From positions 32,001 through 96,000 of IMG/VR virus record IMGVR_UViG_2595698649_000001: 64,000 nt of DNA; one strand, given 5' to 3'. Positions within the stretch are counted from its first letter, which is position 1, and every line of letters starts with the position of its first letter. The position numbers and the translations under genes were made by a program. This document shows positions 1 through 64,000 of this stretch, one piece after another. The notes beneath the pieces are model-generated. The model was not told where the DNA came from, ran no database searches, and worked only from the letters and a program-made list of their open reading frames with translations. The stretch comes from a virus (taxonomy: Duplodnaviria > Caudoviricetes).

Positions 1-1431
1 GTTTATACATTTAAGAATTTAAATTTATATGAAGGTACTTTAGTTACAAACAAATATACAGTTAACACAGCAGACGCCAATCAGCGTTTCTTAATTAAGA
101 ATGATATGGCAGATACAACAACTTTATTAGTTAAAGTTCAAAACAGTTCATCTGATACTACTACAACAACATATGTATTGTCAACAGACTTAGTAGATGT
201 ATCAAGTACATCAACAGTTTATTTTTTAGAAGGTGCTGAAGACGAACAGTATGAAGTTATATTTGGTGATGGTGTTTTAGGTAAAGCATTATCAACAGGT
301 AATATTGTTTCACTCACATACATAGTTACTAATGGTTCAGATAGTAATGGTGCTAGTTCATTTGCATTATCTGGTAATGTAGGTGGTTTTACTGATGTCA
401 GTTTAACTGTAAACACAAACAGCGTTAACGGTGCAGACCCGGAAAGTCCGGCAAGTATTCGTTTCAACGCACCAAAACAATATGCCACACAAAATAGGGC
501 AGTAACGGCGAAAGACTATGAAAGTAAAGTTAAATCAATTTATTCAAATGCTAAATCAGTTCAAGTATGGGGTGGTGAAGATAATGAAACACCCGTTTAT
601 GGTAGAGTATATATCTCTATCAATCCTGTTGCTGGTGCTACACTTACAGAAGCAACTAAGTCAGATATTATAACTCAACTAAAAAATTTTAATGTTGCAA
701 GTATCACACCTGTAATTGAGAATCCAGAAACAACATTTATACAACCAACTGTAACTGTAAGGTATGACGCTAAGTCAACTACTAACACAGCTGAAAGTAT
801 TAAGTCATTAGTACAAACAGCAATAACAAATTTTAATACAGATAACTTACAAGAGTTTGACCAAGTATTCAGACATTCTAAATTTATTGAAACAGTAAAC
901 AAAGCAGACGATAGTATTTTATCAAACATCACAACACTTAAATTACACAAAGCATTTACTGCTACAGTATCAAGTTCAACAACATATACAATTAGTTTTA
1001 ATAACGCATTATATAATCCACACTCTGGTCACAATTCAGACATGGGTGGTATATTATCTTCTTCTTCGTTTAAAGTATCTGGTGATACTACAAATGATTA
1101 TTTTTTAAATGATGACGGACAAGGTAATATAAGATTGTATTATGTCGCAGGTGGTGTTAATGTTTACACAAACAATACACAAGGTACAATAAACTATACA
1201 ACAGGAAAAATAACTTTAAATAGTTTACATATTTCTGAGGTTGGTAATGTTGACGGTGCCACTTCTACTACCATTAGACTAACAGTAGTACCTAATTCAG
1301 TTGATGTAGTTCCAGTTCGTAATCAAGTTATACAAATAGATGAAACAAATGCTACTGTGGTTGTAACTGCTGATGACTACGATACTACATCAGGTATAGG
1401 ATACACAACAGCGACAAACTATGCGAGTTAG
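1..1431 (+). CDS. gp6: Baseplate wedge protein gp6 (5' truncated by window edge)
   Basis: Frame is open from base 1. Motifs 'YEVIFGDGVLGK', 'QNRAVTAKDY' and 'VWGGED...YGRVYISI' are typical of T4-like gp6, and it precedes gp7/gp8. Confidence 0.9.
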   Translation, partial: VYTFKNLNLYEGTLVTNKYTVNTADANQRFLIKNDMADTTTLLVKVQNSSSDTTTTTYVLSTDLVDVSSTSTVYFLEGAEDEQYEVIFGDGVLGKALSTGNIVSLTYIVTNGSDSNGASSFALSGNVGGFTDVSLTVNTNSVNGADPESPASIRFNAPKQYATQNRAVTAKDYESKVKSIYSNAKSVQVWGGEDNETPVYGRVYISINPVAGATLTEATKSDIITQLKNFNVASITPVIENPETTFIQPTVTVRYDAKSTTNTAESIKSLVQTAITNFNTDNLQEFDQVFRHSKFIETVNKADDSILSNITTLKLHKAFTATVSSSTTYTISFNNALYNPHSGHNSDMGGILSSSSFKVSGDTTNDYFLNDDGQGNIRLYYVAGGVNVYTNNTQGTINYTTGKITLNSLHISEVGNVDGATSTTIRLTVVPNSVDVVPVRNQVIQIDETNATVVVTADDYDTTSGIGYTTATNYAS

Positions 1432-1434
1432 TAA

Positions 1435-4400
1435 ATGGCAAAATTTGACAAAAAAATAAGTAACTTAGTTTCACGGCAGTTACCTGCCCATATACAGGCA
1501 AATCATCCACTATTAGTAGAGTTCGTAAAACAGTATTATGTTTTTATGGACTCAGCACAAATCACTTTATCAAGTGTTAGTGCCTCTGACCAAATATTAT
1601 TAGAAGCTGCAACTGGTGGGTTTGTTGCCTTAAATGCAACTAACGAATTTGGTAAAGACGAAGGTGATTATATTCTTAGTGAACAAGAGAGTATAGGTGA
1701 GTTTACAAAAGGTGAAACTATTACAGGTGCCACTTCAGGTCAAACGGCAACTATACTTGCTGAAGATACAGACGCATTAAAATTATATGTTACAGAAAAT
1801 AGTTTATTCGTAACAGGTGAAACTTTAACAGGTAGTACATCTGGTGCTCAAGGTGTTATATCAAGGTACAGACCAAACCCTAACGCACACTTAACACAAC
1901 TGTTAGAGTATGCAGACGTTAACGATACTATAGATGATTTCTTTAAACAATTTAGAAATACATTTTTACAAACTTTACCAAACACACTTACAAATGGTTT
2001 AGATAAAAGACAACTAACAAAAAATATTATATCATTATACAAAGCAAAAGGTACAAAAGCGGCAAATGAAATATTTTTCCGTGCCTTGTTTAATGAAACT
2101 CCAGAATTATATTACCCTACAGTAGATATGATGAGAGTATCAGACGGTAACTTTGATACTGAACAAATAATTAAAGCAACACTATCAGCACCGTCTGATG
2201 GTAACATGAACAATCTAGTAGGTAAAACAATTACACAAGCAGATATAGTAGGTAATGATACAGTAGATATTGCCAGTTCAGTTGTTGAGAAGGCAACAAT
2301 ATCTACGATATCGTTAAATGGTGTTTCGCATGATGTTGCTACATTTGTTTTAAATAAAGATAGTACATCTGGTTCATTTTCAAGTAGTGGAGGTGACGGA
2401 TTAGTTTTAGATACAGCTGCTGATGAAAATGATAATATAATTTTAGATGGTACAGATAGTTCATCTACAAATGCAGGTGATAGATTAATACAAAATACTA
2501 AATCAATATTTTTTGGTACAGATAATACAGATAGTGATGTTACTATAGAATGTAATGTTGAAAGTATATTAGATGATGTATCAGTAAATAGTGGTGGTCA
2601 ATATTACTCTGTAGGTGAAAACATAAACTTTACAAAAGAAAAAGGTGGTACAGGTGCCATTGCACAAATAGAACAAGTTACATATGGTGTTATTGATAGT
2701 GTACAAATAGAAAATGGTGGTTCAGGTTACGCAGTAGGTGACGCATTATCAGTTACAAATCCTACAAGTGGTGATGGTCTTGCAGGTACAGTTGCAGTTG
2801 TCAATGGTGGTTTTACTTTAGAAGGTGATACACATGATGACGGTATTCTTTTATTAGAACAAGGTACAGGTTTTCAACTTGTTATGGAAGCAGCGACAAA
2901 CAGTTCTTCAAATGATATAACAAAAATTAGATTATCAAATAAAGGTGGTGGTTATCTATCATTACCTACAGTATCAGTAACTTCAACTGGTGGTTCAAAT
3001 GCTCTTGTATATCCTGTATCTTCAAGTATAGGTAAAGCATTATCTGCTAAAGTTATTGACCATGGATTTAGATATGAGACAGCACCTGAAGTATCGCCAA
3101 AACTTCACATACAAATAGATACGCTATCAAGTAACTTCACTTCTGGTGAAACAATCACAGCTTCGTCTGAGGATTATATGGCGTTAGAGGCATATGAACA
3201 AATAGATTTCCCAATATTACTAGAAGACTTTAGACAAGCAGTAATTAGATTAGAAGATTTTGAAAGAGGTGACTTAGTTACGGAAGATGGCGAACAATTT
3301 GCATTAGAAGAATTTGTATCAGGCGCCGTACCAGAAAGTGCAAGTCCAGATTTCTTACGAGACGAAACAGATAACGACAGAATTGTATATAACGAATATG
3401 TATTAAAAGATAATACAGATTATATTGTGTTGAATGGCACAGATGGTTCATCTACAAATGAAGGTGGTAAAATACAAAGAGACGACCAAGAAACAGCGTC
3501 AGGTACTTTTGAAACTTTTGACGCAGCTACAAACATTCTTACACTAAAAGAAACTACAGGTACTTTTGATGACAAAGTTACAATCACAGGTTCTACATCA
3601 GGTGAAACGGCAAGAGTAAGAAACTATAATCCACAAGATACAAAAGCAAGTATGACTGCCACAGTAGGTACTGCCATAGAAACAGATGGTAGTAATACAG
3701 GTGTTGATGGACAGTTATCAGAAAGTACAAAGAAAGTACAAGACAGTTTATACTACCAAGATTATTCATACATTATTAAAGTTGGAGAAAGTATTACTGA
3801 ATGGAGAGATTATCTTAAATCTGCCATACACCCTGCCGGTTTTTATTTCCAAGGGGAAGTTGCAATCAAAACACAATTGAATGCTAAGATGAAAACTGGA
3901 TATACTAGAATATCCGGTCTTACTGAAACAGATGAAGTTGTTGAAATACTATCTGTTATCTTTAGTGAGAAGATTGGTAGAAGACTTGGTACGCCAACTG
4001 ATGGTACAAGTGTAAGAAGTACACCTCAATTAGGTATAGAGGGTAGTGCTTCATTTGGTACTACAAGAGACGTTACACTTAATCAGGAGATTACACTTAA
4101 AACAAATCAACAAACTCAACAGCAGTTTAGGTCTACAGATATTAAACAAGGTCTAGTATATGCAGGTCCTCGTATGAAAACTATAGGCAATTTAGTCTCA
4201 GGTGCATTTGACCATACACCAGATAGAATGTTATTAAATGGTACTGATGGTTCATCTACACATGGAAATGACGGATTAATATTAGAAGACGGTGGAGATA
4301 TGAAACAAGAATTAGGTCTACGAGATATGGATAGCGGTATCACAATTGCCACTATAAATAGTATTAAATTAACAGGAACAGGTAATACATCATTTGATGG

Positions 4401-4485
4401 TGAGGCAAATAGAATAGATGATTTCAGTACAGGTCTTAAAACTAACTTTACTATACCTGCTCAAATAAAAACCTCGCTTGGTTAA
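1435..4485 (+). CDS. gp7: Baseplate wedge initiator gp7-like
   Basis: Lies between gp6 and gp8. N-terminal 'LYKAKGT' and C-terminal 'QDSLYYQDYSY...W...HPAG' motifs match marine T4-like gp7. Confidence 0.75.
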   Translation: MAKFDKKISNLVSRQLPAHIQANHPLLVEFVKQYYVFMDSAQITLSSVSASDQILLEAATGGFVALNATNEFGKDEGDYILSEQESIGEFTKGETITGATSGQTATILAEDTDALKLYVTENSLFVTGETLTGSTSGAQGVISRYRPNPNAHLTQLLEYADVNDTIDDFFKQFRNTFLQTLPNTLTNGLDKRQLTKNIISLYKAKGTKAANEIFFRALFNETPELYYPTVDMMRVSDGNFDTEQIIKATLSAPSDGNMNNLVGKTITQADIVGNDTVDIASSVVEKATISTISLNGVSHDVATFVLNKDSTSGSFSSSGGDGLVLDTAADENDNIILDGTDSSSTNAGDRLIQNTKSIFFGTDNTDSDVTIECNVESILDDVSVNSGGQYYSVGENINFTKEKGGTGAIAQIEQVTYGVIDSVQIENGGSGYAVGDALSVTNPTSGDGLAGTVAVVNGGFTLEGDTHDDGILLLEQGTGFQLVMEAATNSSSNDITKIRLSNKGGGYLSLPTVSVTSTGGSNALVYPVSSSIGKALSAKVIDHGFRYETAPEVSPKLHIQIDTLSSNFTSGETITASSEDYMALEAYEQIDFPILLEDFRQAVIRLEDFERGDLVTEDGEQFALEEFVSGAVPESASPDFLRDETDNDRIVYNEYVLKDNTDYIVLNGTDGSSTNEGGKIQRDDQETASGTFETFDAATNILTLKETTGTFDDKVTITGSTSGETARVRNYNPQDTKASMTATVGTAIETDGSNTGVDGQLSESTKKVQDSLYYQDYSYIIKVGESITEWRDYLKSAIHPAGFYFQGEVAIKTQLNAKMKTGYTRISGLTETDEVVEILSVIFSEKIGRRLGTPTDGTSVRSTPQLGIEGSASFGTTRDVTLNQEITLKTNQQTQQQFRSTDIKQGLVYAGPRMKTIGNLVSGAFDHTPDRMLLNGTDGSSTHGNDGLILEDGGDMKQELGLRDMDSGITIATINSIKLTGTGNTSFDGEANRIDDFSTGLKTNFTIPAQIKTSLG

Positions 4486-4493
4486 ACTGAGCG

Positions 4494-4501
4494 TATAAAT
4501 A
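4494..4501 (+). promoter_or_regulatory. T4-type late (gp55) promoter TATAAATA
   Basis: Exact TATAAATA just upstream of gp8. Confidence 0.75.
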
Positions 4502-4519
4502 GTTTATGACGGAGAAAAA

Positions 4520-5908
4520 ATGCCAGCAATAATAACAAAAGATTTCAGAATACAAAACGCTAATCAGTTCAAAGAGAGTTTTGACGAGAGCGCAGACACA
4601 TATTATCTTGCAATAGGTAGACCACAAGCGTTTGCCAATGACCAAGCATTCAATGATGGTACAGATACATCACCACCAACACCAGTTGATAGTGTAGGTA
4701 GTGTAGATTACTATGTTTATGATGATTTAATGAGTGCAAAAAAGATTACAAGTTCAAATGTATCAGCAGTAATACCAAGAAGAAACTGGACAACTGGTAC
4801 AACTTACGACTATTACAGACATGATTATGGAGAAATAAACTCCGCTGGTTCAGCAATTGCTGCTAATTCAGGTGCAACAACTTTACATGACGCAACTTTC
4901 TATGTAATGAATAGTACCTTTGATGTATATAAGTGTATAGACAATAATGGTGATAGTGCTTCAACAGTAGAACCAACTGGTAATAAAACAACTAGTGTGT
5001 TCTCAACTGGAGACAGTTACAAATGGAAATACATGTACACATTAACTGCTTCTGAACAAGCAAACTTCATGTCAACAGATTTTATTCATTGTTCAACTGA
5101 AAGTACAGACTACTCAACTACTGCTGGTGCAATAGAAAATGCTAAAGTAACGGCAGGTGGGTCATCAGGTACTAATGGTACATATACTAATGTTGATATT
5201 CGTGGTGATGGTTCAAGTGGTAAATGTACAATAGTTGTAGGATCAAATTCAGTAACAAGTGTAACAATCACAACTGCTGGGTCTGGTTATACTTTCGCAA
5301 GTGTTAAGGCAAGTGACTTTGGTAATGTATCAGGCGCAGATATAGATTTCATAATCTCACCTCCAGGCGGACATGCAACAGATGTTATCGCTGAGTTAGG
5401 TGGATTCTTTGTAATGATGAATGTTGACTTTTCAACAGATGAAAGTGGCGAGTTCAATACTTCAAATGATTTTAGAAGAATTGCTCTATTAAGAAACCCA
5501 ACTGATAGTACAACAGGTGCAACAGCAACTGCTTCAACACTAGACGCAACTAAATCAATTACTTTCTCTGGCACACCAGGTACTTTTCAAGCAGATGAAA
5601 AGATTACACAAGCAAGTACAGGTGCTGTAGGTTATGTTGTTGATTATAATTCTACAACAAAAGTTTTAAGATACATACAACCACAATTTGCAAACCAAGG
5701 TATTGATACAAACCAAAATGTAACGGCTTTCTCTGGAACGAATACAGTAACAGGCGGTACTTCAAGTGCAACAGGTACGCCAAGTTCACATGATGTTACT
5801 CCTGAACTAACGGCAGATACAGGTGATATTCTGTACATAGAAAACAGAAAACCTATTAGTCGTGCTTCAGACCAAACGGAGAATGTAAAGTTAATAGTAG
5901 AGTTTTAG
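4520..5908 (+). CDS. gp8: Baseplate wedge protein gp8
   Basis: 'MPAIITKDFR', 'VYKCIDN', 'YKWKYMY' and C-terminal 'GDILYIENRKPISRASDQTENVKLIVEF'. Confidence 0.9.
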   Translation: MPAIITKDFRIQNANQFKESFDESADTYYLAIGRPQAFANDQAFNDGTDTSPPTPVDSVGSVDYYVYDDLMSAKKITSSNVSAVIPRRNWTTGTTYDYYRHDYGEINSAGSAIAANSGATTLHDATFYVMNSTFDVYKCIDNNGDSASTVEPTGNKTTSVFSTGDSYKWKYMYTLTASEQANFMSTDFIHCSTESTDYSTTAGAIENAKVTAGGSSGTNGTYTNVDIRGDGSSGKCTIVVGSNSVTSVTITTAGSGYTFASVKASDFGNVSGADIDFIISPPGGHATDVIAELGGFFVMMNVDFSTDESGEFNTSNDFRRIALLRNPTDSTTGATATASTLDATKSITFSGTPGTFQADEKITQASTGAVGYVVDYNSTTKVLRYIQPQFANQGIDTNQNVTAFSGTNTVTGGTSSATGTPSSHDVTPELTADTGDILYIENRKPISRASDQTENVKLIVEF

Positions 5909-5917
5909 GAGATTTAA

Positions 5918-8900
5918 ATGGCAACAAACTTTAACGTCTCTCCTTACTTTGATGACTTTTCAGAGGCAAAGAATTTTCATAGAATATTATTTCGTCCTGC
6001 TTTTGCAGTTCAAGCAAGAGAGTTAACACAACTACAAACTATCTTACAAAACCAAATTGAAAGATTTGGTGAACATATGTTCAAAGATGGTAGTATGGTA
6101 ATACCAGGCGAGATAGCACTTAACACAAAATACGAATATGTTAAATTAGCAAGTCATTCTACTTCAACAGTTTCTAACTTACAAGATTTAATTGTAACAG
6201 GTTCTACTTCAGGTATTACAGCAACAGTTGTAAACACAACTGAAGCAACATCAACAGCAGCTGCAACAATCTATGTTTTATATACTGCCTCAGGTACAGA
6301 CAATGCAACTAAAAGATTTACTGAGGGAGAAACTTTAACATTTACATACAATAGCACATCTTCAACGGCAGTTGTAGGTACTTCAGGTACTTCATTACCA
6401 ACAGATAGTAACGCAACTGGTTTTGCTAGTTCAGTAAATGTTCAAGCAGGTGTATATTTTATTAATGGTTTCTTTGTTGCAAATACTGAACAGACTTTAA
6501 TACTAGACCCGTATTCAAACACACCAACATATAGAGTTGGTTTCAATGTAACAGAAAGTTTTGTTACACCGTCAGACGATAGTTCATTAAATGATAACGC
6601 AGCCGGTTCATCTAACGTAAATGCTCCTGGTGCTCACAGATTTAAAACATCATTAACGTTAGTTAAAAAACTTATAACTGAAACAGATGATGAAAATTTT
6701 GTAGAGTTACTAAGAACAGGATCAGGTAATGTTGAAACAATTGTACAAAGAACAGATTACAATATACTAGAAGAAACATTAGCAAGAAGAACGGCAGATG
6801 AAAGTGGTGATTATGTTACTAAATCATTTGACATAGATATAAGAGAACACAAAAATGACGGATCAAATCGTGGTATATATTCTGCTGATGGTTCAAGTTT
6901 ATATAATGGATTAAGTTCAGCTAACTCAGAAGCTAGATTAGCAATTGGTTTATCTCCTGGTAAAGCATATGTTCAAGGTTATGAAATAGAAACAACAGGA
7001 CAAAAATTTGTTACAATAGAAAAAGCAAGAGACTTTGATACAATACAAAACTCTACTACAAGATTAGCAATAGGTAATTTTGTTGAAGTAACAAATGTAC
7101 ATGGTACGCCAGATATAGGAACAGTATCAGGTGAAACAGAAGCGTTTAAAGAATTACAATTATTTAAAAATGCAAATGCTGCCAGAGGTACAAACCTATC
7201 TACAACTAACGTTGATGTAGAACAAATTGGTAGAGCAAAACCTAGATACTTTGAATATAAATCAGGTACTGCTGGTGCAACACTAACAAACACATCTTCA
7301 ATTTATAAATTAGGTTTATTTAATGTTGACATGTTTACACACATTGGTGTCACAAGTTCAGTTGAGTTTGATACAGGTGAAACTCTAACTGGTGGTACTT
7401 CAGGTGCAACTGGTGTTGTAGAGGCAATATCATCTAACACATCAACGGATCCTGACCAGTTTATAACTGAGGACGGATTTAACCTTGTTGATGAAACAGA
7501 TGGTGATGATTTAATTTTAGAACAATCTGTATTTACAACAGTTGTATTAAGTAACGTATCAGGTTCTTTCGCAACTTTAGAAACTATAACAGACGAAAGT
7601 TCAAATAGTGGTGTAGTAATAGCAAACACACCAGAGAGAAAAGGTGTAACTGAATTTGATTTTGCACAAGTTAAGTCAGTTGGTATGACTGGTTCGCCAA
7701 ACTTTACTGCTGATACAGTATTAACAACTACAGCTGCAAATGAAAGAGATGAAAGTAATATAACTATAGGCGGACTAATTAATATAGACGCAAACTCAAA
7801 TGTAGTAAAAGGTAACAACACAGAATTTAATTCAGACTTAAAAGTTGGCGACAACATTGTGTTTGAAGATAACAATGGTAATCAACAAAGTAGATTTGTT
7901 GGTGCTATTGCAGATGATAAAACAATAACATTAACAGCAAATGTAACAGTTGCTGTAACATCAGCGTCAACACAAAGAAGAAGAACAAAATTACAAAACA
8001 TTAATACTACTTCTCTAGTATATAAATTACCTGAGAATGTTATTAAAACATTAAAGACTACAGACAATGCAGGTATCACAGATACAAGTCATAAAGTTAG
8101 AAGACAATTTGTTGAAACTTTATCATCATCTGGTGTTGCTACATTCTCTGCCGGTGCAAACGAAACATTTGACGCACACTCAGAAGCAGATTACACATTA
8201 TCAATAATGACTGCCGGTGCAAGTGCAGGTGCTATAGGTGATATAGTCAGTTTATCAGGCAACAACCATGAAGGTGACGCCATATTCACATTAACTGGTA
8301 GTCCATCAGGTCGTCAAGTACAAATAGATTTAGGTGCTAACTATGCAACTGCTAAAGTTAAATTAATTACAACAATAACTAAATCAGTTGCAGGTGAAAA
8401 AACAAAAACATTAATTTCAGACCAAACACAAACAGTTTCTACACAAGCATTAGCTGAAGAAAAAACAATCAGTTTAGGTAAAGCAGACGCATATGCTTTA
8501 ACAAGTGTTTATATGTCGCCTGACTTTAGTACGGCAGCAACAACAAGTCATACTGATATTACAGATAGATTTACATTAGATACAGGTCAAAGAGATAGTT
8601 TCTATGATATTGCTAGAATAGTAAGAAATGACGGTGCTCAATTACCAACTGGTAGATTGTTAATTACTTTCCAATACTTTACACACGGTACAGGTAACTA
8701 CTTCTCAGTAGATAGTTATTCTGGTGTTGTAGATTATGAAAACATTCCTTTTTTTGAAAGTCCAACAAAAGGTAGAATAGAATTAAGAGACGCATTAGAC
8801 TTTAGACCTAGAGTAGCGGACAATAGTGAAGTTGTAGGTTATGGTAATGTAGATAGTATTGGTGCAAAAAATTATACTGGAGGCGGTGCTTCAACAGTTG

Positions 8901-11900
8901 ATATGCCAAAACCTAGTTCAGACGCAACACTAGACTTTGAATTTTATTTAAGTAGAATAGATGGTATCTTTGTAACTAAAGACGGTCTATTTAAACAAGC
9001 AAAAGGTACTCCAGCAATTGATCCTCAAAGAGCAGAAACAATTGATGACGCAATGCCTTTATATTATCTAACTTTACCACCATACACTTTCTCTACAGAT
9101 GATGTAGCAGTAACAGTAGTTGATAATAGAAGATATACAATGAGAGACATTGGTAAGTTAGAACAAAGAATTAAAAATATAGAATACTATACTCAGTTAT
9201 CTCTACTAGAACAACAAGCAGTTAATACACAAATACAAGACGCAGCTACAGGTTTAGATAGATTTAAAAATGGTATTGTAGTAGATAGTTTCAAAGGTCA
9301 TAATGTTGGTGATACTTTATCAAGTGAATATAGATGTTCAGTTGATATGTCAGAAGGTGAGTTAAGACCAGAACATAATACAAACGTTGTAAAACTTATT
9401 GAGTTAGCCGCAAATGATACAGACGCAGAAAGAACAACTGCTGGTTATCAAAAAACAGGTGACTTAATAACTTTACCATATACTCATTCTAAGTTAACTG
9501 AAAATCCTTATGCAACTAAATCAGTTAACTGTAATCCATTCTTAGTATTTCAATATCAAGGTGATGTTGCATTAACACCAGATGTTGATGAATGGTACGA
9601 TACAACTAGAAGACCTGATTTAATTGTAAACGATAATAACTTATTTGATACAATGACTAGTCTTGCAGGAACAAATAACAATTTAGGTACAGTTTGGAAT
9701 AACTGGCAAACTAACTGGTCTGGTCGTTGGTCGTCTTCAGGTTCTTCAAGTAGAAGAATGGGCGATACAATTCATACAACTACTAGTACAATAGGCGGAG
9801 ATATTACAACAAGAAGTAGAACAGGTATTACTAGAGAAATTTCAGGTTCAAATGTTGTAAGACAATCTTTTGGTGAAAGAATTGTTGATGTTGCGTTCAT
9901 ACCTTTTATTCGTTCTCAAACAATTTCATTCTCAGGTACAAGATTAAAACCAAACACAAGAGTTTATCCTTTCTTTGATAATGTAAATGTATCAACACAT
10001 GTAACACCATCTGGTGGTGTATTAGGTGGTAACTTAGTTACTGGTACAACAGGTACAATTGAAGGAACATTTACAATACCAAATACAGCAAGTGAAAGAT
10101 TTAGAACAGGTGATAGAATATTCAGATTAACAAGTTCATCTTCAAATAGTTCTACAGATGATGATGTAGATACTTTTGCTCAAGGTACATATACTGCTCG
10201 TGGTTTACAAACAACTACACAAGAAACAGTACAGTCAACTAGAGTACCAATTATTGGTAGACAAACTGTAACTGAACAAGATACAAGAAGAACAACAGAT
10301 AGTTTTTCAGTATCACAAACAACACAACAAATTCAAAATAATCCAGACCCATTAGCACAAACGTTTAGTGTTGATGAAGCAAGTGGTGTATTCTTATCTA
10401 AAGTTGATATATACTTTGAAGAAAAAGATGATACAGTTCCAATTAAAGTTTATCTAGTAGAAACTATTAATAGTAGACCTGGTCAAAGAATACTTCCTTT
10501 CTCAGAGGTTACGCTTCAATCAAGTGAAGTTCTTACAAGTGCAACTGCTTCAACAGCAACAGTTGTAACATTCCCATCTCCTGTATATTTACAAGGTGGT
10601 AAAGAATATGCAATCATATTAAAACCTAACAGTCAAAAATATAAAGCATGGGTAAGTAGATTAGGTGATACAGATGTTGGTGGTACAAGACGAGTAACAC
10701 AACAACCTTTATTTGGTTCTTTATTCCGTTCTCAAAATGCAAAACTGTGGACAGAAGACCAAATGGAAGATTTAAAAATTACTTTATACAAAGCTGCATT
10801 TGATACAACTACAAACGGTACATTGTCACTAACAAATGATGATATTGAAACTAAGACACTTGATAACAATGCTATTGAAACAAATGCTACTTCCGGTTCA
10901 GGTACAACATTTGGTGATAACCCAGCGATAATTAAAATTAATCATAGACATCATGGCATGAATGATAATAAACCAAGTAAGGTTACAATCTCTGGTCTTG
11001 GTGGTTCAACTGACTATAATGGTATTCAAGGTAGTGTTATTAATGGTACGCATGATGTAGGTAATGTAACTGAGGATAGTTATACAATTACACTAACTGG
11101 TGATACAGCAACATCAACTGGTAGTGTTGGTGGTTCATCTATAGTTGCAACACAAGATAGAGCATTTGAAAGTATTATGCCTAAAATTGGTATGATGAAT
11201 TTTCCAGATACTACTACTGAACATAAAATTAAAACTACTTCAACAACATCAATAGATGGCACAGAAGCGTCATATTCAACTGATAGTGCATTTACAAATA
11301 TTGTACCAAATGAAAACTTTTACTTTACAAGTGCTAGAGCAGTTGCAAGTTCTATAAACGAAACAACTCACTTATCAGGTACAAAATCTTTATTCTATAA
11401 TATTGTATTACAAACGGCAAATGCTAATGTATCTCCTGTGATTGACTTAGCAAGAACAAATATTTTCTGTACACATAACAGATTAGATAATCCAACTTCT
11501 AGTAATAGAACAGGATTTGTTGCAGAAACAGACCCAACTGGTGGTAATGCGGCTGCTAAATATATTACAAAAGAAATTTCTTTAGAAAACCCAGCAACAG
11601 CATTAGATATTAGAATAGCTGCTAGTGTTTTCCCAACATCTTCAATTGAAGTTTTTAGAAAAGTTAAGTTTGAAGGTGATGATAGACAAATGAAAGATAT
11701 ACCTTATGTACAAATGACACAATCTAATACAGCAGTAAGTGCTGAAGGTAGAAGTCAATCACCGTACAATGCAAACTTTAAAGAAGATTTTTCTGACTTT
11801 GAGTTTAGTGAAGAAGGTATTAATGAGTTTGCAACATTCAAAATTAAAATAGTTATGAAAGGAACTAACCCAGCATATCCTCCTCGTATAACAGATATGA

Positions 11901-11923
11901 GAGCGATTGCGTTAGCAGTATAA
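5918..11923 (+). CDS. Large virion structural protein, VrlC/DUF4815-like
   Basis: 'NVSPYFDDF...ILFRP...VQARELTQLQ', 'APGAHR', 'LARRT.DESGDY', 'RRYTMRDIGKLEQRI', 'DPLAQTF'. This is the conserved ~2000 aa protein that follows gp8 in marine T4-like phages. Confidence 0.8.
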   Translation: MATNFNVSPYFDDFSEAKNFHRILFRPAFAVQARELTQLQTILQNQIERFGEHMFKDGSMVIPGEIALNTKYEYVKLASHSTSTVSNLQDLIVTGSTSGITATVVNTTEATSTAAATIYVLYTASGTDNATKRFTEGETLTFTYNSTSSTAVVGTSGTSLPTDSNATGFASSVNVQAGVYFINGFFVANTEQTLILDPYSNTPTYRVGFNVTESFVTPSDDSSLNDNAAGSSNVNAPGAHRFKTSLTLVKKLITETDDENFVELLRTGSGNVETIVQRTDYNILEETLARRTADESGDYVTKSFDIDIREHKNDGSNRGIYSADGSSLYNGLSSANSEARLAIGLSPGKAYVQGYEIETTGQKFVTIEKARDFDTIQNSTTRLAIGNFVEVTNVHGTPDIGTVSGETEAFKELQLFKNANAARGTNLSTTNVDVEQIGRAKPRYFEYKSGTAGATLTNTSSIYKLGLFNVDMFTHIGVTSSVEFDTGETLTGGTSGATGVVEAISSNTSTDPDQFITEDGFNLVDETDGDDLILEQSVFTTVVLSNVSGSFATLETITDESSNSGVVIANTPERKGVTEFDFAQVKSVGMTGSPNFTADTVLTTTAANERDESNITIGGLINIDANSNVVKGNNTEFNSDLKVGDNIVFEDNNGNQQSRFVGAIADDKTITLTANVTVAVTSASTQRRRTKLQNINTTSLVYKLPENVIKTLKTTDNAGITDTSHKVRRQFVETLSSSGVATFSAGANETFDAHSEADYTLSIMTAGASAGAIGDIVSLSGNNHEGDAIFTLTGSPSGRQVQIDLGANYATAKVKLITTITKSVAGEKTKTLISDQTQTVSTQALAEEKTISLGKADAYALTSVYMSPDFSTAATTSHTDITDRFTLDTGQRDSFYDIARIVRNDGAQLPTGRLLITFQYFTHGTGNYFSVDSYSGVVDYENIPFFESPTKGRIELRDALDFRPRVADNSEVVGYGNVDSIGAKNYTGGGASTVDMPKPSSDATLDFEFYLSRIDGIFVTKDGLFKQAKGTPAIDPQRAETIDDAMPLYYLTLPPYTFSTDDVAVTVVDNRRYTMRDIGKLEQRIKNIEYYTQLSLLEQQAVNTQIQDAATGLDRFKNGIVVDSFKGHNVGDTLSSEYRCSVDMSEGELRPEHNTNVVKLIELAANDTDAERTTAGYQKTGDLITLPYTHSKLTENPYATKSVNCNPFLVFQYQGDVALTPDVDEWYDTTRRPDLIVNDNNLFDTMTSLAGTNNNLGTVWNNWQTNWSGRWSSSGSSSRRMGDTIHTTTSTIGGDITTRSRTGITREISGSNVVRQSFGERIVDVAFIPFIRSQTISFSGTRLKPNTRVYPFFDNVNVSTHVTPSGGVLGGNLVTGTTGTIEGTFTIPNTASERFRTGDRIFRLTSSSSNSSTDDDVDTFAQGTYTARGLQTTTQETVQSTRVPIIGRQTVTEQDTRRTTDSFSVSQTTQQIQNNPDPLAQTFSVDEASGVFLSKVDIYFEEKDDTVPIKVYLVETINSRPGQRILPFSEVTLQSSEVLTSATASTATVVTFPSPVYLQGGKEYAIILKPNSQKYKAWVSRLGDTDVGGTRRVTQQPLFGSLFRSQNAKLWTEDQMEDLKITLYKAAFDTTTNGTLSLTNDDIETKTLDNNAIETNATSGSGTTFGDNPAIIKINHRHHGMNDNKPSKVTISGLGGSTDYNGIQGSVINGTHDVGNVTEDSYTITLTGDTATSTGSVGGSSIVATQDRAFESIMPKIGMMNFPDTTTEHKIKTTSTTSIDGTEASYSTDSAFTNIVPNENFYFTSARAVASSINETTHLSGTKSLFYNIVLQTANANVSPVIDLARTNIFCTHNRLDNPTSSNRTGFVAETDPTGGNAAAKYITKEISLENPATALDIRIAASVFPTSSIEVFRKVKFEGDDRQMKDIPYVQMTQSNTAVSAEGRSQSPYNANFKEDFSDFEFSEEGINEFATFKIKIVMKGTNPAYPPRITDMRAIALAV

Positions 11924-11924
11924 T

Positions 11925-12143
11925 ATGGCATATTTAAAAGTAGAAGGTCATCAACATATTGTAAGAGATACAAGTTCTAATGGTATAATAAATACTGATA
12001 AGAATGCTTATCAAATACATGTAAATCGTATTAGAGAAGCAAGAAAATCTAGTAACGATTTAAGAAATGCGGTAAGAGATATAAATAATTTAAAACAAGA
12101 AATGTCTGAAATAAAAGGACTTTTATTAAAACTGGTAAAATAA
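11925..12143 (+). CDS. Small conserved hypothetical protein (coiled-coil C-terminus)
   Basis: Tightly packed ORF; 'KVEGH..IVRD..S.GIIN.D' type seen after VrlC-like genes. Confidence 0.7.
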   Translation: MAYLKVEGHQHIVRDTSSNGIINTDKNAYQIHVNRIREARKSSNDLRNAVRDINNLKQEMSEIKGLLLKLVK

Positions 12144-12144
12144 T

Positions 12145-14025
12145 ATGGCAGCAAGACAAGTAGCAGCAGACGCAACGATAGAACAATTAAGAACAACTTT
12201 TAATACTCTATCAGCAACAGACTTTGGTGATATATCTGCTTTAAATTCATCTATTAGTGCAAGTAACCTTGTAGCGGCGATGAACGAGTTAGAAGGTGAA
12301 GTAACTCCTTTCTCAGCAGCTTTTATTGCAACACAAACAGATTTAGGTGCCGCTCCAGCAACTGGTGACAGTATAGTTATTAGAGACGCTGATGCTAGTG
12401 CATTGAAAGAAATGACTATTGCTAATTTATTTACTAGTCCAGCAATAGATACAATTACTGCCGGTACATTTACACTAGACGCTTCAGCAGATGTTAATAT
12501 AGACGCTGGTGGCGGAGATATTATTTTAAAAGATGACGGTACTGAATTTGGTAGATTAACAAACAATGCAGGTCAATTATTAATTAAATCAAGTTCAAGT
12601 GCTACAACAGCATTATCATTAAATGGTGCCAATGTTACTGTTGCAGGTAACTTAACAGTATCAGGTACTACAACAACTGTGGATTCATCTACTGTTAATT
12701 TACAGACTGGATTTATATTTGAAGGTTCAAGTGCTGATAGTTTTGAAACAACATTAACAGCAACTGACCCAACAGCAGATAGAACAATTACTTTACCAGA
12801 TTTAACAGGTACAGTATCATTAACGAGTGCAACAGAAACTTTAACAAATAAAACTTTAACATCACCAGTTCTTACAACACCTATATTTACAGGTGCAACT
12901 GACCAAAGAGGTTCATTTGTATTTGAAGGTAGTACAGCAGACAGTTTTGAAACAACTGTAAGTGTTGTTGACCCAACAGCAGATAGAACAATAAACTTTC
13001 CAAATGTTTCTGGTACTGTTTTAACAACAGGTAATTTTTCTGATATTACAGCAATAGGTGTTCAATCAGGATCAATTGTATTTGAAGGTTCAACAGCAAA
13101 CAGTTTTGAAACAACTTTAGCAGTAACAGACGCTACTGCTGATAGAACAATTACATTACCAGATTTAACTGGTACAGTTTCTTTGACTACAGCAACTGAA
13201 ACATTAACAAATAAAACACTTACAACTCCAGTAATCGTTGAAGCTACTTCAGGTTCAACTATAACACTTAACGCTACAACTGATATTGTATTAGACGCTG
13301 ATGGCGGTGATGTGTTCTTTAAAGATGATGGAACAACTTTTGGTAGTGCAACAAACACTTCAGGTAACTTGATTATCAAATCAGGTACTACAACAGCATT
13401 AACATTTAGTGGTGCTAATGTTGCAGCTGCAGGTACATTAAGTGCAACAACAATTACTGCTTCTACTGGACTAGAAACAAAAAATGGTGCTACTGGTGCC
13501 GGTTTTGTTAAGTTCTTTGAAGATAGTGATAACGGTACTAACGCTGTAACACTTTTAGGTCCTGCTTCAACAGGTGATATTGATATTACATTACCAACTC
13601 AAGCAGGTACAGTTGTTGTTTCTAATACAACTGATGGTAATGATGTTCAACTAGATAGTTTAGGATTGAATACTGCTGCCTCTGGTACTGCTGGAGAGTT
13701 GAGAGCAACAAATGATATAACTGCCTTTTATAGTTCAGATGTATCATTGAAGGAAAATATTGTAGAAATACCATCTGCCTTAGATATGGTAGATAAAATA
13801 AGAGGAGTTTTCTTTGATTGGAAAGATGACTATATAGAAAGTAAAGGCGGCGAAGACGGATACTTTATGAGAAAACATGATGTAGGTTTAATTGCACAAG
13901 AAGTTGAGGCAGTTTTACCTGAGATTGTAGGTACTAGAAAAGATGGTATCAAGGCAATCAAGTATGACAGATTGACTGCTTTACTATTGCAAGCGATTAA
14001 AGAATTGCAAGCGAAAATTAAATAA
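12145..14025 (+). CDS. Tail fibre protein with C-terminal intramolecular chaperone (peptidase S74-like)
   Basis: Thr/Gly/Ser-rich repeats. C-terminus 'YSSDVSLKENI...GVFFDW...DVGLIAQEVEAVLPE...YDRLTALLLQAIKEL'. Confidence 0.8.
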   Translation: MAARQVAADATIEQLRTTFNTLSATDFGDISALNSSISASNLVAAMNELEGEVTPFSAAFIATQTDLGAAPATGDSIVIRDADASALKEMTIANLFTSPAIDTITAGTFTLDASADVNIDAGGGDIILKDDGTEFGRLTNNAGQLLIKSSSSATTALSLNGANVTVAGNLTVSGTTTTVDSSTVNLQTGFIFEGSSADSFETTLTATDPTADRTITLPDLTGTVSLTSATETLTNKTLTSPVLTTPIFTGATDQRGSFVFEGSTADSFETTVSVVDPTADRTINFPNVSGTVLTTGNFSDITAIGVQSGSIVFEGSTANSFETTLAVTDATADRTITLPDLTGTVSLTTATETLTNKTLTTPVIVEATSGSTITLNATTDIVLDADGGDVFFKDDGTTFGSATNTSGNLIIKSGTTTALTFSGANVAAAGTLSATTITASTGLETKNGATGAGFVKFFEDSDNGTNAVTLLGPASTGDIDITLPTQAGTVVVSNTTDGNDVQLDSLGLNTAASGTAGELRATNDITAFYSSDVSLKENIVEIPSALDMVDKIRGVFFDWKDDYIESKGGEDGYFMRKHDVGLIAQEVEAVLPEIVGTRKDGIKAIKYDRLTALLLQAIKELQAKIK

Positions 14026-14045
14026 TAACTAACGGAGAATAAATC

Positions 14046-14282
14046 ATGGCTGAGAAAGCAAAAGAACAACCTAAAGATATTAATTTAGATATGGAACACC
14101 TTACAGTAAAAGGTAAGATACATGCTGAACAATATAATAATCTTAGAGCACAAAAAATCCAACATCAAGTTGAAATAGAAAAAATAGATGTCCTATTGGC
14201 ATACTATACTAAAGTTATTCCAACTGAGGTGTTACCTGAAGACCAAAGACCAAAAAAAGAAACTGAAAAGAAAGATAAGTAA
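14046..14282 (+). CDS. Hypothetical protein (possible fibre-associated)
   Basis: ORF with GGAG ribosome-binding site, directly after the S74-bearing fibre. Confidence 0.6.
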   Translation: MAEKAKEQPKDINLDMEHLTVKGKIHAEQYNNLRAQKIQHQVEIEKIDVLLAYYTKVIPTEVLPEDQRPKKETEKKDK

Positions 14283-14283
14283 T

Positions 14284-14291
14284 TATAAATA
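14284..14291 (+). promoter_or_regulatory. Late promoter TATAAATA
   Basis: Exact motif upstream of the 14310 ORF. Confidence 0.7.
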
Positions 14292-14309
14292 GTCCCATAA
14301 GGAGAAATT

Positions 14310-14648
14310 ATGGCAGCTATTACTAATCTACTAATTGAACAAGGTGCAAACTTTTCAAGTACAATAACGCTTTTCAATGATGACGACACAGTATTTAACC
14401 TGACTGATTACACAGCTGCAGGTCAAATACGAAAGTCTTACTCATCAAGTTCAGCGTCAGCTACATTTTCAATAGCGTTCTCTGCTGATAGGTCAGCAGG
14501 ACAAATAACACTTTCTTTAACTCCTACTCAGACTGCTGCTTTAGAAGAAGGAAGATATGTTTACGATATTGAAGTTACTTCAAGTGATAGCGTTGTAACA
14601 AGAGTTATACAAGGTACCGTAACTGTGAGTCCAAATGTCACACGGTAA
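14310..14648 (+). CDS. Small virion structural protein (BppU-N/Ig-like fibre adaptor)
   Basis: 'IEQGANF...QIRKSY...GRYVYDIEV...RVIQGTVTVSP' family, common in marine myophage tail regions. Confidence 0.65.
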   Translation: MAAITNLLIEQGANFSSTITLFNDDDTVFNLTDYTAAGQIRKSYSSSSASATFSIAFSADRSAGQITLSLTPTQTAALEEGRYVYDIEVTSSDSVVTRVIQGTVTVSPNVTR

Positions 14649-14672
14649 TATATTATGTCATAAAGGGGTATT

Positions 14673-17600
14673 ATGGCAATTAAAGCAAAGATAACATCAA
14701 CTAATAGTGCAGGTCCTCAAAAGGTATCAGTAACAGTACCCGCTTCTGGCGGTACAGTAACAAGTGTTACTGCTATAGGTGATTTAACAGATGTTATTGC
14801 TTCATCATTACCTGACGGTGCTATTTTACAATATTTAACTTCCTCAGGTAACTGGGTATCCACAGCATTAGTAGATGATGATACATTCCCTTCATCAACA
14901 GCAACAGCAAAAAGTTTACACTCTGGCGAAAGTCTTAGAAATTTTATTTTAGATGGTACATCAACACTTACTAACAAGACAATAGATTTAGACGCCAACA
15001 CCTTAACAGGTACAATAACAGAATTTAATAGTGCATTACAAGGTGCTGACTTTGCTACTTTAGCAAATACAGAAACATTTACAAATAAAACTTTAACTCA
15101 ACCAAAGATTGCTGAAATAGTTTCCTTATCAACTGGTGGTATTACACTAGACGCTGATACTGATATTGTATTAGACGCTGATGGTGCAGATATAATTTTA
15201 AAAGATGGTGGTAGTGAGTTTGGTAGATTTACAAACTCATCTGGTGAATTAGTAATTAAATCAAGTTCAAGTGCTACAACAGCATTAACATTTAGTGGTT
15301 CAAGTGCCACATTAGCAGGTAACTTAACAGTTACAGGTACATCTACATTCAATGGTGGTACAATTAATCTTGGTGACGCAGCTACAGATACAATTGCTTT
15401 CAATGGTACAATTACTGGCAGTTTAGTATTTGAAGGTAGTACAAGTGATAGTTTTGAAACTACATTAACACCAGGTAATCCAACTGCTGATATTACACTT
15501 ACATTACCATCAAGCGCTAGTGATACACTTGTAGGTAAAGCAACTACTGATACACTTACAAACAAATCAATAGATTTAGCAAACAATACTATAACAGGTT
15601 CAGTTGCAGAATTTAATAGTGCATTACAAAGTGATAGTTTCGTTACACTTACAGGTTCAGAAACTTTATCAAACAAACAGTTTACAAATCCAGTTATAGC
15701 ACATATAGACGGTACTGGTGGTATAGAATTAGACGCAGTACAAGATATTACTTTAGACGCAGGTGGCGGAGATATATTTTTAAAAGATGATACAGCTGCT
15801 TTTGGTGCATTAACAAATAGTTCAGGTAACTTAATAATTAAATCTGGTACTACAACTGCTATGACATTTAGTGGTGCTAATGTAACTATGGCAGGTAATG
15901 CTACAGTTGCAGGTAACTTAACAGTTCAAGGTACTACAACTACAGTTGACAGTTCATCTATAAATGTTCAGAATGCTTTAGTCTTTGAAGGTGCAACAGC
16001 AGATAGTTTTGAAACAACATTAACTACAGTTGACCCTACAGCAGATAGAACAATATCATTACCAAATGCAACAGACACATTAATAGGTAAAGCAACTACT
16101 GATACATTAACAAATAAAACTTTAACAACTCCTGTAATTGCAGAAATAGATTCCAATGCTTCTATAACTTTAGACGCTGCTACTGATATTATATTAGACG
16201 CAGGTGAACAAGATATTATTTTAAAAGATGACGGTACTGAGTTTGGTAGATTTACTAATAGTTCAGGTGAGTTAGTAATTAAATCAGGTTCAAGTTCTAC
16301 AACGGCAATCTCAATGTCAGGTGCCAATGTTACGATTGCAGGTAATTTAGTAGTAACTGGTGCAACAGAAAATGATGGCAATATAACAATTGGTGACGCT
16401 GCTACAGATACTATTACTTTTGGTGGTACTATTCAAGGTAGTTTAGTCTTTGAGGGTAGTACAGCAGACAGTTTTGAAACAACTTTAACACCAGGTAATC
16501 CTAGTGGAGATATTACTCTTACATTACCGTCAAGTGCTACAGATACTATAGTTGCAAGAAACACTACAGACACATTAACAAACAAAACTTTAACAAGTCC
16601 AACAATCAATGCAGGAACATTAAGTGGTGCATTTACTGGAACGGCAGACTTAACAGGACTAGTTCTTTCAGGTGCAAGTCCTCTTGTTTTTGAAGGTTCA
16701 ACAAATGATAGTTTTGAAACAACTTTAGCAGTTACAGACCCTACAGCAGATAGAACAATTACTTTACCTAACTCTACAGGTACTTTAGTTGTAACTGCTG
16801 ATGTATCTGGTGACGCTACAATGGCAACATCTGGTGCATTAACATTAGCAACAGTCAATAGTAACACAGGTAGTTTTGGTAGTACAACATCAATACCAGT
16901 TATAACAGTCAACGCAAAAGGTCTTGTTACTGCCATGTCAACAGCTACAATTGTAACAACATTAACTGTAGCCGCTGATAGTGGTTCAGATGACGCTGTT
17001 TCTTTGGCAACTGACACACTTAATTATGAAGGTGGTGCAAACATTACAACAACAGTTTCTAATAACAATATAGCGATTGCCTTAGACGCTTCTCCATCAG
17101 TAACAGCATTAACAACAAGTGCTAATGTAAACGTTGGTGGTAGCATTGTATTTGAAGGTAGTACAGCAAATAGTTTTGAGACAACACTTACAGTTACAGA
17201 CCCAACAGCAGATAGAACAATAACTTTCCCTAACAATACAGGTACAGTTGCGTTAACAAGTGATATTACTGGTGGTGGTCAAGCAGGTTCATTTACAAAT
17301 TTAACATCTTCAGGTAATACTATACTTGGTAACGCTACCTCAGACACAGTAACATTCAATGGTAGAATAGCGTCACACTTTGTACCTAGTGCTGATGATA
17401 CATATACTTTAGGTACTGCTTCTTTAAAATGGGCAGAATTACATGTATCAGGAAGTACAATCTTTTTAGGTGGCGCACAATTAACTGCTAGTGGAACAAC
17501 AGTAGTATTACCGGCGAATAGTACAGTAGGTGATAGAGCAATACCTGACGCAGATCCTACTACAGGTATTGTAACAAGAAAAGTACCATTATTTACAAAA

Positions 17601-17735
17601 GCAGGTGGTCTATCTTCAGCAGCAAAAACTTTTACTTTTAAAGCGTCTGGTTCATCTGATAGAGTTTTTGATACATTTACTAAAGAAGATGGCGCAGGAA
17701 TAACAACACAAGAGAGAGCATTATTTTCATTTTAA
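14673..17735 (+). CDS. Repeat-built tail fibre/whisker protein
   Basis: Five 'FEGxTxxSFETTL' modules plus 'LDADG.DI.LKD.G' and 'TLTNKTLT.P' repeats. Confidence 0.75.
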   Translation: MAIKAKITSTNSAGPQKVSVTVPASGGTVTSVTAIGDLTDVIASSLPDGAILQYLTSSGNWVSTALVDDDTFPSSTATAKSLHSGESLRNFILDGTSTLTNKTIDLDANTLTGTITEFNSALQGADFATLANTETFTNKTLTQPKIAEIVSLSTGGITLDADTDIVLDADGADIILKDGGSEFGRFTNSSGELVIKSSSSATTALTFSGSSATLAGNLTVTGTSTFNGGTINLGDAATDTIAFNGTITGSLVFEGSTSDSFETTLTPGNPTADITLTLPSSASDTLVGKATTDTLTNKSIDLANNTITGSVAEFNSALQSDSFVTLTGSETLSNKQFTNPVIAHIDGTGGIELDAVQDITLDAGGGDIFLKDDTAAFGALTNSSGNLIIKSGTTTAMTFSGANVTMAGNATVAGNLTVQGTTTTVDSSSINVQNALVFEGATADSFETTLTTVDPTADRTISLPNATDTLIGKATTDTLTNKTLTTPVIAEIDSNASITLDAATDIILDAGEQDIILKDDGTEFGRFTNSSGELVIKSGSSSTTAISMSGANVTIAGNLVVTGATENDGNITIGDAATDTITFGGTIQGSLVFEGSTADSFETTLTPGNPSGDITLTLPSSATDTIVARNTTDTLTNKTLTSPTINAGTLSGAFTGTADLTGLVLSGASPLVFEGSTNDSFETTLAVTDPTADRTITLPNSTGTLVVTADVSGDATMATSGALTLATVNSNTGSFGSTTSIPVITVNAKGLVTAMSTATIVTTLTVAADSGSDDAVSLATDTLNYEGGANITTTVSNNNIAIALDASPSVTALTTSANVNVGGSIVFEGSTANSFETTLTVTDPTADRTITFPNNTGTVALTSDITGGGQAGSFTNLTSSGNTILGNATSDTVTFNGRIASHFVPSADDTYTLGTASLKWAELHVSGSTIFLGGAQLTASGTTVVLPANSTVGDRAIPDADPTTGIVTRKVPLFTKAGGLSSAAKTFTFKASGSSDRVFDTFTKEDGAGITTQERALFSF

Positions 17736-17746
17736 CACTAAAAGGA

Positions 17747-17754
17747 TATAAATA
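17747..17754 (+). promoter_or_regulatory. Late promoter TATAAATA, 5 nt from ATG (near-leaderless transcript)
   Basis: TATAAATA-GTATT-ATG. Confidence 0.65.
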
Positions 17755-17759
17755 GTATT

Positions 17760-19649
17760 ATGGCAGATAAAGTACCAATAAGGACGGTCTTTGATAGTAG
17801 TGGAAACGCTACTGGATTAGCAGAGTACCAATCAGGAGAAACAGTAGGTTTCGTACACGGTGGTACAGGTTTAGCCGCTATAGGAAGTGCCGGTCAAGTT
17901 TTAAGAGTAAATTCAGGTGCAAACGGTTTAGAATACGGTGACGGTTTTTCTGCTAACGCAATCACATTAGACGCTGCTACAGACATTACATTAGACGCTG
18001 GTGGCGCAGATATTATTTTAAAAGATGACGGTACTGAATTTGGTAGATTTAGTAACTCATCAGGACAACTTGTCATTAAATCAAGTGGTAGTGCTACTAC
18101 TGCTATTTCAATGTCAGGTGCAAATGTTACCATTGCAGGTAACTTAACAGTTACAGGTACAACTGAGGGTGATAGTAATATTACTTTAGGTGACGCCGCT
18201 ACAGATACAGTAACCTTTGGTGGTACTATTTCAGGTAGTTTAGTATTTGAAGGTTCAAGTGCTGATAGTTTTGAAACTACTTTAGTACCAGGTAATCCAA
18301 GTGCTGATATTAGTTTAACATTACCCGCTACTGCTAGTGATACATTAGCAGGTATTGCTTCAACACAAACTCTTACAAATAAAACATTAACAACACCTGT
18401 TATCGCTGAGATAGATAGTGGTTCAACAATTACACTTGACGCTACTACAGATATTAATTTAGACGCAGATGGCGGCGATATAATATTAAAAGACGGTGGT
18501 ACTGAGTTTGGTAGATTTACAAATTCTGGTGGACAACTAGTAATTAAATCTAGTTCTTCAGCAACAACTAATATGACAATGAGTGGTGCTAACACCACAA
18601 TTGCAGGTAACTTAACAGTTACAGGTACATCAACATTCAATGGTGGTACAGTTAATCTTGGTGATAGTGCTACAGATACAATTGTCTTTAATGGTCTTGT
18701 ATCAGGAAGTATTGTCTTTGAAGGTAGTAACGTAGATAGTTTTGAAACTACTTTAACTCCAGGTAATCCAAGTTCAGATATTACATTAACATTGCCAAGT
18801 GCCTCTAGTGATGTACTAGTTGGTCGTGCAACAACAGACACATTAACAAATAAAACAATAACAAGTCCAACAGTTTCAGGTTTAACATTATCAGATAGTG
18901 CAATCAGTTTTGAAGGTTCTACTGCTAACTCATTTGAAACTTCTTTAACTGTAACAGACCCTACAGCAGATAGAACAATCACATTACCAAACGCAACTGG
19001 TACTCTTATATCTCATGGAATGTTTAGTGGTGACGCTACAGTAGCAACAAGTGGTGCAGTTACATTAGCGACAGTAAATAGTGATACATCAGCAGTTGGT
19101 AGTACAACTGTTATACCAGTAATTACTGCTAACGCAAAAGGACTTGTAACATCTATAGGTACTGCCTCTATATCTACTCTATTAACAGTAGGTGCAGATA
19201 GCGGTTCTAACGATACAATAACAGTAGGTACTGATACACTAGATTTCTCTGGTGGATCAAACATTACAACAACAGTTTCAAACAATGATATCTCAATCGC
19301 CTTAGACGCAAGTCCAAGTGTGACTAACTTAACAGTTGGTGGTAACATTGTATTTGAAGGTTCAACGGCAGACAGTTTTGAGACTACATTAGCAGTAACA
19401 GACCCAACCGCTGATAGAACAATCACAATACCTAATAAATCAGGTACTGTGGCAATGACAAGTGATACATCATTCCCACAATCAACATTAACTGAACACC
19501 CAGCGGCGCAAGGAAATGCTGATTTAGCAGGAGGTGAAACACCTTTTGAAGCAATCGTTGACGCATTCCAGGTTATTACATCTAATTTGTATGACCACAT
19601 GGAACCTAGAGGTGAAGTAGTTACAGTTGATTTAGGAAGTGTAGCATAA
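17760..19649 (+). CDS. Repeat-built tail fibre protein
   Basis: 'HGGTGL...GQVLRVNSG' fibre N-terminus and four 'FEG...SFET' modules. Confidence 0.75.
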   Translation: MADKVPIRTVFDSSGNATGLAEYQSGETVGFVHGGTGLAAIGSAGQVLRVNSGANGLEYGDGFSANAITLDAATDITLDAGGADIILKDDGTEFGRFSNSSGQLVIKSSGSATTAISMSGANVTIAGNLTVTGTTEGDSNITLGDAATDTVTFGGTISGSLVFEGSSADSFETTLVPGNPSADISLTLPATASDTLAGIASTQTLTNKTLTTPVIAEIDSGSTITLDATTDINLDADGGDIILKDGGTEFGRFTNSGGQLVIKSSSSATTNMTMSGANTTIAGNLTVTGTSTFNGGTVNLGDSATDTIVFNGLVSGSIVFEGSNVDSFETTLTPGNPSSDITLTLPSASSDVLVGRATTDTLTNKTITSPTVSGLTLSDSAISFEGSTANSFETSLTVTDPTADRTITLPNATGTLISHGMFSGDATVATSGAVTLATVNSDTSAVGSTTVIPVITANAKGLVTSIGTASISTLLTVGADSGSNDTITVGTDTLDFSGGSNITTTVSNNDISIALDASPSVTNLTVGGNIVFEGSTADSFETTLAVTDPTADRTITIPNKSGTVAMTSDTSFPQSTLTEHPAAQGNADLAGGETPFEAIVDAFQVITSNLYDHMEPRGEVVTVDLGSVA

Positions 19650-19654
19650 TAGAT

Positions 19655-19671
19655 TATAAATAGTATAAATA
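19655..19671 (+). promoter_or_regulatory. Tandem late promoters (2x TATAAATA)
   Basis: TATAAATA at 19655 and 19664. Confidence 0.7.
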
Positions 19672-19698
19672 TAGCATAGAATTAACTAGGAGAAAAAT

Positions 19699-22600
19699 AT
19701 GCCAACAGCATTACAATTAAGACGAGGATCAACGTCTCAAAATAATAGTTTTACAGGTGCTGTAGGTGAGGTAAGTGTAGATACTGATAAAGATACTCTT
19801 AGAGTCCATGATGGCTCGACAGCAGGCGGTTTTGAAGTAATAACGGCAACTGCTACACAAACACTCACAAACAAAACCTTAACGAGCCCAAATATTTCAG
19901 GCGCCTCTTTCACAGGTGCAAGTTTCACTTTTGAAGGTGCAACAGATGACAGTTTTGAAACAACTCTAACAGTTGTAGATCCAACAGCTGACAGAACAGT
20001 AACTATTCCAAATGCAACTACTACACTAGTTGGTACGGATGTTTCACAAACTCTTACGAACAAAACTTTAACTACACCAGTTATCGCTGAGATAGATAGT
20101 GGTGGTAGTATAACTTTAGACGCAACAGCAGATATTATATTAGACGCTGATGGTGCTAACGTAACTATAAAAGACGGCGGTACAACAACATTAGACTTTG
20201 TTAGTAACGGTGCAACAGATATTACACTAGACGCTCCAGGCGATGTTAAAATAGACGCTGATGGCGGAGACATAATCTTTATGGATGGTGGTGCTGTCTA
20301 TGGTAGTGCAACAAACAATTCAGGTAACTTGATTATCAAATCAGGAACTACAACAGCTGCAACATTTAGTGGTGCAAATGTAACATTGGCAGGTACAGTT
20401 GCTTCAGGTGCAATTACATCATCTGGTTCATTTACTGGTACTCAAGCAATATTATCAAATGCAAGTCCATTAGTATTTGAAGGTGCAACAGCAGATAGTT
20501 TTGAAACAACTATTGCAGTTACAGACCCAACAGCAGATAGAACACTTACATTACCAGACGCAACAGACACATTAGTGGGAAGAGCAACAACAGATACGTT
20601 GACTAATAAAACACTAACTACTCCAGTTATTGCTGAAATAGATAGTGCTGGCAACTTTACAGTTGACGCAGCTACAGATATCATATTAGACGCAGATGGC
20701 GGAGATGTTTTCTTAAAAGACGCTGGTACTACTTACGGTTCATTGACGAACACAGGCGGTAACTTGATTATAAAATCAGGTACAACTACTGCTATGACCA
20801 TGTCAGGTGCAAACGTAACAATCGCAGGTAACTTAACAGTATCAGGTTCTACAACTACAGTTGATAGTTCAACAGTTAACTTACAAACAGGTTTCGTTTT
20901 TGAAGGTTCAACAGCAGACAGTTTTGAAACAACACTAGTTGCTACTGACCCAACAGCAGATAGAACAGTAACTATACCAGATTTAACTGGTACAGTTTCT
21001 TTAATAACTGCTACAGAAACATTAACAAATAAAACACTTACAACTCCTGTAATTGCAGAAATAGATAGTGGTTCAACAATCACACTTGACGCAACTACAG
21101 ACATTATCTTAGACGCTGATGGTGATAACATCACTTTGAAAGCGGGTGGTACAACTGCCTTAGATTTTGTTTTAAATGGTACAACTGATATTACATTAGA
21201 CGCTCCAGGTGATATTAAGATAGACGCTGATGGCGGAGATATTTTCTTCCTAGACGCAGGTACTACTTATGGTAGTGCAACTAATAACTCTGGTAACTTA
21301 ATTATAAAATCAGGTACAACTACAGCTGCAACATTTAGTGGTGCAAATGTAACATTAGCAGGGACAGTTGCTTCAGGTGCAATCACATCATCAAGTACAG
21401 TAACAGCAACAGGCGCAGTATTAAGTGGTTCTGTAGTATTTGAAGGTGCGACAAACGACAGTTTTGAAACAACATTAGGTGTAGTTGATCCAACTGCTGA
21501 CAGAGCAGTCAACATCGCCAATGTTGCAGGTACATTACAACCATTTGCTGCTGCTTCAACAGACGCAATCACAGCAACACCGGCAGAATTAAATTTAATT
21601 GACGGTGGTACTGCTAGAGGCACAACAGCAATTGCAGACGGTGATGGTGTACTAATCAATGACGGCGGTACAATGAGAATGACTACAGTTGAAACTCTTG
21701 CTGCCTACATGGATGACGAAATTACAGCAATGCCAAATCTTGTGACAACAGGTGCATTAAACTCAGGTTCAATCACATCAGGTTTTGGTACTATAAACAA
21801 CGGTTCATCTACAATCACAACTACAGGTCAGATAACTGGTGGTATTATTCAATCTACTAACAACATGTTAATAGGTGCAGGTTACTCACTTGTATTTGAA
21901 GGTTCAACAAATGATAGTTTTGAAACAACATTAGGTGTAGTTGACCCAACTGCTGATAGAACAGTTAATATTGCAAATGTAGCAGGTACTTTACAACCTT
22001 TTGCTTCTGCTAGTACAGACCAAATTACGGCAACAGTTGCTGAAATTAATTTAATAGATGGTGGTACTGCTAGAGGTACTACTGCTGTAGCAGACGGTGA
22101 TGGTATTCTAATCAACGATGCTGGTACAATGAGAATGACGAATGTTCAAACTGTTTCAGCGTATATGTCTGCTGAAAGTGTTGGTGGTTCAAACATAGTT
22201 ACTACTGGTGCATTAAACTCAGGTTCAATCACTTCAGGTTTTGGTAACATAGATAACGGTTCATCTACATTAGATACAGGTGCCTTAACGGCAACTACAA
22301 TTGCAGGTACAACAATTACTGCTTCTACTGGAGTAGAAACAAAAAATGGTGCTACTGGTGCCGGTTTTGTTAAATTCTTTGAAGATAGTGACAACGGTAC
22401 TAATGCAGTAACTTTAGTAGGTCCTGCTTCAACAGGTGATATAACGATTACTTTACCAACTCAGGCAGGTACAGTTGTTGTATCAAACACAACAGACGGT
22501 AATGATGTACAGTTAGACAGTTTAGGTCTTAATACTGCCGCTTCAGGTACTGCTGGTGAGTTAAGAGCAACAAACGATATTACTGCCTTCTACAGTTCAG

Positions 22601-22905
22601 ATATAGCGCTTAAGGAAAACATTATCAACATTCCTTCTCCACTTGAAATGATTAAGAAAATCAACGGTGTATTCTTTGATTGGAAAGATAGTTTCATTGA
22701 GAGTAAAGGTGGCGAAGACGGATACTTTGTAAGAAAAAGAGATGTTGGTGTTATCGCACAAGATGTTGAAAAAGTTATGCCAGAAATCGTTGGTACAAGA
22801 CCAGACGGTATCAAAGCAGTTAAATATGACAGACTAGTATCAGTATTGATTGAAGCTGTTAAAGAATTAACAGACGAAGTTACAGAATTAAAGAAAAAAC
22901 AATAA
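19699..22905 (+). CDS. Long tail fibre with Mtd_N-like N-terminus and C-terminal S74-like chaperone
   Basis: N-terminus 'LQLRRGST...FTGAVGEVSVDTDK.TLRVHDGSTAGG', five 'FEG...SFETT' modules, C-terminus 'YSSDIALKENI...VGVIAQDVE...YDRLVSVLIEAVKEL'. Confidence 0.8.
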   Translation: MPTALQLRRGSTSQNNSFTGAVGEVSVDTDKDTLRVHDGSTAGGFEVITATATQTLTNKTLTSPNISGASFTGASFTFEGATDDSFETTLTVVDPTADRTVTIPNATTTLVGTDVSQTLTNKTLTTPVIAEIDSGGSITLDATADIILDADGANVTIKDGGTTTLDFVSNGATDITLDAPGDVKIDADGGDIIFMDGGAVYGSATNNSGNLIIKSGTTTAATFSGANVTLAGTVASGAITSSGSFTGTQAILSNASPLVFEGATADSFETTIAVTDPTADRTLTLPDATDTLVGRATTDTLTNKTLTTPVIAEIDSAGNFTVDAATDIILDADGGDVFLKDAGTTYGSLTNTGGNLIIKSGTTTAMTMSGANVTIAGNLTVSGSTTTVDSSTVNLQTGFVFEGSTADSFETTLVATDPTADRTVTIPDLTGTVSLITATETLTNKTLTTPVIAEIDSGSTITLDATTDIILDADGDNITLKAGGTTALDFVLNGTTDITLDAPGDIKIDADGGDIFFLDAGTTYGSATNNSGNLIIKSGTTTAATFSGANVTLAGTVASGAITSSSTVTATGAVLSGSVVFEGATNDSFETTLGVVDPTADRAVNIANVAGTLQPFAAASTDAITATPAELNLIDGGTARGTTAIADGDGVLINDGGTMRMTTVETLAAYMDDEITAMPNLVTTGALNSGSITSGFGTINNGSSTITTTGQITGGIIQSTNNMLIGAGYSLVFEGSTNDSFETTLGVVDPTADRTVNIANVAGTLQPFASASTDQITATVAEINLIDGGTARGTTAVADGDGILINDAGTMRMTNVQTVSAYMSAESVGGSNIVTTGALNSGSITSGFGNIDNGSSTLDTGALTATTIAGTTITASTGVETKNGATGAGFVKFFEDSDNGTNAVTLVGPASTGDITITLPTQAGTVVVSNTTDGNDVQLDSLGLNTAASGTAGELRATNDITAFYSSDIALKENIINIPSPLEMIKKINGVFFDWKDSFIESKGGEDGYFVRKRDVGVIAQDVEKVMPEIVGTRPDGIKAVKYDRLVSVLIEAVKELTDEVTELKKKQ

Positions 22906-22917
22906 GGAGAATATAAT

Positions 22918-23811
22918 ATGGCAACGCCAAGTGGACAGATAGGTTTATCAGAAGTAAATGAAGAATTAGGTGTTTCACCTACATCTACTGCTATTAATAT
23001 GGGTTCAACACCTGTAAGAAGTTTAGCAGGTATACCTTCAGGTGCAATCGCAATGTCTGATTTGCAAAGTAAAACTAACGAATATACATTTACATGGTTA
23101 GTTGTTGCAGGTGGCGGCGGCGGCGGAGAGAACCAAGGTTCAGGTGCCGGTGCAGGTGGTTTCATTTCAGGTTCAATTGAAAACGCACCAGGTATTTCTT
23201 ATTCTGCTTCAATTGGTGGCGGTGGTTCACCAAACACAGGTTTTACAAGTAGAGGTAACTCAGGTAGTAACTCATCATTTCACACAACAACATCAACTGG
23301 TGGCGGATATGGTGCTGCTGAAAACCCAGGTATTGGAGGTCCAGGAGGTTCTGGTGGCGGTGGTCGTCAAGGACAATCTGCCGGTTCAGGTATTGGTGGT
23401 CAAGGTAATCCAGGTTCAGTAGGTCAAGGTGGTGGCGGCGGCGGTGCCGGCGGCGGTGCAGGTCAAAGTGGTTTGGGTGTAAATGGTGGTAACGGTTCAA
23501 CATTCCCTGGTGATGGTATCACTTATGCAGGAGGCGGCGGTGGTTGGCGTCCTGGTTCAGGTTCAGGTGGTAATGGTGGCGGCGGAAATGGCGGTGCTCC
23601 GGGAGGACAAGCTGCTCAATCAGGTCAAACAAATAGAGGCGGCGGAGGCGGCGGGTTAGGTCATTGGGACCAAAACGCAGGTTCTGGTGGTTCAGGTAGA
23701 GTTGTTATTGCATATCCAGGTACTACACAAAAAGGTTCAGGTGGAACACAATCAATTGTTTCATCTAATAGAGTTCATAGTTTTAATAGTCCAGGAACAT
23801 ACACAAGTTAA
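22918..23811 (+). CDS. Glycine-rich adhesin-like protein (T-even gp38-like architecture)
   Basis: N-terminal 'SGQIGLSEVNEELG...VRSLAG..SGAIAMSD' cap followed by many GGGGG runs; directly follows the S74 fibre. Confidence 0.65.
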   Translation: MATPSGQIGLSEVNEELGVSPTSTAINMGSTPVRSLAGIPSGAIAMSDLQSKTNEYTFTWLVVAGGGGGGENQGSGAGAGGFISGSIENAPGISYSASIGGGGSPNTGFTSRGNSGSNSSFHTTTSTGGGYGAAENPGIGGPGGSGGGGRQGQSAGSGIGGQGNPGSVGQGGGGGGAGGGAGQSGLGVNGGNGSTFPGDGITYAGGGGGWRPGSGSGGNGGGGNGGAPGGQAAQSGQTNRGGGGGGLGHWDQNAGSGGSGRVVIAYPGTTQKGSGGTQSIVSSNRVHSFNSPGTYTS

Positions 23812-23823
23812 GGAGAATATTTA

Positions 23824-24405
23824 ATGGCACATTTCGCTGAGTTAGACAAAGACAATAAAGTTTTAAGAGTATGTACAGTAGATGACAGCAATGTATCTGC
23901 TGATATGGCAGTTGATGGAGAAACTTGGTGTGCTAATAATATTCCAGAAGATCCTACTATTACATATGTAGATGGTGCTTATCCAGGTATTGCATGGAAA
24001 CAAACATCTTTTAATCACAATTTTAGAAAAAGATTTGCAGGTCCTGGTTGTTATTTTGTAGATGATAGTGGTACAGGATACTTTACAACACCAAAACCTT
24101 ATGCAAATTGGGTATTAAATACAACTGACGGTGCATATTATCCACCAGTTGCATTACCTACTATAAAAGATTATTCTGAGGGTGACCAAAAGTTTGAATA
24201 TCGTATTACATGGGACCAAGACAATACAAGATATATTGCTGTTAAAGTTGTAGGTACTGAAAATCCATACTGGAGAATAAACACTACTAATCTTAATGCA
24301 CAAAGAACTAATTACGAAGACACAACATACGAAAGTGTAACTGATCCATCATCTGATTTAACACAGATAAGAGTTTGGGACGCAGACGCTAATAGTTGGT
24401 CTTAA
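23824..24405 (+). CDS. Conserved 'MAHFAEL' family protein, partner of Gly-rich tail proteins
   Basis: 'MAHFAELD..N.VLRV...WKQTSFN..FRKRFAG.G...F..PKPY..W.L'. Confidence 0.65.
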   Translation: MAHFAELDKDNKVLRVCTVDDSNVSADMAVDGETWCANNIPEDPTITYVDGAYPGIAWKQTSFNHNFRKRFAGPGCYFVDDSGTGYFTTPKPYANWVLNTTDGAYYPPVALPTIKDYSEGDQKFEYRITWDQDNTRYIAVKVVGTENPYWRINTTNLNAQRTNYEDTTYESVTDPSSDLTQIRVWDADANSWS

Positions 24406-24824
24406 TTATTAAAAGTTACATCATATCCTGTAACTTTATCATTTCTAATAGAATATCTCATTAAAGACGGAAAACTAATAAGTGTTCCCTCAACTACATC
24501 TATAATTTTTTCTTTACCATTTAATGTAAGTGTAAGTTTGTTATCATGCCAAAAATATAAAAATGTATAATGTGAATGGCGTATTTCTGATTTACCTAAT
24601 TTATAATCATCTGTCCAGTATTTGACATAATCAGTCCATTTACTTTCAAAATAATTCATTACATTTTTTGTGTACTTATCATGTGTAAGTACAAAAATTT
24701 CCCACCACGGTTTGTCTTCTTTCATTAACTTTAAAAAGTCATCTTTTTGTAAATAATGTTCTTCTACTTTTTGAACATAGATTGGAAATTCAAAGTGTAT
24801 TATATCTCTACCTGCTATTTTCAT
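24402..24824 (-). CDS. Degenerate 2OG-Fe(II) oxygenase-like protein
   Basis: Last gene of the minus-strand operon. 'EGTLISFPSLMRY' has Tyr where its paralogues have the distal His. Confidence 0.5.
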   Translation of the reverse strand: MKIAGRDIIHFEFPIYVQKVEEHYLQKDDFLKLMKEDKPWWEIFVLTHDKYTKNVMNYFESKWTDYVKYWTDDYKLGKSEIRHSHYTFLYFWHDNKLTLTLNGKEKIIDVVEGTLISFPSLMRYSIRNDKVTGYDVTFNN

Positions 24825-25449
24825 TTTTTCCTTTTATATACGGTCTTGCTGAATTAGGTAATCCTAATATAGGTCTACCATCATATTTATTATCTTTTGA
24901 TTGTGGGTCACTAGCGTCATTATAATGTAAGAATACTTGACCACAACTTTCGCCATAAAACTTTTCTCTCCAATGTTCTAATTCTGTTCCTCTATACATC
25001 AAACAATCGCCTGGTTCTAAATCTATTCTGATACCAGGATTGTTTTGACCACCTGTATTATCAACATAGATTGGCCAAGCGTCACCACCTAAATTCATAG
25101 TAGCAGAAACAGCACATGATGGTCTATCTTTGTGTCTATGTAATTCGTTACCATAAACATATAATCTTGTATATGTGTATGTTTCAATAAGTTTCATATC
25201 TATTTCTTTTTCTAATTTTGATTTTGTTTCTACAAGTAAAGTGGTCATTAGTACATCATCATAGTTTGCCCAAGCATCCACTTGTTGGTCTGTTAATGCA
25301 CCCCAATGGTCATTAAATGGTGATACTAATTTGTTTTCATGTAGAAATTTAAATACACGCCTCTTATTTAAAAGATAACGATAACATAAATTTGCCATGT
25401 CTGGACTAATTAAATTTTTAATTACTTGATAGTGGTCTGTTTTAAACAT
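24808..25449 (-). CDS. 2OG-Fe(II) oxygenase
   Basis: HxD 'LHRHKDRPSC', 'PGDCLMYRG..LEHWRE', 'QVFLHY'. Confidence 0.85.
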   Translation of the reverse strand: MFKTDHYQVIKNLISPDMANLCYRYLLNKRRVFKFLHENKLVSPFNDHWGALTDQQVDAWANYDDVLMTTLLVETKSKLEKEIDMKLIETYTYTRLYVYGNELHRHKDRPSCAVSATMNLGGDAWPIYVDNTGGQNNPGIRIDLEPGDCLMYRGTELEHWREKFYGESCGQVFLHYNDASDPQSKDNKYDGRPILGLPNSARPYIKGKNENSR

Positions 25450-26011
25450 AAGATATCCAACCTGTTATAATATATTTTTCTTGTGATGGTGATGGTATAC
25501 CCCTATGAGTATGCATCCAACCTCCTGGCCAAATGAGAGTTAATCCTTTTCTTGGTTCTACAAATCTTCTTTGATAGAAAAACTCCGTTTCGCCTTCATC
25601 TTTAACATCATTTAAATAAGTCATAAAGACTAAGTGTCTTTTACTAGTATAGTCAGCACCAGTTCTTTCATCTGGTACAAAATTTTGTTCATAGTGCCAT
25701 TGTTTAAAACCACCACCTGGTGGGTAATATTGTATATTAAAGTCTTCTCTAATATCAAATTCAGGACAAGCACGATTTGCCCATACATATGTTTCACAAT
25801 AACGCCTTGCTAAACTTCTTATTTCATTAATATAATCTTTAATAAGTTTATTTGTATAAATGTTAACATGAACATCTTTACTATCTTTTTGACTTTTATC
25901 TACAGATTTATAACCTACTTTACCTGAAATTTTTTCTGAGTTACGGTGATGTTCTATTAATGCGTCACACATACTATCATCTATTCTATATTCGCCTATA
26001 AAGTTTGTCAT
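25442..26011 (-). CDS. 2OG-Fe(II) oxygenase (prolyl-hydroxylase-like)
   Basis: 'WHYE', 'MTYLNDV...GETEF', 'HTHRG', 'KYIITGW'. Confidence 0.85.
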   Translation of the reverse strand: MTNFIGEYRIDDSMCDALIEHHRNSEKISGKVGYKSVDKSQKDSKDVHVNIYTNKLIKDYINEIRSLARRYCETYVWANRACPEFDIREDFNIQYYPPGGGFKQWHYEQNFVPDERTGADYTSKRHLVFMTYLNDVKDEGETEFFYQRRFVEPRKGLTLIWPGGWMHTHRGIPSPSQEKYIITGWISYV

Positions 26012-26565
26012 ACTATTTTATACTCATCTAAATCTGTTATTACAAAATTACCTGATACACTATATCTTTCTACATCTGTTTTCATAACCTTGTGAGGTAA
26101 ACTTGACTTAAATATTAGTAGTGTTCCTCTTTGAACAGGCATATCAAAACTTTTCATATTGTATATATTATATTTATTATAGATAGGTTTATATAATTCT
26201 TCTTGTCCAAATGATTGAAACTGACAACTTGTACCTTTGTCTATGTAAAGAACAAAACTATATGTACTATTCATATGATAATGTACTTCGCCTTGTTGAC
26301 CTGGCATAAATTTTGTACTCCACATTCTTGTCATTTTGATAGGTGTTTGATAGTGCATAAGATTATCATTAAAATCTTTTACATGGCGTTCTATATCTCT
26401 AGTTACATCTGGTAATCTATCCCATATCATATCATCAACAGATTGAAAACCATCTGGTTCAATACTTTTATATTCTAAGTCTTTAATAATTTGTATATCA
26501 CTTTCATGTAAATGTATCTTTGTATATGCAAGTGGTTTAGAAAAGAGTGGTTGTATCTCAAGCAC
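26008..26565 (-). CDS. Putative 2OG-Fe(II) oxygenase (TIGR02466-like)
   Basis: 'HYHMNSTYSFVLY', 'GTLLIF.S.LPHKV', 'RYSVSGNF'. Confidence 0.8.
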   Translation of the reverse strand: MLEIQPLFSKPLAYTKIHLHESDIQIIKDLEYKSIEPDGFQSVDDMIWDRLPDVTRDIERHVKDFNDNLMHYQTPIKMTRMWSTKFMPGQQGEVHYHMNSTYSFVLYIDKGTSCQFQSFGQEELYKPIYNKYNIYNMKSFDMPVQRGTLLIFKSSLPHKVMKTDVERYSVSGNFVITDLDEYKIV

Positions 26566-27094
26566 GACTAATCTCCTCTAGTTTACTGCCGTCTATATCT
26601 TTAAATTCTAAGTTGAATGATACTATTGTTTTTGTTTTATCATTTTGTACAGGTGGTGCTCTGTGTATCATAAAAGACGGAAACATAACTATATCTCCTT
26701 CTTCACAGTTTAAATTCATCACTTCATTATTCCATACTTGCGTTTTTGCAGTACCGTCAAACTGTACATAGTAAACACCTGTGTAACTACGACCATGTAT
26801 ATGCCAACCGTGTGTAGAGTTTTTAGCATACTGTTGAAACCATATCTCAAATAATTCAAAGTCTTTATAACCTGCTAAGTTTGTCATTTTCAACATTTCT
26901 GGCATGAAATAAGGTAGTAATTTTTTTACCCACGGTCTTTCATAATCACCAGAATTTGCCCAATCTGACCTTGTAATATCATCATTATAATAATCATTAG
27001 ATTGTTTAATAGATTGTGCTTCTGCTGTATCTATAAGTTCTAATATATTGTTTCTAATTTGTTTATGTTCTTTTATTTTGCCGTAAAATATCAT
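26558..27094 (-). CDS. Putative 2OG-Fe(II) oxygenase
   Basis: 'WFQQY...HGWHIH...GVYY', 'EGDIVMFPS..IHRAP', 'KTIVSFN'. Confidence 0.8.
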   Translation of the reverse strand: MIFYGKIKEHKQIRNNILELIDTAEAQSIKQSNDYYNDDITRSDWANSGDYERPWVKKLLPYFMPEMLKMTNLAGYKDFELFEIWFQQYAKNSTHGWHIHGRSYTGVYYVQFDGTAKTQVWNNEVMNLNCEEGDIVMFPSFMIHRAPPVQNDKTKTIVSFNLEFKDIDGSKLEEISRA

Positions 27095-27681
27095 CTATAA
27101 GGTTGTCCTAAACTCCATATTACTAAACTTTGACGAATGCCTGATGTAACAGGTGTAACTCTATGTTTTACAAAAGACGGAAAGATACAAATAGACCCTT
27201 TTGGTTTTATCTGATCCACAGTAAACTCGCCATGTGGTGTAACAAACTGTAAATCACCACCCTCATATTCATTTGGGTGACATAACTGTACTGAACAAGA
27301 TAGTTTTCTTATATTACCTTGTTCATTAGGTTTTGCACCTTGGTCTTCATGCCAATGATAATACTGATTTAGTTTGTACTTTGTAAACTGACATGCTTCT
27401 GACCAATGCCAATCAAAATTCCAACCAGCATTTTTATTTGCTTGTTGTATCCAAGGGTGTATCTCGTTATATATCCACTCATCATCTATCCAAGTGATAT
27501 AACTGTCTCTATGTGATAAATTTTTCTGAGCTGCTTGAGGGTTATTCTTTATGTCTTCCTCAGTCAAGTTTCCTGTCACACCTAGTCGTTCCTGGTGCTG
27601 TTGAGCAGTTTTTATTATATCATCACATACAATTTCTGGTATAACACCTGAGAAATAGTAATAATAATTTTCCAGTATCAT
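27091..27681 (-). CDS. 2OG-Fe(II) oxygenase (PKHD/P4H-type)
   Basis: 'YHWHED', 'RKLS.SVQL...EYEGGDL', 'FPSF..HRVTPVTSG.R.SLV.W'. Confidence 0.9.
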   Translation of the reverse strand: MILENYYYYFSGVIPEIVCDDIIKTAQQHQERLGVTGNLTEEDIKNNPQAAQKNLSHRDSYITWIDDEWIYNEIHPWIQQANKNAGWNFDWHWSEACQFTKYKLNQYYHWHEDQGAKPNEQGNIRKLSCSVQLCHPNEYEGGDLQFVTPHGEFTVDQIKPKGSICIFPSFVKHRVTPVTSGIRQSLVIWSLGQPYR

Positions 27682-27686
27682 ATAGG

Positions 27687-27705
27687 TATATATAATGCAT
27701 AAATA
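27687..27705. promoter_or_regulatory. Back-to-back late-promoter-like boxes (TATATATA towards oxygenase operon; CATAAATA towards gp13)
   Basis: The 32 bp divergent gap holds two one-mismatch versions of TATAAATA, each a few nt from an ATG. Confidence 0.45.
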
Positions 27706-27713
27706 GTAGTATT

Positions 27714-28541
27714 ATGGCACAAAATAACCCAATAACAAGTAGAGAAACACTTAAACAATACTGCCTAAGAGCATTAGGTAAACCTGTTATTGAAATCAAT
27801 GTAGAAGACGACCAAGTAGAAGATAGAATAGACGAAGCAGTACAATACTTTGCTCAGTATCATTATGACGGTTCTGAAAGAATGTATTTAAAATATCAAG
27901 TTACAGCTGACGATATTACTAGAGCAAGAAGTAACGAAACATTATCTACAGTCACAGATACAGCAGATTCCACAGTAACATCAAGTTTTAAAGAAGGTAA
28001 AAATTATATACCTATGCCTTCAAATGTAATGTCAGTATTACAAGTATTTCCTTTTACAGACAAGGCGGCATTAAATTTATTTGATGTCAGATATCAATTA
28101 AGATTAAATGACTTGTATGATTTTTCATCTACAAGCATTATACACTACGATATGACATTAAGACATTTAGATATGTTAGACCATATTTTAACAGGTGAAA
28201 GACCAATTAGATACAATCAACACAAAAACAGATTGTATATAGATATGGATTGGGCACATGATGTCAAAGCAGGTGATTACTTAATCATTGAATGCTATCG
28301 TAAGTTAGATGGTTCTACATTTACAGATTTATTTGATGACATATTCTTAAAAAAATATTTAATTCAATTAATCAAAAAACAATGGGGTACAAACTTATCT
28401 AAATTCCAGGGAGTTGCAATGCTGGGTGGTGTTCAAATGAATGGTGAACAAATTTACTCTCAAGCACAAGAAGAAATCAACAAACTAGAAGAACAAATAC
28501 AGTTAAGTTTTGAGTTACCACCAAACTATATGGTAGGTTAA
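27714..28541 (+). CDS. gp13: Neck protein gp13
   Basis: 'YCLRALGKPVIEINV..DQVEDRIDEA.QYF..YHYDG', 'QWGTNLSKF.GV..LGGV..NG'. Confidence 0.92.
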   Translation: MAQNNPITSRETLKQYCLRALGKPVIEINVEDDQVEDRIDEAVQYFAQYHYDGSERMYLKYQVTADDITRARSNETLSTVTDTADSTVTSSFKEGKNYIPMPSNVMSVLQVFPFTDKAALNLFDVRYQLRLNDLYDFSSTSIIHYDMTLRHLDMLDHILTGERPIRYNQHKNRLYIDMDWAHDVKAGDYLIIECYRKLDGSTFTDLFDDIFLKKYLIQLIKKQWGTNLSKFQGVAMLGGVQMNGEQIYSQAQEEINKLEEQIQLSFELPPNYMVG

Positions 28542-28544
28542 TAA

Positions 28545-29417
28545 GTGAAAAATACATATTTCTCACATGGTACACACTCAGAAAAAACTCTTTATGAAGA
28601 TTTAATCATAGAGCAGTTAAAAATATTTGGGCACGAAGTACATTATCTTCCTAGAACAACTGTAACGGAAGATAAAATATTAGGTGAAACACCTGATAGT
28701 AAGTACACAGAAGCGTATCAAATAGAAATGTATATAGAAGATGTAAACGGTTTTGCCGGTCAAGGTGATTTAATTGGTAAGTTTGGTTTAGATATGAAAG
28801 ACGAAATAACTTTCGTTGTTAGCAGGCGTTCATTTGAGTTATTAGTTGACCAACCATCAAATACAATTTCAATAAACAGACCTAGAGAAGGTGACATTAT
28901 CTACATGCCAACCTTCAAAAAGTTTTTCCAGGTAGACTTCGTTGAAGACGAAGATCCAATGTATCAGATTAATGATTTACCTATTTTCAAACTTAAAACA
29001 TCTGTTTGGGATTACAGTATGGAACTTGTTGATACAGGTATTACTGAGATTGATGAAAAATTAGAAGACGAGAATTTAGATTTATTACAAAATCAAATAA
29101 CACTAGAGATTGGTACAACATCATCAGGTAAATTACTTGCTGAAGTAACTGACGGTAATATTGAGACATTGTTAGCAGAGACAGGCGACTTAATTGTTGA
29201 CGAAGTTGATGGCGACAATATCATACTGGAAGATGACCCTAATTTTGTTGACTATATAGTGTTAGAAGATAGCAACACAACAAACATGGCGGCTGATAGA
29301 CCAGGCGCCGACAATATATCTTTTGATGATGAAGCAGGATTAAATGACAACGATACAAACAATGATATCTTTGACTTCACAGAAAAGAATCCATTTGGTG
29401 ACCCAAGTGACTTATAA
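28545..29417 (+). CDS. gp14: Neck protein gp14
   Basis: 'YLPR', 'IEMY', 'KFGL...DE', 'RPREGD.IY', C-terminal 'DFTEKNPFG'. Confidence 0.92.
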   Translation: MKNTYFSHGTHSEKTLYEDLIIEQLKIFGHEVHYLPRTTVTEDKILGETPDSKYTEAYQIEMYIEDVNGFAGQGDLIGKFGLDMKDEITFVVSRRSFELLVDQPSNTISINRPREGDIIYMPTFKKFFQVDFVEDEDPMYQINDLPIFKLKTSVWDYSMELVDTGITEIDEKLEDENLDLLQNQITLEIGTTSSGKLLAEVTDGNIETLLAETGDLIVDEVDGDNIILEDDPNFVDYIVLEDSNTTNMAADRPGADNISFDDEAGLNDNDTNNDIFDFTEKNPFGDPSDL

Positions 29418-29427
29418 GGAGTAAATA

Positions 29428-30243
29428 ATGTTTAAAGACGCACAATACCATGAACTAATTAGAAAAACGATAGTAGCGTTTGGTACATTGTTTAATGATT
29501 TGTACATATATCGTAGAGCGAGTACAGGAAAAGTAAATCAAAAGATGAAAGTTCCACTTGCATACGGACCAAAACAAAAGTTCTTAGCTAGAATTGACCA
29601 AGACAGTACAAGAGGCGCTGATGATGTAAAATCAACGGCACTTACTTTACCACGAATTGGTTTTGAATTAACAGGTCTTACATATGACCCTAGCAGAAAA
29701 CTAAATCGTATTCAAAAGTTTAAGAAAGTAAAAGGCGCAGATACTAAGTCAATGACTAATGTTTATATGCCTGTACCTTACAATGTTTCTTTTACATTGT
29801 TTACTATGGCAAAAAATAGTGAAGACGCTTTACAAATTGTAGAACAAATATTACCAATGTTTCAACCTGACTATACAGTATCATTAAATGTAATGCCAAG
29901 TTTAGATATCGTAAGAGACGTTCCAATTATTCTTAATGATGTAACATACGAAGACAGTTATGACGGAACTTTTACAGACAGACGAGTTTTAATGTACACT
30001 TTATCGTTTACAGCGAAGATGTACTTATATGGACCTGTAACAAGTACAAAAGTTATTAAACAAGTTCAAGTAGACCAATATACAAATACAAGCACAGCAA
30101 CGGCGAAAAGAGAACAACGATATGTTGTTACTCCTAATCCTACAACTGCTGACGCTGATGATGATTTTGGTTTTAGTGAAACACGTTCTTTCTTCCAGGA
30201 TGCTGACAACTATGATCCTGAAAGTGGTACTGATAAAGAATAA
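29428..30243 (+). CDS. gp15: Tail sheath stabiliser/terminator gp15
   Basis: 'IRKTIVAFGTLFN', 'VPLAYGPKQKFLAR', 'TLPR.GFE', 'LQIVEQILP.FQP'. Confidence 0.92.
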   Translation: MFKDAQYHELIRKTIVAFGTLFNDLYIYRRASTGKVNQKMKVPLAYGPKQKFLARIDQDSTRGADDVKSTALTLPRIGFELTGLTYDPSRKLNRIQKFKKVKGADTKSMTNVYMPVPYNVSFTLFTMAKNSEDALQIVEQILPMFQPDYTVSLNVMPSLDIVRDVPIILNDVTYEDSYDGTFTDRRVLMYTLSFTAKMYLYGPVTSTKVIKQVQVDQYTNTSTATAKREQRYVVTPNPTTADADDDFGFSETRSFFQDADNYDPESGTDKE

Positions 30244-30260
30244 TACATAATTTTTTTATT

Positions 30261-30812
30261 ATGACTGAGATAAAAATACACGATGGTGTTTTTGATAAGA
30301 AATGGGTTGACGATTTAGCTTATCACTTATCAACAAATGTTTCATGGATTGCTGACAATATTGCAGGAAGAAATTCTTGGCCGTATGGTCATCACGGCAC
30401 TCATAGACTTATGGGTAGAACTTTCTATAGATATAAAAATAGAAAAGATGTTACCATATATCAAAAAGAATGTTTTGAAGATTTAACAAAGGCAATAGAA
30501 CACTTAAATCCAAACTTTGAATTAGTAGAGATATTTGCTAATATGCAATTTATGGGTATGAATGGTTCTTTTCATAAAGATAGTAACAATGGTGATCCTA
30601 ATTACAAATCTTATGTTATGATGTTAACATGTGATAATTTACCTAACGAATATATAGGAGGTGAATTTATTGTAAAAGACGGAGAGACTGTACCATTTAA
30701 ACAAGGTAGAATAATAGAATTAACAGGTGATGTATTACACAAAGGTATGGCATTTAATATACCTAACACACCTAGGTTCTCAATAAAGTTTGGCGGATAT
30801 GAAAAAAGTTGA
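30261..30812 (+). CDS. 2OG-Fe(II) oxygenase
   Basis: 'GSFHKD', 'GGEF', 'LHKG.A', 'RFSI'. Confidence 0.75.
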   Translation: MTEIKIHDGVFDKKWVDDLAYHLSTNVSWIADNIAGRNSWPYGHHGTHRLMGRTFYRYKNRKDVTIYQKECFEDLTKAIEHLNPNFELVEIFANMQFMGMNGSFHKDSNNGDPNYKSYVMMLTCDNLPNEYIGGEFIVKDGETVPFKQGRIIELTGDVLHKGMAFNIPNTPRFSIKFGGYEKS

Positions 30813-31211
30813 AGATAAATTAAACGAGTTATTAGATATAACTGAAACTAAGCAAGAGATTGTTCAAACAACAACTGCTGTACCTAGACCTAATGAAAAA
30901 GAAGATATCACTAGTGATTATAAGTATAGTAGAGAAAACTTATATAATCTAGTAGAACGAGGACAAGACGCAATAGATGGTATATTAACACTTGCAAAAG
31001 AAACAGACCATCCAAGAACATATGAAGTTGCAGGTCAATTAATTAAGAATGTGGGAGAGGTAACTGAAAAGTTACTACAATTACAAGAGAAGATGAAGAA
31101 GTTAGGGGAAGAAACAAAAAAGGACCTAGCAAAGTTGAAAATAATCTCTTTGTTGGGAGTACAGCAGAATTGCAGAAACTAATAAAAGATAATAAGAATG
31201 ATAAAAATTAA
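30799..31211 (+). CDS. gp16: Terminase small subunit gp16 (apparent 1-nt frameshift at ~31116-31122)
   Basis: 'DYKYSRENLY.LVERG..AIDGIL.LA....HPR.YEVAGQLIK'. The conserved tail 'NNLFVGSTAELQK' is in the -1 frame after an A6 run. Confidence 0.85.
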
Positions 31212-31779
31212 TGAAGAACGATTATGGGAAACTCCACTCTTTAATACTAACATTGGTGTTGACAAAGAAATATTAGATTATCTTATAAACAATAAAGATA
31301 AGATACAAGACACTAATGAAGACCCTAACGGTGCATGGGTTAGTAAAACAGACTTAGATTTTCCTCCTTTAAAAGAAACAATCAAAAGTTTTTGTCGTAG
31401 TCTATTTGCCTTAAATGTAACTGAAATTACTTTTACAAATATGTGGGCAAACATGTTAAAAAAAGGTGAGTATCATTTATTACATAGTCACAATGAGCAT
31501 ACAATGTCAGGTGCATATTACTTACAAACACCTGTAAACTCAGGACAAATATATTTCAAAGACCCAAGACCACAAACTAATTCGTGGACACAAAAATTTA
31601 TAGATAAAGGTAACATGAGATTTTATACACCTAAACCAGGTGACTTATTCATGTGGCCGAGTTTCTTAGAACATGGTACTACACCACATGGTGCAGATGA
31701 AGAAAGAATAATGTTAAGTTTTGATTTAAGATTTAACGGACCAGGATACAAATATGGACACAATGGATACAACGGCTAA
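31198..31779 (+). CDS. Putative 2OG-Fe(II) oxygenase (TIGR02466-like)
   Basis: 'WAN...HLLHSH...SGAYY...F.DPR', 'WPSFLEH', 'ERIMLSF'. Confidence 0.85.
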   Translation: MIKINEERLWETPLFNTNIGVDKEILDYLINNKDKIQDTNEDPNGAWVSKTDLDFPPLKETIKSFCRSLFALNVTEITFTNMWANMLKKGEYHLLHSHNEHTMSGAYYLQTPVNSGQIYFKDPRPQTNSWTQKFIDKGNMRFYTPKPGDLFMWPSFLEHGTTPHGADEERIMLSFDLRFNGPGYKYGHNGYNG

Positions 31780-33157
31780 AAAAATATTAGTAATGGGTGG
31801 TGGTACTGCTGGTTGGTTAACGGCACTATATCTAACTAAAACTTTTCCTCAACATCATATTACATTAATGGAAAGTAAACCTATTGGTATCTTAGGTGCA
31901 GGTGAAGGTTCAACACCACATCTAGTAGCGTTTCTGAATATGTTAGGTGTAGATTTAAACGAATTACTTAAAGAATGTAAAGGTACAATTAAACAAGGTA
32001 TCTCATTTGAAAACTGGAATGGTGACGGTGAGAAATACTTTCATCCTTTTGCAGTACAAAATAAATATAAACATTTTAGTATAGACAATTTATTTGGTTA
32101 TGATAGTTATGATTATTATTTAAAACATTTAATTCACAGAAAAATGCCTTTGAAAGAGCATACTTATGCGTCTATACAATCATATAAGAATGTTGTTGAT
32201 ACAGATAATATAGATAACTCTATACACTTTGACGCACACCTTTTAGCAGATTATCTTAAAAAAATTACAAAAGTTGATAAACATATCTATGATGAAATTA
32301 AAACTACACAACAAGACGAACATGGTAATATAACTAAAATAAATAATGTAGAATGTGATTTAGTTTTTGATTGCACAGGTTTTCGTAGAGAGTTAATTGG
32401 TAAGTTATATAAGTCAGAATGGAAAAGTTATCAGGATTGTTTACCAATTAAGAGAGCAATACCTTTCTTTTTACCACCTGAAGATAAACCTTACACACAA
32501 GCAATCGCAATGAAATATGGTTGGGTATGGAAGATACCTTTACAACATAGATGTGGTGCAGGTTATATATTTGATAGTGATTATATAACAGACGAAGAAG
32601 CATTTGCTGAAGCAAAAGAAATGTTTCCTGATATAGAATATACAAGAACAATAAAGTTTGACGCAGGTAGATTTAAACAAACATGGATAAAAAATTGTAT
32701 TGCAGTAGGTTTATCTTCTGGTTTTACAGAACCACTTGAAGCAACATCTATTTGGATGGCAACTGAACAATTAAAATTACTTGAAACATTTATTGACATT
32801 ATGTTTACAAATGATGAAGATACTAAACAAGATTATAACGAAGTTATTGCAAATAATAATGATATGGTTATGGAGTTTTTACACTATCACTATATGACTA
32901 AAAGAGACGATAGTCCTTTTTGGAAAGAGTTTAGAAATAAAAACAATTTACCTGACTTTAATGTTAAGTTATCTAAAATACAAAAAGGTAATTTAAGATG
33001 GTATCATACAACAGGTGAAAAGATTACATCAACATTTAATCTTATGTCATGGTTGCATGTAGGCGAAGGTCTAGGTCTTATCAAAGATATAAGTATTAAA
33101 GGGTATGAAAATTTAAACCCAACAGTAGAAGAATATGGCAGACACTTACCTAGGTAA
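31754..33157 (+). CDS. Flavin-dependent (tryptophan-type) halogenase
   Basis: 'GGGTAGW', 'GAGEGS', Lys in 'GTIKQGISF', 'WVWKIPL' (WxWxIP), 'GFTEPLEATS'. Confidence 0.88.
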   Translation: MDTMDTTAKKILVMGGGTAGWLTALYLTKTFPQHHITLMESKPIGILGAGEGSTPHLVAFLNMLGVDLNELLKECKGTIKQGISFENWNGDGEKYFHPFAVQNKYKHFSIDNLFGYDSYDYYLKHLIHRKMPLKEHTYASIQSYKNVVDTDNIDNSIHFDAHLLADYLKKITKVDKHIYDEIKTTQQDEHGNITKINNVECDLVFDCTGFRRELIGKLYKSEWKSYQDCLPIKRAIPFFLPPEDKPYTQAIAMKYGWVWKIPLQHRCGAGYIFDSDYITDEEAFAEAKEMFPDIEYTRTIKFDAGRFKQTWIKNCIAVGLSSGFTEPLEATSIWMATEQLKLLETFIDIMFTNDEDTKQDYNEVIANNNDMVMEFLHYHYMTKRDDSPFWKEFRNKNNLPDFNVKLSKIQKGNLRWYHTTGEKITSTFNLMSWLHVGEGLGLIKDISIKGYENLNPTVEEYGRHLPR

Positions 33158-34772
33158 TCCTAATTTAAAAGCGGCTAATCAAAAGATACGCTTTACAAAA
33201 AAACAAGTAAGAGAGTTTCTTGCTTGTCAGGAGAATCCTGTTTACTTTATAGAAAACTACATTAAGATTGTTACACTAGACCACGGTCTACAACAATTCA
33301 AAATGTATAACTTTCAAAAAGAAATGGTAGATACTTTCCATGATAATCGTTTTAGTATTTGTAAACTACCAAGACAAACTGGTAAGTCAACAACAATTAT
33401 ATCTTATCTATTACATTATGCTATCTTTAACGCAAACACAAATATTGCCATACTTGCAAACAAAGCTGCGATTGCAAGAGACCTATTAGGTCGTTTACAA
33501 CTTGCATATGAGAATTTACCTAAGTGGTTACAACAAGGTGTTATAAACTGGAACAAAGGTAGTTTAGAATTAGAAAATGGTAGTAGAATACTTGCAGCTG
33601 CTACATCATCAAGTGCCGTACGGGGTGGTTCTTATAATGTAATATTCTTAGATGAGTTTGCTTATGTACCAAATAACATTGCAGAGCAATTTTTTAGTTC
33701 AGTTTATCCTACAATATCTTCTGGTAAAAGTTCTAAAGTAATGATTGTATCTACACCACATGGTATGAATATGTTTTACAAAATGTGGAATGACGCAACA
33801 CACAAACGAAATAGTTATGTACCTATTGAAGTGCATTGGTCAGAGGTACCAGGTAGAGACGAGAAGTGGAAAGATGAAACAATAAAGAACACAAGTGAAC
33901 AACAGTTTAGAACGGAGTTTGAATGTGAGTTCTTAGGTAGTGTAGATACATTAATTAATAGTTCTAAGTTAAGAGTGTTATCACATAACCCACCAATTCA
34001 ATCTAATGCAGGTTTAGATATACACGAAATGCCACAAAAAGGTAGAAGATATGTTGTTACAGTTGATGTTGCAAGAGGCACAGTCAATGACTATTCTGCT
34101 TTTATAGTTACAGACGCAAGTCAAATACCTTACAAAGTAGTTGCAAAGTATAAGAACAATGAAATTAAACCTTTACTCTTTCCTCAAGTAATTCATAAGA
34201 TTGCAAAGTCATATAACAATGCAGAAATATTAGTTGAAGTAAATGATATTGGTGGTCAAGTTGCAGACACTTTACAGTTTGATTTAGAATACGACAATCT
34301 GATTATGGTTAATCAAAGAGGTCGTTCAGGTCAAATTGCAGGTACAGGATTTAGTGGTAAGAAATCACAACTAGGATTGCGTACAACTAAGGCGACAAAG
34401 AAAATAGGTTGTTCAAATTTAAAAGCAATGATAGAATTAGATAAGTACATAATCCAAGATTTTGATATAATCTCAGAATTATCAACTTATGTATTAAAAG
34501 GTAAAGAAAAATACGAAGCAGAGGAAGGTAGTTCAGACGACTTAGTAACTTGCCTTGTTATGTTTGCCTGGTTGTCAAACCAAATGTATTTTAAAGAGTT
34601 AACAGACCAAGATATACGAGCAAGACTTGTAGATGAACAACAAAATCAAATGGACCAAGACATGGCGCCATTTGGATTTGTAGATGACGGAATAGAAAGT
34701 CCTGAGGGAGAAACATATAAGGACCCATATGGGACTAGTTGGAGTCCTGTCAAATACAAGAGAGGTTGGTAA
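33135..34772 (+). CDS. gp17: Terminase large subunit gp17
   Basis: 'YLGNPNLK', Walker A 'PRQTGKST', 'IFLDEFA', 'STPHG.N.FY', RNase H-like 'VDVARG...DYSAF', 'DDLV'. Confidence 0.97.
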   Translation: MADTYLGNPNLKAANQKIRFTKKQVREFLACQENPVYFIENYIKIVTLDHGLQQFKMYNFQKEMVDTFHDNRFSICKLPRQTGKSTTIISYLLHYAIFNANTNIAILANKAAIARDLLGRLQLAYENLPKWLQQGVINWNKGSLELENGSRILAAATSSSAVRGGSYNVIFLDEFAYVPNNIAEQFFSSVYPTISSGKSSKVMIVSTPHGMNMFYKMWNDATHKRNSYVPIEVHWSEVPGRDEKWKDETIKNTSEQQFRTEFECEFLGSVDTLINSSKLRVLSHNPPIQSNAGLDIHEMPQKGRRYVVTVDVARGTVNDYSAFIVTDASQIPYKVVAKYKNNEIKPLLFPQVIHKIAKSYNNAEILVEVNDIGGQVADTLQFDLEYDNLIMVNQRGRSGQIAGTGFSGKKSQLGLRTTKATKKIGCSNLKAMIELDKYIIQDFDIISELSTYVLKGKEKYEAEEGSSDDLVTCLVMFAWLSNQMYFKELTDQDIRARLVDEQQNQMDQDMAPFGFVDDGIESPEGETYKDPYGTSWSPVKYKRGW

Positions 34773-34783
34773 ATCTTGCGTAT

Positions 34784-34791
34784 TATAAATA
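34784..34791 (+). promoter_or_regulatory. Late promoter TATAAATA
   Basis: Exact motif upstream of gp18. Confidence 0.75.
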
Positions 34792-34852
34792 GAAGTGAGA
34801 TTAACAATAATCTCAAATTAATATATTAATTTAATTAAGAGGAGAAAACAAG

Positions 34853-36838
34853 ATGGCTTTTTTAGTTTCACCTGGTGTTCTCGTAACAGAAAAAGACCTT
34901 ACTAACGTAGTACCAGCTGTATCATCATCTATTGGTGGTTTAGTTGTAGTTAGTGAGAAAGGTCCAATGGATGAGATTACTTTAATCTCAAGCGAAGATG
35001 AGTATGTTAGCACGTTTGGTAAACCAGACGCTAACACTTTTGAATATTTTTTTACGGCAGCCAACTTTTTACAATACGGAAATGCCTTAAGGGTAGTAAG
35101 AGCAGTCACTGGTAATCTGAACGCAGGTTCAAGTTCAGGTTTACAAGTTAAAAATACGACTGACTACTTAGACAATTATAGCGACGGTTCTGGTTCAGTA
35201 GGCTCATGGCTTGCAAGAGAAGCAGGAACTCAAGGTAACAACTTAAAAGTATCTATGTGTACGAATAGCAATGCATATGCAAGTGCTGGTGGTGCTTCTA
35301 ACTTAGTAAATGACGCTTCAGCGGCAATTGGTGATACTACTATCACAATTGATGACGCTGGTGGAGATAAAATCCAAGCAGGCGACATTATTGAGTTTGG
35401 AGATATCTCTGGTAACTTCAATGCAGCTCCTTCAGGACAATACTACAAAGTAACAAGTGTTGATGGTGCAGTTCTAACCATTGCAAGATTTAATCCTGCA
35501 ACTGGTTCAACTGAAACTGGCGGATTAAGACACGCTGTTACTGATAACGCATACTTTAGAAGATTTTGGGAATACTATTTCAATTTCTCAGCTGCACCAA
35601 CATCAACAGATGATGTTGTAAACGCAGGTGGTTCTAATGATGAGTTACATATTGTAGTTGTTGACGAAGATGGCGGTATTTCAGGCACAGCAGGTACTAT
35701 ATTAGAAACACACGAAGGATTATCACAAGCTTCAGACGCTAAAGACGCTCAAGGTGATTCCAATTATTATGTTGACGCTCTATACAATAGAAGTCAATAT
35801 ATTTACTGGATGGACCACGACACAACTTTAGCAAATGCAGGTAGTTCAAAAGTAGGTCAATCATTTGATAATACTGGTGCTCAAACTATTTCAGTTTTCA
35901 GTTCTAGTCTTACAGGTGGTACAGACGATAACGCACCAACAAACGCTGAATTAGCATTAGGTTACGATAAATTTGCTGATGCTGCTTCTGTTGATGTTAA
36001 CTTACTTATGACTGGTCCTTCACAAACAGGTGCTGACGCAACTGGAGATACCAAAGCAACTAAAGTTATTGACATAGTTGAAGCAAGAAAAGATTGTGTA
36101 GCATTTATTTCACCTGCTAGAGCAGATGTTGTAAACGTAAGCGATCCTATTGCACAAACTGTTAATGTTAAAGCTTTTGCAGACGGTCTTGCTTCAAGTT
36201 CATATGCAGTTATTGATAGTGGATACAAATACATGTACGACAAATACAACGGCGTATATAGATATGTTCCATTAAACGGTGACATTGCTGGACTTTGTGC
36301 TAGAACAGACGCAGTTGCTGACAGTTGGTTCTCACCGGCTGGGTTTACAAGAGGTCAGATTAGAGGTGCAGTTAAACTTGCCTTTGATCCTAACCAAGCG
36401 CAAAGAGACGACTTATACAAAGCAAGAGTAAATCCTGTGGTAACATTCCCAGGACAAGGTACTGTATTGTTTGGTGATAAGACAGCTCAAGCGAAACCTA
36501 GTGCTTTTGACAGAATAAATGTTAGAAGATTGTTCATAACTATGGAAAAGGCAATATCAACTGCTGCTAAATTCCAACTCTTTGAGTTCAATGATGAATT
36601 TACAAGAGCGAATTTCAGAAACTTGATAGAACCGTTCCTTAGAGACGTACAAGGTAGACGTGGTATCACAGACTTTAAAGTAGTGTGTGATGAAACAAAC
36701 AATGTAAGTGCAGTTATAGATAGAAACGAATTTGTTGCAGACATATTTGTCAAACCAAATCGTTCTATTAACTTCATTAAACTTAACTTCGTTGCTACAA
36801 GAACAGGCGTTGCCTTTTCTGAAGTAGCAGGCGCATAA
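34853..36838 (+). CDS. gp18: Tail sheath protein gp18
   Basis: 'SPGVLVTEKDLT', 'WFSPAGFTRG', 'AFDRINVRRLF', 'FEFND..TR..F'. Confidence 0.97.
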   Translation: MAFLVSPGVLVTEKDLTNVVPAVSSSIGGLVVVSEKGPMDEITLISSEDEYVSTFGKPDANTFEYFFTAANFLQYGNALRVVRAVTGNLNAGSSSGLQVKNTTDYLDNYSDGSGSVGSWLAREAGTQGNNLKVSMCTNSNAYASAGGASNLVNDASAAIGDTTITIDDAGGDKIQAGDIIEFGDISGNFNAAPSGQYYKVTSVDGAVLTIARFNPATGSTETGGLRHAVTDNAYFRRFWEYYFNFSAAPTSTDDVVNAGGSNDELHIVVVDEDGGISGTAGTILETHEGLSQASDAKDAQGDSNYYVDALYNRSQYIYWMDHDTTLANAGSSKVGQSFDNTGAQTISVFSSSLTGGTDDNAPTNAELALGYDKFADAASVDVNLLMTGPSQTGADATGDTKATKVIDIVEARKDCVAFISPARADVVNVSDPIAQTVNVKAFADGLASSSYAVIDSGYKYMYDKYNGVYRYVPLNGDIAGLCARTDAVADSWFSPAGFTRGQIRGAVKLAFDPNQAQRDDLYKARVNPVVTFPGQGTVLFGDKTAQAKPSAFDRINVRRLFITMEKAISTAAKFQLFEFNDEFTRANFRNLIEPFLRDVQGRRGITDFKVVCDETNNVSAVIDRNEFVADIFVKPNRSINFIKLNFVATRTGVAFSEVAGA

Positions 36839-36855
36839 TAGAGAGGAAATAAAAA

Positions 36856-37383
36856 ATGGCAAACGTATCAGACTTTATCTCCAAACTAAAAGGCGGCGGA
36901 GCAAGACAAAATCAGTTTAAGGTTACAATGCCTTTCCCTGGTTTTGCTTCTGTGGGTGGCGAAACTGAGAACATGTCGTTCTTATGTTCAGCAACTCAGC
37001 TTCCAAGTTCTGAGTTAGGAGAATTAACTGTAAACTTTAGAGGTAGACCAATACATATGGCTGGTGATAGAACATTCCAAACTTGGAGTACAACTATTAT
37101 CAACGATACTTCTTTTGATATCAGAAATGCTATTGAAAGATGGTCAAATGGTATTAACAACCATAGTGACAACGAAGGTTTAAACAACCCTACTGACTAT
37201 CAAGTGGACGCATTTATTGACCACTTAGATAGAAATGGTAATACAATCAAATCGTACACATTTAGAGGATTATTTCCTTTAACAATAGGTACAGTTGATT
37301 TAAACTATGATCCAGTAAGTGCGTTAGAGACTTTTGAATGTACATGGAGATACCAATACTGGGAAAGTAACACTACAACGTAA
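36856..37383 (+). CDS. gp19: Tail tube protein gp19
   Basis: 'GGARQNQF', 'FRGR....AGDRTF..W..TIIND..F.IR'. Confidence 0.95.
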   Translation: MANVSDFISKLKGGGARQNQFKVTMPFPGFASVGGETENMSFLCSATQLPSSELGELTVNFRGRPIHMAGDRTFQTWSTTIINDTSFDIRNAIERWSNGINNHSDNEGLNNPTDYQVDAFIDHLDRNGNTIKSYTFRGLFPLTIGTVDLNYDPVSALETFECTWRYQYWESNTTT

Positions 37384-37391
37384 TGTTGTGA

Positions 37392-37422
37392 ATTTATAGC
37401 GGTCTCCGGGCCGCTATAAATA
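37392..37422 (+). promoter_or_regulatory. 13-bp hairpin (UCCG loop) whose 3' arm contains late promoter TATAAATA (37415-37422)
   Basis: ATTTATAGCGGTC-TCCG-GGCCGCTATAAAT between gp19 and gp20. Confidence 0.65.
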
Positions 37423-37452
37423 GAAATAAAAGATAATGAAAAGGAGAATGTA

Positions 37453-38976
37453 GTGGCAGAATTTTTTGGCTTTGAAATCAAAAGAGCAAGCACCAAGAAC
37501 ACTAGTCAATCGTTTACAGCGCCAACAGCAGATGATGGCGTTCAAACAATTATGGGTGGTGGACATTATGGTACTTACTTAGATATTGAAGGAAAAGTAA
37601 ACAACGAAGCAGATTTAATTAGAAGGTATAGAGAGGTTGCTATGCAACCTGAGTGTGACCAAGCGATTGAAGATGTTATCAATGAAGGTATAGTAATTGA
37701 TGACAATAGAGAAACAATCAGATTAAACATGCATACAGTACCTTTTGGTACATCAATCAAAAAAAAGATAGAAGAAGAATTTAATAATATTCTTTCGTTA
37801 TTGGAATTTGAGCAAAAAGGACATGACATATTTCGTAGATGGTATGTTGATGGCAGAATAGTATATCATAAGATAATAGACCCTAAAAATATAAAAGCAG
37901 GTATTACTGAATTAAGATATATTGATCCTAGAAAAATTAAGAAAGTTCGTAAACCTAAGAAGACTGAGGGCGCACAAACTTTTAGACCTAAAGACCAAAA
38001 CGCACCACCAGTTGTAGATTTTGAAGAATTTTATATTTACAATGAGAAAGGTGTACAACCGGGAGCAAGTTCAACACAAGGTTTAGCAATTAGTAAAGAT
38101 AGTATTGCTTTCTGTCCGTCAGGAATGATTGACCAACAAAGAAACATGATACTATCACATTTACATAAGGCGATTAAACCTGTCAATCAATTAAGAATGA
38201 TTGAAGATAGTATTGTTATATACAGAATATCCAGAGCGCCTGAAAGAAGAATATTTTACATTGATGTAGGTAACTTACCAAAAGCAAAAGCAGAGCAATA
38301 CCTAAAAGATGTAATGAACAGATATAGAAACAAACTTGTCTATGACGCAAGTACAGGTGAAATAAGAGACGATAGACAATACATGTCTATGTTAGAAGAC
38401 TTCTGGTTACCAAGACGAGAAGGTGGTAGAGGTACAGAAATTACTACACTACCAGGTGGTTCTAACTTAGGTGAAGTAGAAGATATCAAATACTTTCAAA
38501 AGAAACTTTACAAGTCATTAAATGTTCCTGTATCCAGATTAGAAGCTGAAGGTAGTTTCAATATGGGTAGAGCGACTGAGATTAATAGAGACGAATTAAA
38601 GTTTAGTAAATTTGTTGATAGACTAAGAACAAGATTTAATTCTTTATTCCATGATTTATTGAAAACACAATTAATACTAAAAGGTATTGTTACAATAGAA
38701 GATTGGGAAAACAGTTTAGCAAGAACAATCAGATACAACTATGTAAATGACGGTTACTATGCTGAAATAAAAGAAGCAGAAATGTTTAAAGAAAGAATGG
38801 AAATTTATCGTAACTTGAAAGATAGTGAAATGATAGGTAACATTTATTCTAAAGAGTGGGCAATGAAGAACATTTTGAAAATGACTGACATTGACATTGA
38901 TGAAGAACAAACAAAAATAGAAAAAGAAAAGGAGGCGGAAGCGCCACCAGAAGGAGAAGATGATGGACAATTCTAA
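37453..38976 (+). CDS. gp20: Portal vertex protein gp20
   Basis: 'FRRWYVDGR', 'IYRISRAPERRIFYIDVGNLPK.KAEQYL', 'EDFWLPRREGGRGTEITTLPGG'. Confidence 0.97.
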   Translation: MAEFFGFEIKRASTKNTSQSFTAPTADDGVQTIMGGGHYGTYLDIEGKVNNEADLIRRYREVAMQPECDQAIEDVINEGIVIDDNRETIRLNMHTVPFGTSIKKKIEEEFNNILSLLEFEQKGHDIFRRWYVDGRIVYHKIIDPKNIKAGITELRYIDPRKIKKVRKPKKTEGAQTFRPKDQNAPPVVDFEEFYIYNEKGVQPGASSTQGLAISKDSIAFCPSGMIDQQRNMILSHLHKAIKPVNQLRMIEDSIVIYRISRAPERRIFYIDVGNLPKAKAEQYLKDVMNRYRNKLVYDASTGEIRDDRQYMSMLEDFWLPRREGGRGTEITTLPGGSNLGEVEDIKYFQKKLYKSLNVPVSRLEAEGSFNMGRATEINRDELKFSKFVDRLRTRFNSLFHDLLKTQLILKGIVTIEDWENSLARTIRYNYVNDGYYAEIKEAEMFKERMEIYRNLKDSEMIGNIYSKEWAMKNILKMTDIDIDEEQTKIEKEKEAEAPPEGEDDGQF

Positions 38977-39169
38977 CCCAACAAGAGATATGATTGACGC
39001 TTTGGAAAAAGGCGATAAGTTAAGTGCTGAGAAAGCATTTAAGTCTGCTTTATCAGATAAAGTAGGAACTGAATTAGATGACAAGCGTAAAGACGTTGCG
39101 TCAACAATCATGGCAAAGGAACCAGAAACGAATGATAACGCTGAGCAATCTACGGAAATTGACGACTGA
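38960..39169 (+). CDS. Small acidic prohead core protein (gp67-like)
   Basis: Small acidic ORF immediately after the portal gene. Confidence 0.55.
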   Translation: MMDNSNPTRDMIDALEKGDKLSAEKAFKSALSDKVGTELDDKRKDVASTIMAKEPETNDNAEQSTEIDD

Positions 39170-39380
39170 AAAAACAGACCATAGAAGGTCACCAGTCTAT
39201 AAAAAACTAGCGCCAAAAGCAAAAGAGGCGGTAGATGATGTATATGCTCAGATGGAAAAAACACCTGGTAAAGTGTTAATGAATTTTAGTAAAGTTATGA
39301 AAGATGTTACTAAAAAATACAAAGTACAACAAAAAGATATTGTTGCTTATTTCAAAAAAGAAACAGGCATAACCATATAA
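39132..39380 (+). CDS. Small basic hypothetical protein (head region)
   Basis: ORF overlapping the previous gene; the ATG at 39132 has an AAGGA upstream. Confidence 0.55.
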   Translation: MITLSNLRKLTTEKTDHRRSPVYKKLAPKAKEAVDDVYAQMEKTPGKVLMNFSKVMKDVTKKYKVQQKDIVAYFKKETGITI

Positions 39381-39392
39381 AGGAGAGTAAAA

Positions 39393-39797
39393 ATGGCAAT
39401 AGTAAACGCAAGAAATTTAGTAGATAGTGAAACGAGAACAGTAAGAATGTTTGAGATTAACAATGCTACTAACTCAAATGTAGTATGTGTGGACGCAAGT
39501 GCATTAAGAGGTCACTCGTCTAACCCAACACTACACATAAGAAGTATTAAATGGAATACAACGGCAGCAACAAGTGATATATCATTATTATTTGACGCAA
39601 GTTCAAACGACCATGCTATATCAATACATGGTAGTGGCGAGTATGGGTTTCATGGTAAACAACCATTGATAACAAATCCAGAAAGTTCAGGCGTAACAGG
39701 TGATATTTTAATTACCAACGCTAGTGCTGCTACTGGTACAATAATAATTGAAGTAACCAAAGCAAAAGGTTATACTGCCTCAGGACAGACTAGATAA
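39393..39797 (+). CDS. Hypothetical virion protein, paralogue A
   Basis: Strong SD (AAGGAG). Shares 'TGDIL...IIxEV' C-terminus with the next gene. Confidence 0.65.
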   Translation: MAIVNARNLVDSETRTVRMFEINNATNSNVVCVDASALRGHSSNPTLHIRSIKWNTTAATSDISLLFDASSNDHAISIHGSGEYGFHGKQPLITNPESSGVTGDILITNASAATGTIIIEVTKAKGYTASGQTR

Positions 39798-40183
39798 TGG
39801 CTGATACAGTATCAACACAAACTATAACAGACGTTGCAGGTTCTAAAACTGTAATGAAGTTTACGAACAAATCTGATGGTACAGGAGAGAGTTTAGTAGA
39901 GAAGATGACAAGTGCAAACTTAAATCACTTATCAACTTCTACTAAAATTGCTAGAGTGATTTATAGTGTAAACACTACGGACCCAAAAGGGTCCGTAGAA
40001 ATCCTATTTGAAGGAACTACTAACGCAACGGCGCTGTTTTTATCTGGTCAAGGCACGATAGACTTACAGACGCCGGCAATACAAATAGCTAACAATGCAG
40101 GGACACCTACAGGTGATATTCTGTTTTCTACGCATAATTTTGTGAATGGAGACAGTTATTCTATCATTTTAGAGGTGCGATAA
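39797..40183 (+). CDS. Hypothetical virion protein, paralogue B
   Basis: 'MADTVSTQTI.D....VMKFTN.SDGTGES', 'TGDILFST...YSIILEV'. Confidence 0.65.
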   Translation: MADTVSTQTITDVAGSKTVMKFTNKSDGTGESLVEKMTSANLNHLSTSTKIARVIYSVNTTDPKGSVEILFEGTTNATALFLSGQGTIDLQTPAIQIANNAGTPTGDILFSTHNFVNGDSYSIILEVR

Positions 40184-40210
40184 CATAAATAGGACTAAAG
40201 GAATAAACAT

Positions 40211-40867
40211 ATGAAACTAATTACAGAGGAACTTACTGACGTTCAGTTGATTGCAGAAGCAGACGAAAACGGCAAAAAGTCACACAAAATCAAGGGGATA
40301 TTCATGCAGGCGAATATTAAGAACCGTAATGGTCGTGTTTATCCACAAGAAGTTTTAGAAAACGAAGTAAACAGATATAGAAAAGAATTTATCAATAAAA
40401 AGAGAGCATTTGGTGAGTTAGGACATCCTGACGGACCAACTGTAAACTTAGAGAGAGTATCACACATAATTACATCATTAGAAGGCGACGGCAAAGGCAA
40501 CTATGTTGGCGAAGCAAAAGTGACTGATACACCTTATGGTAAGATTGTGAAGTCTTTGATAGACGAAGGCGCACAACTAGGAGTTTCGTCAAGGGGCATG
40601 GGTTCCTTGGAGAATAAAGGCGGTACTAACTATGTAAAATCAGACTTTTACTTAGCGACTGCTGCTGACATTGTTGCAGATCCATCTGCTCCAAGTGCAT
40701 TTGTACAAGGTGTTATGGAAGGCAAAGAGTGGGTATGGGACAATGGTATCGTTAAAGAAAAAGATATTTCTGAAATACAACAAGAAATTGAAGCTGCTCG
40801 AAGACATGAGTTAGCTGAAAAACAAACCGCTGCTTTTGAAAAATTTATGCGAAAAGTCGCAAAATAA
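40211..40867 (+). CDS. gp21: Prohead protease gp21
   Basis: 'MKLITE', 'NRNGRVYP', 'GELGHP.GP..NLERVSH', 'GVSSRGMGS', 'DIVADPSAP.AFV'. Confidence 0.96.
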   Translation: MKLITEELTDVQLIAEADENGKKSHKIKGIFMQANIKNRNGRVYPQEVLENEVNRYRKEFINKKRAFGELGHPDGPTVNLERVSHIITSLEGDGKGNYVGEAKVTDTPYGKIVKSLIDEGAQLGVSSRGMGSLENKGGTNYVKSDFYLATAADIVADPSAPSAFVQGVMEGKEWVWDNGIVKEKDISEIQQEIEAARRHELAEKQTAAFEKFMRKVAK

Positions 40868-40921
40868 TAAATAGTAGTACGCAAATTAATTAATTAATTT
40901 TGACTTATAGGAGAGTTAAAA

Positions 40922-42201
40922 ATGGAAGAAAATAAAACAATCGTTTCTGAAGCTCCTAAGGGTGCAGACGCTCCAAAAGCAGGTGCTGGTAAAGCAGAAC
41001 CAATGCAGAAAATGGGTGATTTTGAAGATGGCGGAAAAGCAGTGACTTCTCCAACAGACGCAAGTTCAACTGACCATGCAAAAAAAGCTAAAAAAGATAC
41101 GTCAGCTCCTACGAAAGGTGCATCTCCAGCAGAACCAATGCAAAAATTGAATGCTGAAGACGAAAAAGAAAACGATAAAGTAAAAAAGAAGCAGCGCATG
41201 ATGATGACGCTGATGAAAAAGAAGACGATAAAGAAAAAGTTGCTGAAATGCCGAAAACAAAAGCTGGTATAATCCAAGCTATGTATGACGCAATGGGCAA
41301 AAAGAAAAAATCAGACTTAGCCGCTTCATACGGAAAAATGATGGCAGCTATGAATGGCGACGAAGATGAAAAAGACATGGACGAAGCTAAACATTCTGAC
41401 GAAGAAGATAAAGAGAAAAAAGAAAAAATGGAAAAAAGAGTTAAAGACATTGACGTAAAAGAAGATGTTGCTGCTCTAGTTTCTGGTGATGACACTTTAT
41501 CTGAAACTTTTAAAGACAAAGCTGCTACTATCTTTGAAGCTGCTGTTAAATCAAAAGTGAAAACTGAGATTAGCAGATTAGAAGATGAGTATTCTGCTGA
41601 GTTATCTGAAGCAACTGAAACATTCAAAAACGATTTAACAAACAAAGTTGATAACTACTTGAACTATGTTGTTGAACAATGGATGTCAGAAAACGAACTT
41701 GCTATTGAAAAAGGTATCAAGGGAGAAATTGCTGAAGACTTTATTGGTGGTTTAAAACAATTATTTGAAGACCATTACATTGATATACCAGATGAAAAGT
41801 ATGACGTACTTGAAGCTAAAGAACAAGAAGTTGAAGAGCTGAAAGCTAAGTTAAACGAAACAACTGAGAAATCAATGGAAATGAAAAAACAAATTAACGA
41901 ATTTTCAAAAGATGAAATTTTAGACGAAGTAACTTCTGGTCTTGCTGACACAGAGGTTGAGAAACTAAAATCATTAATTGAAGATGTTAGTTACGAAGGT
42001 GCAGACGAGTATAAGAAAAAGTTAACTACTATTAAAGAAAGTTACTTTGGAAATGCTAAATCAGCGCCTGCTTCAACTGAAAATGTTGACGCACAATCTA
42101 ACTCCGAAGATGGTAACACAGTAACAGATATGTCTGATAGCATGTCTCGTTATACGGCTGCAATTAGTAGGGTAAAAAGTAGAGATATCTACAACAATTA
42201 A
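40922..42201 (+). CDS. gp22: Prohead scaffold/core protein gp22 (split by apparent 1-nt frameshift at ~41182-41188)
   Basis: 'FK.KAATIFEAAV', 'VDNYLNYVVEQW..EN..AIE.G', 'LFEDHYI.IP..K.D'. ORF 40922-41272 joins ORF 41248-42201 if one A is added. Confidence 0.85.
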
Positions 42202-42221
42202 AAAACTAAGGAGAGACTTAA

Positions 42222-43484
42222 ATGTTTAATTCGCAAAACTTACAAGAGAAATGGTCTCCAGTTCTTAATCATGCGGACTTGCCAAAAATTGACAATCCGT
42301 ACAAAAGAGCTGTGACATCAGTAATCTTGGAAAACCAAGAAAAAGCGGCGAAAGAAGACAAAGCATTCTTAGGTGAAATTGCAAACGTAACAGGTAGCGC
42401 AGTTGCTAACTGGGACCCTATTCTAATTTCACTTGTAAGAAGAGCAATGCCTAATCTTATTGCCTACGACATCTGTGGTGTACAACCAATGACTGGTCCA
42501 ACTGGTCTTATCTTCGCTATGAAGAGCAGATTTACTTCTAACTCAGGAACTGAAGCTTTATTTAATGAAGCGGATTCAGATTTCTCTGGTACTGGAACAC
42601 ATTCAGCATCATTGAATCCTGGTTTAATGAACGACACAACAACATCCGTTACTGCTGGTACTGGTATTGCAACAGCGACTGCTGAAGCTTCATCATCATT
42701 TGCAGAAATGGCGTTCTCAATTGAGAAATCAACTGTAACAGCTAAGACTAGACAGTTAAAAGCTGAGTACACAATGGAACTTGCACAAGACCTTAAAGCA
42801 ATTCACGGCTTAGACGCTGAAACTGAATTAGCTAACATTCTTTCTGCTGAGATCCTTGCTGAAATCAATAGAGAAGTTGTGAGAACAATTTACGAAAAAG
42901 CTAAAAAAGGTGCTAACACTAATACAACTACATCTGGTACTTTTGATTTAGATACGGACTCTAACGGTAGATGGTCTGTTGAAAAATTCAAAGGACTAAT
43001 GTTCCAAGTTGAAAGAGACGCTAACGTAATTGCACAAGAAACAAGAAGAGGAAAAGGAAATATCCTTATTTGTTCTTCTGATGTTGCTTCTGCTTTACAA
43101 ATGGCGGGTATCTTAGATTACGCTCCTGCGTTAAACAACAGTTTAAATGTTGATGACACAGGTAATACTTTTGCTGGTACTCTAAACGGTAGATACAAAG
43201 TGTACATTGACCCTTATGCGTCAAACAACACAGCGGCACAATACTACACAGTAGGTTATAAAGGTACTTCACCTTATGACGCTGGTATGTTCTATTGTCC
43301 GTATGTACCTCTACAAATGGTTAGAGCAGTTGGTGAAGATACTTTCCAACCAAAAATTGGTTTCAAAACAAGATACGGTCTTGTAAGAAACCCATTTGCG
43401 GAAAGTTCAGCACAAACTTCTGACACAGGTACTGACCAATCAAACATTTACTACAGAATGGTTAAAGTTTCTAACCTAATGTAA
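42222..43484 (+). CDS. gp23: Major capsid protein gp23
   Basis: 'LISLVRRAMPNLIAYDICGVQPMTGPTGLIFAM', 'LKAEYTMELAQDLKAIHGLDAE.EL', 'FQPKIGFKTRYG'. Confidence 0.98.
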   Translation: MFNSQNLQEKWSPVLNHADLPKIDNPYKRAVTSVILENQEKAAKEDKAFLGEIANVTGSAVANWDPILISLVRRAMPNLIAYDICGVQPMTGPTGLIFAMKSRFTSNSGTEALFNEADSDFSGTGTHSASLNPGLMNDTTTSVTAGTGIATATAEASSSFAEMAFSIEKSTVTAKTRQLKAEYTMELAQDLKAIHGLDAETELANILSAEILAEINREVVRTIYEKAKKGANTNTTTSGTFDLDTDSNGRWSVEKFKGLMFQVERDANVIAQETRRGKGNILICSSDVASALQMAGILDYAPALNNSLNVDDTGNTFAGTLNGRYKVYIDPYASNNTAAQYYTVGYKGTSPYDAGMFYCPYVPLQMVRAVGEDTFQPKIGFKTRYGLVRNPFAESSAQTSDTGTDQSNIYYRMVKVSNLM

Positions 43485-43508
43485 TAGACAGTTTGACTGT
43501 AAATTATT

Positions 43509-43543
43509 AAAGAGAGGGGAATTAATTTTCCCCTCTTTTTTTT
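43509..43543 (+). terminator. Rho-independent terminator after gp23
   Basis: AGAGGGGAA / TTCCCCTCT stem followed by a T-run. Confidence 0.85.
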
Positions 43544-43558
43544 GGAATAAATAAACAT

Positions 43559-43816
43559 ATGAAAATACTCGTACAATATTTCTGGATAACAATCATATCG
43601 CTTATCATATTAGCGTTTGCAATGATGATACCTACATCTAAGGATCCTTTGCCTTTAGAAGAAAAAATGGATGAGATAAGAGAAAAAGAAAAAGTATTAA
43701 CAGATACAGAAAAAGAATTAAAGAAATTATCAGACGATAAAGCGTGGGAAGAAGTAGATGATACAACAACTATCATAGTACCACTACCTAAACCAGAAAT
43801 AGGCATTAGGGGTTAG
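43559..43816 (+). CDS. Small membrane-anchored protein
   Basis: N-terminal hydrophobic stretch followed by a charged coiled coil. Confidence 0.55.
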   Translation: MKILVQYFWITIISLIILAFAMMIPTSKDPLPLEEKMDEIREKEKVLTDTEKELKKLSDDKAWEEVDDTTTIIVPLPKPEIGIRG

Positions 43817-43829
43817 ACTAAATAGTAAT

Positions 43830-44432
43830 ATGACAGATAGTACAATAACTACTAAACAACCAAGTGGTACAGGTTTAGATTACGCTGATCCTACTAAGTT
43901 TAAATTTCAGATGGTAAAATTACCACTTGTAGAGTTTAACACAGTAGCAGCTCAAATACCAGATGTATCATTGTCAGAATTAAATCAACCTACTCGTTTA
44001 CAACAACTGAAAATACCAGGTAATGATATGACGTTTAGTGATTTAACAATTACTTTCTTAGTTGATGAAGAATTACAAAACTATAGAAAAGTACATGAGT
44101 GGATGGCAGCTTTAGCACAAGTTGATGGTGATGAGAAATTTCAAGCACTATTAGCAGAAGGACAAGATAGAATGCCAAACTCTCAAACAAGAGGTATACA
44201 AAGTGAACCAGGTAAATCTGGTTTAGCAACACCTGATGGTGCAATATACTCAGACGCAAAACTAGTACACTTAACAAATAGAAACATACCTAAAGTAGAG
44301 ATATCATTTAGAGATTGTTATCCTAAAGCTTTAAGTGCAATAGAATATAATCAAAACAATACAGATGTTGAATATATTACGGCACAGGTAACATTTGGTT
44401 ATAAGTACCACGAGTATTCTACACCATTTTAA
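43830..44432 (+). CDS. gp3: Tail completion protein gp3-like
   Basis: 'F.DLTITFLVDEEL.NY...HEW', 'SDA.L', 'F.DCYP..LS.I.Y'; follows gp23. Confidence 0.85.
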   Translation: MTDSTITTKQPSGTGLDYADPTKFKFQMVKLPLVEFNTVAAQIPDVSLSELNQPTRLQQLKIPGNDMTFSDLTITFLVDEELQNYRKVHEWMAALAQVDGDEKFQALLAEGQDRMPNSQTRGIQSEPGKSGLATPDGAIYSDAKLVHLTNRNIPKVEISFRDCYPKALSAIEYNQNNTDVEYITAQVTFGYKYHEYSTPF

Positions 44433-44440
44433 TTAAAAAT

Positions 44441-44469
44441 TTGCCAAATTGGCATAAATGTGATATAAT
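44441..44469 (+). promoter_or_regulatory. Sigma70-type promoter
   Basis: TTGCCA-N17-TATAAT with extended TG. Confidence 0.65.
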
Positions 44470-44475
44470 GTAAGT

Positions 44476-44958
44476 ATGAAAATTATTGATAACTTTATAA
44501 ACGACCAAGACATAGTAAATGATATTCAATCAACTTTACTAGGTAATAACTTTCCTTATTTCTATAATAACTATGTGGCAGAACCAACTGACCAATCTGA
44601 TTACTATTTTAATCATGTGTTATTTCACCAGAATGAAGTAAGAAGTGAACATTACAATAAAATACTATCACCTATTTTAGGTAGATTAGATTTTAATTAT
44701 CTTATTCGTGCAAAGATAAACTGTTATACAAGAAAAGAAAAACATATAGAAGCAGGTATGCATGTTGACATGAATGAAAAACATTTTGTGGCATTATATT
44801 CTGTAAATACAAATAACGGATATACAATGTTTGAAGATGGCACAAAAGTAAAATCAGTTGCCAATCAAATGATTATCTTTGATGGTCGTATGAAGCATTG
44901 TAGTGCCAATCAAACAGATGAAAATTTACGCATAAATATCAATATAAACTTAGAATGA
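44476..44958 (+). CDS. 2OG-Fe(II) oxygenase-like protein
   Basis: 'GMHVD', 'NTNNGYT.F', 'FDG...HCS...RINININ'. Confidence 0.75.
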   Translation: MKIIDNFINDQDIVNDIQSTLLGNNFPYFYNNYVAEPTDQSDYYFNHVLFHQNEVRSEHYNKILSPILGRLDFNYLIRAKINCYTRKEKHIEAGMHVDMNEKHFVALYSVNTNNGYTMFEDGTKVKSVANQMIIFDGRMKHCSANQTDENLRINININLE

Positions 44959-45062
44959 ACTTTATAAATGAATTAAGATTTAAACTAGAAGTATTGTGGA
45001 TTGACCACCCACATAAAATTATGTTTAGTTTAGGTTTTATAATTGGAGCAATTTTACTATGA
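44955..45062 (+). CDS. 35-aa membrane peptide (not in ORF track)
   Basis: MNFINELRFKLEVLWIDHPHKIMFSLGFIIGAILL, coupled by ATGA overlaps at both ends. Confidence 0.55.
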   Translation: MNFINELRFKLEVLWIDHPHKIMFSLGFIIGAILL

Positions 45063-45487
45063 ACTTAGAAGAACTACAAGCACAAGCAGAAAAAGATTTA
45101 AAGATTGATGATACTGAACTAGATAGAGAAAGTTTAGCAACACCAATCTTACATGCTAAATATCTTAAACACTTTTCCACATACTCACTTATGTTAACAA
45201 AAGCGAAAAGTGAATACTCACAACTATACAAAACCAAATGGTTGTTTTACTTAGGTAAAGCAGACCCAGAAGCATATAAAGATAATAACTTTGAATTAAA
45301 GGTATTACGACAAGATGTGGGTACATTTATTGACGCTGATGAAGAAATTATTAAACAGAAACAAAAGGTAGATTACTTAAATGTAGTAAACAGTTACCTA
45401 GAGAATATACTTAAACAAATATCTAATCGTGGTTTTCAGATAAAGAACGCAATAGATTGGAAAAGATTTACGGAAGGCGGAATATAA
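45059..45487 (+). CDS. uvsY: Recombination mediator UvsY
   Basis: 'DLKID...LD.ESL..P.LHAKY', 'I.NRGFQIKNAIDW.RF..G'. Confidence 0.92.
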   Translation: MNLEELQAQAEKDLKIDDTELDRESLATPILHAKYLKHFSTYSLMLTKAKSEYSQLYKTKWLFYLGKADPEAYKDNNFELKVLRQDVGTFIDADEEIIKQKQKVDYLNVVNSYLENILKQISNRGFQIKNAIDWKRFTEGGI

Positions 45488-45488
45488 T

Positions 45489-46319
45489 ATGATTTTTTGC
45501 ATTGGTAATGGCGAAAGTCGTAAAGACTTTGATTTAGAAACATTAAGACCACATGGTAAGATATATGGTGCTAACGGACTGTATAGAGATTTTACACCTG
45601 ATGTATTACTCGCAATGGATTATAATATATGCCATGAAATATATCGTAGTGGTTATGCATTTGATAACATCACATATCTAAGACAATGGTCAAAGAACCC
45701 AGCAAATGTATATGAAAAGTTGTTTATAAAAGAAACAGTTGATAAGTTTATAGGTAAAGATATTGCAGAACCTAAATTAACTCATTTAGATGAACACGAA
45801 TGGGAAGGCGAAAAGAAGAAGTTTTTTGTTTGTTGGGCAAACAATAGAGACTTAATGGCAAAATTAAGAGAAGAAAGAATTAAGAACGGTTGGAATGAAG
45901 ATGATTTAAAACTATATCTATCTAAAGACCAAGAAGGTTATCTAATTACATGGACAAAGAAAAAAGATAAAGTACAAGGTCTTGGTAAGTATTACTATGA
46001 AAAGACTAATGCAGGTACTTTGATTGCTTTGATGGCGTCTGACAAAGATAGTAAGATATATCTAATAGGTTATGATTACTATAGTGAGACTGAAAAAGTT
46101 AATAACATATACAAAGGTACAAAAGGTTATGTGGGCAAGAGTGCAAGTGCAATCAAACCTAAAAACTGGTTAGACCATACTGAAAAATTATGTAAGAAAT
46201 ATCCTCAACATGAATATGTACATGTAGGTAAACCTATTGATAAATTCAAAGACATACCAAACATGACTAATATCTCATATGCAGAATTAAATGAGCGAAT
46301 TAAAAATAACAAAGTTTAA
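45489..46319 (+). CDS. Hypothetical protein, possible GT29/MAF_flag10-like nucleotide-sugar-utilising fold
   Basis: 'FCIGNGESR', 'YGANGLYRDF.PD.L.A.D', 'IYLIGYD'. Confidence 0.5.
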   Translation: MIFCIGNGESRKDFDLETLRPHGKIYGANGLYRDFTPDVLLAMDYNICHEIYRSGYAFDNITYLRQWSKNPANVYEKLFIKETVDKFIGKDIAEPKLTHLDEHEWEGEKKKFFVCWANNRDLMAKLREERIKNGWNEDDLKLYLSKDQEGYLITWTKKKDKVQGLGKYYYEKTNAGTLIALMASDKDSKIYLIGYDYYSETEKVNNIYKGTKGYVGKSASAIKPKNWLDHTEKLCKKYPQHEYVHVGKPIDKFKDIPNMTNISYAELNERIKNNKV

Positions 46320-47754
46320 CGAATCCTATATTAAGTGTACAAGTGATGATTTAGGACTGTTACAGTCTTTATCTGACTTTTTTACATTTCAAGTACCAGG
46401 TGCCAGTTTCATGCCGTCTGTAAGAGCAAGACGTTGGGACGGAAAAATAAGAATGTTTAGTAAAGCAACTGGTAAAATTTACTATGGGTTACTACCGTAT
46501 ATAAACGAATTTTGTCGCCGGAACGCACATACAATCACACACGAAGCACCAGAAACCATTGGTGTGAACCATCCTACCAATCTTTTTTCCAAGTATATTG
46601 ATGGTTTATCTATACCTAACATCAAACCAAGAGAATATCAAATAGGAGCGGTGCAACATGCAATCAATAATAAGCGTGCTGTATTAGTATCGCCAACTGC
46701 TAGTGGTAAGTCTCTAATCATCTATTGTATTATACGAATGATAAGAGAAAGTGATGGAAAGATATTATTAGTAGTACCAACTACATCACTAGTAGAACAA
46801 ATGTATAAAGACTTTATAGATTATGGATTTGACGCTGAGAAACATGTACAAAGAAAGTATTATGGTTATGAGATAGATGAAAATAAGAAGATAGTTGTAT
46901 CTACATGGCAATCTCTGGCAACATTTGATAAGAAATACTTTGAACAGTTTGATTGTGTGATAGGAGATGAAGCACACTTATATAAATCAAAAGAATTACA
47001 AAAGATTATGGCAGCTTGCATTAATGCCAAGTTTAGAATAGGTACAACTGGTACGCTAGATGATAGTAAAGTACACAAGTTAGTATTAGAAGGTCTCTTT
47101 GGACCTGTTCACTATGTTACAACTACAAAAGAATTAATAGATAAAAAACAATTAGCAGATTTAAAAATAGAATGTATTGTCTTAAAATATCCAAAAGAAG
47201 AATGTATGCAAATAAAAAATGCTAAGTTCCAAGACGAGATTGACTATATAGTAACACACGAAAGAAGAAATAAGTTTTTAACTAATCTGGCAATTGACCA
47301 AAAAGGTAATACTCTAGTTCTATTTCAGTATGTAGAAAAACATGGAAAACCTTTACATGAACAAATAAAGGCAAAAGCAAAAGACCGTAAAGTATTTTTT
47401 GTTTACGGCGGAACAGAAACAAATGATAGAGAAAGAATTAGAGCAATCACAGAAAAGTTGGACAACACGATTATTGTCGCTTCTTACGGGACGTATAGCA
47501 CTGGTATCAATATTCGTAACTTACACAACATTATTTTTAGTAGCCCTACTAAATCACCTATAAGAGTTTTACAATCTATAGGTCGTGGTTTAAGATTAGG
47601 TGGTAATAAAGATACTGCTAAAGTGTACGATATATCTGACGATTTTACTTACAAAGAGAAGAAGAACTTTACAATCCAGCACTTTTTGGAAAGGATAAAT
47701 ATTTACAATGAACAACAGTTTGATTATGATATACACACGGTGGACTTGATATGA
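46291..47754 (+). CDS. uvsW: DNA/RNA helicase UvsW
   Basis: 'WDGKIR', Walker A 'SPTASGKS', 'GDEAH', 'GTTGTL', 'LQSIGRGLR'. Confidence 0.96.
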   Translation: MSELKITKFNESYIKCTSDDLGLLQSLSDFFTFQVPGASFMPSVRARRWDGKIRMFSKATGKIYYGLLPYINEFCRRNAHTITHEAPETIGVNHPTNLFSKYIDGLSIPNIKPREYQIGAVQHAINNKRAVLVSPTASGKSLIIYCIIRMIRESDGKILLVVPTTSLVEQMYKDFIDYGFDAEKHVQRKYYGYEIDENKKIVVSTWQSLATFDKKYFEQFDCVIGDEAHLYKSKELQKIMAACINAKFRIGTTGTLDDSKVHKLVLEGLFGPVHYVTTTKELIDKKQLADLKIECIVLKYPKEECMQIKNAKFQDEIDYIVTHERRNKFLTNLAIDQKGNTLVLFQYVEKHGKPLHEQIKAKAKDRKVFFVYGGTETNDRERIRAITEKLDNTIIVASYGTYSTGINIRNLHNIIFSSPTKSPIRVLQSIGRGLRLGGNKDTAKVYDISDDFTYKEKKNFTIQHFLERINIYNEQQFDYDIHTVDLI

Positions 47755-48224
47755 GAACTCCAAAGAAAGGAAGTAAAGTGACTACTGACCCTAAAGAGAC
47801 TATTAAGAAGATACCAACACCTAGAATGGTAAAGTTAAATTCAGGTGAGCAACTTGTTGCCATAGTAATGGTACAAGACAAATCAGATTTCATAAGATTA
47901 GAAGAACCTTACATTATACAATTACACCCATATGACTTATTGGGAGATTATATGATGGAAGAAAAGATGACAATTAAACCTTGGTTATTCAAGGCAAAAG
48001 ATAAAGTGATATCTATACATAAAAGTAATATTTTATGTTTTGCAGTTCCTACAGATGATATTGCTGAGTATTATATGAATATTCGTACTGGAAAATTAAG
48101 ACAATCTGCTGAAGAAGTAAAAAAACACAGAGCCACTGCTTTTGGTAAATTGTTAGACCAATTAGGTGATGTTGAATATGACGAGACACAAGACTACTTA
48201 ATGGGTAAGAAGACAGTACACTAA
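47751..48224 (+). CDS. Conserved hypothetical protein (Sm-like, between uvsW and gp55)
   Basis: 'VKLNSGEQLVA', 'KPW'; conserved position in T4-like phages. Confidence 0.6.
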   Translation: MRTPKKGSKVTTDPKETIKKIPTPRMVKLNSGEQLVAIVMVQDKSDFIRLEEPYIIQLHPYDLLGDYMMEEKMTIKPWLFKAKDKVISIHKSNILCFAVPTDDIAEYYMNIRTGKLRQSAEEVKKHRATAFGKLLDQLGDVEYDETQDYLMGKKTVH

Positions 48225-48352
48225 GGTAACTCTAAGGTAATCTATCTCTGAAGGAGGCACATGCCTATTATATACCATTTTGTCCAAATTGTCAAGCGCT
48301 CAAACCAAAAAAAATGAAAATAATTTATTACCACAAAATCTAGTATAACAGC

Positions 48353-48381
48353 TTGACTTTTTTACTAGATTGTGATATAAT
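48353..48381 (+). promoter_or_regulatory. Sigma70-type promoter for gp55
   Basis: TTGACT-N17-TATAAT. Confidence 0.75.
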
Positions 48382-48409
48382 ATGGTAATATTTTAAAAAG
48401 GAATATAAT

Positions 48410-48967
48410 ATGAAAACTACACAACCAATCAAGGTTCCTAAAAAGAAAGAGCATTATGTCTCTAATAAAGAATTTTTAGTTGCCATGAAAGAGTACAAGG
48501 CAAAGTGTATAGAGGCAGAAAAGAAAAAGAAACCTAGACCACCAATAACTGATTACATTGGTGAATGTTTTTTAAAGATTGCTAATCACCTATCATATAG
48601 ACCAAACTTTATTAATTACACATATAAAGAAGATATGATATCTGATGGTATAGAAAACTGTTTACAGTATGTTTCTAACTTTGATCCAACAAAATCAAAT
48701 AATCCATTTGCTTACTTTACACAAATAATATACTACGCATTTATAAGAAGAATACAAAAAGAAAAGAAACAAACAATCATCAAACAGAAACTAATAATGA
48801 AGTCTGGTTTAGATGAGTTAGTTTCACAAGAAACAGATAACCAGGACTATCAAAACGCATATGCTGACTTTTTAAGGAAGAATATGGTAGAGATTGCTCC
48901 AGATAAACCCAAAGAAAAGAAACCAAGGAAGAAAAAAGTATCTAAGTTAGAATACTTTATGCAATGA
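48410..48967 (+). CDS. gp55: Late transcription sigma factor gp55
   Basis: 'HYVSNKEFL', 'IGECFLKIANHLSYRPNF.NY', 'NPFAYFTQI.YYAFIRRI.KEKKQ'. Confidence 0.96.
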   Translation: MKTTQPIKVPKKKEHYVSNKEFLVAMKEYKAKCIEAEKKKKPRPPITDYIGECFLKIANHLSYRPNFINYTYKEDMISDGIENCLQYVSNFDPTKSNNPFAYFTQIIYYAFIRRIQKEKKQTIIKQKLIMKSGLDELVSQETDNQDYQNAYADFLRKNMVEIAPDKPKEKKPRKKKVSKLEYFMQ

Positions 48968-49092
48968 GATTATTGATTATACTATCAATATTGTTTTTAA
49001 CTGCTTGTTCAAGTAACAAAGAGATTAAAGAACATAGATGGATTGTATCTATTGGTAAACAAATTGTAGCACCAGGTTTTGGATTTAAATAA
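48964..49092 (+). CDS. 42-aa lipoprotein (not in ORF track)
   Basis: MRLLIILSILFLTAC-SSNKE...: signal peptide with LTAC lipobox; ATGA-coupled to gp55 and ends next to the gp47 ATG. Confidence 0.65.
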   Translation: MRLLIILSILFLTACSSNKEIKEHRWIVSIGKQIVAPGFGFK

Positions 49093-50136
49093 ATGAAAAT
49101 AGCATTAGTAAACGATACACACTTTGGCTGTCGTAATGATAACCCTAATTACCATGAATACATGTATAAGTTTTGGCAAGAACAATTCTTTCCATACTTA
49201 GAACAAAACGATATTAAAACAATTATTCATTTAGGTGATATATTAGATAGACGTAAGTATGTAAATTTTAAAACACTTACAGATTTTAATAATAAGATAG
49301 TAAGTCAATTTAAGAAATATGATACACACTTTATAGTAGGTAACCATGACACTTATTATAAGAACACAAATGAAGTAAACGCACCTAAAGAATTATTAAG
49401 TGAGTTTAAAGTTTATTCAGACCCACAAAAGATTACAATTGCAGGACATGATATATTAATTATACCATGGGTAACTCCTGAAAATTATGATAGAACTAAA
49501 ATGATGTTAGAACAAGAAACAGCAGACATTGTTATGGGTCATTTAGAGATTAAAGGTTTTGAAATGCATACTGGACATCATTCAGATGTAGGTGTAGAAA
49601 AAGAAATGTTTAAAAGATTTGAAACAGTATTATCTGGTCACTTTCATAAGAAGTCAGATGATGGTCATATATTCTACCTTGGTTGTCAATATGAAATGAC
49701 TTGGTCAGATTACAAATGTCCTAAACACTTTCACATTTACGATACAGAAACAAGAGAACTTAAAGCAATACGAAACCCTTTAACAATACATCATAAAATA
49801 TATTACAATGATGAAACAACAGATTATAAGAACTTTGATTTTAACGAATGTAATAACAAATACATTAAACTTATAGTAGAAAAGAAATCAGACTACTTTA
49901 TGTTTGATAAGTTTGTTGATGATATTTACCAAAAGTCTAATGTATATGATTTAAAGATTATAGAAGATTACTCAGACTTAGACGCTTCAACAGTAAATGA
50001 TGATATAGTTGAAAAGACGGAAGATACACCAACCTTACTTGACACCTATATAGAACAAACAGATACGAATTTAAATAAAGATAGATTAAAAACATTAATG
50101 AAAAGTTTATATACAGAGGCATTTGATTATGAATAA
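49093..50136 (+). CDS. gp47: Recombination nuclease gp47 (Mre11/SbcD-like)
   Basis: 'DTHFG', 'HLGD..DRRK', 'VGNHD', 'SGHFH'. Confidence 0.95.
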   Translation: MKIALVNDTHFGCRNDNPNYHEYMYKFWQEQFFPYLEQNDIKTIIHLGDILDRRKYVNFKTLTDFNNKIVSQFKKYDTHFIVGNHDTYYKNTNEVNAPKELLSEFKVYSDPQKITIAGHDILIIPWVTPENYDRTKMMLEQETADIVMGHLEIKGFEMHTGHHSDVGVEKEMFKRFETVLSGHFHKKSDDGHIFYLGCQYEMTWSDYKCPKHFHIYDTETRELKAIRNPLTIHHKIYYNDETTDYKNFDFNECNNKYIKLIVEKKSDYFMFDKFVDDIYQKSNVYDLKIIEDYSDLDASTVNDDIVEKTEDTPTLLDTYIEQTDTNLNKDRLKTLMKSLYTEAFDYE

Positions 50137-50842
50137 TTATGACCACAAATATTTAAATATAACTTATCCTTTTGGTCCTTACATTTATCATTGTGAACTG
50201 GATCCAAAGTTTATACAAGAACTAATTGAACAAGGTGATAAAACAACAGATAGTTACCAACAAGAAGATGGCACAATTACAAATCAAATACTTGAAGGTG
50301 CTCTTGCAGGTCAATTAGATACAGGAAACGAAAGACAATTTAATCCTAATCAACAAAGATGGTTTAATAAAAATCTTAAAGAAGTCTTTTATCATTATGT
50401 ACAAAGTAGATTTAACTTTCATAGAATAGAATATAAACCAGATTATGTATTAGAAAATGTATGGATTAATTATCAACACGCCAATGAATATCAACCTGAC
50501 CATATACACTCAGGTGATTTTAGTTGGGTTATATATTGTAAAATACCAGAGGGTTTAGAAGAAGAAAGAAAAAATTATACGAAGAAAGGTCCTGCACCAG
50601 GTAGTATTGTATTTGGATATGGCGAAGCAGCAAGCAATCCAGAAACAAGTTATCCTTGGAATAATACCACGCATAGTGTTATACCAAAAGAAGGACACAT
50701 GATTATATTCCCGGCACAAATGAGACACTTTGTACCACCATTTAAAAGTGAAGGTACAAGAATATCAGTAAGTGGTAACGGAGTATTGTATATGCCAGAC
50801 CAAAAATTATATCACATGGGAGAAAAGCGTTACGAAATATGA
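50123..50842 (+). CDS. Putative 2OG-Fe(II) oxygenase
   Basis: 'WINYQ...EYQPDHIHSG.FSWVIY', 'IFPA..RHFV.PF....RISVSGN'. Confidence 0.8.
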   Translation: MIMNNYDHKYLNITYPFGPYIYHCELDPKFIQELIEQGDKTTDSYQQEDGTITNQILEGALAGQLDTGNERQFNPNQQRWFNKNLKEVFYHYVQSRFNFHRIEYKPDYVLENVWINYQHANEYQPDHIHSGDFSWVIYCKIPEGLEEERKNYTKKGPAPGSIVFGYGEAASNPETSYPWNNTTHSVIPKEGHMIIFPAQMRHFVPPFKSEGTRISVSGNGVLYMPDQKLYHMGEKRYEI

Positions 50843-52551
50843 TAGTATTTGAAAAGATTAAATGGAAGAACTTTCTTTCAACAGGACAACAAGGCATAGA
50901 AATAGATTTAAACAAAGACGCAACAACACTTATCATAGGTCACAATGGTGCAGGTAAGTCAACGATACTTGACGCATTGTGTTTTGCCTTGTTTAATAAA
51001 CCCTTTAGAGATATAAAGAAAGAACAATTAATTAACAGTATCAACTTAGGTGGTACTGAGATAGAAGTAAACTTTACCATTGCACAAAACAAGTATAGAG
51101 TAGTACGAGGTATTAAACCTAATATATTCCAGATATACTTAAATGGTGAAATGATAAACCAAGAAGCAACTATAGCTGACCAACAAAAACATTTAGAGAA
51201 CAATATACTTAAATTTAACTATAGAAGTTTTACTCAGGTAGTAATCTTAGGTAGTAGTACATTTGTTCCTTTTATGGAATTGAAGTCACCACATAGACGA
51301 GAGGTAGTAGAAGACATTTTAGATATTAAGATATTTTCAGTAATGAATATGTTAGTTAAAATGCAAATCAAAGAAGTTACTGAACAGATAAGAGATATTG
51401 ATAGAGATATACAAATAACAAAGAGTAAAGTAGAAACTCAACAACAATATTTACAAGATACAGGTAAACAGAATACAAAAGTTATAGATGATTATAATTC
51501 TAAGATAGAAGATAATAAACTGGCAATAGACAAGTATTCAACACATGTTGAGGGTATCAATAAACAGATAACAAATATTAAAACAACAATATTAGATGAA
51601 GAAAAGGTAAGACAACAAGTTAAGAAACTGAATAGTTTTGAAACACAGTTTGAAAGTAAAGTAAATCAATGTACAAAACATAAGAAGTTTTATGAACTCA
51701 ATGATAACTGTCCTACTTGTCAACAAAGTATTGACCCACAATTTAAATCAGAAAAGATTGCTGATGAAAACAAATCACTTATTAAATTTAATCAGGCATT
51801 AGCAGATGTTGCTAAAGAGATTACAACTAAACAAAATAGATTACAAGCAATTGCTAGTGTACACGAAGAAATAAAAGTATTAGAGATTGATAGTGTTAAG
51901 TATGAACAATCAAAAAATGAGTTAAACAATATTAACACAAAATTGGCACATAACATTGAACAGTTATCACAACAAAGTGAAGACACAGGTAAAGCAAAAG
52001 GTAAGTTAGAAGAATTAGAAAATCAATTACAAGAATATGAAAAGGCAATAAGAACTAAAAAAGAAGAAACTGATTACCTACAAGCTGCAAGAGTAATGTT
52101 AGCAGATACAGGTATTAAAACAAAAGTTATCAAACAATACTTACCTATTATGAACCAGTTAATTAACAAGTATCTGGCAAGTATGGATTTCTTTGTTAAC
52201 TTTAAATTAGATGATGAGTTTAAAGAAATAATAAGAAGTAGATTTAGAGACGATTTTAGTTATACAAGTTTTAGTGAAGGTGAGAAGATGAGAATAAATC
52301 TTGCATTGTTATTTACATGGCGTGCTATTGCTAAAATGAAAAACAGTATATCAACAAATCTATTATTACTAGATGAAATATTTGATAGTAGTTTAGACGG
52401 ACAAGGTACAGATGATTTCTTAAAGATACTAAACACACTAGAGGGCGAGAATGTGTTTATTATATCTCACAAGACAGATATTATGGCAGACAAATTTAAA
52501 CAACAAATAAGGTTTGAGAAAGATAAGAACTTTACAAGGATAGTAGAATGA
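50839..52551 (+). CDS. gp46: Recombination ATPase gp46 (Rad50/SbcC-like)
   Basis: 'GHNGAGKST', zinc hook 'CPTCQQ', 'FSEGEK', 'LLLDEIFDSSLD'. Confidence 0.96.
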   Translation: MIVFEKIKWKNFLSTGQQGIEIDLNKDATTLIIGHNGAGKSTILDALCFALFNKPFRDIKKEQLINSINLGGTEIEVNFTIAQNKYRVVRGIKPNIFQIYLNGEMINQEATIADQQKHLENNILKFNYRSFTQVVILGSSTFVPFMELKSPHRREVVEDILDIKIFSVMNMLVKMQIKEVTEQIRDIDRDIQITKSKVETQQQYLQDTGKQNTKVIDDYNSKIEDNKLAIDKYSTHVEGINKQITNIKTTILDEEKVRQQVKKLNSFETQFESKVNQCTKHKKFYELNDNCPTCQQSIDPQFKSEKIADENKSLIKFNQALADVAKEITTKQNRLQAIASVHEEIKVLEIDSVKYEQSKNELNNINTKLAHNIEQLSQQSEDTGKAKGKLEELENQLQEYEKAIRTKKEETDYLQAARVMLADTGIKTKVIKQYLPIMNQLINKYLASMDFFVNFKLDDEFKEIIRSRFRDDFSYTSFSEGEKMRINLALLFTWRAIAKMKNSISTNLLLLDEIFDSSLDGQGTDDFLKILNTLEGENVFIISHKTDIMADKFKQQIRFEKDKNFTRIVE

Positions 52552-53555
52552 AAATAACAATAGCTAGATTAAGAAGTGGAACAAATTATAAAGAACCATT
52601 ATTAGATATTATGGATTCTTTTTATGAGTTATATAAAAAATATCAAATACAAAGACCACAACACTCATATGGATATTACAACTTTGGTTTTGGTTTTGCA
52701 AACAGACAAAAGATGGATGATATTAAAGATAGTGATGTTATTATAATACCAAGTGAGAATGAGTTTACATTTCATATCAAAAACTTTCAGGACAATAGAC
52801 AAGTATTTCGTAGTAACGAAAAGGTACGAGAGATAGGTGCCATGTTGGCAGACAAACATATTATTATAATGAGAAGTGATAGAGCAGATAATGAAGAACT
52901 ATACAGAAACAAAACATTTAAAGGATTTGATATAGGTAAGGTAAGTATATTAGATGAAATAGATATTGAAGGTGGCATACATGCTATGAAGTATCATTTT
53001 ATTACAGACGCAATACCACCTAAATTAGAAGAAGGTACGAGAGCATATGATTTTGTATATTGGGGTACAGACAAAAGAAAGACAGCAGACAATGTTGAAA
53101 GTGGAGATATAAGACATACTTTCTTTAAACAAATATACAAAGAGAAAAAAATTAGTGCATACTGGATTGGTAAGTTTTCAGGTGTACAAAGAGATAAGAA
53201 AATAGATAAGATGAGAAATCTATTACCACATTTAACAAATGGTAAAACAACAATGTGTTTTAACTGGATGAGCAACACAGCAACAACAAGTAGATACCAC
53301 GAGGCATTAGCATGTGGCATAATACCATTTGTACATGAAAACTATGATGTAAACAATACAATAGTTGGAAACGAATGGCAAAGAGTGGTAGATGTAGAAC
53401 ATTTATATTCTAAGATTGACGAATTAAGAACAAACAATAGCTGGCAAGAAAAGTATAATGAGATACTAGATGACTATAAACGGAGAACATTAAAGTCAAA
53501 AGAGTGGTATTACAACGCTTTTCAATCAAGGCTTGACAATTTGATTAATTTATGA
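52548..53555 (+). CDS. GT-B glycosyltransferase resembling T4 DNA beta-glucosyltransferase
   Basis: 335 aa. 'MKITI', 'YDFVYWG' and 'TSRYHEALACGIIPFVHENYD...IVGNEW..V.....L...IDEL....SKEWY..AF' parallel T4 Bgt segments as I recall them. Confidence 0.65.
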   Translation: MKITIARLRSGTNYKEPLLDIMDSFYELYKKYQIQRPQHSYGYYNFGFGFANRQKMDDIKDSDVIIIPSENEFTFHIKNFQDNRQVFRSNEKVREIGAMLADKHIIIMRSDRADNEELYRNKTFKGFDIGKVSILDEIDIEGGIHAMKYHFITDAIPPKLEEGTRAYDFVYWGTDKRKTADNVESGDIRHTFFKQIYKEKKISAYWIGKFSGVQRDKKIDKMRNLLPHLTNGKTTMCFNWMSNTATTSRYHEALACGIIPFVHENYDVNNTIVGNEWQRVVDVEHLYSKIDELRTNNSWQEKYNEILDDYKRRTLKSKEWYYNAFQSRLDNLINL

Positions 53556-53561
53556 TAAGCT
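53533..53561 (+). promoter_or_regulatory. Sigma70-type promoter
   Basis: TTGACA-N17-TAAGCT. Confidence 0.5.
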
Positions 53562-53574
53562 TAGTAAATATAAT

Positions 53575-54119
53575 ATGGAAAAACTAATAACTAAAATTGA
53601 AGACATAAAAGTTAATTTATGTGAAGATGATATTTTAAATTTTTTACAAATACAGAAACGCTGGCCAATACAGTATTCTACTTCACAACCTACAGTACAA
53701 ATCATAAATGAACTAGGTAATTTCTACAACGATTTTTTTGAAAATACTGTAGATGGAATATTCTTAAATTATGATAAGTGGTTATCTTTATACAACTTAG
53801 GATTTACTTCTATTATATCAAATGTTTTAGATTTATCAAAAGAACTAAGAACATTAGAGAAATTAATAATAGAAGAAATAGGTGTAAAAGTTTGTGGTAA
53901 TTTTTACTTTAGTAAACCTGGAAGAAAAGAAAGTTTTGATAAACATACCCATAGTTATGATGTTATAGTAAAACAAATATATGGCAAGTCAAAATGGATT
54001 TTAAACAACCAAGAAATAGACCTATGTCCTAATCAAGTATTATATGTACCTAAAAATACTGAACACGCTGTTATTGAAAAAACAGAAAAAAATTATCATT
54101 AACCTTAAATTTAGCATGA
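53575..54119 (+). CDS. JmjC/cupin_4-like 2OG oxygenase (apparent 1-nt frameshift at A7, 54086-54092)
   Basis: 'NFYFS....SF..HTHSYDVIVKQIYGKSKW', 'LYVPK...HAV'. Adding one A gives 'KKLSLTLNLA*', ending in an ATGA overlap with the next gene. Confidence 0.75.
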
Positions 54120-55258
54120 AGAATAAACCTATAGACCCTTTATTAGAAAAACAATGGGAGACCTTTCAACAAGAAAATCCTACACCTTACGAACATATAG
54201 ATACAAACGAACTTAAAGAGCGTTTAATTACTGAACTAGGTTATGTATCTGGTATGACAGTAGAAGAATATACATTATATCAAAAATGGTGTGAAGTTAA
54301 AAACAAGTATCCTGCTCAGACAGTAAACACTTTATTTGGCGAAGAAAGTCAATTAGTAGATTTATCAAAAGATAAACTATTATCTCATGTAAAGAACAAT
54401 ATATGGTCACCTCAGGATCCTATGGATTTTGAGAAGTTACAACCAGAACTAATCTATACAAAAGATAGTCCAGAATTACCACAATTGTGGAACGCAATAA
54501 GAACATTTGCCTCTACAATGAAAAACAATAACAATATAGGTCGTAATCTAAACTTTATAGTAAGAGATAAACCAACAAAGAAATATCTAGGTGTCATTTG
54601 TATATCAAGTGACTTTTTAGATTTAACACCTAGAGATAATTACATAGGTTGGGATAGAGTTAGAAAAACACAAAAGATGATTAATCATACGGCGATAGGT
54701 AGTACGATTGTGCCACTACAACCACTAGGTTATAATTACACAGGTGGTAAGTTACTTGCGTTGATGTGTTTATCAGATAAAGTACAAGAGACATGGAAAA
54801 AAGAATATGGCGATACAATGGTTGGTGTTACAACTACAAGTTTATATGGTAGTTTTAGTCAATATCAGAATTTGAAACACTGGAAGAAAAGAGGTCATAG
54901 TGCAGGTAGTGTATCATACGAAGCAACGAAACCTACTATTCAGATGTTAAGAAAGTGGATTATGGAAAATCACACTAGAAAATACTTTGAATGGTATAGT
55001 GCTACAAAACCTACAGGTCAACCATATAAGAGAGACCACAGAAATAGAAGTCATACATTTGCATATAGTAAACTAGGTATACCAAAAGAGTTAACAAAGT
55101 CAGACCACAGTAGAGGTATCTATTTTTCCGCTAGAAAGCGTATTAAATCATTGATTGACCAAACAAGGACAAACATGGAGACGCTTTACTATGATGACTT
55201 GATACATTTAACATGGGAAGAAACCAAAGAAAAGTATCTAAAACAGGTAGGAAGATAA
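54116..55258 (+). CDS. DUF4338/DruA-like protein
   Basis: 'GRNLNFIVRD..T.KYLGVI.I.SD...L..RD.YIGW', 'IVP.QPLGYNY.GGKLLAL', 'TTTSLYG..SQY'. Confidence 0.65.
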   Translation: MKNKPIDPLLEKQWETFQQENPTPYEHIDTNELKERLITELGYVSGMTVEEYTLYQKWCEVKNKYPAQTVNTLFGEESQLVDLSKDKLLSHVKNNIWSPQDPMDFEKLQPELIYTKDSPELPQLWNAIRTFASTMKNNNNIGRNLNFIVRDKPTKKYLGVICISSDFLDLTPRDNYIGWDRVRKTQKMINHTAIGSTIVPLQPLGYNYTGGKLLALMCLSDKVQETWKKEYGDTMVGVTTTSLYGSFSQYQNLKHWKKRGHSAGSVSYEATKPTIQMLRKWIMENHTRKYFEWYSATKPTGQPYKRDHRNRSHTFAYSKLGIPKELTKSDHSRGIYFSARKRIKSLIDQTRTNMETLYYDDLIHLTWEETKEKYLKQVGR

Positions 55259-55280
55259 GAACAAAAGTAGAACATAGGCT

Positions 55281-55397
55281 GTGCGATATGACGCACCAGC
55301 AATAAATCGTTGATTTATAAAGGTTCTTTTTTTGTATTTTATGCCAATAATTGTTGACTTTTGGTTAAAATTGGTATAGGATATACAGTATATTATG
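55281..55397 (+). promoter_or_regulatory. Early promoter element, copy 1 (upstream boxes + TTGACT-N17-TAGGAT)
   Basis: Shares ordered blocks with 57767-57880. Confidence 0.7.
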
Positions 55398-57749
55398 AAA
55401 ACGAGGTCAAATATGAATACTATTTCAAAAGAGCAAAAATCAAATCTTGCTAAATTACTTGCAACAGAAAATCTAAACGTAGAACATAGAAAAGTTAAAA
55501 CAGCACACTTTGTTCCAAAGACTAGAACTTTATGTCTTCCAATATGGGACAATATGTCTAATGACCTTTATGACTTATTATGTGGACACGAAGTTGGTCA
55601 CGCATTATGGACTCCTGCTGATGAGACAAAATTAAACGAAGCAAAAAAGAAACACAATATTCCTCACTCTTACATGAATGTTATTGAAGATATCAGAATT
55701 GATAAGAAGATGAAATTAAAATACCCTGGTCTTAGAAAATCATACTTTAACGGTTACAAAGAATTAGTTGCTAGAGACTTTTTTGGTAAGATTGGTGACG
55801 AAGCAAACAATATGAGATTTATTGATAGACTTAATGTGTTTACAAAATCTGGTCACTTAGAAAATACTATTGAGTTTAATGACCAAGAAAAATCATTTAT
55901 TGAAAAATCAAATCACTTAGAAACTTTTGATGATGTAATTGACCTTGCTAAACAAATCTTTGCTTATAGTAAAGAAGAAAATTACGATAAAGAAAAAGAC
56001 CCTTTATTTCAACAGTTAAAAGAAATAGAACAAGATAAACTTGACCAAGATGAACAAGATAATCAATCAGAGCAATCTGAAAGTGAAGATAGTCAGGATC
56101 CTTCAGATGAAAAGCAATCACAATCTGGTGGTGATGAAGATACAGAAAAAGAAGAAGAAAAAGATAATACAACTTCAGGTGATGACGGTAACAAAACTGA
56201 TGAACCTGAAAACGAGAATAAACAAAAAGTAGATGGTAACAAAGGTCACATGGGTAGTCATAATCCAGAGTATCAACCTGAAAAAATTACTCCTTCAAAT
56301 AGTGACGGTTCATTATCAGATGAAATGTTTAAAGAAGCAATGAAGTCTTTATCAAATATGTCTGAGAATATTAGAGACCGTAGGTATGTTACATTACCAA
56401 GTCTTAGTGAGGAAGATGTTATTATATCTTCAAAACATGTTGCTAAGTTATACAAAGATTATTATACAAAAAAATATTCATCAACTCCTACAATGATGGC
56501 AAATAGTCTTAATAGATTTAAAGAGTGGAAGAAATCACAATCTGGTACAATCTCTTATATGGCAAAAGAGTTTGAAATGAAAAAAGCGGCAGATACTTAC
56601 AAAAAGTCTTTAACAAGTAAAACTGGTATTATCAATATGAATAAAATTCACTCATATAAATTCAATGATGATATATTCAAAAAAATTCAAATAGAACCAG
56701 GTGCCAAAAATCATGGTATGATTATGTTTATAGATTGGTCTGGATCCATGTCTCAAAATATTGATGACACAATCAAGCAAACTTTAAACTTAGTAATGTT
56801 TTGTAAAGCAGTTCAAATACCTTTTAGAGTATTTGCTTTTTCAGATATTACTAGAGCTGCGTTCTATAAAGAAGACCATGATGATTATGGTTATTCAAGT
56901 AGAGCAGCAAGAGATTTAAAAAACAATCCTTTTAAACATAAACACGGTGACTTGTTTATTGAAAATGTAAACTTAATTGAGTGGTTATCAAGTGACCAAA
57001 AAACTCCTGAGTATAATGAGAATATGTTAAACTTATATAGATTTGGTGAGTATCATACTCAATATTATAATCATAGAAGACATTATGACAGTTATGAAGA
57101 ACCAATTGATATGCCTAGTTGTATGAGACTTGGCGGTACTCCTCTGGATCCTGCTATCGTTGCTTCTTTAACTATTGTTAAAAACTTTATTCTTAAACAT
57201 AAGATACAAAAAATGAATACAATCTTTTTAACTGATGGTTGTGGTCATTCAATGTATAATACTGTTACTACTACTGACAAAGGTAATTTAGAATTAGATT
57301 ATGGTAGTGAAAATGCAGATTTAGTTATCAAAAATCCAGTTACTAAAAAAAACTATCCTTATGAAAGTCATAGATTTACAAAATCAACTGCCGTTATGTT
57401 TGATATGTTAAGACAATCTACTGGTACTAATATTGTAGGTTTCTATGTTACAAGTAGAAATAATGCTAGTTACTATGATATATCAAATTTCTTACCAGAA
57501 GGTGCCGGTTATGACGGTGTTGACGCTGTAAGAAAACAAATGCGTAAAGATAAAGTTGGTACTATTGTTGGTACTGGTTATGATGAATTGTTTATCATTC
57601 CAAAAAAGAATTTAAAGATAGTTGACGAAGAAGCGAAGATTAATCCAGATATGTCAATTGCTAAAATGAAAGCAGAATTTGGTAAGACTTTAAAAACTAA
57701 AAAGATATCCAGAGTTTTACTGAATAAATTTGTGGAAAGAGTTGCCTAA
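55395..57749 (+). CDS. Metallopeptidase-motif + VWA protein (CobT-like), partner of AAA ATPase
   Basis: 'LAKLLATENL.V', HExxH 'GHEVGHAL', 'N..ED.RI', MIDAS 'IDWSGSM', 'LGGTPL', 'FLTDG'. Confidence 0.8.
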   Translation: MKTRSNMNTISKEQKSNLAKLLATENLNVEHRKVKTAHFVPKTRTLCLPIWDNMSNDLYDLLCGHEVGHALWTPADETKLNEAKKKHNIPHSYMNVIEDIRIDKKMKLKYPGLRKSYFNGYKELVARDFFGKIGDEANNMRFIDRLNVFTKSGHLENTIEFNDQEKSFIEKSNHLETFDDVIDLAKQIFAYSKEENYDKEKDPLFQQLKEIEQDKLDQDEQDNQSEQSESEDSQDPSDEKQSQSGGDEDTEKEEEKDNTTSGDDGNKTDEPENENKQKVDGNKGHMGSHNPEYQPEKITPSNSDGSLSDEMFKEAMKSLSNMSENIRDRRYVTLPSLSEEDVIISSKHVAKLYKDYYTKKYSSTPTMMANSLNRFKEWKKSQSGTISYMAKEFEMKKAADTYKKSLTSKTGIINMNKIHSYKFNDDIFKKIQIEPGAKNHGMIMFIDWSGSMSQNIDDTIKQTLNLVMFCKAVQIPFRVFAFSDITRAAFYKEDHDDYGYSSRAARDLKNNPFKHKHGDLFIENVNLIEWLSSDQKTPEYNENMLNLYRFGEYHTQYYNHRRHYDSYEEPIDMPSCMRLGGTPLDPAIVASLTIVKNFILKHKIQKMNTIFLTDGCGHSMYNTVTTTDKGNLELDYGSENADLVIKNPVTKKNYPYESHRFTKSTAVMFDMLRQSTGTNIVGFYVTSRNNASYYDISNFLPEGAGYDGVDAVRKQMRKDKVGTIVGTGYDELFIIPKKNLKIVDEEAKINPDMSIAKMKAEFGKTLKTKKISRVLLNKFVERVA

Positions 57750-57766
57750 ATGAAAAAAATGACTAA

Positions 57767-57880
57767 GTGCGACATGTTGACACAGCAATTAATTTGGAAA
57801 GCGTTGAAATATAAAGGTTTTTTATTTGAAATAACGCTTGACTTTAACAATAAAGTGTGATAGGATATAGTTATATTATG
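57767..57880 (+). promoter_or_regulatory. Early promoter element, copy 2
   Basis: TTGACT(57838)-N17-TAGGAT(57861) with the same upstream blocks as copy 1. Confidence 0.7.
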
Positions 57881-59077
57881 AAAAAAAGTGAAAGGACTAC
57901 AATTATGTTAAACGAGAAACAAAAAAAGTTTGTTGACCTTGCTGTAAAAGAACTTGGTACTGATACAGTAACAAGAAAGCAAGTACAAGAACTTGAAACA
58001 AAATTTAACCTTACTGGTAACAGTTGGTTAGTAAATTCAGGAGATTACAAAGTGGGCAGAGGCGTATATAAATTACCTACTGACGGTGTTGTAAACCCTA
58101 GTAAGAATATCAAACAGAAATTGCCTAAGACTAAAGCAGTTGCTGAGACAGTTACTTTAAAAGAGACTGCTCAAAATACTGAGAGTTTAGTTCCTAATAA
58201 AGAGGCAACTTTCGTATCATTTGGTAATTACAAAGATATTAAGAATATTGTAAAATCTAAAATATTCTATCCTACATTTATTACAGGTCTTTCTGGTAAC
58301 GGTAAGACTTTAGGTGTTACTCAAGCGTGTGCTGAGTTAAAAAGAGAATTAATTAGAGTTAACATAACAGTTGAAACGGACGAAGATGATTTACTTGGTG
58401 GTTTCAGACTAGTTGACGGTGCTACAGTATGGCATGACGGTCCTGTTGTTGACGCTATGAAGCGTGGTGCTCTTCTATTGTTAGATGAGATTGACCTTGC
58501 TTCAAACAAAATTATGTGTTTGCAACCTATCTTAGAAGGTAACGGAGTGTTCCTTAAAAAGATTGGTAAATTTGTTGAACCTGCTGAAGGTTTCAACATT
58601 GTTGCTACTGCCAATACTAAAGGTAAAGGTAGTGAAGACGGAAGATTTATTGGTACTAACATACTCAATGAAGCTTTCTTAGAAAGATTTCCTGTTACTT
58701 TTGAACAAGAGTATCCTCCTGTAAAAGTAGAACAGAAAATTTTAGATAATGTTATGTCCGCTTATGCTTTAAAGGATCCTAAGTTTACTGAGAACCTTGT
58801 TAAATGGGCAGATGTTATTAGAAAAACTTTTTATGATGGCGGTGTTGATGAGATTATTGCTACTAGAAGACTAGTGCATATCATTAATGCTTTTGCTATC
58901 TTTAAGAATAAACTTAAAGCTGTTCAAGTTTGTGTAAACAGATTTGATGACGATACTAAAAACAGTTTCTTAGATTTATATTCTAAAGTTGACGCTGGTG
59001 TTAACATGGAAGATATATCTGGAAATGGGAATGATGTTGACCCAATAAACATGGAAGAGGAAACTCCAAGTGTTTAA
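57878..59077 (+). CDS. MoxR/CobS-like AAA+ ATPase (start 57878 or 57905)
   Basis: Walker A 'GLSGNGKT', 'ETDEDDLLGGF', Walker B 'LLLDEID', 'ATANTKG.GS.DGRF.GTN.LNEAFLERF'. Confidence 0.88.
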   Translation: MKKSERTTIMLNEKQKKFVDLAVKELGTDTVTRKQVQELETKFNLTGNSWLVNSGDYKVGRGVYKLPTDGVVNPSKNIKQKLPKTKAVAETVTLKETAQNTESLVPNKEATFVSFGNYKDIKNIVKSKIFYPTFITGLSGNGKTLGVTQACAELKRELIRVNITVETDEDDLLGGFRLVDGATVWHDGPVVDAMKRGALLLLDEIDLASNKIMCLQPILEGNGVFLKKIGKFVEPAEGFNIVATANTKGKGSEDGRFIGTNILNEAFLERFPVTFEQEYPPVKVEQKILDNVMSAYALKDPKFTENLVKWADVIRKTFYDGGVDEIIATRRLVHIINAFAIFKNKLKAVQVCVNRFDDDTKNSFLDLYSKVDAGVNMEDISGNGNDVDPINMEEETPSV

Positions 59078-59104
59078 TAAAAACATTCATAATGTAGACC
59101 TCGT

Positions 59105-59130
59105 ATCCGTGGGCAGCAATGTCCACGGAT
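59105..59130 (+). terminator. Stable GCAA-tetraloop hairpin (terminator or tRNA-processing leader)
   Basis: ATCCGTGGGCA-GCAA-TGTCCACGGAT, 9 nt before the tRNA. Confidence 0.5.
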
Positions 59131-59139
59131 TTAAAACAA

Positions 59140-59213
59140 GCGGGTGTGGTATAGAAGTATTACGCCAGTTTACCAAACTGGAAATGCAGGAGCGTTACCT
59201 GCCATCCGCTCCA
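59140..59213 (+). tRNA. tRNA-Gly-like, anticodon ACC, non-canonical D and T loops
   Basis: Acceptor GCGGGTG/CATCCGC, discriminator U, encoded CCA. Anticodon arm CCAGT-TTACCAA-ACTGG; T arm GCAGG-AGCGTTA-CCTGC. Confidence 0.8.
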
Positions 59214-59227
59214 ATAAAGGGTACATT

Positions 59228-59431
59228 ATGTCAATAACTGTTGTAGTAAAAAACAATAATGTTGAAAAAGCAATCAGACAGCTTAAGAAAAAACTTATGA
59301 GAGAAGGTGTAGTGAAAGAGTTGAAGACAAGACAATACTATGAAAAACCATCAGAAAAAAAACTCAGATTAAAAAAGGAAAACATTAAGCGTGTCCTGAA
59401 AAACAAAAAACTAAGGGAAAGGGAACAATAA
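59228..59431 (+). CDS. rpsU: Ribosomal protein bS21
   Basis: 'V.V.NNNVEKAIR.LKKK..REG...ELK.RQYYEKPSEKK.R.K.E...R'. Confidence 0.9.
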   Translation: MSITVVVKNNNVEKAIRQLKKKLMREGVVKELKTRQYYEKPSEKKLRLKKENIKRVLKNKKLREREQ

Positions 59432-59432
59432 G

Positions 59433-59768
59433 ATGTTAAACTTTATAAAAGATTTCATTAGCGATAGTGAAAAGACGACCAAGACAAACAAGAAAACGAA
59501 AGGAAAAGTTGTTATGGGAAGAGCTAAAATAGCGAATAGCACTAAATTTCTTAACGCCATGTTAAGAGGTGCAAGTGTGTCATGGACTGACGCACAAGAA
59601 AAATTTAACTTAAAGAGACCAAGAGCGGTTGTAGATAAGTTAAGAGAAGAAGGATATTGCGTTTATGCCAATAAATCTTCAAAAGGTACTAGTTACAGAA
59701 TTGGTACACCTTCAAAAGCGATTGTAGCCGCTGGCTTAATGGCGCTTGAGGGACAAGCATACGCATAA
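59433..59768 (+). CDS. Small basic, probably winged-helix DNA-binding protein
   Basis: 'F.L..PRA.V..LREEGYCVY.N......YRIGTPS.A.VAAG' family of marine T4-like phages. Confidence 0.6.
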   Translation: MLNFIKDFISDSEKTTKTNKKTKGKVVMGRAKIANSTKFLNAMLRGASVSWTDAQEKFNLKRPRAVVDKLREEGYCVYANKSSKGTSYRIGTPSKAIVAAGLMALEGQAYA

Positions 59769-59771
59769 ATA

Positions 59772-59862
59772 GTTTATCTAGGTAGCTCGTAAATCCTAGG
59801 TAAGTCTTGCCTCTCGTAAATGCAAGACATTGAGTTTGGCAGTATCTCTTTAAAAACTGCCA
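59772..59862 (+). ncRNA. Putative three-hairpin small RNA
   Basis: CTAGG/CCTAG, GTCTTGC/GCAAGAC and TGGCAGT/ACTGCCA stems. Loops 1 and 2 share CTCGTAAAT; CATAAATA lies just upstream. Confidence 0.45.
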
Positions 59863-59895
59863 CTTGAAATATGAAATTTAATGATTATATAAATA
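59863..59895 (+). promoter_or_regulatory. RpoH-like promoter (CTTGAA...ATTATAT) overlapping late promoter TATAAATA
   Basis: CTTGAAA at 59863 and TATAAATA at 59888, upstream of hsp20. Confidence 0.5.
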
Positions 59896-59939
59896 CTTAC
59901 GAAGCATGCCATAAGGGTGTTTCAATTTATATAAAAAAT

Positions 59940-59964
59940 AACTTTGCTTTAACAAAAGGAGGTT
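59940..59964 (+). promoter_or_regulatory. ROSE-like RNA thermometer hairpin occluding the hsp20 Shine-Dalgarno
   Basis: AACUUU-G-CUUU-(AACA)-AAAG-GAGGUU: UUGCU pairs with the SD, leaving a bulged G. Confidence 0.65.
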
Positions 59965-59967
59965 CAA

Positions 59968-60414
59968 ATGACCAATTACAAAGCACTATCTATTTTTAAT
60001 TCACTTAAACCATTTACCGTAGGGTATGATGATTTATTTTCGCATTTTGACGAAATGACAACTCATCTACCTCACTTGACAGCAAACAATTTCCCACCAT
60101 ACAATATTGTTAAACATGACAGTAATAAGTATGATGTTGAAATGGCATTAGCAGGATACAGTAAAGATGATGTTATAGTTGAATACGAAAACAATCAACT
60201 AACAATTAAATCAAAACCATATCCTAAAGACGAAGAAAAGGAAGATACACAAACAATACACAAAGGTATTGCTAAAAGATATTTCTCTAAAGTCTTTACG
60301 ATTGCTGATGATGTAGAAGTCAAAGGTGCAGAACTAAAAGATGGTTTGCTTAAAGTAGGTTTAGAACGAATTGTTCCAGACCACAAGAAAGCAAAAACTT
60401 TTGAAATTAAGTAA
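59968..60414 (+). CDS. Small heat shock protein (Hsp20/IbpA family)
   Basis: 'NFPPYNI', 'EMALAGY', 'HKGIAKR.F...F.IAD.VEVKGAELKDGLL.V.LERIVP'. Confidence 0.95.
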   Translation: MTNYKALSIFNSLKPFTVGYDDLFSHFDEMTTHLPHLTANNFPPYNIVKHDSNKYDVEMALAGYSKDDVIVEYENNQLTIKSKPYPKDEEKEDTQTIHKGIAKRYFSKVFTIADDVEVKGAELKDGLLKVGLERIVPDHKKAKTFEIK

Positions 60415-60420
60415 ATAGAT

Positions 60421-60444
60421 GGGGCGGCTTAATCGCCGCCCTTT
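60421..60444 (+). terminator. Rho-independent terminator after hsp20
   Basis: GGGCGGC-TTAATC-GCCGCCC-TTT. Confidence 0.75.
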
Positions 60445-60453
60445 AATTATATT

Positions 60454-61034
60454 ATGATATTAGACCTATTTAAAATACCACTATACTCCGTAAATCTAAA
60501 CTTAGATACACAAAAAATTTCTGAGTATTGTTTGTTACATCAAATAGATAATGATGGCAGACAAGTTTCAAACGCAGGTGGTTATCAATCTAAAGACTTA
60601 GTAGGTGAACACCCACAATTAAATGACCTGTTTGTACAAATAGAAGAACATGGTAAAAGTTTTGCAACTAATTTACATTTGGGTAAAGTATTATTAGATA
60701 ACATATGGATTAATATTAACGAATACAAAGACCACAATTTACCACATGTACATAGTGATTGTGCCTTGTCTGGTGTATATTATACTCAGGTACCAATCGT
60801 CCCAAGTGGTGGTGAGATTGCCTTTAAGCATCCATCAATGTATATCAAACAAGAATGGAAGAATCCACAACTTCATACAAGTTATACAAGTAATATTATT
60901 GGCATGCCAGTACACGAAAATTGTTTGTATATTTTTCCATCTTGGTTAGAACATTTGGTAATGCCAAACATGACTAACGAAAAAGAATTTCAATTAGTTT
61001 CAATTTGAAGCTTGACAAAAGAGTAATTTTATGA
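60454..61034 (+). CDS. Putative 2OG-Fe(II) oxygenase, TIGR02466-like (apparent 1-nt frameshift at 60980-60984)
   Basis: 'SNAGGYQS', 'WININ....N.PH.H....LSGVYY', 'IFPSWLEH.V.PN'. The conserved 'RISISFN' is in the -1 frame. Confidence 0.8.
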
Positions 61035-61040
61035 TAGGAT
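61012..61040 (+). promoter_or_regulatory. Sigma70-type promoter TTGACA-N17-TAGGAT
   Basis: Same -10 variant as the promoters at 55354 and 57838. Confidence 0.65.
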
Positions 61041-61047
61041 GTATATT

Positions 61048-61359
61048 ATGAACTACAAATTTAAAGAAAAAATTATCTTAGATGATGTGATGAAATATAT
61101 TGATAACACTTACGGTGGTCATTATGCACAAAGTCAAAGACAATCTACAGAAAACATTATTGACCAAGGACATGGTGATGGTTTCTGTATGGGTAATATT
61201 ATGAAATATACCCAAAGATATGGCAAAAAAGAAGGCAAGAATAAGGCAGACCTTATGAAAGTTATTCATTATGCTGTAATACAATTGTCCCAAGACCACT
61301 ACAAAGAAGAAGAACGACCTCTTGGTAGTGTGATGTCTGAAAAACTTAATAATAACTAA
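61048..61359 (+). CDS. DUF3310-like protein (T7 gp1.7 nucleotide-kinase-related)
   Basis: 'HY....Q....I', 'GFCMGNIMKY..RYGKKEG....DL.K..HY'. Confidence 0.65.
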   Translation: MNYKFKEKIILDDVMKYIDNTYGGHYAQSQRQSTENIIDQGHGDGFCMGNIMKYTQRYGKKEGKNKADLMKVIHYAVIQLSQDHYKEEERPLGSVMSEKLNNN

Positions 61360-61371
61360 GGAGAATATATA

Positions 61372-62040
61372 ATGCAATTAAGCGAAAGTACAAAAGAGAT
61401 ACTTAAAAACTTTTCTGAGATTAATCCAAACTTGATGATTAAACCAGGTAAAGAATTAAAGACTATCTCTACAATGAAGAATATTCTTGCTACAGCAAAT
61501 GTAAGTGAAGAATTTCCACAAGATATCGCCATCTATGACTTGAATGAGTTTTTAGGCGTGATGTCATTATTTACAAAACCACAGTTTACCTTTGATGACA
61601 AATCGTTATCTATTGGTGAAGAAGGTACATCAACAAAGTCAAAATATTACTTTGCTGATCCTTCAATCTTAACTGTTCCACAAAAAGATGTAAAAATGCC
61701 TGAAGCAGAGGTACAGTTTACTCTAACTGAAACAGATTTAACTAAAGTGAAGAAAGCGGCGTCAATGTTACAATTGCCAGATATCGCTATTACTTCTAAA
61801 GGTAGTGATATCACATTATCAGCAATTGATAAAAAGAATGATACTGCTAATAACTTTAGTATTAAAGTTGGTGAAACAAACTCTAAATTTGAGTTTCATT
61901 TTAAAACAGAACATTTAAAAATGTTACCTGGTGATTACAATGTATCTATCTCATCAAAGTTAATTAGTAATTTTAAACATAAATCAAAACCAATTCAATA
62001 TTGGATTGCTTTAGAAAACACAAGTAAATTTACTGGCTAA
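61372..62040 (+). CDS. gp45: Sliding clamp gp45
   Basis: 'LS..T..ILKNFS.IN', 'IYDLNEFL', 'Y.FADPS', 'YWIALE'. Confidence 0.95.
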   Translation: MQLSESTKEILKNFSEINPNLMIKPGKELKTISTMKNILATANVSEEFPQDIAIYDLNEFLGVMSLFTKPQFTFDDKSLSIGEEGTSTKSKYYFADPSILTVPQKDVKMPEAEVQFTLTETDLTKVKKAASMLQLPDIAITSKGSDITLSAIDKKNDTANNFSIKVGETNSKFEFHFKTEHLKMLPGDYNVSISSKLISNFKHKSKPIQYWIALENTSKFTG

Positions 62041-62058
62041 TTAGATGAGGAATATATT

Positions 62059-63003
62059 ATGGAAAACTTTTTATGGGTTGAACAATATCGCCCTAGTAAG
62101 ATTGATGAATGTATCTTACCTACAGAAATTAAGAATACATTTAAACAGATAGTAAAACAAGGAGAAATACCTAACTTATTATTATCTGGTACAGCAGGTA
62201 CAGGTAAAACTACAATTGCGAAAGCATTATGTAATGAACTTGATTGTGATGTAATGATGATTAATGGTTCAGACGAAGGTCGTTCCATTGACATTGTAAG
62301 AAATCAAATCAAGTCATTTGCCAGTACAGTATCACTAAACGAAAGTAACAAACCTAAAGTAGTAATTGTTGACGAAGCAGACTATATGAATGCTGAGTCC
62401 GTGCAACCTGCTTTAAGAAACTTTATTGAAACTTTTAGTAATAACTGTAGATTTATTTTTACATGTAATTACAAAAACAAAATCATACCGGCAATTCACA
62501 GTAGATGTACTGTTATTAATTTTTCTACACAGAAAAAAGATAAAGAGAAATTAGCAGGTCAGTTTCATAAAAGATTATCCACAATACTAGACCAGGAAAA
62601 CATTGAGTTTGATCCTAAAGTATTGGCAGAATTAATTATAAAATTCTATCCAGACTTTAGAAGAACTATCAATGAATTACAGCGTTATAGTGTAAGTGGT
62701 AGAATAGACACAGGCATTTTAGTTAACATTGCTGAAATGAATATCCAAGGTCTCAACAAAGCGTTATCTAATAAACACTTTGGTGATATGAGAAAATGGG
62801 TAGTTGATAACATTGACAAGGATCCTACTGGTCTATATAAAGAACTATATCAAAACTTCTACGAAGTATTAAAGCCTGAAACAATACCTGCTATGATTAT
62901 ATTATTGGCAGAGTATCAGTACAAGAATGCTTTTGTAGCGGATCCTGAATTGAATATGGTCGCTTGCCTAACTGAAATAATGGGCGAGTGTAAATTCAAA
63001 TGA
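62059..63003 (+). CDS. gp44: Clamp loader large subunit gp44
   Basis: 'LWVEQYRP', 'GTAGTGKTT', 'INGSDE', 'DEAD', 'HSRC', 'PDFRR.INELQ'. Confidence 0.96.
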   Translation: MENFLWVEQYRPSKIDECILPTEIKNTFKQIVKQGEIPNLLLSGTAGTGKTTIAKALCNELDCDVMMINGSDEGRSIDIVRNQIKSFASTVSLNESNKPKVVIVDEADYMNAESVQPALRNFIETFSNNCRFIFTCNYKNKIIPAIHSRCTVINFSTQKKDKEKLAGQFHKRLSTILDQENIEFDPKVLAELIIKFYPDFRRTINELQRYSVSGRIDTGILVNIAEMNIQGLNKALSNKHFGDMRKWVVDNIDKDPTGLYKELYQNFYEVLKPETIPAMIILLAEYQYKNAFVADPELNMVACLTEIMGECKFK

Positions 63004-63458
63004 TAGGTTTAGGATACTTAGATTACTGCCAAAAACGAATAGACGAAGGATTATCAACCCAACAAACTAAAACTGGTTTTGGTTTTGAGGATCCTGGACA
63101 AGAGCGTTTTGTTGTTTACTTTGCAAGAACTCACATTATAGACCATCAAACTGGTATTGAAGCTAGAGGTTTATTAAAGATAGGTCGTGCTAAATTTGCA
63201 ACAGCACTACAAAGAAGTCGTAATCAACCTGGTTGTGATTTTCGTATCTATGCTGAAATAGTCTGTGAAACAAATAATCAAATCAAAGAACTAGAAAAGA
63301 AAGTAGAAAAATTTTTGGTTGATAAACATGTTGAACTGACACAAAATCAAAGAGAACTGTACGATATAAAAGATGATGAACTAAGACCTACGATTAAGGC
63401 AATACTTAATCATGTGTATTATTTTGAACCTAAGGAGGTATGTTACTATGGATGCTAG
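63000..63458 (+). CDS. Hypothetical protein, possible T5orf172/GIY-YIG-like nuclease domain
   Basis: 'VVYF...LLKIGR....R.R...ELEKKV...L...RELY' spacing. Confidence 0.4.
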   Translation: MIGLGYLDYCQKRIDEGLSTQQTKTGFGFEDPGQERFVVYFARTHIIDHQTGIEARGLLKIGRAKFATALQRSRNQPGCDFRIYAEIVCETNNQIKELEKKVEKFLVDKHVELTQNQRELYDIKDDELRPTIKAILNHVYYFEPKEVCYYGC

Positions 63459-64000
63459 AAAGGTATATGATTATTGGCATTGGTCAAATGTCATAAGTGA
63501 AAAAGACAGGCAAGGTATGATTAATAATTTCTTGCATAGGTCTTTAGGTGATGAGAAAGAAGAATTACAAGGACATAACGAACAAGGTAATATGAAAAAT
63601 GCTAAGGTTAAAACAATTAGTCTTGGTAGATTGCCAGAGATTAATCGTTTCTTAGATAGTGCCTATAAAACTAATAATGAAATTTTTGGTTATAATTTAT
63701 GGGAAAGAAATAACTTAGATGTAATGTTATTAAATAGATATACAAAAGATATGAACTATCATTGGCATACGGACGCCAGTAGAGACTTAGCACATGATAT
63801 TAAATTAACTTTTTTAATTAACTTATCAAATGACAATAGTTATGAAGGTGGTCAGTTTCAGATATATAATAATCTAACATTAACTTGTGATTTTAATCCA
63901 GGTGATATGATAATGTTTAAATCAGGATTACATCATAGAGTTACACCTATTACATCTGGTGAAAGAATATCATTAACACACTTTATGGTAGGACCTAGAT
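63448..64000 (+). CDS. 2OG-Fe(II) oxygenase, PKHD/P4H-type (3' truncated; not in ORF track)
   Basis: SD AAGGAGG then ATG 63448. Translation includes 'YHWHTD', 'KLTFLINLS...YEGGQF' and 'HHRVTPITSGERISL'. Confidence 0.85.
   Translation, partial: MDARKVYDYWHWSNVISEKDRQGMINNFLHRSLGDEKEELQGHNEQGNMKNAKVKTISLGRLPEINRFLDSAYKTNNEIFGYNLWERNNLDVMLLNRYTKDMNYHWHTDASRDLAHDIKLTFLINLSNDNSYEGGQFQIYNNLTLTCDFNPGDMIMFKSGLHHRVTPITSGERISLTHFMVGPR

Follow-up and report, generated by a model that had tools for sequence, protein, structure and literature searches.

A very distant homologue of T4 DNA beta-glucosyltransferase and its DruA/DUF4338 neighbour in a T4-like phage

The window analysed here is a 64,000-nucleotide stretch (positions 32,001 to 96,000) of IMG/VR virus record IMGVR_UViG_2595698649_000001, which comprises 147,284 bp and has a completeness rating of 100%. 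Three open reading frames lie directly after gp46, as the preliminary description had claimed. The gp46 frame itself is confirmed by a full-length match to T4 gp46 at 34% identity (E 3e-103); the frame for a 335-residue glycosyltransferase (GT) begins with an ATG that overlaps the gp46 stop. The features of the locus, in window coordinates, are the following:

50123..50842, plus strand: 2OG-Fe(II) oxygenase of the Pfam family 2OG-FeII_Oxy_5 (Oxy_5), between gp47 and gp46 (PF13759 E 1.6e-15; phrog_81 E 4.9e-35)
50839..52551, plus strand: gp46, an SbcC-like recombination nuclease subunit and the upstream anchor of the locus
52548..53555, plus strand: GT-B glycosyltransferase, 335 aa, distant homologue of T4 DNA beta-glucosyltransferase (Bgt)
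53575..54102, plus strand: small cupin, 175 aa, present sporadically and separating the GT gene from DUF4338 (partial Pfam JmjC_2 match; PHROGs)
54079..54085, plus strand: A-run that has one base fewer than its counterpart in environmental contigs (contig comparison)
54116..55258, plus strand: DruA/DUF4338-family protein (GNAT-like), 380 aa, the usual downstream partner of the GT (PF14236)
55129..55130, plus strand: junction of a 114-nt in-frame deletion that sets this copy apart from every relative examined (blastn against the related loci L003, L004 and L008)

The third frame is listed as 54044-55258 (404 aa), and a start at the ATG at 54116, giving the 380-residue form (P0269 in the protein collection), is more likely than one at 54044.

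A Pfam scan assigns the GT to no family, and its C-terminus matches phrog_7922, annotated 'beta-glucosyltransferase', with an E of 1.4e-4 in PHROGs. In a Foldseek search with the AlphaFold (AF2) model of the protein (pLDDT 88.7, pTM 0.87), T4 Bgt fills the first five rows (best E 2.2e-7), and ranks 1-11 are T4 Bgt or Agt without exception. The VIA comparison with T4 Bgt gives Z of 19.6-20.5 over 287-296 aligned residues at an rmsd of 3.2-3.6, the best match being 1qkj (Z 20.5, rmsd 3.2, 292 residues). T4 Agt follows at 16.1-16.7 and the best non-phage GT-B enzyme at 14.7, such that the lead over all other GT-B enzymes is about 6 Z units for Bgt and about 2 for Agt. A best structural match to LPS or protein GT4 enzymes had been named as a result that would speak against the preliminary reading, and this objection falls because T4 Bgt and Agt match best, by a clear margin.

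The structural result is accompanied by profile-profile homology. A GT family profile of 37 representatives, 24-79% identical to the window GT, was aligned by hhalign with a Bgt-family profile of 24 sequences, and the C-terminal domain matched over 163 columns (probability 96.1%, E 2.9e-9); with a permissive setting it extends collinearly over the whole length (302 columns, E 4e-10). Invariant residues of the GT and Bgt families pair as Y171/G173 with Y186/G188, R249 with R269, E252 with E272, D267 with D287, and W240 with Y261. The two T4 Bgt segments cited in the preliminary description are both truly present in T4 Bgt (b-gt translation, NC_000866), and hhalign pairs them with the GT segments quoted beside them. 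In the N-terminal, acceptor-binding domain the likeness to Bgt is by structure only: PF09198, the Pfam model of this domain of T4 Bgt, does not match the GT in hmmscan at E up to 1, and a search of the whole genome with it, at E up to 10, gives no hit. No equivalent of the T4 catalytic Asp100 could be fixed from the alignments. The structural alignment shows 14% identity with T4 Bgt, and the GT is not among the 42 proteins of the T4 Bgt family proper (E 1e-3 or less). The fold (Z 20.5) and the profile match (E 2.9e-9) thus establish the 335-residue protein as a real, very distant homologue of T4 Bgt.

The genes that would prepare a T4-type acceptor had been reported as missing from the window, and the same is now found for the whole record, which has no match to PF00303, PF12851, PF00145, PF01555, PF02086, or PF02511. 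Neither a hydroxymethylase of the thymidylate synthase family, nor ThyX, TET/JBP, or a DNA methylase was found in the complete genome.

The gene linkage was assessed in 80 related viral loci, 62 of which are informative in that their sequence continues for at least 1300 nt past the GT. A DUF4338 gene starts within 400 nt of the GT in 42 of the 62 (gaps from -4 to 90 nt). Together with L003, where the two are separated by the cupin, this makes 43 of 62 with a linked pair. The cupin itself occurs in L003 alone among the 80, one environmental contig skips the stretch 53578-54130, and the only named cupin homologues (Synechococcus phage S-SSM7 and cyanophage S-SSM6a) are located elsewhere, with neither GT nor DruA as neighbour. 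A fixed three-gene cassette, as first described, is therefore not supported.

The JmjC_2 match of the cupin (E 1.8e-7) covers only profile positions 14-62 of 127, and the metal motif conserved between the window protein and the S-SSM7 homologue is HxH...H, not the HxD/E...H of JmjC/2OG oxygenases. One contig in each of four environmental runs has an extra A after 54085; the shorter A-run of the window shortens the C-terminus of the cupin and removes the stop/start overlap with the DUF4338 gene. In L003 the cupin has 181 residues and its stop overlaps the DUF4338 ATG.

The assignment of the third protein to DUF4338 is confirmed by PF14236 (DruA, formerly DUF4338), with an E of 6.2e-18 and 65.4 bits against a curated cut-off of 27. 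A second paralogue, also above the cut-off, lies in this genome between DNA polymerase and a UvsX-like gene. A GNAT fold is weakly indicated by the structural matches, the top ones of which are nearly all GNATs (Z 5.2 or less), and part of PMC10853773 calls DUF4338 a GNAT. In sequence, nothing links the protein to Mu Mom, the hhalign probability being 0.3% and PF25680 giving no match at E up to 1. The 114-nt deletion is private to the window copy and removes 38 conserved residues that are present in all 24 other rows of the DUF4338 alignment; environmental contigs of all four runs carry the 114 letters. The DruA profile span is 32-296 in a full-length relative and 32-220 only in the window copy, which may be impaired by the loss.

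In 19 of the 62 informative loci the GT is without DUF4338; in 15 of these it is preceded by a PLP-enzyme-like gene and followed by an SPPY methylase-like gene. Other members of the family are fused to ParB_N and N6_N4_Mtase domains (P0190) or to Asp_Arg_Hydrox (L088), or follow a ParB_N, N6_N4_Mtase, and Asp_Arg_Hydrox frame located just upstream (L090). At L057 a GT8 glycosyltransferase and a 2OG oxygenase are lined up with the GT, at L075 its partner is an RfaE-domain-II/mannose-6-P-isomerase-like protein (RfaE-like nucleotidyltransferase), and elsewhere AspH/LpxO-like, 2-Hacid_dh-like, and PALP-like proteins are found. Oxy_5 genes abut the GT in L096, L067-L069, and L080-L082. Because these lineages have an enzyme of this family immediately next to the GT, the Oxy_5 gene upstream of gp46 is a possible hydroxylase partner. 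The family also occurs in Mosig, a phage without the GT. The suggested sequence of hydroxylation and glycosylation is saved in part by the 2OG oxygenases of other families and the DNA-methylase-like proteins that adjoin the GT or are fused to it elsewhere.

Homology and gene neighbourhood suggest the following reading. The GT is a nucleotide-sugar-dependent GT-B enzyme of the same stock as T4 Bgt, most likely transferring a sugar to phage DNA after replication. As the genome has no route to 5-hydroxymethylcytosine (hmC) or 5-hydroxymethyluracil (hmU), the acceptor would be some other group on a base of the DNA, which partner enzymes would produce. The partner that stays constant in this phage lineage would be the GNAT-like DruA/DUF4338 protein directly downstream, possibly helped by a 2OG oxygenase, either the sporadic cupin or the Oxy_5 enzyme encoded two genes upstream; in other lineages the GT may work with AspH-like 2OG oxygenases, ParB_N/N6-N4-methylase-like proteins, or the PLP-enzyme-like protein. 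We consider the chances about even that the GT glycosylates such a non-hmC acceptor on DNA. Since a Bgt relative is present beside an acyltransferase-like gene and the known genes for the T4 base are absent, this marine T4-like phage would then probably make an undescribed DNA sugar modification. DNA-hypermodification genes are carried by other SAR11 phages, according to the part of PMC9599517 consulted. The reading is weakened by the fact that the two genes also occur apart: DUF4338 is found in Mosig, in 25 Synechococcus phage records, and as the second copy in this genome with no GT at its side, and the GT lacks DUF4338 in 19 of 62 loci. In addition, the DUF4338 copy of the window may be impaired.

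It is rather unlikely that the GT acts on a target other than DNA, such as a glycan of the host envelope, lipid A, a protein of host or phage origin, or a small molecule, with the neighbouring oxygenase, PLP-enzyme-like, and dehydrogenase-like genes belonging to that metabolism. Several partner families (Asp_Arg_Hydrox, 2-Hacid_dh-like, PALP-like, and the protein at L075) are indeed also typical of envelope or small-molecule metabolism, bacterial Asp_Arg_Hydrox members including lipid A hydroxylases. The GT8 neighbour at L057, the missing route to hmC or hmU, and the acceptor domain unmatched by PF09198 point the same way, and sections of PMC7029224 favour modification of host lipopolysaccharide for pelagimyophage GTs and describe restriction systems as rare in SAR11. 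However, the closest solved structures are those of both T4 DNA glucosyltransferases, the family is fused or adjacent to DNA-methylase-like domains, and in other settings the DruA family belongs to DNA-centred defence systems (its Pfam name; a DndF fusion in the portion of PMC10853773 seen). The GT also sits in a replication and recombination module rather than in the tail-fibre island, which holds most lipopolysaccharide genes in the excerpted account of PMC7029224.

That the GT, cupin, and DUF4338 genes are independent cargo of an insertion hotspot after gp46, each acting alone (DUF4338, for example, as an acyltransferase against a host defence or replication protein), appears quite unlikely. 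The stretch from gp46 to a cobT-like gene does vary among relatives, with differing fillers (in Mosig two oxygenases, a deformylase, DUF4338, and MazG), and the cupin varies as an indel polymorphism. Paralogues of DUF4338 are placed elsewhere, namely the second copy of this genome and, in S-SSM7, a copy between gp44 and gp62, and a few lineages account through near-copies for many of the 43 linked loci. Against this, the gap of the pair stays at -4 to 90 nt while GT identity drops from 99% to 53%, and the pair is found again, in a different gene context, in L096 and L100, with a GT of 41% identity and a short DruA protein too diverged for BLASTP; the GT family also has forms fused to its other partner types. 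The closest fold and the conserved donor-site residues would fit a functional equivalent of T4 Bgt that glucosylates hmC supplied by an unrecognised hydroxymethylase or the host. This is highly improbable given the absence of thymidylate-synthase-family, ThyX, TET/JBP, and C5-methylase matches from a record rated complete, the exclusion of the GT from the Bgt family proper, and the low identity.

Among known systems, T4 Bgt (CAZy family GT63; PF09198; PDB 1qkj, 1nzd, 1c3j, 1j39, 1bgt) is the nearest. The two share the two-domain GT-B fold at similar length (335 vs 351 aa), a homologous C-terminal nucleotide-sugar domain in which invariant Arg, Glu, Asp, and aromatic residues pair up, and a gene placed among replication and recombination genes of a T4-like phage. 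Unlike T4, this phage has no gene-42-type hydroxymethylase, and the DruA-like, oxygenase, methylase-like, and PLP-enzyme-like partners have no counterpart beside T4 b-gt. T4 Agt (PDB 1y8z, 1y6f, 1xv5) is the second-best structural match, and a-gt adjoins genes 47 and 46 as the window GT does; it differs in its length of about 400 aa and in an hhalign match of 44 columns at 9.7% probability only. Both DUF4338 proteins of the genome match PF14236, the family of Druantia DruA; the downstream protein differs in being phage-encoded and beside a glycosyltransferase.

Mu Mom (PF25680; PDB 8bv8), described in a passage of PMC13219725 as a GNAT that modifies adenine in double-stranded DNA with Gly-tRNA, offers a possible analogy, that of a GNAT-fold enzyme which modifies a base in DNA. 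It is among the GNAT structural matches of DUF4338 (Z 4.3, rank 21), a score within noise and no better than many other GNATs, and a DUF4338 homologue from a cyanophage carries the label 'methylcarbamoylase mom' in one GenBank record. Phage modules of TET/JBP-like 5-methylpyrimidine dioxygenases with glycosyltransferases and ParB activators are known from the part of PMC13229309 available. They differ in the oxygenase, which has no TET/JBP match here, the GT-linked enzymes being Asp_Arg_Hydrox, 2OG-FeII_Oxy_5, or small cupin proteins. Their logic of post-replicative oxidation followed by glycosylation may nevertheless be analogous, and ParB_N and N6/N4-methylase domains are likewise found in the neighbourhoods of the present GT family.

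The source virus record of the window is 147,284 bp long; of the named phages in the collection, Pelagibacter phage Mosig is the closest to it. Three ORFs follow gp46 on the plus strand in the order given by the preliminary description, whose observation of these genes is thus confirmed. The arrangement is as follows:

49093-50136, plus strand: gp47
50123-50842, plus strand: 2OG-FeII_Oxy_5 oxygenase
50839-52551, plus strand: gp46, 34% identity to T4 gp46
52548-53555, plus strand: glycosyltransferase (GT), 335 aa, its ATG overlapping the gp46 stop
53575-54102, plus strand: cupin, 175 aa, with a partial Pfam JmjC_2 match
54116-55258, plus strand: DruA/DUF4338 protein, start as in the protein-collection entry
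after the DUF4338 gene, plus strand: cobT-like 'peptidase', then a CobS-like AAA protein

At 55395-59077 lie the 784-aa cobT-like protein (phrog_459 'peptidase'), which has a long acidic low-complexity middle, and the CobS-like AAA_5 ATPase next to it; nearly all related loci keep both genes after the cassette. A promoter and terminator scan was uninformative, since the sites were rarer than in shuffled sequence (49 promoter-like sites against 59, and 1 terminator-like site against 2.1).

The present comparisons show that the GT is a true, very distant homologue of the T4 β-glucosyltransferase (Bgt), with an intact-looking donor site. The AlphaFold2 model, for which 31 homologues were used as input, has a pLDDT of 88.7 and a pTM of 0.87, and its GT-B fold is closest to the solved T4 Bgt structures. 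The top five Foldseek rows obtained with this model are all T4 Bgt (best E 2.2e-7), followed by T4 Agt, and the first enzyme outside these two in the ranking is BshA, at E 2.9e-5. With VIA-align, the Z scores are 19.6-20.5 for T4 Bgt (287-296 residues, rmsd 3.2-3.6), 16.1-16.7 for T4 Agt, and at most 14.7 for every other GT-B enzyme; the best match is 1qkj (Z 20.5, rmsd 3.2, 292 of the 335 residues aligned). At the level of sequence profiles, hhalign pairs a GT-family profile (A1) with a 24-sequence Bgt-family profile (A3) at a probability of 85.7% and E 5.5e-6, and a second GT-family profile built on 37 representatives (A4) matches the same Bgt profile at 96.1% (E 2.9e-9), the alignment spanning 163 columns in the C-terminal domain. 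A permissive alignment of the two families is collinear across both entire proteins, and among the PHROGs the GT C-terminus weakly matches phrog_7922 'beta-glucosyltransferase' (E 1.4e-4). The two segments of T4 Bgt that the preliminary description had quoted are indeed found in that protein, the reference sequence being taken from the T4 record.

R249, E252, D267, and W240 of the GT, which are invariant or nearly so in its family, pair with R269, E272, D287, and Y261 of T4 Bgt, all invariant within the Bgt family, and a YxG motif is paired as well. The T4 R191/R195 region also aligns with the GT, offset by one residue. R191/R195, Y261, R269, and E272 are donor-site residues of T4 Bgt, and the paired invariant residues line the UDP-glucose site of the T4 enzyme. 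The N-terminal, acceptor-side domain of the modelled GT resembles Bgt by structure only; a search of the genome with PF09198 (Bgt N-terminal domain, 167 positions) found nothing even with E values up to 10 allowed. In the N-domain alignments, which are of low confidence, the GT family keeps a [D/E]111-x-x-D114 motif after a β-strand, and this resembles T99-D100 of Bgt, where Asp100 is the catalytic base. Charge does not discriminate, because the median isoelectric points are 8.4 for the GT family, 8.8 for DUF4338, and 6.3 for the Bgt family.

Pfam has no family that matches the GT, even with E values up to 1 allowed, and NCBIfam has no match for the GT, the cupin, or the DUF4338 protein. HMM searches of PDB sequences with the GT and DUF4338 profiles returned chance-level rows only, and no match came from a tblastn search with the GT of 50,697 phage records, a set from which the window's own record may be missing, or from megablast of the cassette region. 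The family is large but has no name; it comprises 757 database proteins at E ≤0.01, with no Pfam domain in the 120 of them listed, and an exhaustive search yielded 229 representatives at E ≤0.001. A search of genome contigs with one GT subgroup (A5) gave 56 pattern matches and 0 relatives, a result that is limited by the pattern and does not amount to absence from cellular genomes; in another subgroup (A6), conservation was too low throughout to give a search pattern.

The genome is without the known hydroxymethylpyrimidine routes. Searches for hydroxymethylase, methyltransferase, and TET genes, extended beyond the window as the preliminary description had suggested, matched none in the genome, which is rated 100% complete: there is no match to PF00303 (Thymidylat_synt, for a gene 42-type dCMP hydroxymethylase), Thy1, Tet_JBP, DNA_methylase (C5), N6_N4_Mtase, or MethyltransfD12, in searches whose first step is a loose one, so that very remote relatives could escape them. 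Far from the cassette, a 169-aa ORF of the same genome (locus L108) matches Asp_Arg_Hydrox weakly and below threshold at G000:C1:3676-3867 (E 2.9e-4, 17.3 bits), and might be the AspH-like oxygenase of the genome.

The cupin scores 31.1 bits against JmjC_2 (cut-off 22), the match covering profile positions 14-62 of 127 only, and generic cupin families match it weakly. JmjC/2OG oxygenases bind iron through an HxD/E...H triad. The residues common to the window cupin and its S-SSM7 homologue, which has unrelated neighbours, are H124-x-H126 ... H164, with no acidic residue at the second triad position. This conserved HxH...H arrangement differs from the HxD/E...H triad of 2OG oxygenases.

The DUF4338 protein reaches 65.4 bits against PF14236 (curated cut-off 27), covering profile positions 32-220 only because of a 114-nt deletion, and its full-length relative P0270 reaches 73.6 bits over positions 32-296. 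The undeleted form of the protein has 418 aa. The gene is part of a phage replication module. The model is of mediocre quality (pLDDT 70.9), and its best conserved loops score below 50. GNATs make up nearly all of the top 50 VIA matches (residues 105-246, Z ≤5.2), Mu Mom among them at Z 4.3; Foldseek gave no match at E ≤0.001. An Atlas lead for the protein reads 'GNAT-phage-like' (score 0.83), and DUF4338 is stated to be a GNAT in PMC10853773. A relationship to Mom was considered and ruled out at the sequence level, since hhalign of the DUF4338 alignment (A2) against Mu Mom gives a probability of 0.3% and P0270 has no PF25680 match at E up to 1, Mu Mom itself scoring 253 bits. The accessible text of the YprA/Druantia preprint states no function for DruA that we could find, and among the papers found on DUF4338 we saw no report of it paired with a phage GT.

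In the window's DUF4338 gene the 114 nt (38 codons) are missing in frame at 55129/55130, inside the DruA domain. They are present in three related loci (L003, L004, and L008), in 24 of 24 other aligned homologues, and in contigs of four of four environmental sequencing runs. Impaired function of this DUF4338 copy is possible, as is a change introduced into the record by assembly or in the laboratory. The A-run at 54079-54085 likewise has one base fewer than its counterparts in L003 and the same four environmental runs. In those, the cupin has 181 aa and its stop overlaps the DUF4338 start, whereas the window cupin is shorter by 6 residues at its end and has lost this overlap. In one contig of run X5 the cupin gene is missing entirely. 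At least half of the sampled words of the stretch are present in 16 runs, and some part of it in 20 runs from 11 studies (seawater metagenomes). RNA-library contigs of two runs (X15 and X16) cover the cassette genes, which is no proof of expression since such contigs may derive from DNA.

The GT is tightly and recurrently linked to DruA-like proteins. Neighbours were located by tblastn in 80 related viral loci, 62 of which, with at least 1300 nt downstream of the GT, form the informative set. DUF4338 lies within 400 nt of the GT (gaps of -4 to 90 nt) in 42 of the 62, follows an intervening cupin in one more (L003), and is absent from 19, counts that overstate independence because many loci are near-copies. 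Across the DUF4338-linked loci, GT identity ranges from 99% down to 53%. L003 is also the one locus of all 80 with the cupin, so the idea of a fixed three-gene cassette is not supported.

In 15 of the 19 loci without DUF4338, the GT has a 250-aa PLP-type protein upstream, related to ACC deaminase/D-cysteine desulfhydrase-type enzymes (PDB 9jqf, E 2.8e-7), and downstream a 360-aa protein that carries an SPPY motif and matches N6_N4_Mtase below threshold. A cassette of PLP-enzyme homologue, GT, and SPPY methylase-like protein is seen in the T4-like phages of L066 (5255-8080), L075 (5252-9064), and L053, followed in the latter two by a fusion of a cytidylyltransferase-like domain (RfaE domain II-like) and a mannose-6-P-isomerase cupin; the window cupin shows no similarity to the cupin part of this nucleotidyltransferase fusion in L075. 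L057 (4120-10621) holds a 54% identical GT homologue outside the gp46 context. Upstream of it are 767- and 367-aa ORFs that read by eye as ribonucleotide reductase subunits, and downstream a GT8 glycosyltransferase, several unknown ORFs, a 2OG-FeII_Oxy_3 oxygenase, and an ORF starting like an NAD-dependent sugar epimerase/dehydratase.

Family-wide, the GT is linked or fused to oxygenases and to DNA-methylase-like or ParB_N domains. Among 24 metagenome loci examined for distant homologues, with the GT present in 23, an Asp_Arg_Hydrox-type 2OG oxygenase is near the GT in 13 loci, a PLP-enzyme-like protein in 14 (8 of them weak matches), a 2-hydroxyacid-dehydrogenase-like protein in 9, and an SPPY methylase-like protein in 6. 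A short, highly diverged DruA protein comes directly after the GT in L096 and L100 (and at the edge of L097); the GTs of L096 and L100 are 41% identical to that of the window, and L096 has a 2OG-FeII_Oxy_5 gene directly upstream. Natural fusions are GT::Asp_Arg_Hydrox (L088, 327-2570; partial form P0164) and GT::ParB_N::N6_N4_Mtase (P0190), and in L090 (3002-5983) a ParB_N::N6_N4_Mtase::Asp_Arg_Hydrox ORF lies just upstream of the GT, with some ParB_N and methylase scores below the Pfam cut-offs and ORF calls noisy on these higher-GC contigs. In L101, a 228-aa ORF (3660-4346) between dehydrogenase-like and methylase-like genes of the phage GT cluster strongly matches NadA, the quinolinate synthetase (E 4e-90, covering positions 2-204 of the 295 in the profile).

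DruA proteins also occur apart from the GT. A second paralogue in the window's genome (374 aa, Pfam E 1.8e-10; L110, 1243-2367; G000:C1 about 99535-100659) sits outside the window, flanked by the genes for DNA polymerase and a UvsX/RecA-like protein. It probably corresponds to the cyanophage 'putative cytoplasmic protein' that is encoded between gp44 and gp62. DUF4338 homologues without the GT are found in 25 Synechococcus phage records, and Mosig has a DUF4338 gene at the equivalent place, the GT being absent.

We see about even chances that the GT glycosylates DNA, on a new acceptor that the partner enzymes would make. The main rival, in which the acceptor would be something other than DNA, seems to us somewhat unlikely. 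Some of the partner families do have an envelope-type flavour, and PMC7029224 argues for lipopolysaccharide as the GT target in these phages, an argument against which stands the presence of DNA-hypermodification genes in other SAR11 phages, as described in PMC9599517.

For glycosylation of DNA, one specific scheme, which we regard as a long shot, would be a post-replicative, hmC-independent sugar-on-DNA route of abundant ocean phages. A DNA-directed 'writer' would attach a group to the exocyclic amine of adenine or cytosine, this writer being a DruA-type GNAT in the window lineage and a ParB_N/N6-N4-methylase-like enzyme in others. A 2OG oxygenase (AspH-like, Oxy_5, or cupin) would then hydroxylate the attached group, and the Bgt-like transferase would add a sugar to that hydroxyl, giving a hitherto undescribed kind of glycosylated N-linked base adduct.

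If the GT acts on DNA, new acceptor chemistry is indicated, and the DruA/DUF4338 family would gain a function, none being found in the accessible parts of the literature. Such a modification could also bias sequencing-based surveys of marine viruses. Cultured close relatives exist, such as Mosig with its DUF4338 gene, so the question is directly testable. The textbook case of anti-restriction modification in T-even phages is glucosylation of their DNA by Bgt and Agt, and that case depends on hydroxymethylcytosine. Here, a true but very distant relative of Bgt is widespread in open-ocean T4-like phages that are without a hydroxymethylpyrimidine pathway, and it is found there with unusual partners.

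Follow-up and report, generated by a model that had tools for sequence, protein, structure and literature searches.

The 64,000-nucleotide stretch of viral DNA analysed here (referred to as the window) carries what, judged from its sequence, appears to be a genuine, conserved and previously unannotated phage gene for tRNA-Gly(ACC), and we consider it probable (roughly 70%) that the product is a working elongator tRNA reading GGU by Watson-Crick pairing. The viral record to which the window belongs is 147,284 bp in length with a G+C content of 33.45%, and is complete by CheckV. Pfam and PHROGs searches identified a T4-like myophage with a gp23 major capsid protein, portal, sheath and baseplate, the gp45/gp44 clamp and loader, the gp55 late sigma factor and RegA; 176 crude ORFs were scanned with Pfam and 84 with PHROGs, four ORFs and all ORFs below 60 amino acids lying outside the scan. 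The phage also encodes curli CsgG/F, many 2OG-Fe(II) oxygenases and the ribosomal protein bS21. ARAGORN, which a first-pass annotation made from the sequence alone had proposed for scoring, called tRNA-Gly(acc) at 59140-59213 on the plus strand as the sole tRNA in the window. Rfam matched RF00005 to 59140-59210 (49.5 bits, E 1.4e-07, gathering score 29), its single match in the window, and found no second tRNA in the whole 147,284-bp record. The gene, its parts and the neighbouring features discussed below are listed in Table 1.

Table 1. Positions in the window of the tRNA-Gly(ACC) gene, its structural elements and nearby features.
Feature	Position	Strand	Remarks
DruA-like protein (PF14236), GNAT-like core	54044..55258	+	3.9 kb upstream of the tRNA; Pfam, structural model
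CobS-like AAA ATPase	57857..59077	+	upstream neighbour; Pfam AAA_5, phrog_249
Conserved hairpin	59105..59130	+	directly after the AAA-ATPase gene, 9 nt before the tRNA
tRNA-Gly(ACC) gene (predicted)	59140..59213	+	74 nt; encoded CCA 59211-59213, U73 = 59210; ARAGORN, Rfam, covariation
Acceptor stem, 5' strand	59140..59146	+	pairs with 59203-59209; GCGGGTG with CATCCGC
D arm	59149..59163	+	GTAT-AGAAGTA-TTAC; three Watson-Crick pairs and invariant U13·U22; 7-nt loop
Anticodon arm	59165..59181	+	CCAGT-TTACCAA-ACTGG; anticodon ACC 59172-59174; A34 = 59172
T arm	59186..59202	+	GCAGG-AGCGTTA-CCTGC; T loop 59191-59197 = A54 G55 C56 G57 U58 U59 A60
Ribosomal protein bS21 gene	59228..59431	+	14 nt after the tRNA CCA; Pfam PF01165, E 2e-18

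ARAGORN, Rfam and pair counts agreed on a bacterial-type cloverleaf with stems of 7, 4, 5 and 5 bp and a 7-nt anticodon loop; the variable loop is 4 nt long, and in the minimum free energy fold U32 and A38 could form an extra pair within the anticodon loop. The cloverleaf with G1-C72, C2-G71, U73 and CCA described by the first-pass annotation was borne out by direct reading as well as by both programs. The GlyRS identity set consists of G1-C72, C2-G71, G3-C70, U73, C35 and C36; at the level of sequence it is complete in the window tRNA and invariant across the 10 closest variants described below. The anticodon, ACC where bacterial tRNA-Gly usually has GCC, UCC or CCC, had been read correctly, as had the D loop without GG and the T loop AGCGTTA. 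Of the canonical elbow (G18-G19; T54-Ψ55-C56), seemingly just G19 and C56 are retained in the window tRNA. We infer a D-loop numbering of A14 G15 A16 A18 G19 U20 A21, by which A would stand in place of G18 and G19 would be kept.

Twenty public runs, belonging to 12 studies, contain the stretch with the gene. Four RNA-library runs, each belonging to a different study, provided contigs, three of which span the whole gene; these contigs showed zero differences within 59140-59213, and differed in the flanks at positions 59028, 59042, 59218, 59219, 59222, 59224, 59308 and beyond. The base that the first-pass annotation had singled out for verification, 59172, was A in all four contigs, which may derive from DNA and drop minor variants, and was A in the ACC-type relatives too; the TCC or GCC reading that a sequencing error would have left was not seen in these contigs. 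The ACC anticodon is no sequencing error. Over the gene these RNA-library contigs, which cannot show transcription, revealed no tRNA start, end or editing.

Searching IMG/VR for the anticodon arm, with any base allowed at position 34, brought up several variants of the window tRNA, all with ACC. When the D arm and the outer anticodon stem were prescribed and the loop was left free, 22 loci with 10 distinct sequences were obtained, and the loop was TTACCAA in 22/22. In the alignment of these 10 variants, which belong to the clades termed A1 (that of the window) and B, 95.2% of cells were paired and both bases had changed in five pairs. Pairing was 100% in the acceptor, anticodon and T stems, acceptor pairs 1-4 being constant and pairs 5-7 changing on both sides. 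The observed pairing or covariation was reached by 0/500 shuffles, and sliding the 3' partners lowered pairing to 39-51%. Among the IMG/VR matches listed, A34 was unvarying in 54/54 ACC-type loci comprising 16 sequence variants, and G1-C72, C2-G71 and G3-C70 were likewise unvarying in all ACC variants. Two further clades, one differing in the anticodon stem (GYGGG/CTCRC) and one in the T loop, kept the ACC anticodon. To judge from these comparisons, the gene specifies a real tRNA under selection. As the loop is invariant in the free-loop scan and ACC persists in clades with another stem, slot and T loop, and in the cultured phage Mosig (see below), A34 itself is evidently under selection.

That the gene is decaying, or is a sequencing artefact devoid of function, is extremely improbable. 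The non-canonical elbow might suggest it, as might the failure of ARAGORN and the default Rfam filters to find several relatives, but the sequence is identical in contigs from four studies, at least 16 ACC variants combine compensatory changes with conserved identity elements, and the tRNA is kept in cultured and uncultured phages; the pairing, variant and contig results are already close to refuting this explanation. A pattern composed of the D arm and the glycine anticodon arm gave 0 exact matches in one genome per species from 185,579 bacterial and archaeal species, and no match to the window tRNA was obtained by blastn against named phages.

The hairpin that precedes the tRNA has a predicted stability of −18.5 kcal/mol (z −5.2; equally stable shuffles 0/200) and is kept in relatives with and without the tRNA, where a T run follows it in a terminator-like arrangement; the T run in the window is poor. 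Promoter and terminator scans in the vicinity of the tRNA did no better than on shuffled sequences, with no terminator called, and the T4 late-promoter motif TATAAATA occurred 10 times as against 11.3 expected, with no occurrence before the tRNA. The best named matches of the bS21 protein were from Pelagibacter phages, Mosig, the host of which is HTCC1062, showing 61% identity.

The clade of the window shows the same arrangement as the window in 15/15 listed loci, with the CobS-like ATPase gene upstream of the tRNA and the bS21 match 15-18 nt downstream. In a second ACC clade (acceptor GCGGCTA/GCGGGTA, anticodon stem GYGGG) the tRNA is located between Hsp20 and the gp45 clamp gene, with gp45 downstream in 28/33 listed loci at a distance of 25-29 nt or about 600 nt. 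In the third, clade B (T loop TGCGATT), it abuts a DruA-like gene in 3/3 listed loci with enough flank, L033/L038 included. A single GCC sequence was situated 157-158 nt after a gp44 homologue in 16/17 listed loci, and two UCC members near Hsp20, DUF3310 and gp45. Related phages hold one tRNA-Gly of this kind, be it ACC, GCC or UCC, within the same 5-kb module. Phage Melnitz has a canonical tRNA-Arg(TCT) in the slot before bS21, 13 nt upstream, and Mosig has the hairpin alone there.

Mosig itself carries a tRNA-Gly(ACC) with 85% identity to that of the window and the T loop GGCAGTA, located between Hsp20 and gp45, 26 nt before the latter. The Mosig record annotates a 96-nt 'hypothetical protein' CDS over this tRNA, which was missed by ARAGORN and by the default Rfam filters and scored 38.0 bits when the filters were permissive. 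HTVC008M, another cultured pelagimyophage, is given 0 tRNAs (tRNAscan-SE) in Table 1 of PMC7029224. With HTVC008M thus listed, and the Mosig copy annotated as a CDS and missed by tRNA finders, a phage tRNA-Gly(ACC) gene appears to be unreported so far, and our literature search turned up no described phage Gly-ACC tRNA and no phage non-canonical elbow. As standard tRNA finders and annotations miss such genes, the tRNA content of marine virome phages has probably been under-counted. Nine further IMG/VR loci carry a separate tRNA-Gly(ACC) whose elbow is canonical. One array of 27 tRNAs was examined; its glycine set was UCC plus ACC with no GCC, and tRNA-Arg(ACG) was also present. Here an unrelated canonical-elbow ACC tRNA fills the slot of the GGY reader.

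The first-pass annotation had connected the unusual elbow with a special role of the window tRNA, a connection that was not supported, since phage tRNAs for at least six amino acids have the same D arm and T loop. A relative (G007) with the same D arm and T loop has another anticodon stem and still ACC, and was found by Rfam and missed by ARAGORN. IMG/VR was then scanned for the D arm and T loop only, using the pattern GTATANNAGYATTAC-N(24-27)-GGNGCGNTNCC, which yielded at least 121 loci, at least 52 distinct tRNAs and at least 10 anticodons. These were ACC (Gly, at least 54 loci), GGT (Thr, at least 22), GCC (Gly, at least 17), TCC (Gly, at least 10), GTT (Asn, at least 9), TTG (Gln, at least 3), GAC (Val, at least 2), TGC (Ala, at least 2), CTG (Gln, at least 1) and TGT (Thr, at least 1). 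The shared body, or scaffold, is defined by the D arm GTATA-NN-AGY-ATTAC, the T loop N-GCG-N-T-N and a 4-nt variable loop, all of which are present in the window tRNA. An elbow of the scaffold type was also seen in Phe tRNA, and two phage tRNA arrays mix these T loops with canonical ones, T loops other than TTC making up 6/21 and 5/18 by rough extraction.

Of the 52 listed scaffold sequences, 51 were aligned, one with a 2-nt insertion being left out. The acceptor stem was paired in 96.4% of cases, the anticodon and T stems each in 98.4%, and in 15/17 of these pairs both bases had changed. The D arm varies little or not at all, most of its positions having been fixed by the search pattern itself, and its fourth pair is U·U in all members; G55, C56, G57 and U59 are invariant by construction for the same reason. 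The free positions 54 and 58 covary, being A:U in 27, U:A in 16 and of other kinds (G:G, U:U) in 8 of the 51 variants. We infer a scaffold D loop of A14 R15 N16 A18 G19 Y20 A21, in which G19:C56 would be kept, G18:Ψ55 replaced by A18:G55, and T54:A58 by A54:U58 or another combination. In a maximum-likelihood tree of the 51 tRNAs (68 columns) the glycine members joined with an SH-aLRT support of 95, and the number of ACC origins was not resolved. The occurrence of the elbow in tRNAs for other amino acids marks it as the scaffold of a lineage and not as the sign of a non-ribosomal glycine tRNA, and such sharing among Thr, Asn, Gln, Val, Ala and Phe tRNAs is more in keeping with ordinary translation than with a side role specific to glycine.

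GGT had been noted at first sight as the dominant glycine codon in the Gly-rich virion genes of this phage, and counting supported this. In 162 crude ORFs (44,880 codons) GGT accounted for 73% of glycine codons (2204/3030), GGC for 11%, GGA for 15% and GGG for 2%, and all the other four-codon boxes (Ala, Thr, Val, Pro, Ser and Leu) in the same ORFs preferred the A-ending codon. The share of GGT was 74.7% of 1,560 glycine codons in the structural region and 70.6% of 1,470 in the rest of the genome. It amounted to 0.64-0.89 in the most Gly-rich virion genes, and across 102 genes it was uncorrelated with glycine content (rho 0.04). Four ACC carriers (G000, G003, G004 and G007) had GGT shares of 0.73-0.75 and GGC shares of 0.10-0.13. 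Three GCC carriers (G013-G015), near copies of one another, had 0.60-0.70 and 0.16-0.19, respectively; these sisters, with a tRNA-Gly of the same scaffold in the same genome region, thus use more GGC and less GGT than the four ACC carriers, in a contrast that represents two lineages and crude ORF calls. In three fragments with no Gly tRNA found (G005, G006 and G008) GGT made up 0.68, 0.65 and 0.53 and GGC 0.12, 0.13 and 0.02. The preference for GGT predates tRNA-Gly(ACC) and extends beyond it, and the tRNA does not explain it, because the bias is strong in related fragments in which no Gly tRNA was found (0.68 in G005, 0.65 in G006). The position of the ACC carriers at the GGT extreme, with less GGC, is nevertheless what matching of anticodon and codon predicts, as far as a few lineages can indicate.

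Three readings had been offered in the first-pass annotation, namely a dedicated GGU decoder, a tRNA that evades host anticodon nucleases and a glycyl donor for non-ribosomal modification. The decoder is best supported, by A34 in 54/54 listed loci, the identity elements, the encoded CCA, a GGT share of 73% and the GGC usage of the GCC sisters, while the other two gained little direct support. For the phage tRNA, its transcription, charging, delivery by EF-Tu, lack of I34, decoding pattern and elbow fold would then be as follows. The tRNA would probably be co-transcribed with the downstream bS21 gene, host RNase P and 3' nucleases would trim its precursor, and host GlyRS would charge it via G1-C72, C2-G71, G3-C70, U73, C35 and C36. 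An unmodified A34 would pair in Watson-Crick geometry with GGU, the codon of 73% of the phage glycines. Bacteria normally read GGU only by G34·U wobble from tRNA-Gly(GCC), and presumably the host does likewise, a member of SAR11, which no other bacteria of the ocean exceed in abundance. As GGU is otherwise read by wobble only, tRNA-Gly(ACC) would add capacity for decoding GGU, and for some GGC and GGG, during the synthesis of Gly-rich virion proteins. The elbow would be an alternative tertiary solution, with A18/G55 for G18/Ψ55, A54:U58 for T54:A58 and the outer G19:C56 kept, inherited as a scaffold by many marine T4-like phage tRNAs and probably signalling no special role.

Experiments in E. 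coli are consistent with such decoding. A tRNA-Gly made ACC remained unmodified, read GGU strongly and GGC weakly, and was a competitor at GGA and GGG codons (Boren 1993, via PMC11066159), and an orthogonal tRNA(ACC) gave 1.3% on GGU, 0.40% on GGC and 0.33% on GGG with no inosine (PMC11066159). Against an elongator stands the pair 51:63, which is A-U in 9/10 and G-U in 1 of the clade-A1/B variants; G51-C63 is named a strong EF-Tu determinant in S. aureus in PMC12256121. Pair 49:65 is G-C, A-U or C-G among the same 10 variants. Overexpressed Gly-tRNA(ACC) slowed the growth of E. coli, according to a preprint (bioRxiv 10.64898/2026.05.15.725136). As a separate observation, an elbow without G18 and U55, resembling that of the staphylococcal non-proteinogenic tRNA-Gly, weighs against an elongator.

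The A34 of bacterial tRNA-Arg(ACG) is normally deaminated, and host TadA might similarly turn A34 of the phage tRNA into I34, so that GGU, GGC and GGA would all be read. The loop has U33, A34, C35, A37 and A38 in common with the tRNA-Arg(ACG) substrate, and the 27-tRNA array with a canonical-elbow Gly(ACC) contains tRNA-Arg(ACG) too. We regard an inosine tRNA as very unlikely all the same, for the UUACCAA loop departs from the tRNA-Arg(ACG) type in having C36 for G36 and U32 for C32, and in two systems ACC tRNAs escaped modification by E. coli TadA (PMC11066159, and Boren 1993 cited there). Gly-tRNA(ACC) is also called a poor TadA/ADAT substrate in bioRxiv 10.64898/2026.05.15.725136. The A read at 59172 in the RNA-library contigs points the same way, weakly, as the contigs may be DNA-derived and drop minor variants.

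A different use of the charged tRNA would be as a non-ribosomal glycyl donor, kept off the ribosome so that its glycine goes to a transferase of the phage, for instance the DruA-like protein with its GNAT-like fold. Precedents exist, since staphylococcal non-proteinogenic tRNA-Gly feeds Fem enzymes, and the first-pass annotation's comparison with these tRNAs is sound in that they also lack G18-G19 and U55 (PMC13443448 and PMC7826273); phage Mu Mom uses Gly-tRNA(Gly) to modify DNA (PMC13219725). The mostly A-U pair 51:63 would suit a tRNA kept from EF-Tu, and the DruA-like gene abuts the tRNA in the clade B loci mentioned above. We built a model of the DruA-like protein from a 17-sequence alignment (pLDDT 72.6), which aligned by VIA-align with GNAT enzymes at Z 5.6-6.6; Mom (8bv8_B) was in the top row (Z 6.6, rmsd 2.9, 105 residues), tied with SpeG, RimI and others, all below the Z of about 8 advised by the tool. 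A sequence search of the PDB found nothing similar to the protein, and Foldseek returned no structure at E <= 0.001. What the model supports is a core of GNAT-like fold; it goes no further than that, and Mom does not stand out among the matches. Moreover, the same elbow is borne by Thr, Asn, Gln, Val, Ala and Phe tRNAs, a fixed A34 would be needless for a donor (Mom accepts all three E. coli isoacceptors according to PMC13219725), the DruA-like gene is 3.9 kb away in the window while the tRNA occupies at least three different slots among relatives, and no Fem/MurM, L/F-transferase, Mom-named or GNAT family was found in the 176 Pfam-scanned and 84 PHROG-scanned ORFs. Given that the scaffold is shared, that A34 is fixed and that the neighbouring genes change, a donor role seems improbable.

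It is similarly unlikely that the gene serves the evasion of host defence. In such a role the tRNA would stand in for host glycine tRNA, its altered anticodon loop and elbow protecting it from a tRNA nuclease of the host, or from a GNAT toxin that acetylates aminoacyl-tRNA, set off by infection. Altered anticodon loops are described as sparing phage tRNAs from host nucleases (PMC10264068), PMC13219725 cites GNAT toxins acting on Gly-tRNA(Gly), and the anticodon and elbow are unlike those of cellular tRNAs, as indicated by the 0 matches in one genome each of 185,579 species. However, a GCC version exists on the same scaffold, which is therefore independent of A34; the acceptor-end elements read by such toxins and by GlyRS are canonical, and one tRNA species would make a narrow shield. 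To our knowledge, no defence directed against tRNA-Gly is known for SAR11, which also speaks against evasion.

More tentatively, and rather doubtfully, marine T4-like phages might keep a private tRNA chassis, with A18 facing G55 and a swapped or purine-purine 54:58, that serves at least six amino acids and is independent of, or invisible to, host enzymes reading G18, T54 and Ψ55 (TrmH, TrmA, TruB and elbow-reading defences), and Gly-ACC, which cells never keep, would have evolved on this chassis. In a bolder version, the ACC tRNA would also be a dedicated glycine carrier for the GNAT-fold DruA-like enzyme. If the chassis were indeed private, the 'universal absence' of tRNA-Gly(ACC) would reflect a cost specific to cells and no chemical impossibility, and cultured phage-SAR11 pairs would constitute a natural ACC/GCC/UCC series on one body. 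The G18-Ψ55 and T54-A58 contacts are near-universal in tRNA, and the shared non-canonical elbow indicates that they are replaceable as a set.

The GGU-reading elongator that we favour can be set against several known systems. Gly-tRNA(ACC) is described as the only A-starting tRNA of a four-codon box that is universally absent (preprint bioRxiv 10.64898/2026.05.15.725136), and here at least 54 viral contigs, as well as cultured SAR11 phages, have it in natural form, both conserved and diversified. Why life avoids unmodified A34, and ACC above all, has thereby become testable in existing phage-host cultures, with GCC and UCC controls on the same body. The elongator tRNAs of T4-like phages (tRNA-Gly UCC of T4; those of cyanomyophages and pelagimyophages) are likewise encoded by a single tRNA gene in the replication/late region and have an encoded CCA, host-type identity and an anticodon for a favoured codon, whereas the window tRNA has ACC together with A18, G55 and A54:U58. 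The cultured pelagimyophage Mosig EXVC030M also carries tRNA-Gly(ACC). The staphylococcal NP1-3 are glycine tRNAs that also lack the G18-G19 doublet and U55 and have TGC/TGT in the T loop (PMC13443448 and PMC7826273), and weak EF-Tu determinants, with neither G49-U65 nor G51-C63, are a trait of these tRNAs (PMC12256121). They are cellular, though, have UCC, an extra anticodon-stem pair with a shorter loop and a role in Gram-positive cell-wall synthesis through Fem, whereas the window tRNA has ACC, belongs to a phage and seems to keep G19:C56, and its elbow serves other amino acids as well. The engineered E. coli tRNA-Gly(ACC) constructs have this anticodon on the body of a glycine tRNA or of an orthogonal tRNA, with A34 unmodified, GGU read best and GGC and GGG read in part; the phage tRNA differs in being natural, conserved and diversified. 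Finally, Mycoplasma tRNA-Thr(AGU) and yeast mitochondrial tRNA-Arg(ACG) keep an undeaminated A34 in a four-codon box (PMC6103715), but these are the sole or near-sole readers of their boxes in reduced genomes, whereas the phage tRNA is a viral add-on.

The position immediately ahead of the bS21 gene, where the tRNA-Gly(ACC) gene lies in the window, is occupied in phage Melnitz by a canonical tRNA-Arg(TCT) gene, so this slot is filled by different tRNAs among related phages. The stable hairpin located 3' of the CobS-like gene is kept in relatives both with and without the tRNA, and is followed in relatives by a T run that is only weak in the window.

A tRNA-Gly(ACC) gene is also present in the cultured Pelagibacter phage Mosig, where it is flanked by the Hsp20 and gp45 genes and carries the T loop GGCAGTA. 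The database entry has no tRNA annotated at this position and instead a 96-nt CDS, Mosig_000011 ('hypothetical protein'), is drawn across it.

Features and their coordinates (L033 and L038, loci of relatives; L442 and L444, loci of Melnitz and Mosig, respectively)
Feature	Location	Remark
tRNA-Gly(ACC), Mosig	L444:901-974 (MT647606.1 7779-7852)	minus strand
tRNA-Arg(TCT), Melnitz	L442:1344-1421 (MZ577097.1)	13 nt upstream of bS21 gene
Stable hairpin	window 59105-59130	3' of CobS-like gene
DruA-like phage protein	window 54044-55258; L038:334-1470; L033:340-1458	PF14236
Tryptophan-halogenase family protein	window 31754-33154	PF04820, E 1.8e-105

The elbow with G at position 55 was found in tRNAs of other specificities as well. 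In the tRNA arrays of two phage records, G016 and G017 (L440 and L441, respectively), T loops of this type and canonical ones stand side by side within one phage, TGC or AGC replacing TTC in tRNAs for Asn, Phe, Thr, Cys, His and Gln. Furthermore, a phage fragment with 35 tRNAs (L043, record G009) encodes a tRNA-Gly(UCC) with the D loop AACAGTA, the T loop TGCGATT and a different D stem, and thus the G55 elbow reaches beyond the exact D-arm pattern used in the scan.

Several unusual ARAGORN calls were encountered. Both arrays carry the same predicted tRNA (L440:3344-3419 and L441:1272-1347) with an 8-nt anticodon loop, the T loop TGAAAAT and a four-base anticodon CTCT, which could be of the frameshift type or mis-called. 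Another IMG/VR contig (L004:1474-1557) yielded an 84-nt tRNA with an ACC anticodon and a long variable arm, resembling a type II body. The 97-nt 'tRNA-Tyr(ata)' at 64776-64872 of virus record G005 did not match the Rfam tRNA model and is probably a false call.

Among the other genes of the phage, that of the tryptophan-halogenase family adjoins the large terminase gene, and more than 12 paralogues of 2OG-Fe(II) oxygenase are scattered across the genome. Beyond the window, the record also contains genes for a pair of carbamoyltransferase homologues, for a CHASE2-adenylate/guanylate cyclase protein and for curli CsgF/CsgG (L424:1306-2748, L430:9055-10419, L424:11972-13804 and L424:7562-8884).

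In one clade of relatives, tRNA-Gly(ACC) immediately adjoins the gene for the DruA-like protein. The predicted model of this protein suggests a GNAT-like core (Z 5.6-6.6), with Mom, the DNA-modifying enzyme of phage Mu that has a GNAT fold and uses Gly-tRNA, tied at the top.
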